In this document: one piece after another, positions 1-32,000 of the stretch
Position numbering within the stretch: the stretch's first letter is position 1
How the letters are laid out: the number at the start of each line of letters is the position of its first letter
The notes under the pieces: generated by a model
What the model was told of the DNA's origin: nothing
Databases searched by the model: none
The model's input: only the letters and a program-made list of their open reading frames with translations
Assembly (NCBI RefSeq): GCF_000008665.1
Contig: NC_000917.1
Span: 1,800,001-1,832,000 of the forward strand
DNA from: Archaeoglobus fulgidus DSM 4304
GTDB lineage: Archaea > Halobacteriota > Archaeoglobi > Archaeoglobales > Archaeoglobaceae
Direction: 5' to 3'
DNA: 32,000 nucleotides
Made by a program: the position numbers and the translations under genes

Positions 1-158
1 CAAACGTGACAGGTGGTGCAGTTCCACAGCTCCTCGCTCCAGAAGTCATCTCCACTGGAAATGTAGCGGGCAATGAGCTTCCTGATGTTCATCGCATACC
101 GCATGCTGCAGGATGAGCTGCACACCGCGCACTGCATGCAGGCTGTGAGAGAAACCAT
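1..158 (-). CDS. 4Fe-4S cluster protein, HdrC-like; N-terminal part only, gene continues beyond the window start
   Basis: Not in the ORF track because it runs off the edge. The reverse-strand ATG at 158-156 is preceded by an in-frame TAA. Hand translation gives MVSLTACMQCAVCSSSCSMRYAMNIRKLIARYISSGDDFWSEELWNCTTCHV. It shows a CxxCxxCxxxC ferredoxin motif and the start of a second CxxC motif, as in heterodisulfide reductase subunit C-type proteins. Confidence 0.55.
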   Translation of the reverse strand, partial: MVSLTACMQCAVCSSSCSMRYAMNIRKLIARYISSGDDFWSEELWNCTTCHV

Positions 159-256
159 AGTTTAACTACACCTGCAAAATAAAACAATTTAGGTTTAACA
201 GCCCGTTGACATTAGCTCTTTTACCTCACATTTTTAGCAACTACCAAAAAGCAACC

Positions 257-673
257 TCACCTTTTCACAATCCTTTCCAGCCTTCTAACAGCCTGCCTCA
301 AATCATCCTCGTTGTCGAAGTAAAGAGTTCTGACTGAAAAAATCCCTGCCCCCTTCAGCCTGATAACTCTCCTCTCCTCATCCACCTCAAATCCCTCTAT
401 ATCCTTCAGGTTCGTCTTAAAGGGCCTGTAGTAAACATAATCACCCTCGATGTAGTAGTGCCTCGGCTTTCCGAGCGTAATGATGGCGTAGAGGGAAATA
501 AAGAGGGCAAATATAGCTGCCGCAATCAGCGACTTCCCAACCTCCGCCCCTCCAGCAATCTTGTAGGCGGTGTACCCGAATCCAGCCAGAACAATAAGGA
601 GGATGAACGCGGTCCACTTTCTCCTTGCTGCAGGATTGTTCAAAGCTCTGTATGTCCAGATCATGTCCCGCAC
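257..673 (-). CDS. Small membrane protein: two N-terminal TM helices plus a C-terminal PH-like (bPH_2/DUF304-like) domain
   Basis: 138-aa ORF. Hydrophobic segments are [18 protein letters not shown] and [19 protein letters not shown], followed by a roughly 70-aa soluble domain. Its start overlaps the ahcY stop by 13 nt. The family assignment is pattern-based only. Confidence 0.5.
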
Positions 674-1878
674 CTCCAGTCGCTCAGATACCTTACCTGC
701 TCCTCAGTAAGCTGGTCAATCTCAACGCCCATCGACTCAAGCTTCATTCTCGCAACCATTCTGTCAAGCTCTTCGGGCAGCCTGTAAACCTTCCTCTCCA
801 GCTTCTGCCAGTTCTCGGCAATGTATTTAGCAGCTAAAGCCTGATTGGCAAAGCTCATGTCCATAACCTCTACTGGATGACCATCGGCAGCAACGAGGTT
901 CACCAGCCTTCCCTCTGCGAGCAGGTAAACCCTTTTATCGCCCAGATCATACTCTGTTACGTACTTTCTCGCCTCTCTCTTCGCCTTTGCCATCCTCTCA
1001 AGGGCCGGGATGTCAATCTCAACGTTGAAATGGCCGGCATTCGCCAGAATCGCCCCATCCTTCATCAGCCTTATGTGCTCCTCCCTGATGATGTCCCTGT
1101 TGCCCGTAGCTGTGATGAAGATATCCCCGATTTTTGCTGCATCCTCCATCCTCATAACTCTGAATCCATCCATCACCGCCTCAAGAGCCCTGATTTCATC
1201 AACCTCCGTAACAACAACGCTTGCCCCCATTCCCCTCGCTCTCATCGCTATTCCTCTACCACACCACCCGTAGCCAGCTACAACAACAATTTTTCCAGCC
1301 ATCAGCAGGTTTGTGGCTCTGATAACTCCATCAATGGCGGACTGGCCAGTGCCATAGCGGTTATCGAAGAGGTACTTTGTGTAGGCGTCATTCACAGCAA
1401 TAACGGGGAATTTCAGCACCCCCTCCCTTTCCATCGCCCTGAGCCTTATAACTCCCGTCGTCGTCTCCTCGCTCGCCCCCTTCACCTTTTCAGCATAGCT
1501 CTCCATCTCGCCGTGAAGGAGGAAAATGAGGTCTGCGCCATCGTCGATGACTATATCCGGTTCAGCCCTTATAACATTCCTCAAGGCCTCGTAATACTCC
1601 TCAACATCCATCCCCCTCTTTGCGTAGCATGCAATCCCGCTCTCCCTCAAAGCATCTGCCACATCATCCTGAGTGCTCATGGGATTGCAGCCCGTAATCG
1701 CCACCTCAGCCCCAGCATCAACGAGAGTTCTAACCAGAACTGCGGTTTTCGCCTCAACATGCAAAGCCATGCCGACGGTAAAGCCCTCCAGCGGTCTCTC
1801 CTTCCTGAACTGCTCCCTTATCTTTCCAAGAACCTTCATGTAGCGCTCTGCCCACTCAATCTTCCTGAAGCCCTCCAT
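661..1878 (-). CDS. ahcY: S-adenosyl-L-homocysteine hydrolase (adenosylhomocysteinase), short archaeal type
   Basis: 405-aa ORF with typical SAHH blocks ([36 protein letters not shown]-binding loop, GHFNVEID). Confidence 0.9.
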
Positions 1879-1881
1879 TTC

Positions 1882-2418
1882 TCACACCTTCCTCATAAAC
1901 TCCTCAATTCTGTCCTCAAGCTCAGAAAGCCAGTCTATACCTCCCGGCTTATACCTTTTCCTCGCCTCCCTGTCTCCCCTTATTATGGCCTCAACAGCCT
2001 CAATAACCTCCTCAAGGCTCATTTCGGTTGTATCAATCTCGTAAACCTCACTGGCATGCTCAAGAGCCTCAACAAGGATTACGTCAAGCATCTCTGCCTC
2101 AAGATTTTCCAGCAGCTTCTCCTCGCTCCAGTTCCTACCCTTTAACCTCTCCCTAAGCACAGCAGGATTGCACCTCAGCACAATGGCCACATCAGGCTTC
2201 AGAAGATGGGAGAGGTGACCCTCCACAATTCCCTCAAAATCAATTCTTGCTGCAAGGCTTTCAACATCAATAACAATCTCCCCATCCTCCTCATCGATTA
2301 TGCAACCATGCTTCTCCGCCAGCTCCACAACAGTCGCAACTTTATACCCCCTCTCCCTCAACCGCTCAGCAACGCTGCTTTTTCCCGTGCCGGGAGTGCC
2401 AGTAAGGGCAATCAGCAT
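1882..2418 (-). CDS. Putative adenylate kinase / nucleoside-triphosphatase of the AK6-Fap7 family
   Basis: 178-aa ORF with a P-loop at the N-terminus (LTGTPGTGKSS). Size and layout match archaeal AK6/Fap7 homologues. It overlaps the hisC stop by 7 nt. Confidence 0.75.
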   Translation of the reverse strand: MLIALTGTPGTGKSSVAERLRERGYKVATVVELAEKHGCIIDEEDGEIVIDVESLAARIDFEGIVEGHLSHLLKPDVAIVLRCNPAVLRERLKGRNWSEEKLLENLEAEMLDVILVEALEHASEVYEIDTTEMSLEEVIEAVEAIIRGDREARKRYKPGGIDWLSELEDRIEEFMRKV

Positions 2419-3476
2419 CCAAGCACCTCTTTCAAAGCCTCAAGGAACATGTCGTTTTCCTCTGGCCTTCCAACAGTCACTCTGATGTGGTTACCGCAAC
2501 CAACAAAGCTGCTGCAGTCCCTCACTATAACCCCTCTCTTCAGCAGCTCCTCTGCCAGATTCTCAACGGGGCTCTCAAAGAAGAGGAAGTTCGCCTGTGA
2601 GAGATTTACCTCTACGAGCTTCTTCAACTCTTTGTACAGCCTCTCCCTCTCCGCCTTTATTCTCCCCACACAGCTTCGCATCCACTCCACATCATCGAGA
2701 GCCGCCTCAGCAGCCTTTGCAGCGGGAGTTGAGAGGGGGAAGGGAGTCATTGCCGCCCTGAAGGGGCTAACGAGCCATTCAGGTAGCAAGGCATATCCAA
2801 TTCTCAGGTTCGCCAGCCCGAAGGCCTTTGAGAAAGTTCGGGCAATTACAACATTCTCCGCATCGACGCTAAAGGATACATCGGAAAACTCAACGTAGGC
2901 CTCATCGAGGAAGATAAGGGCATTGGTTGAGTTAACAAGCTCCTCTATTAGCTTAGCATCCTCCGCATTCCCCGTTGGATTGTTGGGATTGCAGATGAGG
3001 ATAATTTTGGTTTTCTGAGTTATGGCATCAAAAATGGACTCATCAATGCGGTAGTTCTCGCCTCTCCTCACCAGAACTTCCTTCCCGCAGCTAAGCTTTG
3101 TTAGAATGTGGTAGTAAGGGAAGGTCGGAATCGGTATGACGACCTCATCCCCCTCGTCTATGAGAATTCTGAAGAGCGTTTCAAGGATTCCGTCAATTCC
3201 TGCCCCCACCACAACTCTATCAGCATCCCATCCAGTGTAATCGGATATCTTCTCCCTCAGCTCCCTGTACTCTGGATTCGGATAGATGTGCAGGTCGGAG
3301 TAGCTCCTGAACGCTTCTATGGCTTTTGGGCTCGGCCCATAGGGATTCTCGTTCGAGGCAAGCTTAACCACTCTTTCAAGGCCGTACTTCCTCTTAACCT
3401 CCTCAATGCTCTTTCCCGGAATGTATTTTGAGAGTTCTGCACACTTCCTCAGCAACCTCTCACCGCACAACCTCAA
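2412..3476 (-). CDS. hisC: Histidinol-phosphate aminotransferase family (class II PLP aminotransferase), paralogue 1
   Basis: 354-aa ORF with YIPGKSIEEVKRKYGL, LASNENPYGPSP, NPNNPTGN and the TFSKAFGLANLRIGY PLP-lysine block. There is no in-frame ATG near the 5' end. Candidate starts are TTG at 3476, 3470 or 3455, so the start is uncertain by up to 21 nt. Confidence 0.85.
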   Translation of the reverse strand: MRLCGERLLRKCAELSKYIPGKSIEEVKRKYGLERVVKLASNENPYGPSPKAIEAFRSYSDLHIYPNPEYRELREKISDYTGWDADRVVVGAGIDGILETLFRILIDEGDEVVIPIPTFPYYHILTKLSCGKEVLVRRGENYRIDESIFDAITQKTKIILICNPNNPTGNAEDAKLIEELVNSTNALIFLDEAYVEFSDVSFSVDAENVVIARTFSKAFGLANLRIGYALLPEWLVSPFRAAMTPFPLSTPAAKAAEAALDDVEWMRSCVGRIKAERERLYKELKKLVEVNLSQANFLFFESPVENLAEELLKRGVIVRDCSSFVGCGNHIRVTVGRPEENDMFLEALKEVLGC

Positions 3477-3609
3477 TCTGCACTATGTCCCAGTCCTCAT
3501 CAACGCCCTTTAGCGTTGAGACGAGAGCCTCAATAACCCTCCCAAACACTTTGGTCACGAACTCGTTCATCTCTATGTCTTCACCATCAACAACAAGCCT
3601 TACCTCCAT
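3460..3609 (-). CDS. Small acidic protein of unknown function (49 aa), translationally coupled to mfnA
   Basis: Hand-translated: MEVRLVVDGEDIEMNEFVTKVFGRVIEALVSTLKGVDEDWDIVQIEVVR, stop TGA at 3462-3460. The ATG at 3609 lies 4 nt after the mfnA stop and is preceded by GGAGGTGAT, a strong Shine-Dalgarno match. It falls below the ORF-track length cut-off. Confidence 0.6.
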   Translation of the reverse strand: MEVRLVVDGEDIEMNEFVTKVFGRVIEALVSTLKGVDEDWDIVQIEVVR

Positions 3610-3613
3610 CCTA

Positions 3614-4717
3614 TCACCTCCTTAAAACCTTCCTGAAATCGCTTATGAAGTTCTTAATAACCTCTTCCGTCACGTGGGGCATAACAACAAATCTTATGGC
3701 CTTTGGCTCCCTGATTGTCGAGATGACCCACCTCATCCTGTAAAGCTCCTCCTTAATCCTTTCAGCCTCATCCGTTCTGAAGGAAACAACGTTCATGACA
3801 GGCTCGATAACGGGCTCAAAGCCCAGATCCCTCATCTCCTCGACGAGGATTCGAGTGTTCTTCAGGCAGTTTTTAACAACCTCCCTCATTCCCTCAAAGC
3901 CCAGAGACTTCAAAACAGCATAGGCTGAGGCCACACCAGTCCCCGGCCTTGTCCCTGTTAAAGTGAATTGAGTTTTTGACGTCAGGTAGGGAGTTTCCAC
4001 CTCCAGAGCCCTCAGGTAGCTCTCATTCCTGAAAATGATTCCCCCAGCAGGGATGGTTGCCATCCCCATCTTGTGGGGGTCTATGGTTATCGACGAAACG
4101 CCCCTATTCTGGAAATCGAAGGGATAAGGATTGTCCATGAAAGGGATAACGAGCCCTCCAAAGGCCGCATCGACGTGAAGCTCAACCTGCCTCTCTTCTG
4201 CAAGCTTCGAGAGCTCCACAATGGGGTCAATCTGTCCAAGCTCGGTCGTTCCTGCAATGCCAACAATTGCAACAGTGTTTTCGTCCATCAAATCCTCAAC
4301 CTGCCCCACGTCAACCTTATACTCCTCATCCACTCCCGCTCTTTTAATTTTAACTCCCAGAATGTCGCCAATTTTCTCAAAGGAGAAGTGAGCAGTTTTG
4401 GGAATTACAATGTTGGGATTTTCCTTCTTCTGAACATTTCTTGCCGCCCTTATTCCCTGAATGTTCGCCTCCGTGCCTCCAGAGCAGATGTAGCCCGCGG
4501 GAGTTTCGCAGTGCAGAATGTCGCCAATTAGCCTCATCAGCTTTGCCTCAAGCTCCACCGTCCCCCTGAAGATTCCGGGGTCGCCAAGGTTCGTCTCGAT
4601 GAACATTCTGTGGGCCTCAACCGCAACTGGATGGGGGACGGTGCACATTGAGCTGAGCACCCTTGAGTAGGGAATGTCCTTCTCCCTGTAAGCTCTCAGC
4701 TCCTCGATGATGTCCAT
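3614..4717 (-). CDS. mfnA: L-tyrosine/L-aspartate decarboxylase (PLP-dependent, methanofuran/CoA biosynthesis type)
   Basis: 367-aa ORF of the group II decarboxylase family. It carries the SGGTEAN block and the DPHKMG PLP-lysine motif, and its size is typical of archaeal MfnA. Confidence 0.85.
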   Translation of the reverse strand: MDIIEELRAYREKDIPYSRVLSSMCTVPHPVAVEAHRMFIETNLGDPGIFRGTVELEAKLMRLIGDILHCETPAGYICSGGTEANIQGIRAARNVQKKENPNIVIPKTAHFSFEKIGDILGVKIKRAGVDEEYKVDVGQVEDLMDENTVAIVGIAGTTELGQIDPIVELSKLAEERQVELHVDAAFGGLVIPFMDNPYPFDFQNRGVSSITIDPHKMGMATIPAGGIIFRNESYLRALEVETPYLTSKTQFTLTGTRPGTGVASAYAVLKSLGFEGMREVVKNCLKNTRILVEEMRDLGFEPVIEPVMNVVSFRTDEAERIKEELYRMRWVISTIREPKAIRFVVMPHVTEEVIKNFISDFRKVLRR

Positions 4718-4736
4718 GGCAAAACCTCGGAAAAGT

Positions 4737-4745
4737 GTAATAAAT
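4737..4745. promoter_or_regulatory. Shared A/T-rich TATA element of a 48-bp divergent intergenic region (mfnA operon / mobA)
   Basis: TAATAAATA is centred about 25 nt from both the mfnA ATG (4717, minus) and the mobA GTG (4766, plus). That is the spacing expected for leaderless archaeal transcripts in both directions. Confidence 0.45.
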
Positions 4746-4765
4746 AACTAACTAAAGTAAGCTCG

Positions 4766-5368
4766 GTGAAGGTTGCTGTCCTCGTTGGTGGAGTTGGAAG
4801 GAGAATCGGGATGGAGAAAACTGAGGTAATGCTGTGCGGCAAAAAGCTCATTGAGTGGGTTCTGGAAAAGTACTCCCCCTTTCAGACAGTCTTTGTCTGC
4901 AGGGATGAGAAGCAGGCGGAGAAGCTTTCATCGCGGTATGAGGCTGAGTTCATCTGGGATTTGCACAAAGGCGTGGGCTCCATCGCTGGAATCCATGCCG
5001 CTTTAAGGCACTTCGGAAGCTGCGTTGTTGCTGCAATAGACATGCCCTTTGTCAAGCCTGAGGTGCTGGAGCATCTTTACAAGGAGGGTGAAAAGGCGGG
5101 CTGTGACGCTCTCATTCCAAAACACGACTATCCCGAGCCTCTGCTTGCATACTACGCTGAAAGCGCTGCAGATGAGCTGGAGAGGGCAATTCTTCAGGGA
5201 ATCAGAAAAATCCTCGTTCCGCTTGAGAGGCTCAATGTTGTTTACTATCCTGTGGAAAAGCTGAGAAAGTTTGATAAGGAGCTAATCTCATTTTTCAACA
5301 TCAACACTCCTGATGATTTAAAGAGGGCTGAAGAGATATGCTCAAAGATGAGTACGGAAGGGTTGTAA
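4766..5368 (+). CDS. mobA: Molybdenum cofactor guanylyltransferase
   Basis: 200-aa ORF with a GTG start and the N-terminal VLVGGVGRRIG nucleotidyltransferase motif. It sits directly upstream of moaA and overlaps it by 31 nt. Confidence 0.75.
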   Translation: MKVAVLVGGVGRRIGMEKTEVMLCGKKLIEWVLEKYSPFQTVFVCRDEKQAEKLSSRYEAEFIWDLHKGVGSIAGIHAALRHFGSCVVAAIDMPFVKPEVLEHLYKEGEKAGCDALIPKHDYPEPLLAYYAESAADELERAILQGIRKILVPLERLNVVYYPVEKLRKFDKELISFFNINTPDDLKRAEEICSKMSTEGL

Positions 5369-6228
5369 CGAACCTGAGGATTGCCGTAACGAAAAAATGT
5401 AACCTGAGATGCTTTTACTGCCACAAAGAGGGGGAGAGTAATCCCGGAGAGGAAATCAGCGCCGAGCGCATTGTTGAGATTGCCAGAGCCTTTAAAGAGC
5501 TTGGAGTGAGAAAGCTGAAGATTACGGGCGGTGAGCCTCTGCTCAGAAAGGATTTGCCCGACATAATCCTGAACCTCCCCGAATTCGAAGAGATTTCGAT
5601 GACGACAAACGGAATTCTCCTCGAAAAGTACGCTGAGGAGCTCAGGGAGTGTGGGCTCAGTAGAGTTAACGTGAGCCTCGACACGCTCGATGCTGAGAAG
5701 TACAGGTGGATAACGGGAGGTGGGGAGGTTCAGAAGGTGGTTAACGGAATTGAGAAGGCATGCGAGGTTGGACTTACACCTGTAAAGATTAACATGCTCG
5801 TGTTGGGAGGAGTGAACGATAACGAGGTTGATGAGCTGCTGGAGTTTACGAACTCCTTCAACAGAGGTAATACCAAAGCCATTCTGCAGGTCATTGAACT
5901 TGTTCCCTTTCCGGGCTTTGAGAAGTACTTCTTCGACATCTCAACCATCGAGGAAAAGTACGCCAGAATGGCCACACAAAGGAGGGTAAGGGCAATGCAC
6001 CGCAGAACGCAGTACTTCACGCCCAAAGGGGTAATTGAGTTCGTGAAGCCGATGGACAACACCGCCTTCTGCATGCACTGCAACAGGATGAGGGTTACCT
6101 CTGACGGCAAGCTTAAGCCCTGCCTTCTGAGGAATGAAACCATCACCATTGACGGGAAGCACGGGGAGGAGCTTGCGAGGGCGATAATAGAGACTGTAAG
6201 GAAAAGAGAGCCTTACTTTAAAGGTTGA
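5338..6228 (+). CDS. moaA: GTP 3',8-cyclase (molybdenum cofactor biosynthesis protein A), radical SAM
   Basis: 296-aa ORF with the LRIAVTKKCNLRCFYCH radical-SAM cluster motif, ITGGEPLLR, and a C-terminal CxxC...C auxiliary cluster (FCMHCNRMRVTSDGKLKPC). Confidence 0.9.
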   Translation: MLKDEYGRVVTNLRIAVTKKCNLRCFYCHKEGESNPGEEISAERIVEIARAFKELGVRKLKITGGEPLLRKDLPDIILNLPEFEEISMTTNGILLEKYAEELRECGLSRVNVSLDTLDAEKYRWITGGGEVQKVVNGIEKACEVGLTPVKINMLVLGGVNDNEVDELLEFTNSFNRGNTKAILQVIELVPFPGFEKYFFDISTIEEKYARMATQRRVRAMHRRTQYFTPKGVIEFVKPMDNTAFCMHCNRMRVTSDGKLKPCLLRNETITIDGKHGEELARAIIETVRKREPYFKG

Positions 6229-6231
6229 AGT

Positions 6232-6891
6232 ATGCGCCCCTATGTTTTTGTCAACGTCGCTGCAAGCCTTGATGGGAAGATAAGTGATGAGAGCAGGAAG
6301 CAGCTCAGAATATCCTGCGAAGAGGATTTAAGGATCGTGGACAGGTTGAGGGCCGAGAGCGATGCTATAATGGTTGGTATAGGAACGGTCCTTGCTGATG
6401 ACCCAAGGCTCACCGTTAAAAGTGCTGAATTGAGAGAGAAAAGGCAGAAGGATGGAAAGGAGCCGAATCCTCTGAGAGTTGTTGTGGACAGCAGGTGCAG
6501 AGTGCCTCTGACCGCCAGAATTCTTAATGACGAGGCAAGAACGCTCGTTGCCGTTTCAAGGATTGCTCCAGAAGAAAAAGTTAGGGAAGTTAAAAAGGTT
6601 GCAGAGGTGGCCGTTTTTGGAGAAGAGAGAGTCGAGCTATCAGCCCTTCTGGAATTTCTCCACAGGAAGGGTGTAAGAAGGCTGATGGTTGAGGGTGGGG
6701 GGACGCTGATTTCATCACTAATCTCACAAAACCTCGTCGATGAGATAAGAATTTACTACGGGCCAATTTTCATAGGAGGTAGAGACTCTCCAACAGTTTG
6801 CGATGGGGAATCCTTTTTGAAAAAATGCAGAATTGAGAAAATTGAAAGGATTGGGGAGGGGTTTGCAGTTACAGCAAGATTCAATCGGTGA
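6232..6891 (+). CDS. arfC: 2,5-diamino-6-(ribosylamino)-4(3H)-pyrimidinone 5'-phosphate reductase (RibD C-terminal domain family)
   Basis: 219-aa ORF. It has the N-terminal VNVAASLDGKI motif and the VEGGGTLISSL motif typical of the archaeal riboflavin-pathway reductase. Confidence 0.8.
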   Translation: MRPYVFVNVAASLDGKISDESRKQLRISCEEDLRIVDRLRAESDAIMVGIGTVLADDPRLTVKSAELREKRQKDGKEPNPLRVVVDSRCRVPLTARILNDEARTLVAVSRIAPEEKVREVKKVAEVAVFGEERVELSALLEFLHRKGVRRLMVEGGGTLISSLISQNLVDEIRIYYGPIFIGGRDSPTVCDGESFLKKCRIEKIERIGEGFAVTARFNR

Positions 6892-7201
6892 ACATTTTCT
6901 CTATTCTCTCAATCTCACCCAAAATCGAGGATTTGAATTCCTTCAAAACCTTCTCGGGTTTTTCCGCAGAGTAAATGTAACCCACCCATCCTTTCTCCAC
7001 AATCTCCCTCCTCACGAAGCCTCTTTTGAGCAACACCTTCAGCCTGTCCCTCACGAATCTTGCAGAGAGGTCAAGCTCTCTGGCGATTTCGCTCACTCTC
7101 ATCCCCCCTCTCTCCAGAAGGAGGGAGTAAATCCTCACATCGGAAGGTTTGAAGCTCAACTTTTCCAGCGCTTTGACCAGCTCGCCAAGAGGGTTGCTCA
7201 T
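6881..7201 (-). CDS. Winged-helix transcriptional regulator, TrmB/ArsR-like
   Basis: 106-aa ORF. The stretch DVRIYSLLLERGGMRVSEIARELDLSARFVRDRLKVLLKRGFV matches the TrmB-type wHTH pattern. Its 3' end overlaps the convergent reductase gene by 11 nt. Confidence 0.65.
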   Translation of the reverse strand: MSNPLGELVKALEKLSFKPSDVRIYSLLLERGGMRVSEIARELDLSARFVRDRLKVLLKRGFVRREIVEKGWVGYIYSAEKPEKVLKEFKSSILGEIERIEKMFTD

Positions 7202-7238
7202 CTATCATTCCTTGTGCATCCAGATATTTAACCTTTTG

Positions 7239-7252
7239 GAACTAAATAGTTC
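7239..7252. promoter_or_regulatory. Perfect 6-bp inverted repeat GAACTA-AA-TAGTTC between divergent promoters; candidate operator
   Basis: Read directly from the sequence. It lies between a TATA-like ATATTTAA (7224-7231, about 25 nt from the regulator ATG at 7201) and AATAAATAT (about 7279-7288, 20-25 nt before the radical SAM start). A further GGAAC half-site is present at 7259-7263. Confidence 0.35.
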
Positions 7253-7302
7253 ATACATAGGAACAATTCAGGCGTAATGAATAAATATCGCATGTCATAC
7301 AT

Positions 7303-8709
7303 GTGGACATGAACGTGGAAATTTTTGCTGGCATTGTCAACAACCCTTTAACCAAAAAAGCACTCAGAAATCTTTCAGGTTCATGCAAAACCTGTGGAGA
7401 CAAAAGAATAAAGATTGCCATAGATTACGCTCTCGGCTACCGCAGTGATGCCTGTTGGAAGTGCAGGGCTGCTGCCAAAGTTGTCAAGAAGGTTATTGAG
7501 GCTGGCGGAAGGGCATTCAATGTTGACATGAATGAAATAAGGGAGAAGTTCAGAGATGCTTACTGGAGAAAGGGGTTGGCGAGCGTTATCAAAGGAATAG
7601 CCCACTTCGGAGTCAGAAAGCCCTTCGTTCCCGGCGCGCCCTTTCAGGTTGTGTGGGACATCACATATTCCTGCAACCTCCGCTGCAAGCACTGCTACGC
7701 AACAGCAGGCAAACCACTACAGGATGAGCTAACAACCGATGAAGCTCTCGAAACAATCGACAAGCTGGACAGGCTTGGCGTCACAATCATCGCCTTTTCC
7801 GGAGGAGAACCGCTCGTAAGAAGGGACATCTTCGAGCTGACGAGATACGCTGCCGAGAAGGGGATTTACGTTGCCATAGCAACCAACGGAACCCTAATAA
7901 CAGAAGAAATAGCTAAAAGGATGAAGGAGAATGGAGTTGGCTACGTGCAGATCAGCCTTGATGGGATGAAAGAGACTCATGAGGCTTTCAGGGGGATAAG
8001 GGGTTGCTTCGACAAAACAGTTGAGGGGATCAGGAATGCTGTCAAGACGGGATTGTTCGTTAACGTTTCCATGACGGTGACCAGATACAACTACCACGAG
8101 GTGCCCAAAGTGGTCGAGCTCTGCGAAAAGCTGGGAGTGAACTGGTTCATGCACTACAACTTCATCCCAACAGGAAGAGGTAGAGAGATAGTGGAGGCGG
8201 ACATAACTCCCGAGCAGAGGGAGGAGCTGCTGAAATGGCTCTACGAGAAAAACTACAGCTCGAACATTTCCCTGCTCTCAACCGCCCCCCAGTTTGCCCG
8301 CGTTGCACTGCAGTGTCAGGGAGAGATTGTGCCGACGCACTTCTACAATGTAAACGCTGGTGAGAGGCTGAAGGAGCTGGCGGAGTTCATTGGTGGTTGT
8401 GGGGCTGGGAGGTTCTACTTCGCCATAAAGGCGAACGGCGACATTCAGCCCTGCGTCTTCTTCCCGCTTAAGGTTGGTAATGTGAGGGAGGATGATCTGG
8501 AGGAGCTTTGGCTTCACAACCACGTTTTCGAGGATTTGAGGGATAAGGATATTCTTGAGGGCTGTGGAAGCTGTGGATACAGGTACGTGTGTGGAGGCTG
8601 CAGAGCTAGGGCCTACAACTACTTTGGAGACTACACTAAGCCCGATCCCGGGTGTGTGAATAATAGAAGGTGGTGGGAGAGGATTAGTAAAATTGAGGTT
8701 AGGGCTTGA
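7303..8709 (+). CDS. Radical SAM / SPASM-domain protein (NirJ/AhbC-AhbD-like) with a roughly 110-aa Cys-containing N-terminal extension
   Basis: 468-aa ORF with the CNLRCKHCY radical-SAM motif, FSGGEPL, and a C-terminal SPASM twin-cluster region (GCGAGRFY...QPC...CGSCGYRYVCGGCRARAY). The N-terminal extension carries CKTC and CWKC pairs. The start is either GTG 7303 or ATG 7309. Confidence 0.8.
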   Translation: MDMNVEIFAGIVNNPLTKKALRNLSGSCKTCGDKRIKIAIDYALGYRSDACWKCRAAAKVVKKVIEAGGRAFNVDMNEIREKFRDAYWRKGLASVIKGIAHFGVRKPFVPGAPFQVVWDITYSCNLRCKHCYATAGKPLQDELTTDEALETIDKLDRLGVTIIAFSGGEPLVRRDIFELTRYAAEKGIYVAIATNGTLITEEIAKRMKENGVGYVQISLDGMKETHEAFRGIRGCFDKTVEGIRNAVKTGLFVNVSMTVTRYNYHEVPKVVELCEKLGVNWFMHYNFIPTGRGREIVEADITPEQREELLKWLYEKNYSSNISLLSTAPQFARVALQCQGEIVPTHFYNVNAGERLKELAEFIGGCGAGRFYFAIKANGDIQPCVFFPLKVGNVREDDLEELWLHNHVFEDLRDKDILEGCGSCGYRYVCGGCRARAYNYFGDYTKPDPGCVNNRRWWERISKIEVRA

Positions 8710-8725
8710 GGCCTAAATAGTAAAA

Positions 8726-8736
8726 TTTTTATTTTT
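8726..8736 (+). terminator. Oligo-T tract (TTTTTATTTTT) after the radical SAM gene; the same A/T block probably serves as the TATA box for the next gene
   Basis: The T-rich run starts 17 nt after the stop at 8709, and archaeal termination uses oligo-T. The block is centred about 26 nt upstream of the ATG at 8756. Confidence 0.4.
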
Positions 8737-8755
8737 GTTAGCATGTAGCTAATTT

Positions 8756-9454
8756 ATGTCACCAGATACCGAGGAACAAACTGGCTTAACGATATACCTC
8801 TACCCTGTGATTGCATGGATAATTCTGGTCACAAAAATTGAAAGTGGGTTGAGGACAAGGACCTTCCCAGTAGTTCACGGAGATGAAGGCAACAATTTAA
8901 TACCACTTCCAGAAGACGTGAAAAACATCCGAATCGTGCAATCATGGCCCGACACTTTTCTGGCCAAGGCAACTGTTGGAGCTGAAACCATAGATATGGG
9001 AATTCACGTATCTCCAGATGTTGAAGCCCTTAAAAAGGAAGCTATCGAGCTTATAAAGCACAAGGGTTCCCTGAGAAAGGCCAAAAAGGATGCTGAAAGA
9101 GAAAGTATAGTTAGTGGCTGGTTCCAATCGAAATTCCAATCAGAACTGTTAAATCTCAAAAAAGGGTGGAGAATAAGGGGGATAGTGAGAGCTGAATCTC
9201 CAGAATCAAAAACTCTTTTCAACATCGAGCTTATCAAGAGAGTTGAGAGGAGAAAAGACGCCAGCCATTTACGAAGTGGGGTGTTCACACCATATCAAAA
9301 ATCGAGAATAGAAGACATACCTCTCTCACAGAGAAAAATTGAACCCGGAGAAGTGGATGTTCCCATACCTTACGACGGAATATACAGAATTGCCATCAGT
9401 CCGAACGTAAAAACCACCTACTTCGTTGAGCTCTTTGTTGAAAAAGGGTCTTAG
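8756..9454 (+). CDS. Hypothetical protein (232 aa) with one N-terminal hydrophobic helix
   Basis: Long ORF in an A/T-rich islet. It has a TATA-like element at the leaderless distance. The hydrophobic segment is LTIYLYPVIAWIILVT. I recognise no family motif. Confidence 0.5.
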   Translation: MSPDTEEQTGLTIYLYPVIAWIILVTKIESGLRTRTFPVVHGDEGNNLIPLPEDVKNIRIVQSWPDTFLAKATVGAETIDMGIHVSPDVEALKKEAIELIKHKGSLRKAKKDAERESIVSGWFQSKFQSELLNLKKGWRIRGIVRAESPESKTLFNIELIKRVERRKDASHLRSGVFTPYQKSRIEDIPLSQRKIEPGEVDVPIPYDGIYRIAISPNVKTTYFVELFVEKGS

Positions 9455-9463
9455 GATTAAGGG

Positions 9464-9497
9464 AGGGGCCCGATAGATTTGAACATCGAGGAGACGG
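9464..9497 (-). other. Decayed copy of a tRNA 3' half (T-arm plus acceptor 3' strand), same orientation as tRNA-Pro 0.9 kb away
   Basis: AGGGGCCCGATAGATTTGAACATCGAGG aligns with the tRNA-Pro plus-strand sequence TGGGGCCGCCGAGATTTGAACTCGGG (10355-10380). It shares a 6-mer GGGGCC and a 10-mer AGATTTGAAC at identical spacing. It cannot fold into a complete tRNA. Confidence 0.5.
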
Positions 9498-9597
9498 ATG
9501 AAGGTTATGTAGCTCAGGCACTGGGGCACTCAATTTTTACACTTGAAGTAAAGAAGGATAAAGGAGCAGGCAGTCTTGTCGTAAGCTTAATAATAAG

Positions 9598-9605
9598 TTT
9601 TATAA
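9598..9605 (+). promoter_or_regulatory. TATA box (TTTTATAA) for vapBC
   Basis: Centred about 28 nt upstream of the vapB ATG at 9630, consistent with a leaderless or near-leaderless transcript. Confidence 0.4.
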
Positions 9606-9629
9606 CCTTCACATCGAAATTCATACCTA

Positions 9630-9890
9630 ATGGTAAGAACGAGAACTGTTGGCAAGAAGGGACAGGTTACAATTCCAAAAGAGATCAGGGAAAAGTTCGG
9701 TTTGAAGGAGGGTGAGAAAGTCGTCTTTGAGATTAGAGGAGATGAAATCATCTTGAGACCGGAAAAAAGCGGAAGAGATTATGTGGAGGAGCTTACTTCA
9801 ATCATTGAGAAGAAGCTTGAAGCACCAGAACCTGCTGAACTGAAGAGGTTGTACTATGGACAGATTGAAAAGCGCGTATCTGGACTCTAA
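9630..9890 (+). CDS. vapB: AbrB/SpoVT-family antitoxin (VapB-type)
   Basis: 86-aa ORF with the swapped-hairpin motif GKKGQVTIPKEIREKFGLKEGEKVVFEI. It overlaps the downstream PIN gene by 35 nt. Confidence 0.8.
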   Translation: MVRTRTVGKKGQVTIPKEIREKFGLKEGEKVVFEIRGDEIILRPEKSGRDYVEELTSIIEKKLEAPEPAELKRLYYGQIEKRVSGL

Positions 9891-10269
9891 TGTTTTCATT
9901 TATGCAACGCTTTACTCGGGAAAGACTGCCGAAAAATCGAAGGAGTACCTCTTAAGAGCTTCAGATGGCGAATTCAACGCATTTACATCAACGCTTACGT
10001 GGGATGAAGTTGTGTATGTCGTAAGAAAAGTTGCTGGAATAGAAGAAGGCATTAAAGCTGGAGAAATTCTGCTTAAAATGCCATTCATTGAGTTTCTGGA
10101 TGTTGATTTTGCTGTTTGTGAAGAAGCCCAGAAGCTTGCTGAGAAGTATAATCTATTGCCGAGAGATGCAATTCATGCTGTCCTTGCCCTGAAATACTGC
10201 GATGGTGTGATTATTAGCAACGATGCAGATTTCGATGTTGTTGATGGACTGAAAAGAATGTTTGATTAA
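9856..10269 (+). CDS. vapC: PIN-domain ribonuclease toxin (VapC-type)
   Basis: 137-aa ORF with the N-terminal YLDSNVFIYA (first catalytic Asp). It also has later conserved acidic residues (LPRDAIHA, ISNDADF) typical of PIN domains. Confidence 0.8.
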   Translation: MDRLKSAYLDSNVFIYATLYSGKTAEKSKEYLLRASDGEFNAFTSTLTWDEVVYVVRKVAGIEEGIKAGEILLKMPFIEFLDVDFAVCEEAQKLAEKYNLLPRDAIHAVLALKYCDGVIISNDADFDVVDGLKRMFD

Positions 10270-10354
10270 AGAATCAACCTGTCAGCTTTTCTGGAACTGC
10301 AGCTCAGACAGTATCTGGCAGTATTAAAAAACGGTTTTCCCGCCAGTTCAATGA

Positions 10355-10428
10355 TGGGGCCGCCGAGATTTGAACTCGGGTCACCGGCTCCCAAAGCCGA
10401 GAGGATCACCAGGCTACCCTACGGCCCC
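10355..10428 (-). tRNA. tRNA-Pro (anticodon UGG)
   Basis: The reverse complement is GGGGCCGTAGGGTAGCCTGGTGATCCTCTCGGCTTTGGGAGCCGGTGACCCGAGTTCAAATCTCGGCGGCCCCA (74 nt). Folding by hand gives a 7-bp acceptor stem, a D arm GGGT/ATCC and an anticodon stem TCGGC/GCCGG. The anticodon loop is TT-TGG-GA (G37) and the T arm is CCGAG-TTCAAAT-CTCGG. No CCA is encoded. Confidence 0.93.
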
Positions 10429-10452
10429 TCTGTAATGATTAAAGGCAGTGGC

Positions 10453-10459
10453 TTTTAAA
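10453..10459 (-). promoter_or_regulatory. TATA box (TTTAAAA on the minus strand) for tRNA-Pro
   Basis: Centred about 28 nt upstream of the tRNA 5' end at 10428. It lies within the near-palindrome GGCTTTTAAAGCC. Confidence 0.45.
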
Positions 10460-10544
10460 GCCTTTTGCTGCAAACGCATTCGTTTTTCAGGATGGTGAAG
10501 TATTTAAATCCTGCCTCCCTCATGACAGAAAGATACACTTTATC

Positions 10545-11867
10545 ATGGTGATAAGAATGGCCTACAGCGAGCTATACTGGCAGAAGGAGGAAGTGATGCC
10601 TAAGAAGGAGCTTGAGGAGCTTCAGCTCAAGAGGTTGAGGTGGGTTGTCAGACACGCCTATGAGAACGTGGCTCATTACAGGCGAAAGCTGAAGGAAGCA
10701 GGAGTTCATCCTGACGACATAAAGAAGCGAGAAGATATTGCAAAAATTCCGTTCACCACAAAAAAAGACTTTGCAGAGAACTATCCCTTCGGGCTTTTTG
10801 CTGTCCCAAAGGAGGAAATCGTCAGACTCCACACATCGAGCGGCACAACTGGAAAGCCAAAGGTTGTTGGATACACCGCCAACGACCTTGAGAACTGGAT
10901 CAATCTTGTTGCGAGATGCCTTTACATGGTTGGAGTGAGGAAGCACGATATTTTCCAGAACATGGCGAACTACGCCTTCTTCACAGGTGGCCTGGGAATC
11001 CACGACGGGGCGGAAAGAATAGGCGCAATGGTGATTCCAGCTGGTGTGGGGAACACGGAGAGGCAGGTGAGATGCATGGCCGACTTCGGCACCACAGCGA
11101 TACATTCAACCCCAAGCTACGCGCTCCACGTCAAGGAGGTTGCCGAAGAACTCGGAGTGGATGACAAGCTCAGCCTGAGAATCGGATGCTTTGGAGCGGA
11201 GCCGTGGAGTGAGAACACAAGAAAAAGGCTGGAAGATGCGTTCAACATCAAGGCCTTCGATAGCTACGGTTTGAGTGAGATGAACGGGCCTGGAGTCGCG
11301 TTTGAGTGCGAAGAGCAGCACGGGCTTCACATTTGGGCAGACCACTACTTCATCGAAATCATCGACCCGCAAACCGGAGAGCCGCTTTCGGAGGGAGAGA
11401 AGGGAGAGCTCGTCCTTACACCGCTTACAAAGGAGGCTTTGCCCGTGCTACGATACAGAACTGGTGACATCACCTACATAATGGACGATGAGTGCTCCTG
11501 CGGCAGAACGCATCCCAAGATACACCGCATTCTTGGTAGGAGCGATGACATGATAATAGTAAGAGGAATAAACGTCTTTCCGAGTCAGATTGAGCATGTG
11601 CTAATGCAGATTCCGGAAGTTGGCGATCACTTCCAAGTTGTCATAACCAGAAACGGCACACTCGATGAGATTACAGTTAGGGTGGAGGTCAGGGATGAGC
11701 TATTCACAGGAGAACTTTTCGACCTGCAGAGATTGCAGCAGAAAGTGCAGAGGGAGCTTCAGAAGGAACTTGGGCTGAGAACGAACGTTGAGCTGGTGGA
11801 GAAGGGGACAATCGAGAGGTCAAAGGGTAAGGCCAAGAGGGTTCTTGACCTCAGAGAAGAGCTCTAA
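10545..11867 (+). CDS. paaK: Phenylacetate-CoA ligase family (PaaK / former coenzyme F390 synthetase-type adenylate-forming enzyme)
   Basis: 440-aa ORF with the blocks LQLKRLRWVVRHAYENVAHYR, IPFTTKKDF, LHTSSGTTGKPK, FTGGLGIHDGAERIGA, TPSYALH, FGAEPWS, YGLSEMNGPGVAFEC, RYRTGD and GRSDDMIIVRGINVFPSQIE. The true start may be ATG 10557. Confidence 0.85.
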   Translation: MVIRMAYSELYWQKEEVMPKKELEELQLKRLRWVVRHAYENVAHYRRKLKEAGVHPDDIKKREDIAKIPFTTKKDFAENYPFGLFAVPKEEIVRLHTSSGTTGKPKVVGYTANDLENWINLVARCLYMVGVRKHDIFQNMANYAFFTGGLGIHDGAERIGAMVIPAGVGNTERQVRCMADFGTTAIHSTPSYALHVKEVAEELGVDDKLSLRIGCFGAEPWSENTRKRLEDAFNIKAFDSYGLSEMNGPGVAFECEEQHGLHIWADHYFIEIIDPQTGEPLSEGEKGELVLTPLTKEALPVLRYRTGDITYIMDDECSCGRTHPKIHRILGRSDDMIIVRGINVFPSQIEHVLMQIPEVGDHFQVVITRNGTLDEITVRVEVRDELFTGELFDLQRLQQKVQRELQKELGLRTNVELVEKGTIERSKGKAKRVLDLREEL

Positions 11868-11874
11868 AGTGTGC

Positions 11875-11902
11875 ATTTTATGCATATTTATTTGCATAAA
11901 AT
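11875..11902 (+). terminator. 10-bp A/T-rich inverted repeat (ATTTTATGCA-N8-TGCATAAAAT) followed by T-runs; terminator and/or regulatory hairpin between paaK and the MFS gene
   Basis: Read directly from the sequence. The stem arms are exact reverse complements and are followed by TTTTTAGCTTTTTAATT. The same A/T block must also contain the MFS gene promoter. Confidence 0.35.
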
Positions 11903-11930
11903 TTTTAGCTTTTTAATTCTTTAAATTTCC

Positions 11931-13136
11931 ATGGGTGAATTCTCCAAGTTTGAGAAACTAATAGTCCTTCTTGCAGCCGCCATAGGATGGTCACACGATG
12001 CTGTTGGGCTCACACTGCTTAACTTCCTTGCAGAGCCAATAATGAGGGAGTTCAACGTGGGTACGCTTGAAATCGGATTTATATTCTCCGCCCAGTACAT
12101 TTTCTGCATCTTCGGAGCAATGCTTTTTGGGGAGATGGGGGACAGATTTGGGAGGAAAAATGCCCTGATATTATCCATACTCTGGGTTGCGGTTTTCAGC
12201 GTTCTCTCAGCCTTTGCCCCCAACTTCTGGACTCTCGCAATTCTTAGGCTCATTTCGGGAATGGGCGTGACTTGGGGGCTTGCGTTCACCTACATGAGCG
12301 AGTTCTACTCTCCAAAGAGAAGGGGGCTGTTTGGCGGTTTGATTCACGCCACCTTCGTTTTCGGATTCATCCTTTCAGCCCTCTCAGTGTCCCTGATTTA
12401 CCCCATTTACGGCTGGAGAGCCTGCTTTTTCGTCACCCTCTATCCCATTCCTTTCCTGATACTCTTTGCCAAATACCTGCCAGAATCGAGGATATGGGAA
12501 AAGCACAGCGCCGAGATGGATAAAAGCCTGAGGCTGGCCGAAATTGTGAGAGAGAGCAGGTATCTAAGGCTACTGGTGCTCGCCACATTCCTTTTCTGGC
12601 TCGCAGAATTCGCCTACCATGCAATAGTTGACTGGTCGCCAACATTCATCATAAGGCAGTTCAACTACCGCCCTGAGGAGGCAAGCATGATTGTTCTACG
12701 CATTTCTCTCGTTGCCCTCATCGTTCTCCCATTCTTCGGCCTCATCAGCGATTACATTGGAAGGAGGTCGAGCTTTGCCATCTCCGCTTCAATAGGGCTG
12801 CTTGGCTGCTTAATGCTTGCTTACTTCACTCTGGTGAACTACAATCCTGGTCTTGCTCTTCTTTCCCTCTTCGTCATACCCATCGGCTTCGGCTCCCATG
12901 CACTCTTCGGAGTGTGGAGCAGCGAGATGTTCCCAACAAAGGTGAGGGCAACTGCCACCTCTGTTATTTTCAGCATAGCCAGAGGTCTTTCGGTGGGCGG
13001 GCTAATTGTGGGCTACGTTGCAACCTTCTCAAGCCTGCTTTACGGAATGCTTCTCGGAGGGATTGCGTTCTTGCTGATGTGCATATTTCCGTGGCTTCTT
13101 CCCGAAACGAAGGGAAGAGAGCTGGAGGAGTTTTAG
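11931..13136 (+). CDS. Major facilitator superfamily transporter
   Basis: 401-aa ORF with about 12 hydrophobic segments and the MFS loop 2-3 signature GEMGDRFGRKNA. Confidence 0.8.
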   Translation: MGEFSKFEKLIVLLAAAIGWSHDAVGLTLLNFLAEPIMREFNVGTLEIGFIFSAQYIFCIFGAMLFGEMGDRFGRKNALILSILWVAVFSVLSAFAPNFWTLAILRLISGMGVTWGLAFTYMSEFYSPKRRGLFGGLIHATFVFGFILSALSVSLIYPIYGWRACFFVTLYPIPFLILFAKYLPESRIWEKHSAEMDKSLRLAEIVRESRYLRLLVLATFLFWLAEFAYHAIVDWSPTFIIRQFNYRPEEASMIVLRISLVALIVLPFFGLISDYIGRRSSFAISASIGLLGCLMLAYFTLVNYNPGLALLSLFVIPIGFGSHALFGVWSSEMFPTKVRATATSVIFSIARGLSVGGLIVGYVATFSSLLYGMLLGGIAFLLMCIFPWLLPETKGRELEEF

Positions 13137-13145
13137 GGTGATGTT

Positions 13146-14777
13146 ATGGACGGTGCTGAAGCTGTTGCGAAAGCTTTGTTGAGGGAAAAAATTGACTGCG
13201 CCTTTTCACTGCCAAGCGGAGAGATTCTGCCAGTCTGTGAGTACCTTGAGGCTGAGGGTGTGAGGGTTATATTCACAAGGCACGAGCAGGCCGCAGGAAA
13301 CGCTGCCGACGGCTATGCGAGAGTAACGAGAAGGCCGGGATTTTGCATTGTCCCCACGGGGCCGGGATTGGCGAATCTCATGCCCGCCCTTGCTCAGGCT
13401 TACTACGCCTCAAGCCCCGTAGTCGCAATTGCGGGACACAGCAGGTATGTGAACCTTGACAGGGAAGCTTTTGAGGAGATTGACGGCTATCTCTGGGTTA
13501 AGGAGTACACGAAGTGGTCGAGGCTCGTTCCCTTCACTCACAGACTCCACGAATACGTTCAGGAGGCTTTCAGGAGAGCCCTGTCTGGGAGATATGGACC
13601 AGTGCTACTCGAAATTCCGAAAGATGTGTTGAATGCTGATATTGATGGCAAAGTTGAGCTTGCAGAGCCGAGAAACTACAGGTACACAGGAAGAGTTGGA
13701 TGTGAGGAGGAATACATTTACAGAGCACTGGAGATGCTGTTGAATGCCGAAAAACCACTCATAGTGGCTGGAAGCGGGGTCTACTGGAGCAGGGCGGAGA
13801 ATTTTATGATTGCCTTTGCCGAGAAGCTTTCCATTCCCGTCAGCGTTAGCGGGCTCGGAGGCTGCTGCATCTCTCCCGACCATCCCCTCTTTGCGGGTCA
13901 GGCTTCCGCATCTCCTGCTGTGATGCAGAGTGACTTTGTATTGGTTGTGGGAACGAGGTTCGACGAGTTCCTCGGTTTTGGACAGAAGTTCAAGGGTAAG
14001 GTGGTTCATGTTGACATCGACGCTTGCGAGCTGGCGAAGAACAGGTATGTTGACATCGCCATTAGCTGCGATGCGGGATACTTCTTCTCAAAAGCTCTTG
14101 CAATGCTTGAGGGGGAGAAAAAATTCGAGAACTGGGCAAGGCCGATAATGGAGGGAGTGAACAGAATGTTCGAGGAGGCTGCGAAGGGAGAGGATAAGCC
14201 AATGAAGCCGCAGCGATTGATGAGAGAGCTCAACGAGGTTTTGAGTAGGGACGACATCGTCATCCTCGATGGCGGGGAGACAACAGCCTGGGGCCTTCTA
14301 TACCTCAAAAAGGGTAAGGTTATAAGCTCTCAGGGACCCTTCGGGCATCTTGGCGCTGGGATTCCCATGGGAATTGCTGCAAAGGCGGCATATCCAGAAA
14401 AAAGAGTTTTCGTTGTCACAGGAGACGGGAGCTTTTTGTTCAATGGAGCCGAAATAGATACTGCTGTAAGACACGGTCTGCAGGTAGTAGTAGTTGTGGT
14501 CAACGACTCCGCTTGGGGCTTGGTGAACCACACAAGGCTGCTTTCAACGAAGTCAGCAGAGAGGGCGAGTTATGGGGTTATGCTCAACCCCGCTGCCAGA
14601 TACGACAGGTTTGCAGAGAGTTTGGAAGCGTATGGAGAGCTGGTTGAGAAATCTGGGGAAGTTAAGGAGGCTGTGAAAAGAGCCTTTGACTCTGCTCTGC
14701 CAGCTGTTCTGGACGTGAGGGTGAAGCTCGACGAAATCTCTCCCCTCGCCTACCTGCTCTCAGGCTCGGAGGGATAA
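13146..14777 (+). CDS. Thiamine-diphosphate-dependent enzyme of the acetolactate synthase / oxalyl-CoA decarboxylase / sulfoacetaldehyde acetyltransferase superfamily
   Basis: 543-aa ORF with an N-terminal PYR domain (HEQAAGNAADGYARVT, GPGLANL) and a C-terminal ThDP-binding motif GDGSFLFN...NDSAWG. The subfamily cannot be resolved by eye. Confidence 0.8.
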   Translation: MDGAEAVAKALLREKIDCAFSLPSGEILPVCEYLEAEGVRVIFTRHEQAAGNAADGYARVTRRPGFCIVPTGPGLANLMPALAQAYYASSPVVAIAGHSRYVNLDREAFEEIDGYLWVKEYTKWSRLVPFTHRLHEYVQEAFRRALSGRYGPVLLEIPKDVLNADIDGKVELAEPRNYRYTGRVGCEEEYIYRALEMLLNAEKPLIVAGSGVYWSRAENFMIAFAEKLSIPVSVSGLGGCCISPDHPLFAGQASASPAVMQSDFVLVVGTRFDEFLGFGQKFKGKVVHVDIDACELAKNRYVDIAISCDAGYFFSKALAMLEGEKKFENWARPIMEGVNRMFEEAAKGEDKPMKPQRLMRELNEVLSRDDIVILDGGETTAWGLLYLKKGKVISSQGPFGHLGAGIPMGIAAKAAYPEKRVFVVTGDGSFLFNGAEIDTAVRHGLQVVVVVVNDSAWGLVNHTRLLSTKSAERASYGVMLNPAARYDRFAESLEAYGELVEKSGEVKEAVKRAFDSALPAVLDVRVKLDEISPLAYLLSGSEG

Positions 14778-14778
14778 G

Positions 14779-15702
14779 ATGGCCGTGCTCATCACAGGAG
14801 GGGCGGGGTTTCTTGGGAGGTTTGTAGCGAAACACTTCGACTCTCCTGTGATTCTCGACCTGAAAGAGGGAAAAGGGGGAATTTTTGAGTTTGGGAGCGT
14901 TACAGCATGGTCGGACATTGCAGAAGTTTTCAGGAAGCACGAGATTGAGGGGGTGATTCACGCTGCCGCGGAGCTTTCAGTAAAGGCAGAGAAGAGCCAT
15001 GTGGATGCTTTCAGGGCAAATGTTGAGGGGGCGCTCAACATACTCGAAGCCTGCAGAGTCTTCGATGTGGAGAAGGTTGTTTTCACCAGCAGCCACTCCG
15101 TTTACGGCCCAAGAAGCTACCCCTTCACGGAGTTTTCATACAGAGACCCCACAACCTTCTACGGGGCTACAAAAGCCTGCTCAGAAATTCTGGGAACTTA
15201 CTACAGCTACACCTACGGCATTGATTTTCGGGCTGTGAGGTTTCCCATCCTCGTCGGGCCTTTCAGGAGGGGGATGGGGGCGAGCGTAGCCTTCTCTTCT
15301 CTCATCGATGATGCTTTCTTCAATGGCACGTCCGTCATTACCCTGCCAGAGGAGACAAAGCTCCCCGTTCTTTATGTTAAAGATGCTGCAGAGCTCGTTT
15401 TCAGGTTATACAGCATAGATAGAGTTTCAAAGCCAATATTCAACGTTGGTGGCGTTGTCCTCTCCATAAAAGACATTGTCGAGGCGGTGAAGAAATTCAT
15501 TCCCTTCAAGCCTCAATTCAGGATCGATGACGAAAGCAGGAGAATTGCGCAGCAGTGGACGCTCATGACTGAAATGGTTGAGAAAGCGGGGATAATCGAC
15601 AAGTACAGCAGAATTGAAGAGCTTGATTGGGAGATTAGGTGGAAAAGCGCTGAGGAAATAGTGGAAGACCACCTTAAAACGCTTGCAGAGGTGGAAGAGT
15701 GA
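14779..15702 (+). CDS. NAD-dependent epimerase/dehydratase (extended SDR)
   Basis: 307-aa ORF with the ITGGAGFLG Rossmann motif and the YGATK catalytic YxxxK. It starts 1 nt after the ThDP enzyme stop. Confidence 0.8.
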   Translation: MAVLITGGAGFLGRFVAKHFDSPVILDLKEGKGGIFEFGSVTAWSDIAEVFRKHEIEGVIHAAAELSVKAEKSHVDAFRANVEGALNILEACRVFDVEKVVFTSSHSVYGPRSYPFTEFSYRDPTTFYGATKACSEILGTYYSYTYGIDFRAVRFPILVGPFRRGMGASVAFSSLIDDAFFNGTSVITLPEETKLPVLYVKDAAELVFRLYSIDRVSKPIFNVGGVVLSIKDIVEAVKKFIPFKPQFRIDDESRRIAQQWTLMTEMVEKAGIIDKYSRIEELDWEIRWKSAEEIVEDHLKTLAEVEE

Positions 15703-16544
15703 AGGTCTTTGTTATCGGAGCGGGACTGATGGGGAGAGGGATAGCCATTGCCATCGCTTCAAAGCATGAGGTCGTTCTGCAGGATGTAAGCGAAAAAGCT
15801 CTCGAAGCTGCAAGAGAGCAGATTCCTGAAGAGCTTTTGAGCAAGATAGAGTTCACAACCACCCTTGAAAAGGTTAAAGACTGCGACATCGTAATGGAGG
15901 CGGTTTTTGAAGACCTTAACACCAAGGTTGAAGTGCTCAGAGAGGTGGAGAGGCTCACAAATGCACCGCTCTGCTCCAACACGTCAGTCATAAGCGTTGA
16001 TGATATTGCGGAGAGGCTTGACAGCCCTTCAAGATTTCTCGGCGTTCACTGGATGAATCCTCCCCACGTAATGCCCCTCGTTGAAATTGTGATTTCCAGA
16101 TTTACGGACAGCAAAACAGTCGCCTTCGTGGAGGGCTTTTTGAGGGAGTTGGGAAAGGAGGTTGTTGTCTGCAAAGGCCAGTCCTTGGTGAACAGGTTCA
16201 ATGCAGCTGTGCTTAGCGAAGCTTCGAGGATGATTGAGGAGGGTGTGAGGGCGGAGGACGTTGACAGAGTCTGGAAGCACCACCTCGGCCTGCTCTACAC
16301 TCTGTTCGGCCCTCTGGGAAACCTTGACTACATCGGCCTCGACGTTGCCTACTACGCTTCCCTCTACCTCTACAAAAGATTTGGAGATGAGAAGTTCAAG
16401 CCGCCAGAATGGCTGCAGGAGAAAATAAAGAAGGGCGAGGTTGGTGTGAAGGCGGGAAAGGGGATTTATGAATATGGCCCTAAAGCCTATGAGGAGAGAG
16501 TTGAGAGGCTGAAAAAGCTGCTAAGGTTTCTGGGACTGGAATGA
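15699..16544 (+). CDS. hbd: 3-hydroxyacyl-CoA dehydrogenase (NAD-binding, HBD family)
   Basis: 281-aa ORF with VIGAGLMGRGIA and HWMNPPHVMPLVEIV motifs. Its GTGA start/stop overlap links it to the upstream SDR gene. Confidence 0.8.
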   Translation: MKVFVIGAGLMGRGIAIAIASKHEVVLQDVSEKALEAAREQIPEELLSKIEFTTTLEKVKDCDIVMEAVFEDLNTKVEVLREVERLTNAPLCSNTSVISVDDIAERLDSPSRFLGVHWMNPPHVMPLVEIVISRFTDSKTVAFVEGFLRELGKEVVVCKGQSLVNRFNAAVLSEASRMIEEGVRAEDVDRVWKHHLGLLYTLFGPLGNLDYIGLDVAYYASLYLYKRFGDEKFKPPEWLQEKIKKGEVGVKAGKGIYEYGPKAYEERVERLKKLLRFLGLE

Positions 16545-17275
16545 ACGAAGCGACGATTGTGGCAATGTTTCTTCTCACCCTTGTGGCATTCACAGTCAGA
16601 GTTGTAACCGGATTTGGCAGCGCCATTCTCCTATCTCCAATATTCTCCAACCTCATGCCCCCGAAAGAAGCTGTGGTGCTAATCATTCTGCTCGAATCCT
16701 TCGTTAACGTGATTTTTCTGCTAAAGGAGAGGATGAACTTCAGCCTGAGAGAGATTTACCTCGGAGCCTTCTTTGGCATTGCTGCGGGAATTCTCTTCTT
16801 CGGCTTGCTTCCTCAAGAAATCGTTGGCCTTACAATCGGCGTTGCTATGGGTGTCATGGCTGCGGTTATGCTTCTCGGCGTGAATTTCAGGGTAAGGAGA
16901 ACTAGACCTCTTTTCCTGAGCATGGGCTTTCTCAGCGGAGCGATGGGGGTTATAACCGGAGTCAACGGCCCTCAGATTGTGATTACCCTCGCCAATCAGG
17001 GCTATGCAGCGAGCTTCATCAGGAGCTTCATGATTACCTACCTTGTGGTCATCGATACAGCTACACTTTCCGCCTTCTTCGCCTTTGGCCACGTGAATGT
17101 CCAAATCCTTACCAACTTTCTTATTCTCGCCCCCTCCATCATCATCGCTTATGCATTGGGAAGCAGAATTCTTTCGAGGATGGATGGGGAAAGGCTGAAG
17201 AGGATAATTCTTTCAGCCGTGGTTTTGCTCTCTCTGGTGGTGATTTTAAGATACGGAGGTGGTCTGATTGGATAG
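16541..17275 (+). CDS. TauE/SafE (TSUP, DUF81) family anion exporter/permease
   Basis: 244-aa polytopic membrane ORF with the VTGFGSAILLSP motif and an internal two-fold repeat of TM segments. It has an ATGA start/stop overlap with hbd. Confidence 0.7.
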   Translation: MNEATIVAMFLLTLVAFTVRVVTGFGSAILLSPIFSNLMPPKEAVVLIILLESFVNVIFLLKERMNFSLREIYLGAFFGIAAGILFFGLLPQEIVGLTIGVAMGVMAAVMLLGVNFRVRRTRPLFLSMGFLSGAMGVITGVNGPQIVITLANQGYAASFIRSFMITYLVVIDTATLSAFFAFGHVNVQILTNFLILAPSIIIAYALGSRILSRMDGERLKRIILSAVVLLSLVVILRYGGGLIG

Positions 17276-18407
17276 CTTCAGCTTCTCCTGCGTGAGAGTT
17301 GTTTTTGGATGGGGAAGGCTGGAGAGAATTGAGGAGGAGGTTGAGAGGCTTAAGGGAGGAAAGGTGGTGTTTATTGCAGACAGGGCGGTGAGAAAGGCCG
17401 TAGAAGAGCTCAACCTCAGCTTTGACTACGAGATTTTTTCGGATGTTGAGCCTGAACCCGAAATCGGCATTGTGGATGATATCATTGAGAAATTCAGCTT
17501 CGACACGGTTGTTGGCGTTGGTGGGGGCAGCACCCTCGATGTTGCGAAGCTCACGGCAGTTGCTGCGGGGGAAAAAGCTAAGGCTGTGGAGCTGGTGGGG
17601 AAAAAGCTGCCCGAAAGGAAGTGCAAGCTCCTTCTCTGCCCCACTACAGCAGGAACCGGCTCTGAGGTGACGAAGCTAGCGGTTTTCAAAATCCCTAAAA
17701 GAGAAGTGAAGTACGTTTTCGATGACGAGAGCCTTTATGCGGATATAGCCATCATCGACCCGAAGCTCACACTCTCCTGCCCTCCTCATGTGACAGCAAG
17801 CTCAGGGATAGATGCTTTCTGCCACGCTATCGAAGCGTACACGTCCCTTTTCTCAAACCCAATCTCCGACATGTTTGCGGAGAAGGCCATTGCAATTATT
17901 CCAAAAGCTCTCAGGGAGGCTTACGCCAATGGAGAGAATGTGAGGGCAAGAACAGACATGTCTTTTGCCTCCCTCCTTGCCGGAATCGCTTTCAACTCAG
18001 CGGGCACAGGGCTGGGACACGCTTTGGGGTATGCGCACAATCACATTCACAACAGCCCCCATGGCAAGAGTGTTGGTATAACAATGCCCTACGTTCTGCA
18101 GTACAACGCCATTGCAGACCTTGAGAAGCACGCCAGAATAGCGAGGGCTTTGGGTGAGAGTGGCTCCTCTTTAAGAGAAACTGCACTAAGAGCAGGAATT
18201 GGCTTTGCCAAACTTCTGAAGGATTTAGGAATGCCCCACAAACTGAGCGACGTTGGTGCTGGAGAGGATGACATTGAGAAGATAGTGGACAGGATTTTCT
18301 TGAGCGAGAAGCACGTTCGGAGGAATCCAAGAGTTGTAAGGAGAGAGGAGATGTATGATGTGGTGAGAAAATCAATCCACGGAATCCTTCGGGAAGAAGA
18401 GTACTGA
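17268..18407 (+). CDS. Iron-containing (group III) alcohol dehydrogenase
   Basis: 379-aa ORF with GVGGGSTLDVAKL, the His cluster GLGHALGYAHNHIHNSPHG and DAFCHAIEAY. The TTG start is preceded by GGAGGTG (17255-17261) and overlaps the TauE stop by 8 nt. Confidence 0.85.
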   Translation: MDSFSFSCVRVVFGWGRLERIEEEVERLKGGKVVFIADRAVRKAVEELNLSFDYEIFSDVEPEPEIGIVDDIIEKFSFDTVVGVGGGSTLDVAKLTAVAAGEKAKAVELVGKKLPERKCKLLLCPTTAGTGSEVTKLAVFKIPKREVKYVFDDESLYADIAIIDPKLTLSCPPHVTASSGIDAFCHAIEAYTSLFSNPISDMFAEKAIAIIPKALREAYANGENVRARTDMSFASLLAGIAFNSAGTGLGHALGYAHNHIHNSPHGKSVGITMPYVLQYNAIADLEKHARIARALGESGSSLRETALRAGIGFAKLLKDLGMPHKLSDVGAGEDDIEKIVDRIFLSEKHVRRNPRVVRREEMYDVVRKSIHGILREEEY

Positions 18408-18947
18408 GAAGCCATTCACGGTTATCGTGTCAACCTGCATCTCGTACTTTTTGCTGTAATACTTCTCGTAGAGGTATTTCAGCAGATTGAGGTGAAGCTC
18501 GGAGACTGCTTTGCTCCTCATGTCGTGGTAGAAGACGAAGTTTAGCTTCTCCCCATCCTTCTGCACTTCAGCATGCTCCGCCCTGTTCAGCAGATTCCAG
18601 AGCCTTGCCACAACGCTGAGAAGCTCCTCAAAGTCGAGGTCGCTTATGGGCTTCTTTGAAAGATACTTGACGGCCATCTCGATCATACTCTCCCTTACAG
18701 CCCTCTCAGCATCTCCCTCAACCAGTGCGGTGTAGTGGTCCTTCGCACAGAGCATGAAGTTGAGCTCCCTGATAAAGGCTAGAATCAACAAATCCTCATC
18801 TCCCAACCTGCTGAAGTTCTCCGAGGTGTAAAGCAAATCCACTGCTTTCTCAACAACGCTGCTTGTGGTTCGATGCTTTTTCTTCAAATCCTCAATTTTT
18901 CTGGCCGTTTCAGATGACACTGTGGTATGGAGCCTGATTTTTACCAT
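18372..18947 (-). CDS. Ribbon-helix-helix (CopG/Arc-like) N-terminal domain protein with an uncharacterised roughly 140-aa C-terminal domain
   Basis: 191-aa ORF. The N-terminus VKIRLHTTVSSETARKIEDLKKKHRTTSSVVEKAVDLLY fits a strand-helix-helix pattern. It is divergent from the actin-like gene, and its 3' end overlaps the convergent ADH gene by 36 nt. Confidence 0.55.
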   Translation of the reverse strand: MVKIRLHTTVSSETARKIEDLKKKHRTTSSVVEKAVDLLYTSENFSRLGDEDLLILAFIRELNFMLCAKDHYTALVEGDAERAVRESMIEMAVKYLSKKPISDLDFEELLSVVARLWNLLNRAEHAEVQKDGEKLNFVFYHDMRSKAVSELHLNLLKYLYEKYYSKKYEMQVDTITVNGFSVLFFPKDSVD

Positions 18948-18967
18948 GGTTTTTATCCTCCCACTCC

Positions 18968-19000
18968 CTTAAAAACCTATCCCGAAGAAATTTTTTATAT
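18968..19000. promoter_or_regulatory. Back-to-back TATA boxes in the 72-bp divergent region (minus-strand TTTTTAAG at 18968-18975; plus-strand TTTTTATAT at 18992-19000)
   Basis: Each element is centred about 24 nt from its start codon (ATG 18947 minus; ATG 19020 plus). This implies two leaderless transcripts from a compact shared control region. Confidence 0.5.
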
Positions 19001-19019
19001 TGGCAAATGTACTGAAAAC

Positions 19020-20018
19020 ATGCAGCCTGTTGGTCTTGACATTGGCACGAACTACACCAAGATTACGGCGGATGGGAAAAATGTTCTGCTTTACCCCTCA
19101 ATCGTAGCTTACGGTGAGGAGAAGGACTGGAGCCTTAAGGGAGAGACGAAGAGCGTTTATATCGGTGATGAAGCTTTGTCCATAGTTCAGTCTATGGAGA
19201 ATGTTGAAGTTCTCCGACCCCTTCACGAGGGCAGGGTTCTGCATACATCCTACCTCGAACTTGCGAAATACGGTCTGAACAAGCTCAAAGTGAAGGACGG
19301 CCTAATAGCGACCGGACTTCCTGTTAAATCGTCAAAAAAGGAGAGAGAAGAACTGAAAAGGGAGCTGGAGTCTGAGCTAAACTCAAAGGTCCTGATATTT
19401 CCGGAGCCTGTCGGAACCATGGCCTACATGGGAATGGAGACCGGAGTGTGCGTGGATATTGGCTTTGGAACGACCGATGTTCTCGTGATTGCGGACATGG
19501 AGTATTTAAAGGGAGACACGATGCTCATGGGCGTTGACAAGCTCTACGAGAATTTGGAGGTAGCTGTGAGAAACAGGATAGGAATAAGCATCACTCCGGA
19601 AGAGATGACGAAGCTTCTCACAACCGAAGGCTACGAAATTGGAAGAATAAGGGGTGGAAAGAAAGTTAGCGTCAGCAGAGAAGAGATCATGCCAGAATAC
19701 GAAGGCTACGTCAAAACCTGGGTGGAGAGAATTGCGAGCAGGGTCAAGCTCGTTCTTGAGGGGCTCTCGACAACACTTGTGGAGAACTTTGCAATAACAG
19801 GCGGTGGAAGCATGCTGCCCGGAGTTTACGAGATGTTCAAGGAAAGCTTCAGCGATATTGGAGACGTCAAAAGACCGGATGAACCGATAAAGGCGAACTC
19901 CATTGGATACTACATCCTTGCGAAGTCTCTTGTAGTAGAGGCTGAGACGGAACAGAGTGGCGATGCCGAAATTCTCGATGCAGATGACAAAAAGAAGGGG
20001 AGGAAGGGCAAGAAATGA
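19020..20018 (+). CDS. Actin-fold ATPase, ParM/StbA-like (archaeal actin-like protein)
   Basis: 332 aa from ATG 19020; the track ORF starts at 18927, but that extension crosses the promoter. Actin-fold motifs appear in order: phosphate-1 GLDIGTNYTK, IATGLPV, FPEPVGTMAY, phosphate-2 CVDIGFGTTDV, adenosine ITGGGSMLPG, and ANSIGYY. The C-terminal tail is charged: [13 protein letters not shown]. Confidence 0.7.
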   Translation: MQPVGLDIGTNYTKITADGKNVLLYPSIVAYGEEKDWSLKGETKSVYIGDEALSIVQSMENVEVLRPLHEGRVLHTSYLELAKYGLNKLKVKDGLIATGLPVKSSKKEREELKRELESELNSKVLIFPEPVGTMAYMGMETGVCVDIGFGTTDVLVIADMEYLKGDTMLMGVDKLYENLEVAVRNRIGISITPEEMTKLLTTEGYEIGRIRGGKKVSVSREEIMPEYEGYVKTWVERIASRVKLVLEGLSTTLVENFAITGGGSMLPGVYEMFKESFSDIGDVKRPDEPIKANSIGYYILAKSLVVEAETEQSGDAEILDADDKKKGRKGKK

Positions 20019-20542
20019 AGATAACCGTAGAAATTCCGCCTGACATGGAAAAGCTTCTGGTGAAAAAGTGCGAGGAGTCAGGAGTATCTCCTTCGGAGTT
20101 CGTGTACCTCCTTCTTGAGTGGTATTTCTTCAAGAGGGGCAAGAAGGCAGAAACAACTGGTGAGCTCAACGAGTTCCTCAGAGTGGCCAAGGAAGTGGCT
20201 GACGAAAGAGTGAGGTTCTGCAAGTTCAGCGATGGAGCCTACTGCGCCATTGAAACCTTCGAAGATGTGTTTTCCGATAAAGAGCCCACGCCCATCTCCC
20301 CATACCGCTGCCTCTTCTGCCTTTACTATGTGGACAAGAGAAAAGATAAAAGGAGAACGGAGTTCAGGGAGCTGACTGAAGCCAAGATGTACGATTTGGC
20401 AAAGATCGCTGCAAAGTTTGTAGTGGAGCTCTACGGAGACAGGCTCGGCTACAGGCCTAAAACGAAGTCTGAGGAAATAGTGGAGAAACAAGAGAAAAAG
20501 GATGAGAAGCTCCCCAAGGTTAAGAAACTTCTCGATTGGTAG
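20015..20542 (+). CDS. Ribbon-helix-helix protein with a central four-Cys motif (possible ParR-like adaptor)
   Basis: 175-aa ORF with an ATGA start/stop overlap with the actin-like gene. The N-terminus [37 protein letters not shown] fits an RHH. The central region has C-x7-C (CKFSDGAYC) and CxxC (CLFC), and the C-terminus is Lys/Glu-rich. Confidence 0.55.
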
Positions 20543-21398
20543 AGTTGGGCTGAACATAAACGGAGATTTAAGCGAGAAAGAAATAGAGGAGAGAGTCAGA
20601 ATTGCCGAGAGAGCGGGAGTGAGAGTTATCTGGATTGGGGAGTTTGAGGGTTTCCAGGATCCATTCAGCGTTGCAGAAACTGTGAGCTCTCGCAGCCAAA
20701 TGTGGGTTGGATTCGGAGTGCTCTCAGCGCAGAAGGGCTGCGAGAGGATAATCGCAGAAGTTGAGGAGTTGAGGAAAAGACATGGCGACAGGTTCATTGT
20801 GGGAATCGGTGCGGGGAGCTATCAAAGCCCGAAGGAAGGGTACAGGAAGATGAGAAGATGCGTGGAGTTTCTGAGAAACGCTGAATTCCCCGTTGTTGTC
20901 GGGGCAAGCTCACCCGGAACTGCATCCCTCTCAAAAGAGGTGGATGGCGTTCTTTTTAACTCCGTCAAGGAGGAGTTTATCTCATGGCTTCTCCGCTTTA
21001 CTAACACCGCCTTCAAAGCCGCCTACGGCCCGGCATTGATTTTACCGAGCAGCAACGAAGAAGATTTACTTCTTGCAGCCGCAATTGTCTTCACGGGAAG
21101 CAAAAGGCTCATAGCGGAGTTTAGATTTGAGGAGGTTGCGAAAGAGCTTTCAAAGGTGGACATAATGTCTCTGGTGAGGGCAAGATGGGAGGGGAGGAGC
21201 ATAGCAGGTGAGGAGGGGGCTGAGATTCTCTTCAGGCATAGGGAGTTTTTACTGCAGAACTTCACCATAAGCGGAGATGTGGGGGAGGTAAGGAGAAGAA
21301 TAAAATCGTTGCTCAATATCTGCGACCACGTGGTGCTCGCAGACCCCTTCTTTCGGGATGTTGACTCGGTCAGAAGGTTGAAAGAAGTGGTTGTATGA
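20502..21398 (+). CDS. Luciferase-like (LLM) oxidoreductase, F420-dependent Mer-related family
   Basis: 298-aa ORF with blocks resembling methylene-H4MPT reductase relatives ([30 protein letters not shown]...[17 protein letters not shown]). Its start overlaps the upstream gene by 41 nt, and no alternative start lies downstream before the conserved N-terminal strand. Confidence 0.6.
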
Positions 21399-22423
21399 GA
21401 GATGTTGTAAGATTCATCAACCCCTACGACCCCGGGCTTTTCCCCGAGGATTTTCCCGACAAAGAGGTTGTCAACCTTTCTTCAAACGAGAATCCTTATG
21501 AGCCGAGCGAGGAGGTTAGGGAGGCTTACCTTAGGGCTGTGAAATACATTCCAAGATATCCTAAAGCGGACTACGCCCGGCTGAAAAAGGCCCTTGCAGA
21601 ATACACGGGCTTTGAAGTTGAAAACATAGCTGTGGGATGTGGAGCATCTGAGCTAATTTCCTGCATCTGCAACGTTCTGCTGGAAGAGCTGGACAGGGTT
21701 GTCATTCCAATGCCCTCCTACACCCTCTACTCCATCTATGCAATGTTGCGGAGCGCATCCATCAGCTTCCCGGTTTTTGAGGGATACAGGGTTGATCCTG
21801 ACGTCATCGCCGAGGAAAGGCCGAAGCTCGTTTTTCTCTGCTCTCCCAACAACCCAACGGGCAACAGCCTGAGCAGAGAAATCGTTCAGAAGGTGGCTGA
21901 GAGTGCGGAGTACGTTGTGCTGGATGAGGCCTATGTGGAGTTCAGCGATGATTCAAAGATTGAGATGGTTAGGGATTACAACAACCTGATTGTGCTGAGA
22001 AGCTTTTCCAAGTTTTTCGGGCTTGCAGGAATGAGGGTTGGTTATGCTGTCTGCAGTGCGGAGATTGCTGAGGCAATTGAGAAGGTAAGGCTGCCCTTTG
22101 GTATAAGCTATCCTGCAGTTGAAACGGCAATTGCCGCTTTGAGGTCCTTGGATTACTACAAAAAAGTAAGGGACAGAATCGTCAGGGAGAGGGAGAGGCT
22201 TATTGAGAAACTGAAAGAAATTGAGTGGCTTGAAGTTTACCCGTCAGATGCCAACTTCGTGCTTGTAAAGGCGAACAAGGAGGGCGTGGTAGAGAAGCTG
22301 GCCGAGAAGGGGTTTATTGTGAGGGATGCAAGTGTTATGGGCCTTGAGGGTCTGTATATTCGCATTACAGTGGGTAAGCGAGAGGATAATGACAGGCTGA
22401 TTGAGGCCCTAAGAGAAATTTAG
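21395..22423 (+). CDS. Histidinol-phosphate aminotransferase family, paralogue 2 (could equally be an aromatic aminotransferase or CobD-type decarboxylase)
   Basis: 342-aa ORF with [26 protein letters not shown] and the [18 protein letters not shown]-lysine block. It overlaps the LLM gene by 4 nt. Confidence 0.8.
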
Positions 22424-22965
22424 AAGAGGTCTTCAGCCTTTATAATCTCAACGCCGTCAACCTTCATCTTCCTGTCGCTAACGACCTTTGCTTTCAGCTT
22501 TTTTGCAGCAGCAATGCTTTCTGCAAGCTCAACACCGTGATTTAGGTACTTTGCAACCTCTTCATCAGAAACGTCAACTATTTCGAGATTCATCCTTGCT
22601 CCAACTTTTGGTGGGAGGTTTCGGTAGCTCTGCCTTGTTATGTAAATCTTTCCGCCGTAATTCCTCTTCATCAGCTCCATAACACCCTTTGAATCCGCCA
22701 CGATTCTCGTGGGCAGCTCGGGCAGCGGCATTGAGAGCAGAATGTAAACTCCAGCGGTCATCAAAACCCAGATAGCAATGAGGGAGACTATTGCAACAAT
22801 TCCCCTCATAAACTCCTCAAGCCTTATTACATTGAGAAGGACGAGGGCGAGGAAGCCGAATAGCACGAAGGAGGTTGAAATGAGCACAGCAGCAATGGTG
22901 TCTCTCCTCTTCACTTCTTTCACCAGTTCCTCAAGCACCACTTCAAACTCATCCAAATCAACCAC
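22420..22965 (-). CDS. Membrane protein (2 TM) with a C-terminal cytoplasmic domain paralogous to the tail of the upstream 493-aa protein
   Basis: 181-aa ORF with a GTG start overlapping the upstream stop by 8 nt. TM segments are AAVLISTSFVLFGFLALVLLNV and IVAIVSLIAIWVLMTAGVYILL. The C-terminal domain contains the YGGKIYIT, DEEV and AESIAAA blocks. Confidence 0.6.
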   Translation of the reverse strand: MVDLDEFEVVLEELVKEVKRRDTIAAVLISTSFVLFGFLALVLLNVIRLEEFMRGIVAIVSLIAIWVLMTAGVYILLSMPLPELPTRIVADSKGVMELMKRNYGGKIYITRQSYRNLPPKVGARMNLEIVDVSDEEVAKYLNHGVELAESIAAAKKLKAKVVSDRKMKVDGVEIIKAEDLF

Positions 22966-24439
22966 CTCTCAACAGCAAGGGCACACATCCGTTCCTTACG
23001 GCTATTTCCGCCACCTCCTTTTTAGTCGTTGCCAGCGGCCTCTTTATCATAATCGCCGCAGCAATAGACTCTGCATGTTCCCTTCTCAACCCCATACCCA
23101 CGAACCTCTCAACCAGTTCTTCATCAGGCGTTATAATAATGCTTCCTGGCAACGCGTTTGATGGGGTGGTGTATATTCTTCTGCCATAAGCTCTCAGAAG
23201 AGCGTAGTTCTGGGCGTTGACGGCATCAGAGGTAACCACAACACCCCTCCTCGTCATTAAGGGGACGAAGACAATGGACATGAAGAGGGCGTAGGCTGCT
23301 GGTAGCATCATGGCTATGTATCCTTCAACGATTTCAGCAGGAATTTCGGGGACGGTTATTGCAGGCAGTGAAACGGATACCGGCAGAGAAATCGGCTGGG
23401 GTTGAGCTGGAGGTTGAACTGGAGGCTGCACTGGTGGTTGAGCGGGTGGTTGCACGGGCGGTAGCACTGGAGGTGGCGGGCCACCTCCACCACCTCCTCC
23501 GCCACCGCCGCCTCCGGGGGGCGTGAACTGGTAGCCAAGACCTTTCAGCACAGCTTCACCCACGATGTAGTTACCATCAGAAAATGTTGCAGGGAAAATC
23601 GTTACCTCGCACTGCCCTGCCAGCCTTGCCTTTGCCCTTGCGTAGAAAACGGGTGTTTTGTCACTCTCCACAACGCTCTGGAATGTTTTGTTCTCTCCTG
23701 CCGAAAGCTGGAAGGTTTCATTGTAAAGCGATTCTCTGTCGGTGAAGGTGTAGTCATCTATCTTCAGCACATACCACGCCTCAAAGCTAACATTCACATC
23801 CTGAGCGAGCGGGTTCTGAATGCGGAAGGTAGCATACCATTCATTTCCAGCTCTCTTCTTCTCAATTGAGAGAAGCAGCTCAACACCATACTCAACCGGC
23901 ACCGAGTCTTTCAGCTTGAATGCGAGAATTGAGTCGGAGATTTCACCTGAGTATCCTGACACGAGGATGGAGAAGGACTTCTCACCTCCAGCAGGGATGG
24001 TTGAGTGGAAGGTCAGCGTATCTCCAGCCTGACAGCCAATGCAGCTTAGAAAATTGGCAGGCTTTGGAATTTCAATGCTGACATCAACATCTCTACTGTA
24101 GCTGTTTTTGATGGTGTAGATGATGTTAACAGCCCCTCCCTGAAGATTTGCAGTGTGTGTGATTGAGAGGGGGAAATTTTGGGGGCTTAGCGTTTTGTAG
24201 GGGTCTATTTTGAGGTTGGAATTGGCTGGGATGAGAGGGATGTAAACGAAGTCGTTTCTGTAGGAGAGGTTAACGTCGTAGAGGTTGAAGGGGTAGGGGT
24301 TGGTGAAGTTGACAACCATCCAGTCCCTTCCGACCTCCTGAGTGGCATTGGGGTAAAAAACCACCTCCCTTATCTCGTAAATGCATGCCATTGAGGGATA
24401 AATCAGGAGGAGCAGGGAGAGAAAAGCCAAGAGTCTCAT
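22958..24439 (-). CDS. Type I membrane protein: signal peptide, beta-rich ectodomain, Gly12/Pro-rich stalk, TM helix and a roughly 110-aa cytoplasmic domain
   Basis: I place the start at ATG 24439 (MRLLAFLSLLLLIYPSMA, a signal peptide). This ATG forms an ATGA overlap with the upstream stop. The track extension to 24592 lies inside the upstream gene. The ectodomain has 6 N-x-S/T sequons and CARDB/DUF11-like strands (IPAGGEKSFSILV). The TM segment is GYIAMMLPAAYALFMSIVFVPLM. Confidence 0.65.
   Translation of the reverse strand: MRLLAFLSLLLLIYPSMACIYEIREVVFYPNATQEVGRDWMVVNFTNPYPFNLYDVNLSYRNDFVYIPLIPANSNLKIDPYKTLSPQNFPLSITHTANLQGGAVNIIYTIKNSYSRDVDVSIEIPKPANFLSCIGCQAGDTLTFHSTIPAGGEKSFSILVSGYSGEISDSILAFKLKDSVPVEYGVELLLSIEKKRAGNEWYATFRIQNPLAQDVNVSFEAWYVLKIDDYTFTDRESLYNETFQLSAGENKTFQSVVESDKTPVFYARAKARLAGQCEVTIFPATFSDGNYIVGEAVLKGLGYQFTPPGGGGGGGGGGGGPPPPVLPPVQPPAQPPVQPPVQPPAQPQPISLPVSVSLPAITVPEIPAEIVEGYIAMMLPAAYALFMSIVFVPLMTRRGVVVTSDAVNAQNYALLRAYGRRIYTTPSNALPGSIIITPDEELVERFVGMGLRREHAESIAAAIMIKRPLATTKKEVAEIAVRNGCVPLLLRGG
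23398..23521 (-). repeat. Coding low-complexity tract: PP-G12-PPPP followed by five PPxQ-type quartets (VLPPVQPPAQPPVQPPVQPPAQPQP)
   Basis: Hand translation of the minus strand. The twelve Gly codons span 23480-23515 with mixed GGN codons, followed by imperfect 12-nt CCNCCNGYNCAR repeats. Confidence 0.85.
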
Positions 24440-25137
24440 TTCCTCAACCCTAAGACAAGCAGAATCACAGCCAATGCGAGCAGCGCTCCCCAGAAGACCA
24501 CGTAACCCCTCACCGGCATCGCTGGTAAGGGCAGAAGCGAGAACTCTGCGGTAAAGAAGGCTATGCTTCCCGCTGGAAGACTTCCCTTCCACATGGGAGT
24601 GTTCTCTGCCGGCGGTTCTGCGTAGGTGAGCTTCCAGTCTGAGTTGACATTGATTTCGAGATTTTTGATGTCCGTGTCGGTGCCAAGGGGTATTGTTACG
24701 GACTTGAAGAGCAAGCCACTGTCAACGATGTCAGCATCATACTCCACGGTGAAGTTCAACTCCCCTTTCGGCTCTATGGGATACCATATCTCGTAAACAA
24801 TCAGCGTGTAGTCCTCCTTCTCCTCAACAGTCACCTTGAAGTTTCTGTTCTCGGAGTAAGCTTTGACATTATAAACCTTCACCGGCTTCCTCTCATCGGT
24901 AAAGGGGATGGAGAGAAAGCCAACCTTAACAGGCTCAGCTTTCTGGAGCCTTATCTCCCCAATACCCGGAACAACGGGCTTGTCAATCAGATTTTTAAGG
25001 GTGACGTCGTAGCGAACATGGGCGAGGGTATCAACATCAACAGTAATCTTGAAATTGGAAATTTCCTCAACCTTCTGAGCCTGAACGGTAGGCAAAATCA
25101 GCAGAAGCGCTATTACCACCCAAACCCTTGCCATCAT
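24436..25137 (-). CDS. Secreted, C-terminally anchored protein (233 aa), beta-sandwich-like
   Basis: It has a signal peptide MMARVWVVIALLLILPTVQA and a C-terminal TM segment YVVFWGALLALAVILLVLGLRK. It has no recognisable catalytic motif. Confidence 0.6.
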   Translation of the reverse strand: MMARVWVVIALLLILPTVQAQKVEEISNFKITVDVDTLAHVRYDVTLKNLIDKPVVPGIGEIRLQKAEPVKVGFLSIPFTDERKPVKVYNVKAYSENRNFKVTVEEKEDYTLIVYEIWYPIEPKGELNFTVEYDADIVDSGLLFKSVTIPLGTDTDIKNLEINVNSDWKLTYAEPPAENTPMWKGSLPAGSIAFFTAEFSLLPLPAMPVRGYVVFWGALLALAVILLVLGLRK

Positions 25138-25156
25138 GCTAAAAAAAGGGGAGAAA

Positions 25157-25166
25157 ATTTAAAAAA
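25157..25166 (-). promoter_or_regulatory. Internal TATA-like element (TTTTTTAAAT on the minus strand) plus a T7 tract between the 600-aa and 233-aa genes
   Basis: Centred about 24 nt upstream of ATG 25137. A CCCTTTTTTT tract (25141-25150) lies immediately after it. This suggests the large glycoprotein gene is terminated or attenuated here and the three downstream genes can be transcribed separately. Confidence 0.35.
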
Positions 25167-26969
25167 TTAACTTCTCCTTCTGTAACCCACAACTGCCGTC
25201 AACCCAACAAGGGCTGTTGCGAGAGCCATGACGGACTCGTAGCTCGTCGCCTTGGCACCGCTGACGAGGGTGATTTTTGGCGATGTCTGCTCGTTCATTG
25301 AGAGGATGGGGTCAATACCCACAATGAATGCGTCGAGGAGCTTGTAGTCTTCGCTACCCTGAATCTGGTAGAAGATTACGACTGTCTGGTTGTTTTCGAT
25401 TTCGGTGTAGTCGTCGTAAGCGCCATCCCCATCTGCGCTGGCGTTAATGGGGCGTATTCTCCACCAGTAACCGGTGTCGTATCCTGACAATTGAATGTTA
25501 GTTATAGTTTCAGGACCTCCAGCAAGCATAGAAGATTTGTTGACCCAGTCTCCATCCCTATCCTGCGGGTCTTTCCAGTCATTATCTCCATTGGTCAGTG
25601 AGAAATTCTTCGGAATCAGGTCGTAAACATAGACGTATGGTGATTCCTGCCCTCCAAGGTTCTCCACGACAAGGGTTATGTTGTAAATGTCATTGCCCGC
25701 TGACTCCACGTGCTTTGTAACCTTCACAAGGTAGCTGCCGATGACGTAGATTCTTTCGATGATGTAGGTGTTGCCACCGTCTGTGATTTTATCCTGCCCA
25801 ACTCCCCATCCGTAGTTGGCATCTTCAACCAGCCTGAAGGTCACGTTGCCCCAGATGATTGGGACTTTGTCATATTGGAAGCTAAGGTCTTTTGAAGTGA
25901 AGCTCTCATCCCTTCCAATTTGTACATTTACAGTTGTATTCTCGTATCTTGCGCCATTAATTTCATTGTAATTCCGATCAGTCGCCCACACCTTCACGCT
26001 CTTCACGATATAAGTAAGTCCTGTTGCAGTGTTCTTTATCGTAACATTCCCTGTCCACTGGTTGCTGTTATCAGGCCCGCTCTTGTTAACACCAATGCTC
26101 GCATTGCCGATTGCAAAGACGTCAATTATCTTTGTACCGCTGATGTTTCCGTTTATGGGTCCAAACTGGAAATAAGCTTCACCGAATCCGACCAGTCTTG
26201 ATACGAACGCTTCGTCTGTGGAGTAATTGCCTTTAACTTTGAAGGTCGTGGTTAACCATTTATTGTTGTCAAGAGTTCCACTTATTATTTGTTTAGGATT
26301 AGAACTACCATCCGCAAATTCTAAAGTCTTCCAGTTAGTGTCATAACTCGTATTCAAGTTCTTGTTCACAGTCAGGGTTACTGAAGATGGTTTGCCTCCC
26401 AACCCCGTGCTACTCCACCACGTATCATTCAGCGAAACGTTGAAGTAAACCGTCCAAGTGTAGTCTCCACCCTTAGGAATCTTTGCGGGGTCGTATTTCT
26501 CCTCTACGATGAAAGGTGCACCATTTTGTATTTCTGGTGTCTCGGTAACATCATAGGCAACGTATTTTGACTCTCCCGGTCCCAGCCTCGGTATGTGGAT
26601 AATACAATCTGCACCTGATGTATCAAATCCTCCCTCGTTTGTGAGTTTACTTGGCACATCGCCTGAATCTAGTATCTGAACGCCCGTTGATATTGCACTA
26701 CACGATCCATCATTCAACCCAATATCAACCGCCACCCAGATGTCCATTATATCCTCATTAGCATTGTTTGTCACATTGATAATCCCTTTAACATCCGTTT
26801 GATATTCAAAAGTCCCCACTCCGTTCGCCGCGTCAGTCATGTTTATCGTACTATTCACCCTCTCCTCGATGCTCACCTCTAATGGCGCCGCTGAAGTGTT
26901 AATGGTAATAATTGTGAGTACAATAATCATCGCTACGAGCCCTATTTTTCCCAATCTCCCAGCTGACAT
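25167..26969 (-). CDS. Large surface glycoprotein candidate (S-layer or adhesin-like), 600 aa, signal peptide plus C-terminal TM anchor
   Basis: I place the start at ATG 26969 ([28 protein letters not shown]), 26 nt from a TATA box; the track start at 27026 would include the promoter. My hand count finds about 18 N-x-S/T sequons in the mature part. The C-terminus is [21 protein letters not shown]. It is Asn/Thr/Gly/Tyr-rich, with no Cys pairs or enzyme motifs. Confidence 0.6.
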
Positions 26970-26990
26970 GCTCGTAATGGTGATAAGCAT

Positions 26991-27000
26991 ATATAAAAAA
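26991..27000 (-). promoter_or_regulatory. TATA box (TTTTTTATAT on the minus strand) for the surface glycoprotein gene
   Basis: Centred about 26 nt upstream of ATG 26969, giving a leaderless arrangement. Confidence 0.45.
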
Positions 27001-27085
27001 TTTTCGAGTTTTTGAATACATCGCAAATGAAGAATATAAACCCCACCGGAAACGTTTAATACTTCCTCGATTTTTTGATTCTGAA

Positions 27086-28507
27086 ATGACCGAAAACGGC
27101 AGGTACGAGTACATAGTCATTGGCAGCGAAGCTGCCGGTGTAGGTCTTGTTAGAGAGCTGACTGCTGCGGGCAAAAAAGTTCTTGCCGTTGATAAGTCCA
27201 AGGAAAAAATCGAGCTGCTCGAAGACGAGGGGTTCGACGCTGTAATTGCTGATCCGACCGATGAGAGCTTTTACAGAAGCCTCGACCTGGAGGGAGTTTC
27301 TGCCGTGCTCATCACAGGCTCGGATGATGAGTTCAACCTTAAAATCCTAAAAGCGCTGCGCAGCGTTTCCGATGTGTACGCCATCGTAAGAGTTTCTTCT
27401 CCCAAAAAGAAGGAGGAGTTCGAGGAGGCTGGGGCAAACCTCGTGGTGCTTGTGGCCGATGCCGTAAAGCAGGCGTTCATGGACAAAATAAAGAAGATGG
27501 AGACTCTGAAGAAGATAGAAAAGCTCAAGAGAATAATGGAGTCGCTGAGAGGCAAGAGGCTCGGCATCTTCACCCACGACAATCCCGATCCGGATTCGAT
27601 GTCGTCGGCCTACGCCCTGAGGGAAATAGCCAAGCAGTTCGACGTGATTGCGGACATCCTTTACTACGGAGAGATTCTTCATCAGAAAAACAGGGCGATG
27701 GTCAATCTTCTTGAAATACCTATGATCCGGGCTCCGGAAGTTGACTTAAGCCACTATGATGCGTTTGCAATCGTCGATTCTTCCGGGCCGGGCGTCAACA
27801 ACTCTATTCCCCCAGACATAGACATCTCCATCGTAATCGACCACCATCCTGCCGAGAAGGTCGTGGCGGAGTTCGTTGACCTCAGAGAGGACGTGGGTGC
27901 AACAGCTACAATCCTTACAGAGTACATAAAGGAGCTGAAGATAACTCCTAGCAAGATTCTCGCAACCGCGCTCTTCTTCGGAATAAAAAGCGAAACGGAC
28001 GAGTTCAAGAGGAACACCAGAACCGCAGACTTCTTGGCCTGCGCCTTCCTTTACCCCTTCGTTGATCAGGATTTGATAGAGAAAATAGAGAGCCCTTCAA
28101 TCTCAACGGAGACGCTCGACATTCTGGGCACCGCAATCAAAAACCGGCAGGTTTACTCCAGCTTTCTCATCAGCTTTGCGGGGTTCATCAACGACAGGGA
28201 TGCCCTCCCCCAAGCAGCAGATTTTCTGCTGAAGCTTGAAGGCATTTCCACCGTAGTCGTTTTCGGCGTGATAAAGGACACGGTTTACGTCTCCGCCAGA
28301 AACAAGGACGTTAGAATCCACATGGGAGAGGTGCTCAGGAGGGCTTTTGGGGACGTCGGAAGTGCCGGTGGACACGCACATGCTGCGGGAGCGCAAATTC
28401 CGCTCGGAATCTTCGGAGAGACGAACGAAAAGGACTTGCTCGCCAAGCTGATAACGGAGGCAATTACAAAGAGGCTGCTTTCGGCAGTGGGAATGGAGCA
28501 GAGCTAA
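27086..28507 (+). CDS. Fusion protein: TrkA-N (RCK N-terminal, NAD-binding Rossmann) domain plus DHH/DHHA1 phosphoesterase (NrnA-like)
   Basis: 473-aa ORF. The TrkA-N pattern is [28 protein letters not shown]...[10 protein letters not shown]...[14 protein letters not shown]. After a coiled linker come the DHH motifs [21 protein letters not shown] and the DHHA1 motif [14 protein letters not shown]-like TTTAATA (27055-27061) lies 28 nt upstream. Confidence 0.75.
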
Positions 28508-28515
28508 ATTTAAAT
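28506..28515 (+). promoter_or_regulatory. TATA box (AAATTTAAAT) for iorB
   Basis: It overlaps the stop of the upstream gene and is centred about 28 nt before ATG 28539, implying an own leaderless promoter. Confidence 0.45.
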
Positions 28516-28538
28516 GCCCAGTTCAAAACTGAGGCTGG

Positions 28539-29144
28539 ATGAGGCTGAACATAGTCGTCGTTGGTGTTGGCGGGCAGGGAGCTCTCACAACTTCGGGGAT
28601 AATAGCAAGGGCAGCGATGAGGGCCGGATTGAATGTGGTCACCGCTGAAACCCACGGGATGGCCCAAAGGGGGGGAAGTGTTGAGGTTCACGTGAGAATC
28701 GGAGACGTCAGGGCCCCACTAATCCCGGAAGGCGGGGCGGATGTGATGATCGCTCTTGAGCCTGCTGAGGCTCTACGCTACGCGAAGTTTCTTAACAAAA
28801 ACACTCTCGTTATACTCAACACGAGAAAGATCATCCCCCCTTCCGTTACCGCAGGGACGGCAAAATATCCCGAGCTGGATGAGATTATCGGCGAGCTGAG
28901 AAAAGTTACTCCGAGAGTTATACCCGTAAACGCTTCAGAAATTGCGGAAAAGGCTGGAAGTGTGCTGGCAACAAATGTCGTCGTTGTGGGGATGCTTTTC
29001 GGCTATTACAGCATGCCCTTCGGTATCGAGCACGTCGAGGAGGCAATAAGAGAGACGATGAAGAGCAAAATCGTTGACCTTAACCTGAAAGCATTAAAAA
29101 TGGGGTATAATCAGGCTATATCAGGCCGGCCCTCTGCAGTATGA
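28539..29144 (+). CDS. iorB: Indolepyruvate:ferredoxin oxidoreductase beta subunit family (2-oxoacid oxidoreductase gamma-type domain)
   Basis: 201-aa ORF with the N-terminal NIVVVGVGGQGALTTSGIIARAAMRAGLNVVTAETHGMAQRGGSV block characteristic of IorB/POR-gamma proteins. Confidence 0.8.
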   Translation: MRLNIVVVGVGGQGALTTSGIIARAAMRAGLNVVTAETHGMAQRGGSVEVHVRIGDVRAPLIPEGGADVMIALEPAEALRYAKFLNKNTLVILNTRKIIPPSVTAGTAKYPELDEIIGELRKVTPRVIPVNASEIAEKAGSVLATNVVVVGMLFGYYSMPFGIEHVEEAIRETMKSKIVDLNLKALKMGYNQAISGRPSAV

Positions 29145-29976
29145 GCAAGTCCTCAGTTTCTATTTTCTCCCCTCTCTTGAACATCTCGTAGATTTCCTTC
29201 GCCCTTCTTATCAGCTCTTCCTTCTCCCTCTGCTCCTTGGTCTTGACCTGCTTCGACTTCAGGGCCTTTATGACCTTCTCAAGGTCCTTGATGTCCTTTC
29301 TCCTCTTTATTGCCTCGTTGTGGCACCTGTCCGCCTCCTTCTTGCTTTCGATGAATTTCTCATGCATTTCATCCGCAAGCTTCCTCATCTCGTCAATCTC
29401 GCTGAACATCTGAGTCAGCTGCTCATGGTACTTGTCAGCCTCTTCAGCATAGGCTTTCAGCTCGTTCAGCAGCTCCCTTGCCTGATCCTTCAGCTCCCTT
29501 ATTCTTGAAATCAGTCTCTTGAACTCCTCATGCCTCTCAAGCTGAGCCTTCCTCTCCTCCAGCTCCTTTCTGAGCTTCGCAATCCTCTCGACCAGAGCCC
29601 TCTCCTTCTCTATTGTAAGCACGGCTGTCTGCTGCTTGAACTCCAGGCGCCTGATTTCCTTTTCAATCTCTCCCAGCGGCCTGCCTCCCTTATCGATGCT
29701 CCTTCTGAGCTTGTCCACTTCCTTGTAAAGCGCATCGACTTCCTTGAAGATTTCATTCCTCTTCGCCCTAATCTCCTTTACCTTTGCGTTCAGCTCGTCC
29801 CTCTTTGCCTTTACCTCTTTTGTGGCAGCGAGCATCTCCCTGACTTTCTTGTTGAGCTCGTCTCTTCTATTTGCGTACTCCCTCGCGGCGGCGTTTAGCT
29901 CATCCCTCTTCTTTATGAAATCCTGAAGCTCCTTCTCAAGTTGCTCTTTCCTTTCCTCCAACTTCTCCAGCATCAT
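29116..29976 (-). CDS. Archaeal all-coiled-coil protein (COG1340-like)
   Basis: 286-aa ORF, Glu/Lys/Arg/Leu-rich throughout. It has recurring RDELNxKVxE heptad-type blocks and no nucleotide-binding motif. Its 3' end overlaps convergent iorB by 29 nt. Confidence 0.6.
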   Translation of the reverse strand: MMLEKLEERKEQLEKELQDFIKKRDELNAAAREYANRRDELNKKVREMLAATKEVKAKRDELNAKVKEIRAKRNEIFKEVDALYKEVDKLRRSIDKGGRPLGEIEKEIRRLEFKQQTAVLTIEKERALVERIAKLRKELEERKAQLERHEEFKRLISRIRELKDQARELLNELKAYAEEADKYHEQLTQMFSEIDEMRKLADEMHEKFIESKKEADRCHNEAIKRRKDIKDLEKVIKALKSKQVKTKEQREKEELIRRAKEIYEMFKRGEKIETEDLLILQRAGLI

Positions 29977-30161
29977 GCTCTCACAACAGCGTTTTTTTGA
30001 AGAACTCTGAAGTCACTTAACAGCCATTTCAAAAGCTGGATTTAAACTTTTCTCTTGTTTGCTTCCGTGCTGGTGCTGCCCGCTAAAACGAATGATAACT
30101 CTCATCACTTTAATTGTTATGATGGGAAAACTTTTTACCTGACGCATCAAAGTAGAAAATA

Positions 30162-32000
30162 GTGAAGAATGAGGTGAGCAGGAAAAGCATAACCGAAGCC
30201 GATGACGAGACTCTTAAGATAATAGCGGAGCGCAGCCCAGACCCAGTCCTGATTCACGATGGTGAGAGAGTTCTTTACGCCAACCCCAAAGCGTTAGAGT
30301 ACGTATCCGCCGAAGAGCTGATGAAAAGAAAGCTGGTCGAGTTCATTCACCCCGACTACAGGGCGATTGCTGTCGAGAGGATGACCAAGGTCATGAAGGG
30401 CGAGAGTGTGGAGCCCTACGAAGAGCTTTTTGTCCTTCCAGACGGTAGAGAGGTGTGGCTCGAAACGAACCCTACTCCCATAACCTTCAGAGGCAAAAGG
30501 GCTGTTTTGCTCATTCTCCGAGATGTTACTGCGAGAAGAAGAACTGAGGAGAGGTACAGGGATTTCTTCGAGAACTCGTTGGACATAATAGCGGTGACTG
30601 ATCTCAAGGGAAACTTCGTGGAGGTTAACAGAGCCTTTGAGGAGGTCTTCGGCTACTCCAGGGATGAGGTGAGGGGAAGAAACTTTGCGGAAGTCCTGAA
30701 ACTCAGCAAGGATGTGGCAGAGGAGATTTTCAGGAGCTACAACAAAGCTTTCAGAGAGAGAAAAAATGTTTACGGGCTTTTGTTCAAGGTCAGGCGAAAG
30801 GATGGGAAAGAGATAATCGTTGAAGGCAACGTAAGGCTTTTGTGGGAAGGAAGCAAAGTCAAAGGGTTCGTGGGGAACTTCAGGGACGTGACCGACAGGG
30901 TCAGGCTGGAAGAGAGGCTGAGGGAGAGCCAGGAAAGGTACAGATCTATTTTCAACTACTCACCCCTCGCCATCATCGTGTTCAACGACAGGGCTGAAAT
31001 AGTAGATTGGAACAAGAAGGCTGAGGATATTTTCGGCTGGAAAAAGGAGGAGGCTCTTGGAAAAAATATCATCGAGCTGCTCGTTCCGGAGCATTTGAGG
31101 GGAGAAATTCAGCTAATCGCGGAAAGAATCCTGGAGGGAGAGGTTTACACGCACTCGATAAACGAGAATTTAACGAAAGACGGTAGGGTCATAACGTGTG
31201 AGTGGCACAACACGATTTACAGGGACGCAAAAGGGAGGATTTACGGCCTCTCCATTGTCCAGGACATTACTGATAAGATAAAGATGGAGAGAAAGTTGAA
31301 AGAGAGTGAAGAAAGGTATAGAAGCGTTTTTACGCATGCTCCAGTTCTTATTGCAATTTTGGACAAAGATGGGCGGTTCGTTGAGGCGAATCCCGCAATG
31401 GTGAAAAGCATCGGAGAAAATCCGGTTGGAAAAGAGCTCTCCGAAATTTTCCCAAAGGACGTCGCGGAAAGGAGGCTTAATCATTTGAAGAAAGCACTCG
31501 AAGAGGGGGAGCTGGTTGAGTTCGAAGACGAGAGGGGCGGAAAGTACTTCATAAACTTCTACCTACCCCTCGAGCTTGAAGGGGAGAAGCACTGTCTGGT
31601 AATAGCCCAGGATATCACCGAACTCAGGAAACTGAACAAGCTGCTCAGAGAAATGGTCGAAGTAAATGAAGCCATAGTCCGAATTGGCGAACGTGAGGAA
31701 CTGGTGAAGAAGATAGAAGAGATTCTTTCAGACTACTCGGCGAAGATTAGAGATAGCGGGCAGGGAGAGTGCCTGGAAATCAGGTACGGTGATAAAACCT
31801 ACGGTTATCTATGTGTTGAGAACGTTGACGAGGAGATGAAACCCCTGTTGAAAGCCCTCACAGATGACCTCGCATTTGCCTTCAAATCAATGGAGGATGA
31901 GGAGAGAAGGGAAGAGCTGCTCAAACAGCTTGTTGAGAATATCAGAACGATAGCATACCTTGTTGACAGGATTAGGAATCCGCTTGCTGCTATCAGAGCT
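30162..32000 (+). CDS. Multi-PAS sensor protein (4 PAS domains plus a GAF-like segment plus the start of a DHp-like helix), 3'-truncated by the window
   Basis: Not in the ORF track because it runs off the edge. The frame is open from GTG 30162 (preceded by an in-frame TAG at 30153) to 32000, 613 codons checked by hand. Recurrent S-box linkers occur (EERYRDFFENS, QERYRSIFNYS, EERYRSVFTHA) and the sequence ends ...VDRIRNPLAAIRA. The exact start is uncertain. Confidence 0.8.
   Translation, partial: MKNEVSRKSITEADDETLKIIAERSPDPVLIHDGERVLYANPKALEYVSAEELMKRKLVEFIHPDYRAIAVERMTKVMKGESVEPYEELFVLPDGREVWLETNPTPITFRGKRAVLLILRDVTARRRTEERYRDFFENSLDIIAVTDLKGNFVEVNRAFEEVFGYSRDEVRGRNFAEVLKLSKDVAEEIFRSYNKAFRERKNVYGLLFKVRRKDGKEIIVEGNVRLLWEGSKVKGFVGNFRDVTDRVRLEERLRESQERYRSIFNYSPLAIIVFNDRAEIVDWNKKAEDIFGWKKEEALGKNIIELLVPEHLRGEIQLIAERILEGEVYTHSINENLTKDGRVITCEWHNTIYRDAKGRIYGLSIVQDITDKIKMERKLKESEERYRSVFTHAPVLIAILDKDGRFVEANPAMVKSIGENPVGKELSEIFPKDVAERRLNHLKKALEEGELVEFEDERGGKYFINFYLPLELEGEKHCLVIAQDITELRKLNKLLREMVEVNEAIVRIGEREELVKKIEEILSDYSAKIRDSGQGECLEIRYGDKTYGYLCVENVDEEMKPLLKALTDDLAFAFKSMEDEERREELLKQLVENIRTIAYLVDRIRNPLAAIRA

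Follow-up and report, generated by a model that had tools for sequence, protein, structure and literature searches.

A chromosomal actin and adaptor-like gene pair of Archaeoglobus fulgidus as a candidate ParMR-like module

Introduction

Does the chromosome of the archaeon Archaeoglobus fulgidus encode an actin-based machine for positioning DNA? The question is raised by a 32,000-nucleotide stretch of the DSM 4304 chromosome (hereafter the window), in which an earlier note, made from the sequence alone, recognized an actin-like ATPase gene flanked by two genes for putative ribbon-helix-helix (RHH) proteins. A. fulgidus alternates between one and two chromosome copies and has a long G2 (PMC1762399), so active segregation would be useful to it. 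For DNA segregation in archaea, a cell-cycle review published in 2024 names only the ParA-type SegAB system and ParA/ParB homologues (PMC7617429). Here we propose, with a probability of about one half, that the actin gene and the gene that follows it form a ParMR-like filament-plus-adaptor module, fixed and vertically inherited on the Archaeoglobi chromosome. The pair is a testable candidate for an archaeal machine that positions DNA by means of an actin.

Results and discussion

Layout of the locus

The three open reading frames of the earlier note were all recovered at its coordinates, and the features of the locus are as follows:

18372–18947, minus strand: 191-aa open reading frame, divergent from the actin gene
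18990–19000, plus strand: TATA-like box TTTTTTATATT, from sequence, about 25 nt 5' of the first ATG of the actin operon
19020–20018, plus strand: actin-fold ATPase, 332 aa (Pfam, PHROG, AF2, Foldseek, invariant nucleotide-binding motifs)
19953–20015, plus strand: disordered C-terminal tail of the actin, residues 312–332 (pLDDT < 50; alignment)
20015–20542, plus strand: adaptor-like protein, 175 aa, with its start and the actin stop codon overlapping in ATGA (synteny)
20015–20146, plus strand: RHH-like N-terminal domain of the adaptor, residues 1–44 (AF2, Foldseek, Pfam)
20219–20320, plus strand: Cys4 insert of the adaptor, C69-x7-C77 ... C99-x2-C102 (invariance in alignment)
20507–20539, plus strand: C-terminal peptide of the adaptor, a proposed actin-docking helix (conserved terminal Trp; AF2)

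The start of the actin gene at 19020 is correct: the same initiator Met occurs in 13 of 13 aligned homologues, and a longer, 363-aa version of the reading frame would contain the TATA box. The 4-nt ATGA overlap between the actin stop and the start of the 175-aa gene is present in the sequence, as is the 72-bp divergent intergenic region with back-to-back boxes, where an A/T-rich box precedes each ATG by about 25 nt; for the actin operon, this spacing implies a leaderless or very short-leader mRNA. Of the 59 other loci shown, most have an A/T-rich box equally far 5' of the actin gene. Apart from the TATA box, no conservation was seen in the upstream DNA across loci, and no operator-like repeat or palindrome is conserved in the promoter. 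The earlier note's failure to find iterated repeats extends to the whole of 18300–20700; no tandem arrays occur near the actin and adaptor genes, and no centromere-like iterated repeats were found upstream of, within, or downstream of the operon. The absence of centromere repeats and the restriction of upstream conservation to the TATA box count against the ParMR-like reading.

The first gene encodes a filament-type actin

The protein has the actin motif series listed in the earlier note. In the family alignment, most positions of the series do not vary, and neither do the phosphate-1, phosphate-2, and adenosine motifs. The protein matches Pfam MreB_Mbl (59.2 bits), ALP_N (42.9), and MreB-like_C (32.4), all above the gathering score, and its best profile match is phrog_691, a viral family annotated as "partition protein" (99.3 bits, full length). 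The AF2 model is confident (pLDDT 83, pTM 0.83). A Foldseek search with this model returned MreB/Mbl entries as the top 24 matches, followed by MamK, actin, and BeeR, and the closest solved structure and PDB sequence is 1jcf (1.7e-21, TM 0.73), followed by MamK and BeeR. Every one of the closest structures is an actin that polymerises, which, together with the confident model and the invariant motifs, supports competence as an actin. Motifs and model together establish the product of the first gene as a complete actin-fold ATPase of the filament type, which is predicted to polymerise.

The family assignment is a different matter. Membership in ParM/StbA, as the earlier note had it, was rejected by profile and by fold: PF06406 gave no match, the NCBIfam ParM model reached 35.7 bits, its cut-off being 417, and ParM was not in the top 50 structural matches (MreB, MamK, actin, and BeeR). 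That the fold is nearest to MreB/MamK and not to ParM counts against the ParMR-like reading. Public annotations name the family "rod shape-determining protein MreB"; identity to MreB, MamK, or BeeR is just 17–23%, the NCBIfam MreB models scored 53.6 and 40.3 (cut-offs 293 and 365.75), and the NCBIfam MamK and BeeR models also scored far under their cut-offs. In an exhaustive search, true MreBs (about 1e-15 to 1e-13) ranked no better than an Alp7A-like protein (1.7e-13). The window actin belongs to a separate, filament-type Archaeoglobi family.

The charged tail of the actin, which ends in KKKGRKGKK as first noted, is acidic at first and rich in Lys towards its end. The Lys-rich end occurs in 14 of 14 aligned family members. 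Among the six outgroup actins retrieved, four (P0177, P0178, P0336, and P0342) end at the actin fold and have no polybasic tail, and P0179 has a different, acidic/Ser-rich tail.

The second gene encodes an adaptor-like protein

The 175-aa protein has no family match in Pfam or NCBIfam. The RHH fold that the earlier note assigned to its N-terminus is weakly supported, with structural matches at E values above 1 and sequence profiles below threshold: (i) in the AF2 model (mean pLDDT 64; 61–73 in the N-terminal region), a strand, KITVEIP, begins at residue 2 and is followed by helices at residues 9–22 and 26–44; (ii) the top Foldseek matches of this region are CopG (1ea4), Arc (1bdv), VapB, NikR, and CdbA, with RMSDs of 1.1–1.5 Å over about 40 columns and TM (target) of about 0.7, every E value being above 1; and (iii) in Pfam, RHH_1 and TraY reached E values of 0.13 and 0.11. 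Model and sequence together hint at an RHH-like domain. In the family alignment, substitutions in the strand are conservative only, and P8 and E12 are invariant. The sub-threshold profile scores and the mean pLDDT of 64 count against the ParMR-like reading.

The Cys4 motif reported earlier is real, its four cysteines being invariant in 21 homologues, and the insert is presumed from sequence to be a metal site. It is followed by a variable, charged linker and the C-terminal KKLLDW, for which AF2 gives a low-confidence helix (residues 168–173). A terminal Trp is found in 47 of 47 complete homologues (consensus [VI]+KL[LI]xxW). Neither an amphipathic N-terminal extension nor a transmembrane segment is predicted for the protein.

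The actin and adaptor genes are conserved as a pair

The conserved unit consists of two genes (19020–20542), not three. In 48 of 61 Archaeoglobi loci, the actin gene has a homologue of the 175-aa gene next to it, read in the same direction; start and stop overlap by 4 nt (ATGA) in 27 of these 48 pairs, and the other gaps measure 0–97 nt. The overlap suggests coupled, roughly stoichiometric expression. Paralogous actin copies within single MAGs each have their own adaptor. Judged from gene layout in these sequences, translational coupling ties the second gene to the actin gene, with which it is also co-inherited and co-duplicated. The central idea of the earlier note holds for these two genes, which lie in parM-parR order, but the third is excluded (described below).

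The adaptor homologue was undetected by tblastn in 13 of the 61 loci, and its loss is confined to three discrete subclades. At least 2 of these 13 contigs end at or just beyond the actin gene; in the remaining loci, the actin evidently functions without an adaptor beside it. One paralogue clade adjoins type IV filament genes (T2SSE, T2SSF, and KaiC-like), an indication that this copy, at least, may serve something other than DNA. The loci without an adaptor and this paralogue context count against the ParMR-like reading.

Most outgroup actin genes precede a Trp-ending reading frame, and some have mobile-element links

Among the nearest outgroup actins (146–90 bits), the actin gene is overlapped or immediately followed by a small gene. 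A terminal Trp is encoded by five of the six downstream reading frames (L069 ...SDW, L071 ...QKW, L072 ...IGW, L074 ...NDW, and L077 ...EEW), for which the chance probability is about 4e-9 at a background of 1.5% of reading frames. Three of the downstream proteins have an N-terminus that looks RHH-like by eye, and one matches VAPB_antitox at E 0.002, under the family cut-off; the short outgroup adaptors (86–107 aa) have no Cys4 motif. The L072 contig is virus- or plasmid-like, with many small co-oriented reading frames without a Pfam match and with phrog_2045 and DpdA-type PHROG matches, and the L071 contig bears a phage-type integrase. In L075, a T2SSE gene also lies upstream.

A ParMR-like model and its relation to known systems

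In the module that we propose, the 175-aa protein would dimerise through its N-terminal RHH domain and bind DNA, most likely at chromosomal sites, and the invariant Cys4 insert would hold a structural or sensing metal. The flexible charged linker would present the amphipathic KKLLDW peptide to the actin, where the terminal Trp may dock on the filament, much as ParR attaches to ParM by its C-terminal helix. Polymerisation driven by ATP would then move or position the bound cargo.

The operon order, actin followed by small adaptor, is that of ParMRC (ParM/ParR/parC of E. coli R1), AlfA/AlfB, Alp7A/Alp7R, and the prophage AlpC/AlpA. The window adaptor is organised like the ParMRC-type adaptors: its N-terminus is RHH-like, a flexible part follows, and a short helix at the C-terminus is conserved. 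The phrog_691 match and the related actin copies on virus- or integrase-bearing contigs are further likenesses. By contrast, (i) neither profile nor fold places the window actin in ParM/StbA; (ii) no parC-like iterons were found; (iii) the module is chromosomal, conserved across the sampled Archaeoglobi, and in an archaeal host; and (iv) the adaptor has the invariant Cys4 insert and always a terminal Trp, and the actin a polybasic tail. In bacteria, chromosomal ParMR copies exist, and the C-terminal helix of ParR/CorR binds ParM/CorM (10.1101/2025.06.27.661541; PMC12270681). The Desulfitobacterium/Clostridium cParMR and cyanobacterial CorMR pairs resemble the window pair in being chromosomally fixed, conserved within a lineage, and equipped with lineage-specific additions that suggest a possible functional change; unlike it, they are bacterial and contain bona fide ParM-family actins. 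CorR gained an N-terminal amphipathic helix, whereas the Archaeoglobi additions are the Cys4 insert of the adaptor and the Lys-rich tail of the actin. By analogy with CorMR, whose adaptor lost DNA binding, these could mark a functional change after chromosomal fixation, a possibility that counts against the ParMR-like reading.

MreB, MamK, and BeeR are the closest solved structures, and Pfam MreB_Mbl agrees, but the window partner is of RHH type and is not MreC/MreD/RodZ or MamJ. Salactin of Halobacterium salinarum is a chromosomal Methanotecta actin, reportedly closest to MamK, that is dynamically unstable and whose deletion disturbs DNA partitioning at low ploidy; homologues in Archaeoglobi are asserted in the same paper (PMC10746226). 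Its synteny is poor, and the words operon, adaptor, and ParR are absent from that paper. Salactin models fit the window actin poorly (Pfam Salactin 12.7 bits, GA 27.1; NCBIfam 15.5, cut-off 400). The ALP_N plus MreB-like_C architecture, the latter described as "Archaeal actin homologue MreB-like", is shared with Ta0583 of Thermoplasma, which also has these two domains; the sequence match to Ta0583 is marginal (E 6e-3), and we know of no partner gene for it. In the crenactin system, arcadin-2 attaches to the actin by a peptide at its C-terminus; this would give archaea a precedent for a docking partner encoded nearby as a small protein. Crenactin is not among the top sequence or fold matches, and to our knowledge the arcadins are not RHH proteins. 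CdrS of haloarchaea is a minimal RHH transcription factor encoded upstream of a tubulin homologue. The CdrS-ftsZ2 case, known here from a title cited in PMC10746226, likewise links a small archaeal RHH protein to a cytoskeletal gene; the window protein differs in lying downstream of its actin and in having a linker and a conserved terminal peptide.

Alternative explanations

The actin could instead be a cytoskeletal protein of the MreB/MamK/salactin kind, acting in shape, division, or organisation, with the 175-aa protein as a metal- or redox-sensing autorepressor of the operon. Repression is the typical role of RHH proteins, the Cys4 insert is a possible sensor, and the haloarchaeal CdrS, described as a regulator of the tubulin homologue ftsZ2 and judged here by that cited title in PMC10746226, offers a precedent; the missing centromere repeats, the MreB-nearest fold, and the public MreB annotations point the same way. 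We nevertheless think this unlikely: a role in regulation alone would not explain why the C-terminal Trp peptide is invariant although the linker before it varies, or why the Trp ending recurs in unrelated-looking short proteins downstream of outgroup actins. The promoter has no conserved operator-like element across loci, the stop/start overlap points to roughly stoichiometric coupled expression, and the NCBIfam MreB models are far under cut-off.

A module of mobile-element partition origin may also have been repurposed, so that the adaptor, the polybasic tail, or both now tether filaments to the membrane or another machine, serving cell shape, division-site control, or envelope organisation and not DNA movement. 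The precedent is the cyanobacterial chromosomal ParMR that became CorMR, in which CorR lost DNA binding and binds membrane (10.1101/2025.06.27.661541). The Lys-rich tail is missing from most retrieved outgroup actins and the Cys4 insert from outgroup adaptors, centromere repeats are lacking, and type IV filament genes (T2SSE, T2SSF, KaiC-like ATPase) neighbour one paralogue clade, with T2SSE also upstream in L075. However, no amphipathic N-terminal extension or transmembrane segment is predicted for the adaptor, whose RHH-like strand begins at residue 2 and is conservatively substituted; P8 and E12 are unchanged. Archaeoglobi are irregular cocci, for which a shape role is not obvious. We hold this reading, too, to be doubtful.

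That the actin works together with RHH proteins on either side of it in a three-gene ParM/StbA-type cassette, as the earlier note proposed, is very improbable. The divergent genes share the 72-bp promoter region in the window and its closest relatives, but synteny contradicts a trio: the 191-aa gene adjoins the actin gene in 5 of 61 loci, only where an Fe-ADH cluster is present, and co-occurs with the Fe-ADH gene and not with the actin. In L007 it is displaced by 2.2 kb together with the ADH gene, and in Geoglobus it is linked to the Fe-ADH cluster with no actin inside the 8-kb flanks. The protein has a precomputed Pfam assignment (PF27313, AF_0136_C); its N-terminal 49 residues matched nothing in Pfam at E values up to 10 and nothing among PDB sequences, profile comparison with the 175-aa family found nothing, and only 1 of 15 homologues touched RHH_3 (E 0.06). 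The ParM/StbA assignment of the actin failed as well. The 191-aa gene is part of the adjacent Fe-ADH/TauE/3-hydroxyacyl-CoA-dehydrogenase/epimerase cluster unrelated to the actin pair.

That the ATPase is an actin-fold enzyme or chaperone which does not polymerise (a sugar kinase, or a BadF/BcrAD or Hsp70-like protein), with the small gene beside it by chance, has a negligible probability, since nothing specific favours it beyond the diversity of actin-fold ATPases, no sugar-kinase or BcrAD matches were obtained, EutJ and GlmL gave marginal scores only, and the ATPase groups instead with filament formers, which make up all its matches at curated cut-off and all its top structures (MreB, MamK, actin, BeeR, and Alp).

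Gene pair and gene start

The features of the window that concern the actin are as follows.

18372–18947 (−), 191-aa gene, divergent from the actin gene
18990–19000, TATA-like box
19020–20018 (+), 332-aa actin
20015–20542 (+), 175-aa protein, referred to here as the adaptor

The 3 ORFs described in the earlier note, of 191 aa, 332 aa, and 175 aa, are all present, and the ATGA overlap that it reported between the actin stop and the 175-aa start is seen in the sequence. The longest reading of the actin ORF begins at 18927. We place the real start at the Met at 19020 (332 aa), because (i) 13 of 13 aligned homologues begin there and (ii) the TATA-like box falls inside the longer ORF. In public annotation the actin is a “rod shape-determining protein MreB” and the adaptor a “hypothetical protein”. 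The best database match is only 89% identical for the actin and 93% for the adaptor; the 191-aa protein has a 100% identical A. fulgidus entry. Either the exact sequences of the pair are absent from the searched collection, or the strain differs in actin and adaptor.

The actin is of the filament type and forms its own family

The actin was examined for the phosphate-1 (DxGxxxxK), connect, phosphate-2 (DxGxGTxD), and adenosine (GGG) motifs and for the two-lobed actin fold. The motifs occur in order and are invariant in an alignment of 14 family members, and motif order and fold together place the protein in the actin-fold (ASKHA) class of filament-forming ATPases. The AF2 model, computed from the 14 family sequences, has a pLDDT of 83 and a pTM of 0.83; its disorder is confined to the last 21 residues, and the subdomain at residues 30–75 has a pLDDT of 54–75. 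Comparison of this model with the PDB by Foldseek gave 868 matches at E ≤ 1e-3, of which the best 50 are all MreB, MamK, actin, or BeeR. The best 24 are MreB/Mbl entries (E down to 1.7e-21, TM ~0.73), followed by MamK, eukaryotic actin, and BeeR, and ParM entries are not among these best 50. Identity to the solved MreBs is 17–23%. The nearest PDB sequences are T. maritima MreB (2.7e-8) and MamK (1.9e-7), with BeeR 8r2n (8.5e-5) and Ta0583 (6e-3) further off, and a fold search of BFVD returned generic actin and Hsp70 proteins only. The protein is a filament-type actin; a grouping with sugar kinases or BadF/BcrAD activators, the outcome that the earlier note had set against its own proposal, is not supported.

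The actin passes the Pfam gathering scores of MreB_Mbl, which is a broad family (59.2 bits versus 27), ALP_N (42.9 bits), and MreB-like_C (32.4 bits), and PF06406 (StbA) is absent from its Pfam matches at E ≤ 1. In NCBIfam, the ParM model (PRK13917) gave 35.7 bits against a cut-off of 417 and aligned with the C-terminal half only, the MreB models gave 53.6 against 293 (PRK13927) and 40.3 against 365.75 (TIGR00904), and the scores for MamK and BeeR were far beneath the cut-offs of their own models. The missing PF06406 match, the ParM score, and the lack of ParM among the structural best 50 speak against the ParM/StbA-type assignment made from the sequence alone, which we abandon. The hallmark of ParM is a closed β-barrel domain (PMC12270681). 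The top score among all profile libraries searched was that of phrog_691 (4.6e-28, 99.3 bits), a viral actin-like profile of a collection that has no curated cut-off and whose name, “partition protein”, is an annotation and not a tested function; the match spans actin residues 2–302 and profile positions 4–323 of 329. When 1.84 billion cluster representatives were searched exhaustively with the profile, the retrieved protein P0047 (554 bits) was the sole full-length representative above 180 bits, so the Archaeoglobi actins appear to collapse into one 50%-identity cluster. The next scores fall to 146–128 bits, from 4 rare archaeal metagenomic clusters, and true MreBs follow at ~1e-15 to 1e-13, with an Alp7A-like protein at 1.7e-13. 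The Archaeoglobi actins form a separate family, about as far from MreB as from the Alp/ParM-like groups, and their annotation as rod shape-determining MreB is probably misleading.

Homologues of salactin, which was placed next to MamK, have been reported across the Methanotecta, Archaeoglobi included (PMC10746226). The salactin models match the actin of the window over the C-terminal ~80 residues only and score beneath their cut-offs (PF25229, 12.7 versus 27.1 bits; NF053533, 15.5 versus 400). The family described here may be the distant relative meant in the salactin paper, in whose supplement Archaeoglobi identifiers were not found. For salactin, a DNA-partitioning phenotype at low ploidy and little synteny are reported, and that paper does not use the words operon, adaptor, or ParR (PMC10746226).

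The adaptor has a probable ParR-like layout

The 175-aa protein matches no curated family in Pfam or NCBIfam. Alignment of 21 homologues revealed (i) a conserved N-terminus (M+ ... SPSEF...LLEWYF); (ii) invariant C69, C77, C99, and C102, arranged as C-x7-C ... C-x2-C and designated the Cys4 insert, plus an invariant C19; (iii) a conserved helix near residues 122–144, followed by a variable, charged, and length-polymorphic linker; and (iv) a conserved C-terminal [VI]+KLLxxW, of which the Trp is the last residue in 47 of 47 complete homologues from the retrieved loci. The AF2 model (mean pLDDT 64) contains helices 9–22 and 26–44, which a short N-terminal segment precedes, and its terminal helix spans residues 168–173.

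Most of the best-ranked Foldseek matches of this model are ribbon-helix-helix (RHH) proteins (CopG, Arc, VapB, NikR, and CdbA), with a target TM of ~0.7 and rmsds of 1.1–1.5 Å over ~40 columns, all at E-values above 1. The isolated N-terminus matched the Pfam families RHH_1 and TraY at E 0.13 and E 0.11, respectively, and a profile search of the adaptor against PDB sequences gave no RHH match. In PDB sequence searches, the adaptor and the 191-aa protein had chance-level matches only (YciF, E 0.013; 3re2, E 1). An RHH domain at the adaptor N-terminus is likely but not established. A match of the Cys region to Radical_SAM (E 0.006, 6 of 21 members, under the cut-off) was judged spurious.

The predicted layout, in which a dimerisation domain of the DNA-binding type is joined through a flexible linker to a short, conserved terminal helix and the gene lies just after that of an actin, is the layout of ParR adaptors. 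On the strength of this layout we read the 2 genes at 19020–20542 as a ParMR-like filament-plus-adaptor module.

Actin and adaptor are paired across the Archaeoglobi

A scan of 185,579 species genomes with the actin retrieved 61 Archaeoglobi loci. In 48 of these, the actin gene is directly followed, in the same orientation, by an adaptor homologue (35–95% identity); among the loci where none was detected, at least 2 (L017 and L026) come from contigs that break off at the actin gene or shortly behind it. Stop and start codons overlap by 4 nt in 27 of these 48 pairs, and the other gaps are 0–97 nt. With this adjacency and the ATGA overlap, the pair has the one-operon organisation of ParMRC-type (type II) partition systems. 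Several MAGs carry 3 actin paralogues, 2 of which retain their own adaptors; the pair was thus duplicated as a unit. In a neighbour-joining tree, the adaptor-less loci fall into 3 discrete subclades. We read the module as a fixed chromosomal gene pair in the Archaeoglobi, with relatives on archaeal mobile elements.

Other small genes accompany the actin in 2 adaptor-less subclades. In one of them, a Cys-rich ORF of 65–73 aa, on either strand, lies just downstream of the actin (L019, 6744–6965 (−); L023, 6416–6613 (+); L029, 7101–7301 (−); L034, 7210–7422 (+)). This ORF, “FRKPACIE..CCFKCVSGLCPFGYD...”, has no Pfam match in these 4 loci and could be a replacement partner of the actin or be unrelated to it. 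In another, a CopG-like RHH gene whose product begins MPKITVEIP lies ~1 kb upstream of the actin (L020, 4661–4966 (−); L024, 4747–4938 (−); L026, 4209–4415 (−); L060, 4696–4893 (−)); it matches RHH_8 at E 0.002 and RHH_1 at E 0.015, both under the cut-off, and a Cys-rich protein of ~190–210 aa is encoded between it and the actin.

The layout recurs in outgroup actins

The strongest new evidence is that the layout of an actin gene plus a small gene recurs outside the Archaeoglobi. Next to the closest outgroup actins there is likewise a small gene that overlaps or directly follows the actin gene, and its product ends in Trp in 5 of the 6 evaluable cases, that of locus L075 being the sole exception.

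Small ORFs downstream of outgroup actins, with their C-terminal residues (locus; setting; ORF; end)
L069; cluster with a Desulfurococcales MAG among its members, chromosome-like neighbours; 101 aa, MSSGRLVATVSLKGELAEKVKSLKELGVDIGALIEVALALLLQ...; ...VEELSDW
L071; phage-type integrase ~3 kb off; 87 aa, ...HKVSLWISDSLYVKLQAEMAKNKSQGMNLSDVIRQALVQVF...; ...VNLQKW
L072; virus- or plasmid-like 27-kb contig; 87 aa; ...AKKIGW
L074; 61-kb contig, most neighbouring ORFs without a Pfam match; 86 aa; ...YENDW
L077; 7-kb contig, ORF 3345–3668 uncalled and overlapping the actin gene end; 107 aa; ...SFEEW

About 1.5% of the long ORFs in the retrieved DNA end in Trp, which gives P ~4e-9 for 5 of 6 by chance. 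The L074 and L077 adaptors resemble each other, so that there are somewhat fewer than 6 independent lineages. These 2 adaptors have a common N-terminus that differs from those of L069, L071, and L072, all 3 of which are RHH-looking by eye; the L072 adaptor matches VAPB_antitox at E 0.002, under the family cut-off. The L072 contig also carries phrog_2045 and DpdA-type genes, and its actin matches phrog_691. The Cys4 motif is absent from the short outgroup adaptors, and 4 of the 6 retrieved outgroup actins have no C-terminal tail of any kind; in these comparisons the Cys4 insert and the actin tail appear to be Archaeoglobi additions.

Distant actins at 24% identity, found in MAGs of Nitrososphaerota and Njordarchaeota (L062, 5983–8528; L066, 5929–8856), have common conserved neighbours, namely a convergent 340–446-aa protein and a 159–171-aa protein whose N-terminus looks like an RHH domain and whose tail is acidic.

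Function of the module

In a ParMR-like module, the actin would polymerise, the C-terminal peptide of the adaptor would bind the actin, and its RHH domain would bind DNA. Binding through the peptide has indirect backing in the terminal [VI]+KLLxxW of 47 of 47 homologues and in the terminal Trp of 5 of 6 outgroup adaptors. In the CorMR system, loss of the adaptor C-terminal helix abolishes actin binding, and the same helix mediates the interaction of E. coli ParR with ParM (10.1101/2025.06.27.661541). As to the presumed cargo, the chromosome is an attractive candidate. The genome of A. fulgidus is present in one or two copies in turn, with a long G2 (PMC1762399).

The surroundings of the operon were searched for direct, inverted, and tandem repeats, and 250 bp of upstream DNA were compared among 60 loci. 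No repeat family with more than 2 copies was found in 18300–20700, in line with the lack of iterated centromere-like repeats that the earlier note reported for the 72-bp region, and the vicinity of the operon was free of tandem arrays. Upstream, conservation does not reach further than the TATA box; L049 has a short TTTCAG run there that the other loci do not share. An iterated-repeat centromere like that of type II partition systems was thus not found beside the operon, and the absence of iterons, together with the unconserved upstream DNA, argues against a classical centromere model. The mobile-element setting of type II systems is likewise not seen in the window, where the pair is chromosomal, has metabolic neighbours, and is followed by LLM-type and hisC genes in a synteny that extends across the group. 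Such a setting was found only in the outgroup relatives L071 (integrase) and L072 (virus-like). PLSDB and INPHARED contained no close relatives (at most 26.5% identity), and no relatives turned up when viral contigs were scanned with the actin alignment.

A more far-reaching proposal, to which we give roughly one chance in five, is that the Archaeoglobi separate their one to two chromosome copies with this actin machine. The RHH/Cys4 adaptor would sit on centromere-like sites away from the operon, its Trp peptide would capture filament ends, and dynamically unstable filaments would push the sisters apart in G2; the Cys4 site could couple the machine to redox or metal state. If true, this would be, as far as we found, the first description of a prokaryotic chromosome segregated by actin, and archaea would have their first type II-like system.

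Alternatively, the module could have been repurposed after its chromosomal fixation, as in cyanobacterial CorMR, whose adaptor has lost DNA binding and binds the membrane instead (10.1101/2025.06.27.661541). The Lys-rich actin tail and Cys4 insert, both specific to Archaeoglobi, fit such a change, as does the position of one paralogue clade beside T2SSE, T2SSF, and KaiC-like genes. In that clade (L052, L053, L054, and L057; e.g., L053, 876–11727) the pair lies in a conserved cluster, with a type IV filament platform gene (T2SSF) and an ATPase gene (T2SSE/PilB-like) divergent upstream, a KaiC-like ATPase gene directly upstream, and a gene for a 1357-aa TPR protein downstream. The distant actin of L075 also has an upstream T2SSE gene. 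The adaptor could instead be an RHH protein that senses metal or redox state and autoregulates a housekeeping actin, comparable to CdrS-ftsZ2, an RHH regulator with a cytoskeletal gene according to a title cited in PMC10746226, but this leaves the terminal Trp peptide and the recurrence of Trp in the outgroup adaptors unexplained.

DNA segregation in archaea is largely open, and a 2024 review of the archaeal cell cycle treats only ParA-type SegAB and ParA/ParB homologues in this context (PMC7617429); a ParMR-like pair fixed on the chromosome across the sampled Archaeoglobi bears on this question. In the literature searched, chromosomal ParMR systems were described only from bacteria, and we found no archaeal actin described together with an adaptor of the RHH type. 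What sets this type II-like actin/adaptor module apart is its archaeal host, its chromosomal fixation, the Cys4 insert, and the terminal-Trp signature. The pair offers a small, thermostable two-protein system for studying actin-based cargo movement in archaea, and with the signature, archaeal genomes and mobile elements can be searched for further actin adaptors.

The 191-aa gene and other neighbours

The 191-aa gene had been grouped with actin and adaptor into a three-gene cassette, which synteny does not uphold. It adjoins the actin in just 5 close relatives of the window, and in L007 it is displaced by 2.2 kb along with the Fe-ADH gene. The Geoglobus homologue (L068, 8001–8564; precomputed Pfam PF27313, “AF_0136_C”) is convergent with Fe-ADH/TauE/3HCDH/epimerase genes, in precisely the arrangement seen at the left of the window, and its 8-kb flanks contain no actin. 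The gene therefore belongs to the Fe-ADH/TauE/3HCDH/epimerase cluster, and the 72-bp promoter region that it has in common with the actin in A. fulgidus is a juxtaposition specific to that lineage. In both the window and Geoglobus, it is convergent with and overlaps the Fe-ADH gene, and its product is probably a regulator or accessory of that cluster, which in Geoglobus also holds 3-hydroxyacyl-CoA dehydrogenase (3HCDH) and a TPP enzyme. Going by the family name, A. fulgidus also has a paralogue, AF_0136.

The N-terminus of the 191-aa protein, KIRLHTTVS followed by 2 helices, is RHH-plausible by eye, with K3, R5, H7, T8, and T9 invariant. Its first 49 residues have no Pfam match at E ≤ 10, only 1 of 15 homologues touches RHH_3 (E 0.06), and a profile search with the N-terminus found no PDB sequence match. 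Profile–profile comparison found no relationship between the 191-aa and 175-aa families.

The neighbours in the window, Fe-ADH, hisC, and a gene resembling LLM-type oxidoreductases, are metabolic genes of an ordinary kind. The LLM/F420-type ORF (20502–21398 (+)) overlaps the 3′ end of the adaptor gene and scores only 23 bits with Pfam Bac_luciferase, under the cut-off; it follows the adaptor in ~30 Archaeoglobi loci, with hisC next in about a dozen of those. Further downstream, a 544-aa ORF without a Pfam match (22958–24592 (−)) encodes a run of 12 Gly and then (PPxQ)n repeats, and TRF identified 12/24/36-nt tandem repeats at 23395–23516 within it; the Gly/(PPxQ)n region may serve as a low-complexity linker in an envelope protein or a secreted one.

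Follow-up and report, generated by a model that had tools for sequence, protein, structure and literature searches.

A four-gene cell-envelope locus of Archaeoglobus fulgidus as a possible trimmed-down version of a conserved euryarchaeal module

The window, a stretch of 32,000 nucleotides from Archaeoglobus fulgidus DSM 4304, contains four neighboring minus-strand genes, AF_2028, AF_2027, AF_2026, and AF_2025, which are referred to here as A, B, C, and D (Table 1). A first-pass annotation had described them as three signal-peptide proteins with C-terminal anchors and a partner with two transmembrane (TM) segments, and the sequence confirms these ORFs, their positions, and this build. A, B, and C start with Sec-type signal peptides, with cleavage predicted after ASA, VQA, and SMA, respectively, and end in a C-terminal TM segment followed by basic residues, while D has two TM segments. 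Given their homologs in dozens of genomes and dN/dS values of 0.06-0.23, all four ORFs are real genes, and all four are expressed in published arrays. B and C are joined by an ATGA overlap (24436-24439), in which the C start overlaps the B stop, as had been annotated. An 8-nt GTG overlap between C and D (22958-22965), proposed alongside it, is doubtful. In the sister Archaeoglobus species D starts with an ATG 4-5 nt past the C stop and has a conserved MDE[FL]E N-terminus; the corresponding codon of the window is TTG 22956, 1 nt past the C stop, and it is most likely the start of D, which gives the 178-aa form of RefSeq. C and D are tightly coupled whichever start applies.

Table 1. Coordinates of the genes and features of the AF_2028-AF_2025 locus, as positions in the window.
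Feature	Coordinates	Strand	Details
Putative archaeal promoter of A	26990-27006	-	BRE-like CGAAAA, 27001-27006; TATA box TTTATATA, 26990-26997
Gene A (AF_2028)	25167-26969	-	600 aa, start ATG 26969; ORF and sequence
A C-terminal end	25182-25325	-	IVGIDP, 25308-25325; linker, 25236-25307, conserved but unstructured; TM anchor, 25182-25235
A-B spacer	25138-25166	-	29 nt: T6 right after the A stop, TATA-like TTTAAATTTT, T7 three nt before the B ATG
Gene B (AF_2027)	24436-25137	-	233 aa; ORF and sequence
Gene C (AF_2026)	22958-24439	-	493 aa; ORF and sequence
C Gly/Pro stalk	23342-23518	-	residues ~308-366; 12-nt tandem repeat at 23395-23473
C TM segment	23255-23338	-	residues ~368-395
C cytoplasmic tail	22961-23254	-	residues ~396-493; folded
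Gene D (AF_2025)	22420-22956	-	probably 178 aa from TTG 22956; alternatively 181 aa from GTG 22965 (ORF 22420-22965)
D cytoplasmic tail	22423-22734	-	homologous to the C tail

A is composed of a Sec signal peptide, about four β-sandwich domains, an AF2028_C domain, a conserved linker, a TM segment, and a terminal RRRS. The AF2028_C domain lies C-terminally and ends in FIVGIDP (residues 548-554), and the motif G[IVLM]DP is present in 45/45 aligned homologs. The AlphaFold2 monomer model is all-β (pLDDT 69.7), with a pLDDT below 50 for residues 545-592. The heavy load of N-X-S/T sequons seen in the first reading is far above expectation (19 versus 7.7 ± 2.5 in shuffles, with 0 of 2000 shuffles reaching 19); C harbors six, B one, and D none. 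Between close strains A diverges fastest, at 70% identity compared to 91% for B and 85% for C. The absence of a Pfam match in A is explained by the release scanned, which did not include the PF27409 and PF27408 models. Among 67 A homologs, precomputed matches to PF27409 (AF2028_3rd) are found in all 67 and to PF27408 (AF2028_C) in 63, and both are carried by a homolog at 94% identity (P0002). By proxy of these homologs, membership of A in the two families is near certain, and A is evidently their founding member. The TATA box of the putative promoter lies 20 nt upstream of the A start codon, so that, by the archaeal promoter consensus, the A mRNA would be leaderless or carry a short leader.

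B consists of a signal peptide, a single β-rich ectodomain, a TM segment, and a basic tail. Its ectodomain carries an invariant loop, N-L-I-D-K-P-V-V-P-G-I-G-E-I-R-L-Q, and the further motifs YEIWYPIEP and TAEFSxLPLP. The B family is small and closed: an exhaustive profile search of 1.84 billion proteins yielded 94 representatives, nearly all of 220-260 aa and none longer than 373 aa, and the dN/dS of B is 0.06-0.08. In UniRef, AF_2027 and one relative are labeled "DUF2207 domain-containing." In DUF2207 proteins, which comprise about 500-650 aa, multiple TM segments and an extended C-terminal region come after the N-terminal domain. B resembles them in the succession of N-terminal signal peptide, extracytoplasmic β domain, and TM segment, and a distant relative (P0247) approaches the DUF2207 N-terminal domain at 17.2 bits (E 0.006, cut-off 24.4). 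The assignment is nevertheless rejected, as a scan of 32 aligned B-family members against the DUF2207 (PF09972) model gave no match at E ≤ 10, and B, with 233 aa, one C-terminal TM segment, and a short closed family, does not show the longer multi-TM build.

C takes on the form of a signal peptide, a β-sandwich ectodomain (residues ~20-305), a Gly/Pro stalk, a TM segment, and a cytoplasmic α/β tail. The stalk and tail had already been recognized from the sequence, and the tail is folded in the AlphaFold2 monomer model, which shows stacked β-sandwiches in the ectodomain (pLDDT 72.8). AF_2026 itself is without a Pfam match, but orthologs match DUF11 (26.1 bits in Methanosarcina, cut-off 24.6), CARDB (26.5 bits), and NPCBM_assoc (62 bits), the latter two in the C-like protein of a related archaeal MAG. 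D is confined to Archaeoglobi and has a dN/dS of 0.075; its acidic N-terminus is followed by a hairpin of two TM segments and by a cytoplasmic tail. The kinship between the C and D tails, which had been suspected, is confirmed by hhalign (probability 92.6-95.2%, E 4.5e-7 to 2.6e-8).

The architecture of the four proteins had led to the proposal of an outside-in (or inside-out) link, in which the C ectodomain senses contact at the surface and the C and D tails relay it to the cytoplasm. C is indeed a type I membrane protein whose cytoplasmic domain is folded and conserved and is repeated by D on a membrane hairpin, and the C-like proteins of Methanosarcina possess a long cytoplasmic tail of weak similarity to the C tail (E 6e-4, probability 28%). 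However, a profile of 20 tails compared with PDB and Pfam retrieved only insignificant and heterogeneous best matches, and no signaling, nucleotide-binding, or enzymatic family was among them. The tail domain is missing from the C-like proteins of Hydrothermarchaeota, whose tails measure 24-27 residues, and of Methanomicrobiales, and is thus accessory rather than part of the core function; in addition, no conserved regulator gene lies nearby. The proposal is therefore left unsupported and is regarded as very unlikely. A PIN-like nuclease was also considered for the tails and rejected: E values against PDB were 0.2-1.5, Pfam returned nothing, the candidate acidic positions are not conserved, and their spacing does not fit.

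Searches with the four proteins did not connect them to a described system. No Pfam or NCBIfam family reaches significance in a scan of A to D, and A, B, and C gave nothing at E ≤ 1 against curated models of both collections, including S-layer families. A and C found no meaningful match among PDB sequences with phmmer. In the structural comparison suggested in the first-pass annotation, the models of A and C are all-β or β-sandwich folds, and the fold searches returned only generic tandem β-sandwich matches with TM-scores below 0.3. The annotated absence of enzyme, ATPase, pilin, or archaellin motifs, of a class III signal peptide, and of PGF-CTERM is upheld. The N-termini are of the ordinary Sec type without pilin or archaellin domain matches in Pfam and NCBIfam, and NCBIfam places no PGF-CTERM in A to D; B ends in LLVLGLRK and C in its cytoplasmic domain, and neither these C-termini nor that of A contain a PGF. 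At the loci compared, no ATPase, protease, glycosyltransferase, or secretion gene belongs to the cluster.

The 29-nt spacer between A and B contains, as had been noted, a TATA-like element and a T7 tract, to which a T6 tract can be added. Its sequence is almost unchanged in seven further Archaeoglobus genomes, where A itself is only 43-70% identical, and it is a candidate terminator or attenuator for A and a candidate internal promoter for B-C-D. In the published arrays, which provide transcript data on a compressed scale, AF2028 reads 3.0-3.2 times the mean in all five conditions, next to 3.2-3.5 for dsrA; the array paper classes more than three times the mean as highly expressed. Expression drops stepwise from A to B, with values of 1.2-1.9 for AF2027, 1.1-1.5 for AF2026, and 0.6-0.9 for AF2025. 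At the transcript level, A shows the very abundant, constitutive expression that characterizes the S-layer class. Because of the difference in expression, the conserved spacer with its T tracts and TATA-like element, and the divergent or unlinked position of A in some Archaeoglobaceae, A is probably a transcription unit separate from, and much more strongly expressed than, B-D.

The first-pass annotation had treated the genes as an envelope quartet and proposed looking for its conservation in Archaeoglobales. Linkage extends well beyond this order: A adjoins B in 26 of the 29 loci with enough upstream flank, and downstream of B all 33 loci with a sufficiently long flank carry a C-like gene, as does Methanocaldococcus vulcanius. 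The lineages concerned are Archaeoglobi, Hydrothermarchaeota, Methanomicrobiales, Methanosarcinales, and Methanocaldococcus. The quartet itself, however, is not the conserved unit, as D occurs in Archaeoglobi only and a further member had been missed. In lineages other than Archaeoglobaceae, the gene after B encodes a giant secreted protein (900-2900 aa, with β-helix or Ig domains) and the next one the C-like protein. Most lineages show the order A, B, giant, C, with short or overlapping junctions between the last three, and these four genes form the conserved unit. M. vulcanius has the full set A-A′-B-giant-C, and the M. jannaschii locus comprises A-A′-B-giant within the DNA examined. In the genus Archaeoglobus no giant lies between B and C, and despite this purifying selection acts on B, C, and D. 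An A homolog is present at most Archaeoglobaceae loci examined, but in some of these genomes A is divergent from B-C-D or unlinked, the latter in at least one Archaeoglobales genome (L006 and L011, the same assembly). Two loci (L026 and L036) have no A within ~10 kb upstream of B.

The giants match Beta_helix, Big_7, and Big_9 in Pfam, lack a membrane anchor, and terminate in an AF2028_C-like domain. Their last ~100 residues align to the C-terminal domain of A with an hhalign probability of 98.2% (E 4e-14). The alignment runs up to the DP, after which the giants end within 1-7 residues, mostly one residue later. [IV]VG[VI]DP or a close variant is found near the stop in most of the 14 giant C-termini examined and in M. 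vulcanius, while the giant of locus L033 ends in a degenerate TVGMFS. The core of the module is one or more surface glycoproteins ending in AF2028_C, with the motif VG[VI]DP, together with B and C; B, the best conserved of the components, is its hub.

Across the genus Archaeoglobus the entire neighborhood is syntenic, including the unrelated hisC-2, a DHH/TrkA gene, and POR, and synteny inside the genus therefore proves nothing on its own. It would equally be expected if the four were unrelated envelope genes that are neighbors by chance in one genus. This explanation is contradicted by the comparative data, since the A-B and B...C linkage persists in five distant lineages with otherwise unrelated flanks. 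Start and stop codons that overlap or nearly touch also argue against it, as do the domains shared between A and the giants and between C and D, and chance adjacency is hardly credible. The variation of the flanking genes among lineages implies that the module is self-contained. Taken together, AF_2028-AF_2025 are best explained as the trimmed-down form that a conserved and undescribed envelope module of euryarchaea takes in Archaeoglobus.

For the function of the module, it is proposed at a confidence just short of even that B and C are a membrane-anchored base for AF2028_C-domain surface glycoproteins and that A is a major envelope or S-layer candidate. All parts would pass through Sec export and receive their N-glycans from the general machinery. 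B, short and close to the membrane, and C, with its β-sandwiches on a ~60-residue Gly/Pro stalk, would be single-pass anchored, made in coupled amounts, and assembled into a membrane-bound base that keeps AF2028_C-domain proteins on the cell surface. The giant, which lacks an anchor, would rely wholly on this base, while A, with its own anchor, may contact it through the C-terminal domain and the conserved linker. In Archaeoglobus the main client would be A, an abundant, fast-evolving, heavily glycosylated candidate S-layer protein. The Archaeoglobi-specific tails of C and D probably pair at the inner membrane face, which could stabilize or position the base. Counting against this picture are the loci in which A is unlinked from B-C-D or missing upstream of B, the generic nature of the fold matches, and a tail domain that could be placed in no fold family.

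Alternatively, B and C may act as transient assembly or folding factors for AF2028_C proteins, such as pseudo-periplasmic chaperones or export escorts, rather than as permanent anchors. Several observations fit such a role: B, giant, and C are translationally coupled, B has an invariant surface-loop motif that would hardly be expected of a sandwich with a structural role alone, the anchor of A means that it would not strictly need a base, and B-D are expressed well below A. But Pfam and NCBIfam detect no chaperone, protease, or isomerase signature in B and C, the anchorless giants would require another attachment or be released, and the long stalk and sequons of C suggest a standing surface component, which makes this role distinctly unlikely.

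A more specific claim is that A is the S-layer glycoprotein of Archaeoglobus and forms its lattice, with B, C, and D as membrane anchoring or spacing partners, as SlaB is for SlaA. This overlaps with the proposed base; the stronger claim is lattice formation by A. Constitutive high expression close to dsrAB, the 19 sequons, the C-terminal linker and TM anchor, the fastest divergence between strains, and the occurrence of A at most Archaeoglobaceae loci all point in this direction. The ~25-residue linker and ~60-residue C stalk are of the right order for a ~13 nm space under a ~11 nm S-layer, and the literature searched names no A. fulgidus S-layer gene. However, no Pfam or NCBIfam S-layer model matches A, no solved S-layer protein is among its 50 best Foldseek matches, and the same array scale gives 2.7-2.9 for functionally unrelated genes such as AF2029 as well. 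A-family proteins are likewise present in Methanosarcina and Methanocaldococcus, whose S-layer proteins belong to other families (MA0829/DUF1608 and MJ0822, respectively). Because it coexists with these, the A family in general does not represent "the" S-layer protein. A lattice of A is rather unlikely.

Extended to its full scope, the membrane-anchored base would be part of an unrecognized, widespread archaeal mounting system for surface proteins. AF2028_C with VG[VI]DP would be a docking or sorting tag recognized by the base of B and C, to which giant adhesins and the major glycoprotein of the envelope would thus be tethered; in Archaeoglobus the base would anchor AF_2028 as the S-layer protein and connect with the cytoplasm via the paired C and D tails. 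In this full form the proposal is unlikely. If true, the tag would play a part comparable to that of PGF-CTERM or SLH domains, although it would be protein-based and act non-covalently. PF27409 and PF27408 catalogue domains of A only and do not include the module, its partners B, C, and D, or the homologous domain of the giants.

No described system accounts for the four genes, in agreement with the first reading, and the closest parallels are partial. A resembles the anchored S-layer glycoproteins of other euryarchaea (csg of Haloferax and Halobacterium, those of Methanococcales, and MA0829 of Methanosarcina) in its signal peptide, many sequons, all-β multidomain build, linker with TM segment and basic residues, and high constitutive expression. 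In contrast to these, it is not homologous to S_layer_N/C, DUF1608, or csg and has no PGF-CTERM.

Archaeal donor-strand-exchange fibers (tafi, threads, and bundling pili) are likewise encoded by clusters of Sec-exported β-sandwich proteins without an ATPase. In A. fulgidus the tafi-like cluster, which includes a signal peptidase of its own as well as DUF1102/DUF5305 proteins, is located at AF_2076-AF_2083. An assignment of A-D to this type was rejected: the locus is separate, the Pfam scan of A-D detected none of the cluster's families (signal peptidase TafD, DUF5305 TafG, DUF1102), and A, B, and C are individually membrane-anchored, unlike a polymerizing subunit. The bacterial giant adhesin LapA, retained by LapD and LapG, offers an analogy only, in that a giant repetitive or β-helical protein is encoded beside membrane proteins, one of them with a cytoplasmic domain. 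Homology is absent, the module has no protease, c-di-GMP-binding, or HAMP/GGDEF/EAL domains, the archaeal envelope has a single membrane, and the A. fulgidus locus is without a giant.

SlaA and SlaB of Sulfolobales are an outer canopy protein and a membrane-anchored stalk protein that are encoded side by side. Neither A nor its companions match them: A, B, and C show no sequence match to known archaeal S-layer families (S_layer_N/C, DUF1608, csg, SlaA/SlaB), and A-D have no sequence or fold-level match to SlaA/SlaB. The likeness lies in the arrangement, with adjacent genes for a large glycosylated surface protein (here the anchorless giant, or A with its own anchor) and for smaller β-sandwich proteins with a stalk and a C-terminal TM anchor (here C and B), and with no dedicated secretion or energy-supplying genes. 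The stalk is Gly/Pro-rich here instead of a coiled coil, and two anchor proteins plus D are present. Finally, the proposed clients are marked by the shared C-terminal VG[VI]DP domain.

The locus formed by AF_2028, AF_2027, AF_2026, and AF_2025 (here A, B, C, and D) of Archaeoglobus fulgidus belongs to a self-contained, conserved set of Sec-exported, β-rich surface proteins that are either membrane-anchored or anchorless. The four minus-strand ORFs of the first-pass annotation and their coordinates were confirmed in the sequence. The ATGA overlap joining B and C was confirmed as well, as was the T-rich spacer of 29 nt that separates A from B. A, B, and C each carry a Sec signal peptide and a C-terminal hydrophobic segment followed by basic residues, and D contains two hydrophobic segments, all as originally read. 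The 8-nt GTG overlap proposed for C and D is doubtful, because sister Archaeoglobus species start D with an ATG at a conserved MDE[FL]E, 4–5 nt past the C stop, which corresponds in the window to TTG 22956, 1 nt past the C stop (the 178-aa RefSeq form). Upstream of A, a BRE-like CGAAAA and a TATA box (TTTATATA) lie 20 nt before ATG 26969 and support the 600-aa start. At the other end, the stop of D overlaps by 4 nt with that of the convergent hisC-2 (AF_2024, plus strand, ending at 22423), which therefore leaves no space for a terminator between those two transcription units.

Coordinates of the four envelope genes in the window
Feature	Position	Strand	Remarks
A (AF_2028)	25167-26969	minus	ORF, 600-aa start
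B (AF_2027)	24436-25137	minus	ORF
C (AF_2026)	22958-24439	minus	ORF
D (AF_2025)	22420-22965 as first described	minus	ORF; TTG 22956 start gives 178 aa

The richness of A in N-X-S/T sequons, noted at first reading, is pronounced: 19 are present against a shuffling expectation of 7.7 ± 2.5, and none of 2000 shuffles has as many as 19. C has six, B one, and D none, and the cytoplasmic proteins of the same window have 0–2. B is marked by an invariant loop, PVVPGIGEIRLQ, and the stalk of C is partly encoded by a 12-nt tandem repeat (23395–23473). No RNA family was found by Rfam in the A–D region; the sole Rfam or ARAGORN match in the window is a tRNA-Pro(TGG) (10355–10428, minus), where the G+C content is lower (41.8%, 9001–10000).

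The gene order was compared across archaea by scanning the B alignment against one genome per GTDB species. The resulting 32 loci, the earlier context loci, and a later Methanocaldococcus vulcanius locus were searched with local HMMs of all four proteins. A adjoins B in 26 of the 29 loci whose upstream flank extends for 2 kb or more; it lies 24–100 nt upstream on the same strand or is divergent at 100–450 nt. A protein with a C-matching ectodomain is encoded downstream of B in every locus of sufficient flank (33/33). As this linkage persists across lineages, chance adjacency of the four genes is excluded. Outside Archaeoglobaceae, a large secreted protein (the giant; signal peptide, ~900–2900 aa) is encoded between B and C, with short or overlapping gaps on its flanks and Pfam matches to Beta_helix, Big_7, Big_9, L-type lectin, and MG2-like domains. 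This module of A, B, giant, and C is found in Hydrothermarchaeota (Ca. Pyrohabitans included), Methanoculleus/Methanogenium, Methanosarcina, ANME-2, and Methanocaldococcus, and one locus within Archaeoglobi (L016) likewise has a giant between B and C. M. vulcanius shows the order A(608)-A′(980)-B(243)-giant(2895)-C-like(501), with an intact B of 243 aa (L040 13077–13808). The order in M. jannaschii is MJ1393-MJ1394-B-MJ1396; in strain DSM 2661, B is broken by a change of frame into ORFs of 84 and 132 aa (L004 14887–15596), and this reflects either a genuine frameshift/pseudogene or a mistake in the 1996 genome sequence.

The genus Archaeoglobus and most Archaeoglobaceae encode B and C without an intervening giant. 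At L007, a giant follows A, and B-C-D is divergent from A; in one Archaeoglobales genome (L006 and L011), A and B-C-D are on separate contigs. The expected co-conservation of the quartet thus stands for the A–B and B…C linkages across lineages and falls for D, which is restricted to Archaeoglobi (20 loci), and for the direct B–C junction, which is interrupted by the giant elsewhere. The A. fulgidus locus is accordingly a reduced module, with no giant at the locus and a lineage-specific addition, namely the C tail and D. The flanks vary by lineage (transporters, purL, RecQ, glycoside hydrolase, and others), and no ATPase, protease, glycosyltransferase, or regulator co-travels with the module among the flanks compared. 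A conserved AglB/glycosyltransferase gene beside the module was looked for and is absent, the flanks being unrelated housekeeping genes. The overlapping pair AF_2021 (actin-like, ParM/MreB family, annotated mreB) and AF_2022 (175 aa, function unknown; 18927–20542, plus) stays near the module in other Archaeoglobus genomes (L001–L003). AF2021 is expressed at ~1.8–2.1 times the mean, and an actin homolog in a coccoid archaeon is perhaps worth a separate study.

The similarity of A. fulgidus B is ~42–48% to that of Methanocaldococcus, 45–49% to that of Hydrothermarchaeota, and ~30% to that of Methanosarcina (L004, L023–L025, L032–L039). In GTDB, Methanosarcina is closer to Archaeoglobi than Methanocaldococcus or Hydrothermarchaeota are. 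The similarity of B runs against this kinship and suggests that thermophiles of hydrothermal vents have exchanged the module by horizontal transfer.

A and the giants share a C-terminal domain. Homology to this domain of A covers the final ~100 residues of the giants (hhalign probability 98.2%, E 4e-14), and in both the domain finishes with [IV]VG[VI]DP or a close variant; G[IVLM]DP is present in all 45 aligned A homologs. Most giants stop 1–7 residues beyond the motif and have no TM segment (the L033 giant has a degenerate ending), and A continues with a conserved unstructured linker, a TM segment, and arginines. At the level of sequence, B and C are therefore paired in the module with carriers of this one C-terminal domain.

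The A family comprises 67 cluster representatives from Archaeoglobaceae and Methanocaldococcus. The precomputed PF27409 (AF2028_3rd) is assigned to all of them and PF27408 (AF2028_C) to 63 of 67; both are new Pfam families that take their names from AF_2028. Scans of A, B, C, and D against NCBIfam and a copy of Pfam-A without PF27408/PF27409 gave no significant match. B has 65 representatives and is a small closed family: among 1.84 billion proteins, an exhaustive profile search recovered no more than 94, and almost every one of these is 220–260 aa long. Its UniRef label, DUF2207, was tested three ways and is unsupported save for one sub-threshold match: the DUF2207 model matches none of 32 aligned B members even at E 10, and one distant B relative reaches 17 bits, under the cut-off. 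In the metagenomic protein P0077, a complete B is fused to the N-terminal half of C; this is most probably an artifact at the ATGA overlap, due to a frameshift or to gene calling. A word-indexed search with full-length C returned only 11 proteins, all from Archaeoglobus, the Gly/Pro stalk having probably swamped the candidate list; wider C relatives were collected with local jackhmmer on the loci fetched with B. Two of these C-like proteins (L027 and L030, Methanoculleus and a related MAG) have a PKD-like motif (WDFGDGTTS...) after the hydrophobic helix; in them, the helix does not serve as a terminal anchor or else the topology is unlike that of Archaeoglobus C.

AlphaFold2 models A (alignment of 45 sequences, pLDDT 69.7) as all-β with ~4 sandwich domains, followed by a low-confidence stretch (residues 545–592) and a terminal helix. 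In the model of C (10 sequences, pLDDT 72.8), stacked β-sandwiches (20–305, mostly pLDDT >85) are followed by a disordered Gly/Pro stalk (308–366), a TM helix (368–395), and a small α/β cytoplasmic domain (400–490), in keeping with the stalk and tail domain first described. Foldseek of both models against the PDB returned only generic tandem β-sandwich proteins (TM-score <0.3), with S-layer proteins absent from the best 50 matches, and all that phmmer of A and C found among PDB sequences was low-complexity noise caused by the Gly-rich stalk. No homology is detectable among the ectodomains of A, B, and C. In Archaeoglobus C, an invariant Cys19 (24380–24385) comes straight after the predicted signal-peptide cleavage site (..A|CIYE; alignment A3), and C133, C136, and C277 are likewise conserved. 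These residues may form disulfides or may point to a non-canonical lipobox; the cysteine after the cleavage site is missing in C-like proteins of other lineages.

The relatedness of the cytoplasmic domains of C and D, proposed in the first-pass annotation, is borne out by profile–profile comparison (probability 92.6% across C 363–473 and D 48–166; 95.2%, E 2.6e-8, for the tails alone). Because the tails are homologous, D looks like a duplicate of the C TM-plus-tail set on a membrane hairpin. The same tails are the sole basis for an earlier proposal of an outside-in link through C and D. They match no signaling family, a profile of 20 tails having found nothing significant in the PDB and Pfam, and they are absent from C-like proteins of Hydrothermarchaeota (tails of 24–27 residues) and Methanomicrobiales, which speaks against such a link. 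A PIN-like fold, suggested by ‘VVDTE ... EDADILAAA’ patterns, was rejected, as PIN matches had E values of 0.2–1.5 and the acidic residues are not conserved.

Hocking et al. 2014 measured A. fulgidus expression on microarrays under five conditions and listed it relative to the mean (Table S3). AF2028 reaches 3.0–3.2 times the mean on a compressed scale of array intensities, compared to 3.2–3.5 for dsrA; values above 3 are labeled “highly expressed” by these authors. On the same compressed scale AF2027 is at 1.2–1.9, AF2026 at 1.1–1.5, and AF2025 at 0.6–0.9, and none of the four is differentially regulated in the five conditions. The step from A to B fits the sequence of their spacer (TAA-TTTTTT-AAATTTT-C..C-TTTTTTT-AGC-ATG), which may combine a T-tract terminator or attenuator with a TATA-like internal promoter. 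The spacer hardly varies across seven other Archaeoglobus genomes, even though A is only 43–70% identical in them.

A diverges fastest among close genomes (identity at L008: A 70%, B 91%, C 85%). The dN/dS values against close relatives are 0.23 for A, 0.06–0.08 for B, 0.10–0.20 for C, and 0.075 for D; the low values of B, C, and D indicate that these genes are maintained although no giant lies between them. Comparison of the A. fulgidus strains DSM 4304 and DSM 8774 gives 100% identity for B and only 86% for the A homolog (annotated 508 aa), and the A gene is lower in G+C (43.5%, 26001–27000) than its surroundings (~49%). Recombination or diversifying selection acting on a surface antigen or virus receptor could explain both.

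The module can be classed as a probable archaeal surface-protein and anchor module. B and C may form a membrane-bound base that holds AF2028_C-domain proteins at the surface; the anchorless giants would depend on this base, and A would be its self-anchored client. Alternatively, B and C could act only transiently, as assembly factors, and not as anchors. That the module represents a new docking-tag system is rather unlikely in our estimate. In Archaeoglobus, A would be the abundant envelope glycoprotein. Cryo-ET of A. fulgidus describes an ~11 nm S-layer ~13 nm above the membrane. The ~60-residue stalk of C and the ~25-residue linker of A would be of the right order for this geometry, and AF_2028 is a reasonable candidate for the A. 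fulgidus S-layer protein, for which no gene assignment was found in the literature searched. The A family as such is not an S-layer family because it also occurs in Methanosarcina and Methanocaldococcus, whose S-layer proteins belong to other families. Literature searches for AF2025–2028 or MJ1393–1396 found only unrelated papers, and the arCOG-based annotation given in the 2014 supplement of the microarray study is ‘uncharacterized conserved protein’.

The locus offers a concrete, testable candidate for surface attachment: a highly expressed, putatively heavily glycosylated (19 sequons) anchored protein with two conserved membrane partners. In methanogens, ANME-2 relatives, and Hydrothermarchaeota, these partners occur together with giant adhesin-like proteins. 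To our knowledge, surface-protein attachment is understood mainly in haloarchaea and Sulfolobales. Should B and C serve generally as a base on which proteins dock by a C-terminal domain tag, this would be a new principle of archaeal envelope organization and a handle both for protein display on archaeal cells and for studies of cell–cell and cell–mineral contact in consortia of methanogens and methanotrophs. Otherwise, what remains is a family of unknown function that is well delimited and has a clear experimental entry point because Methanosarcina is genetically tractable.

Because A. fulgidus encodes its tafi-like fimbriae at a different locus (AF_2076–2083), a link of A–D to them was rejected. 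The closest functional analogies to the module are the SlaA/SlaB canopy-and-stalk pair and the anchored euryarchaeal S-layer glycoproteins; it is homologous to neither.
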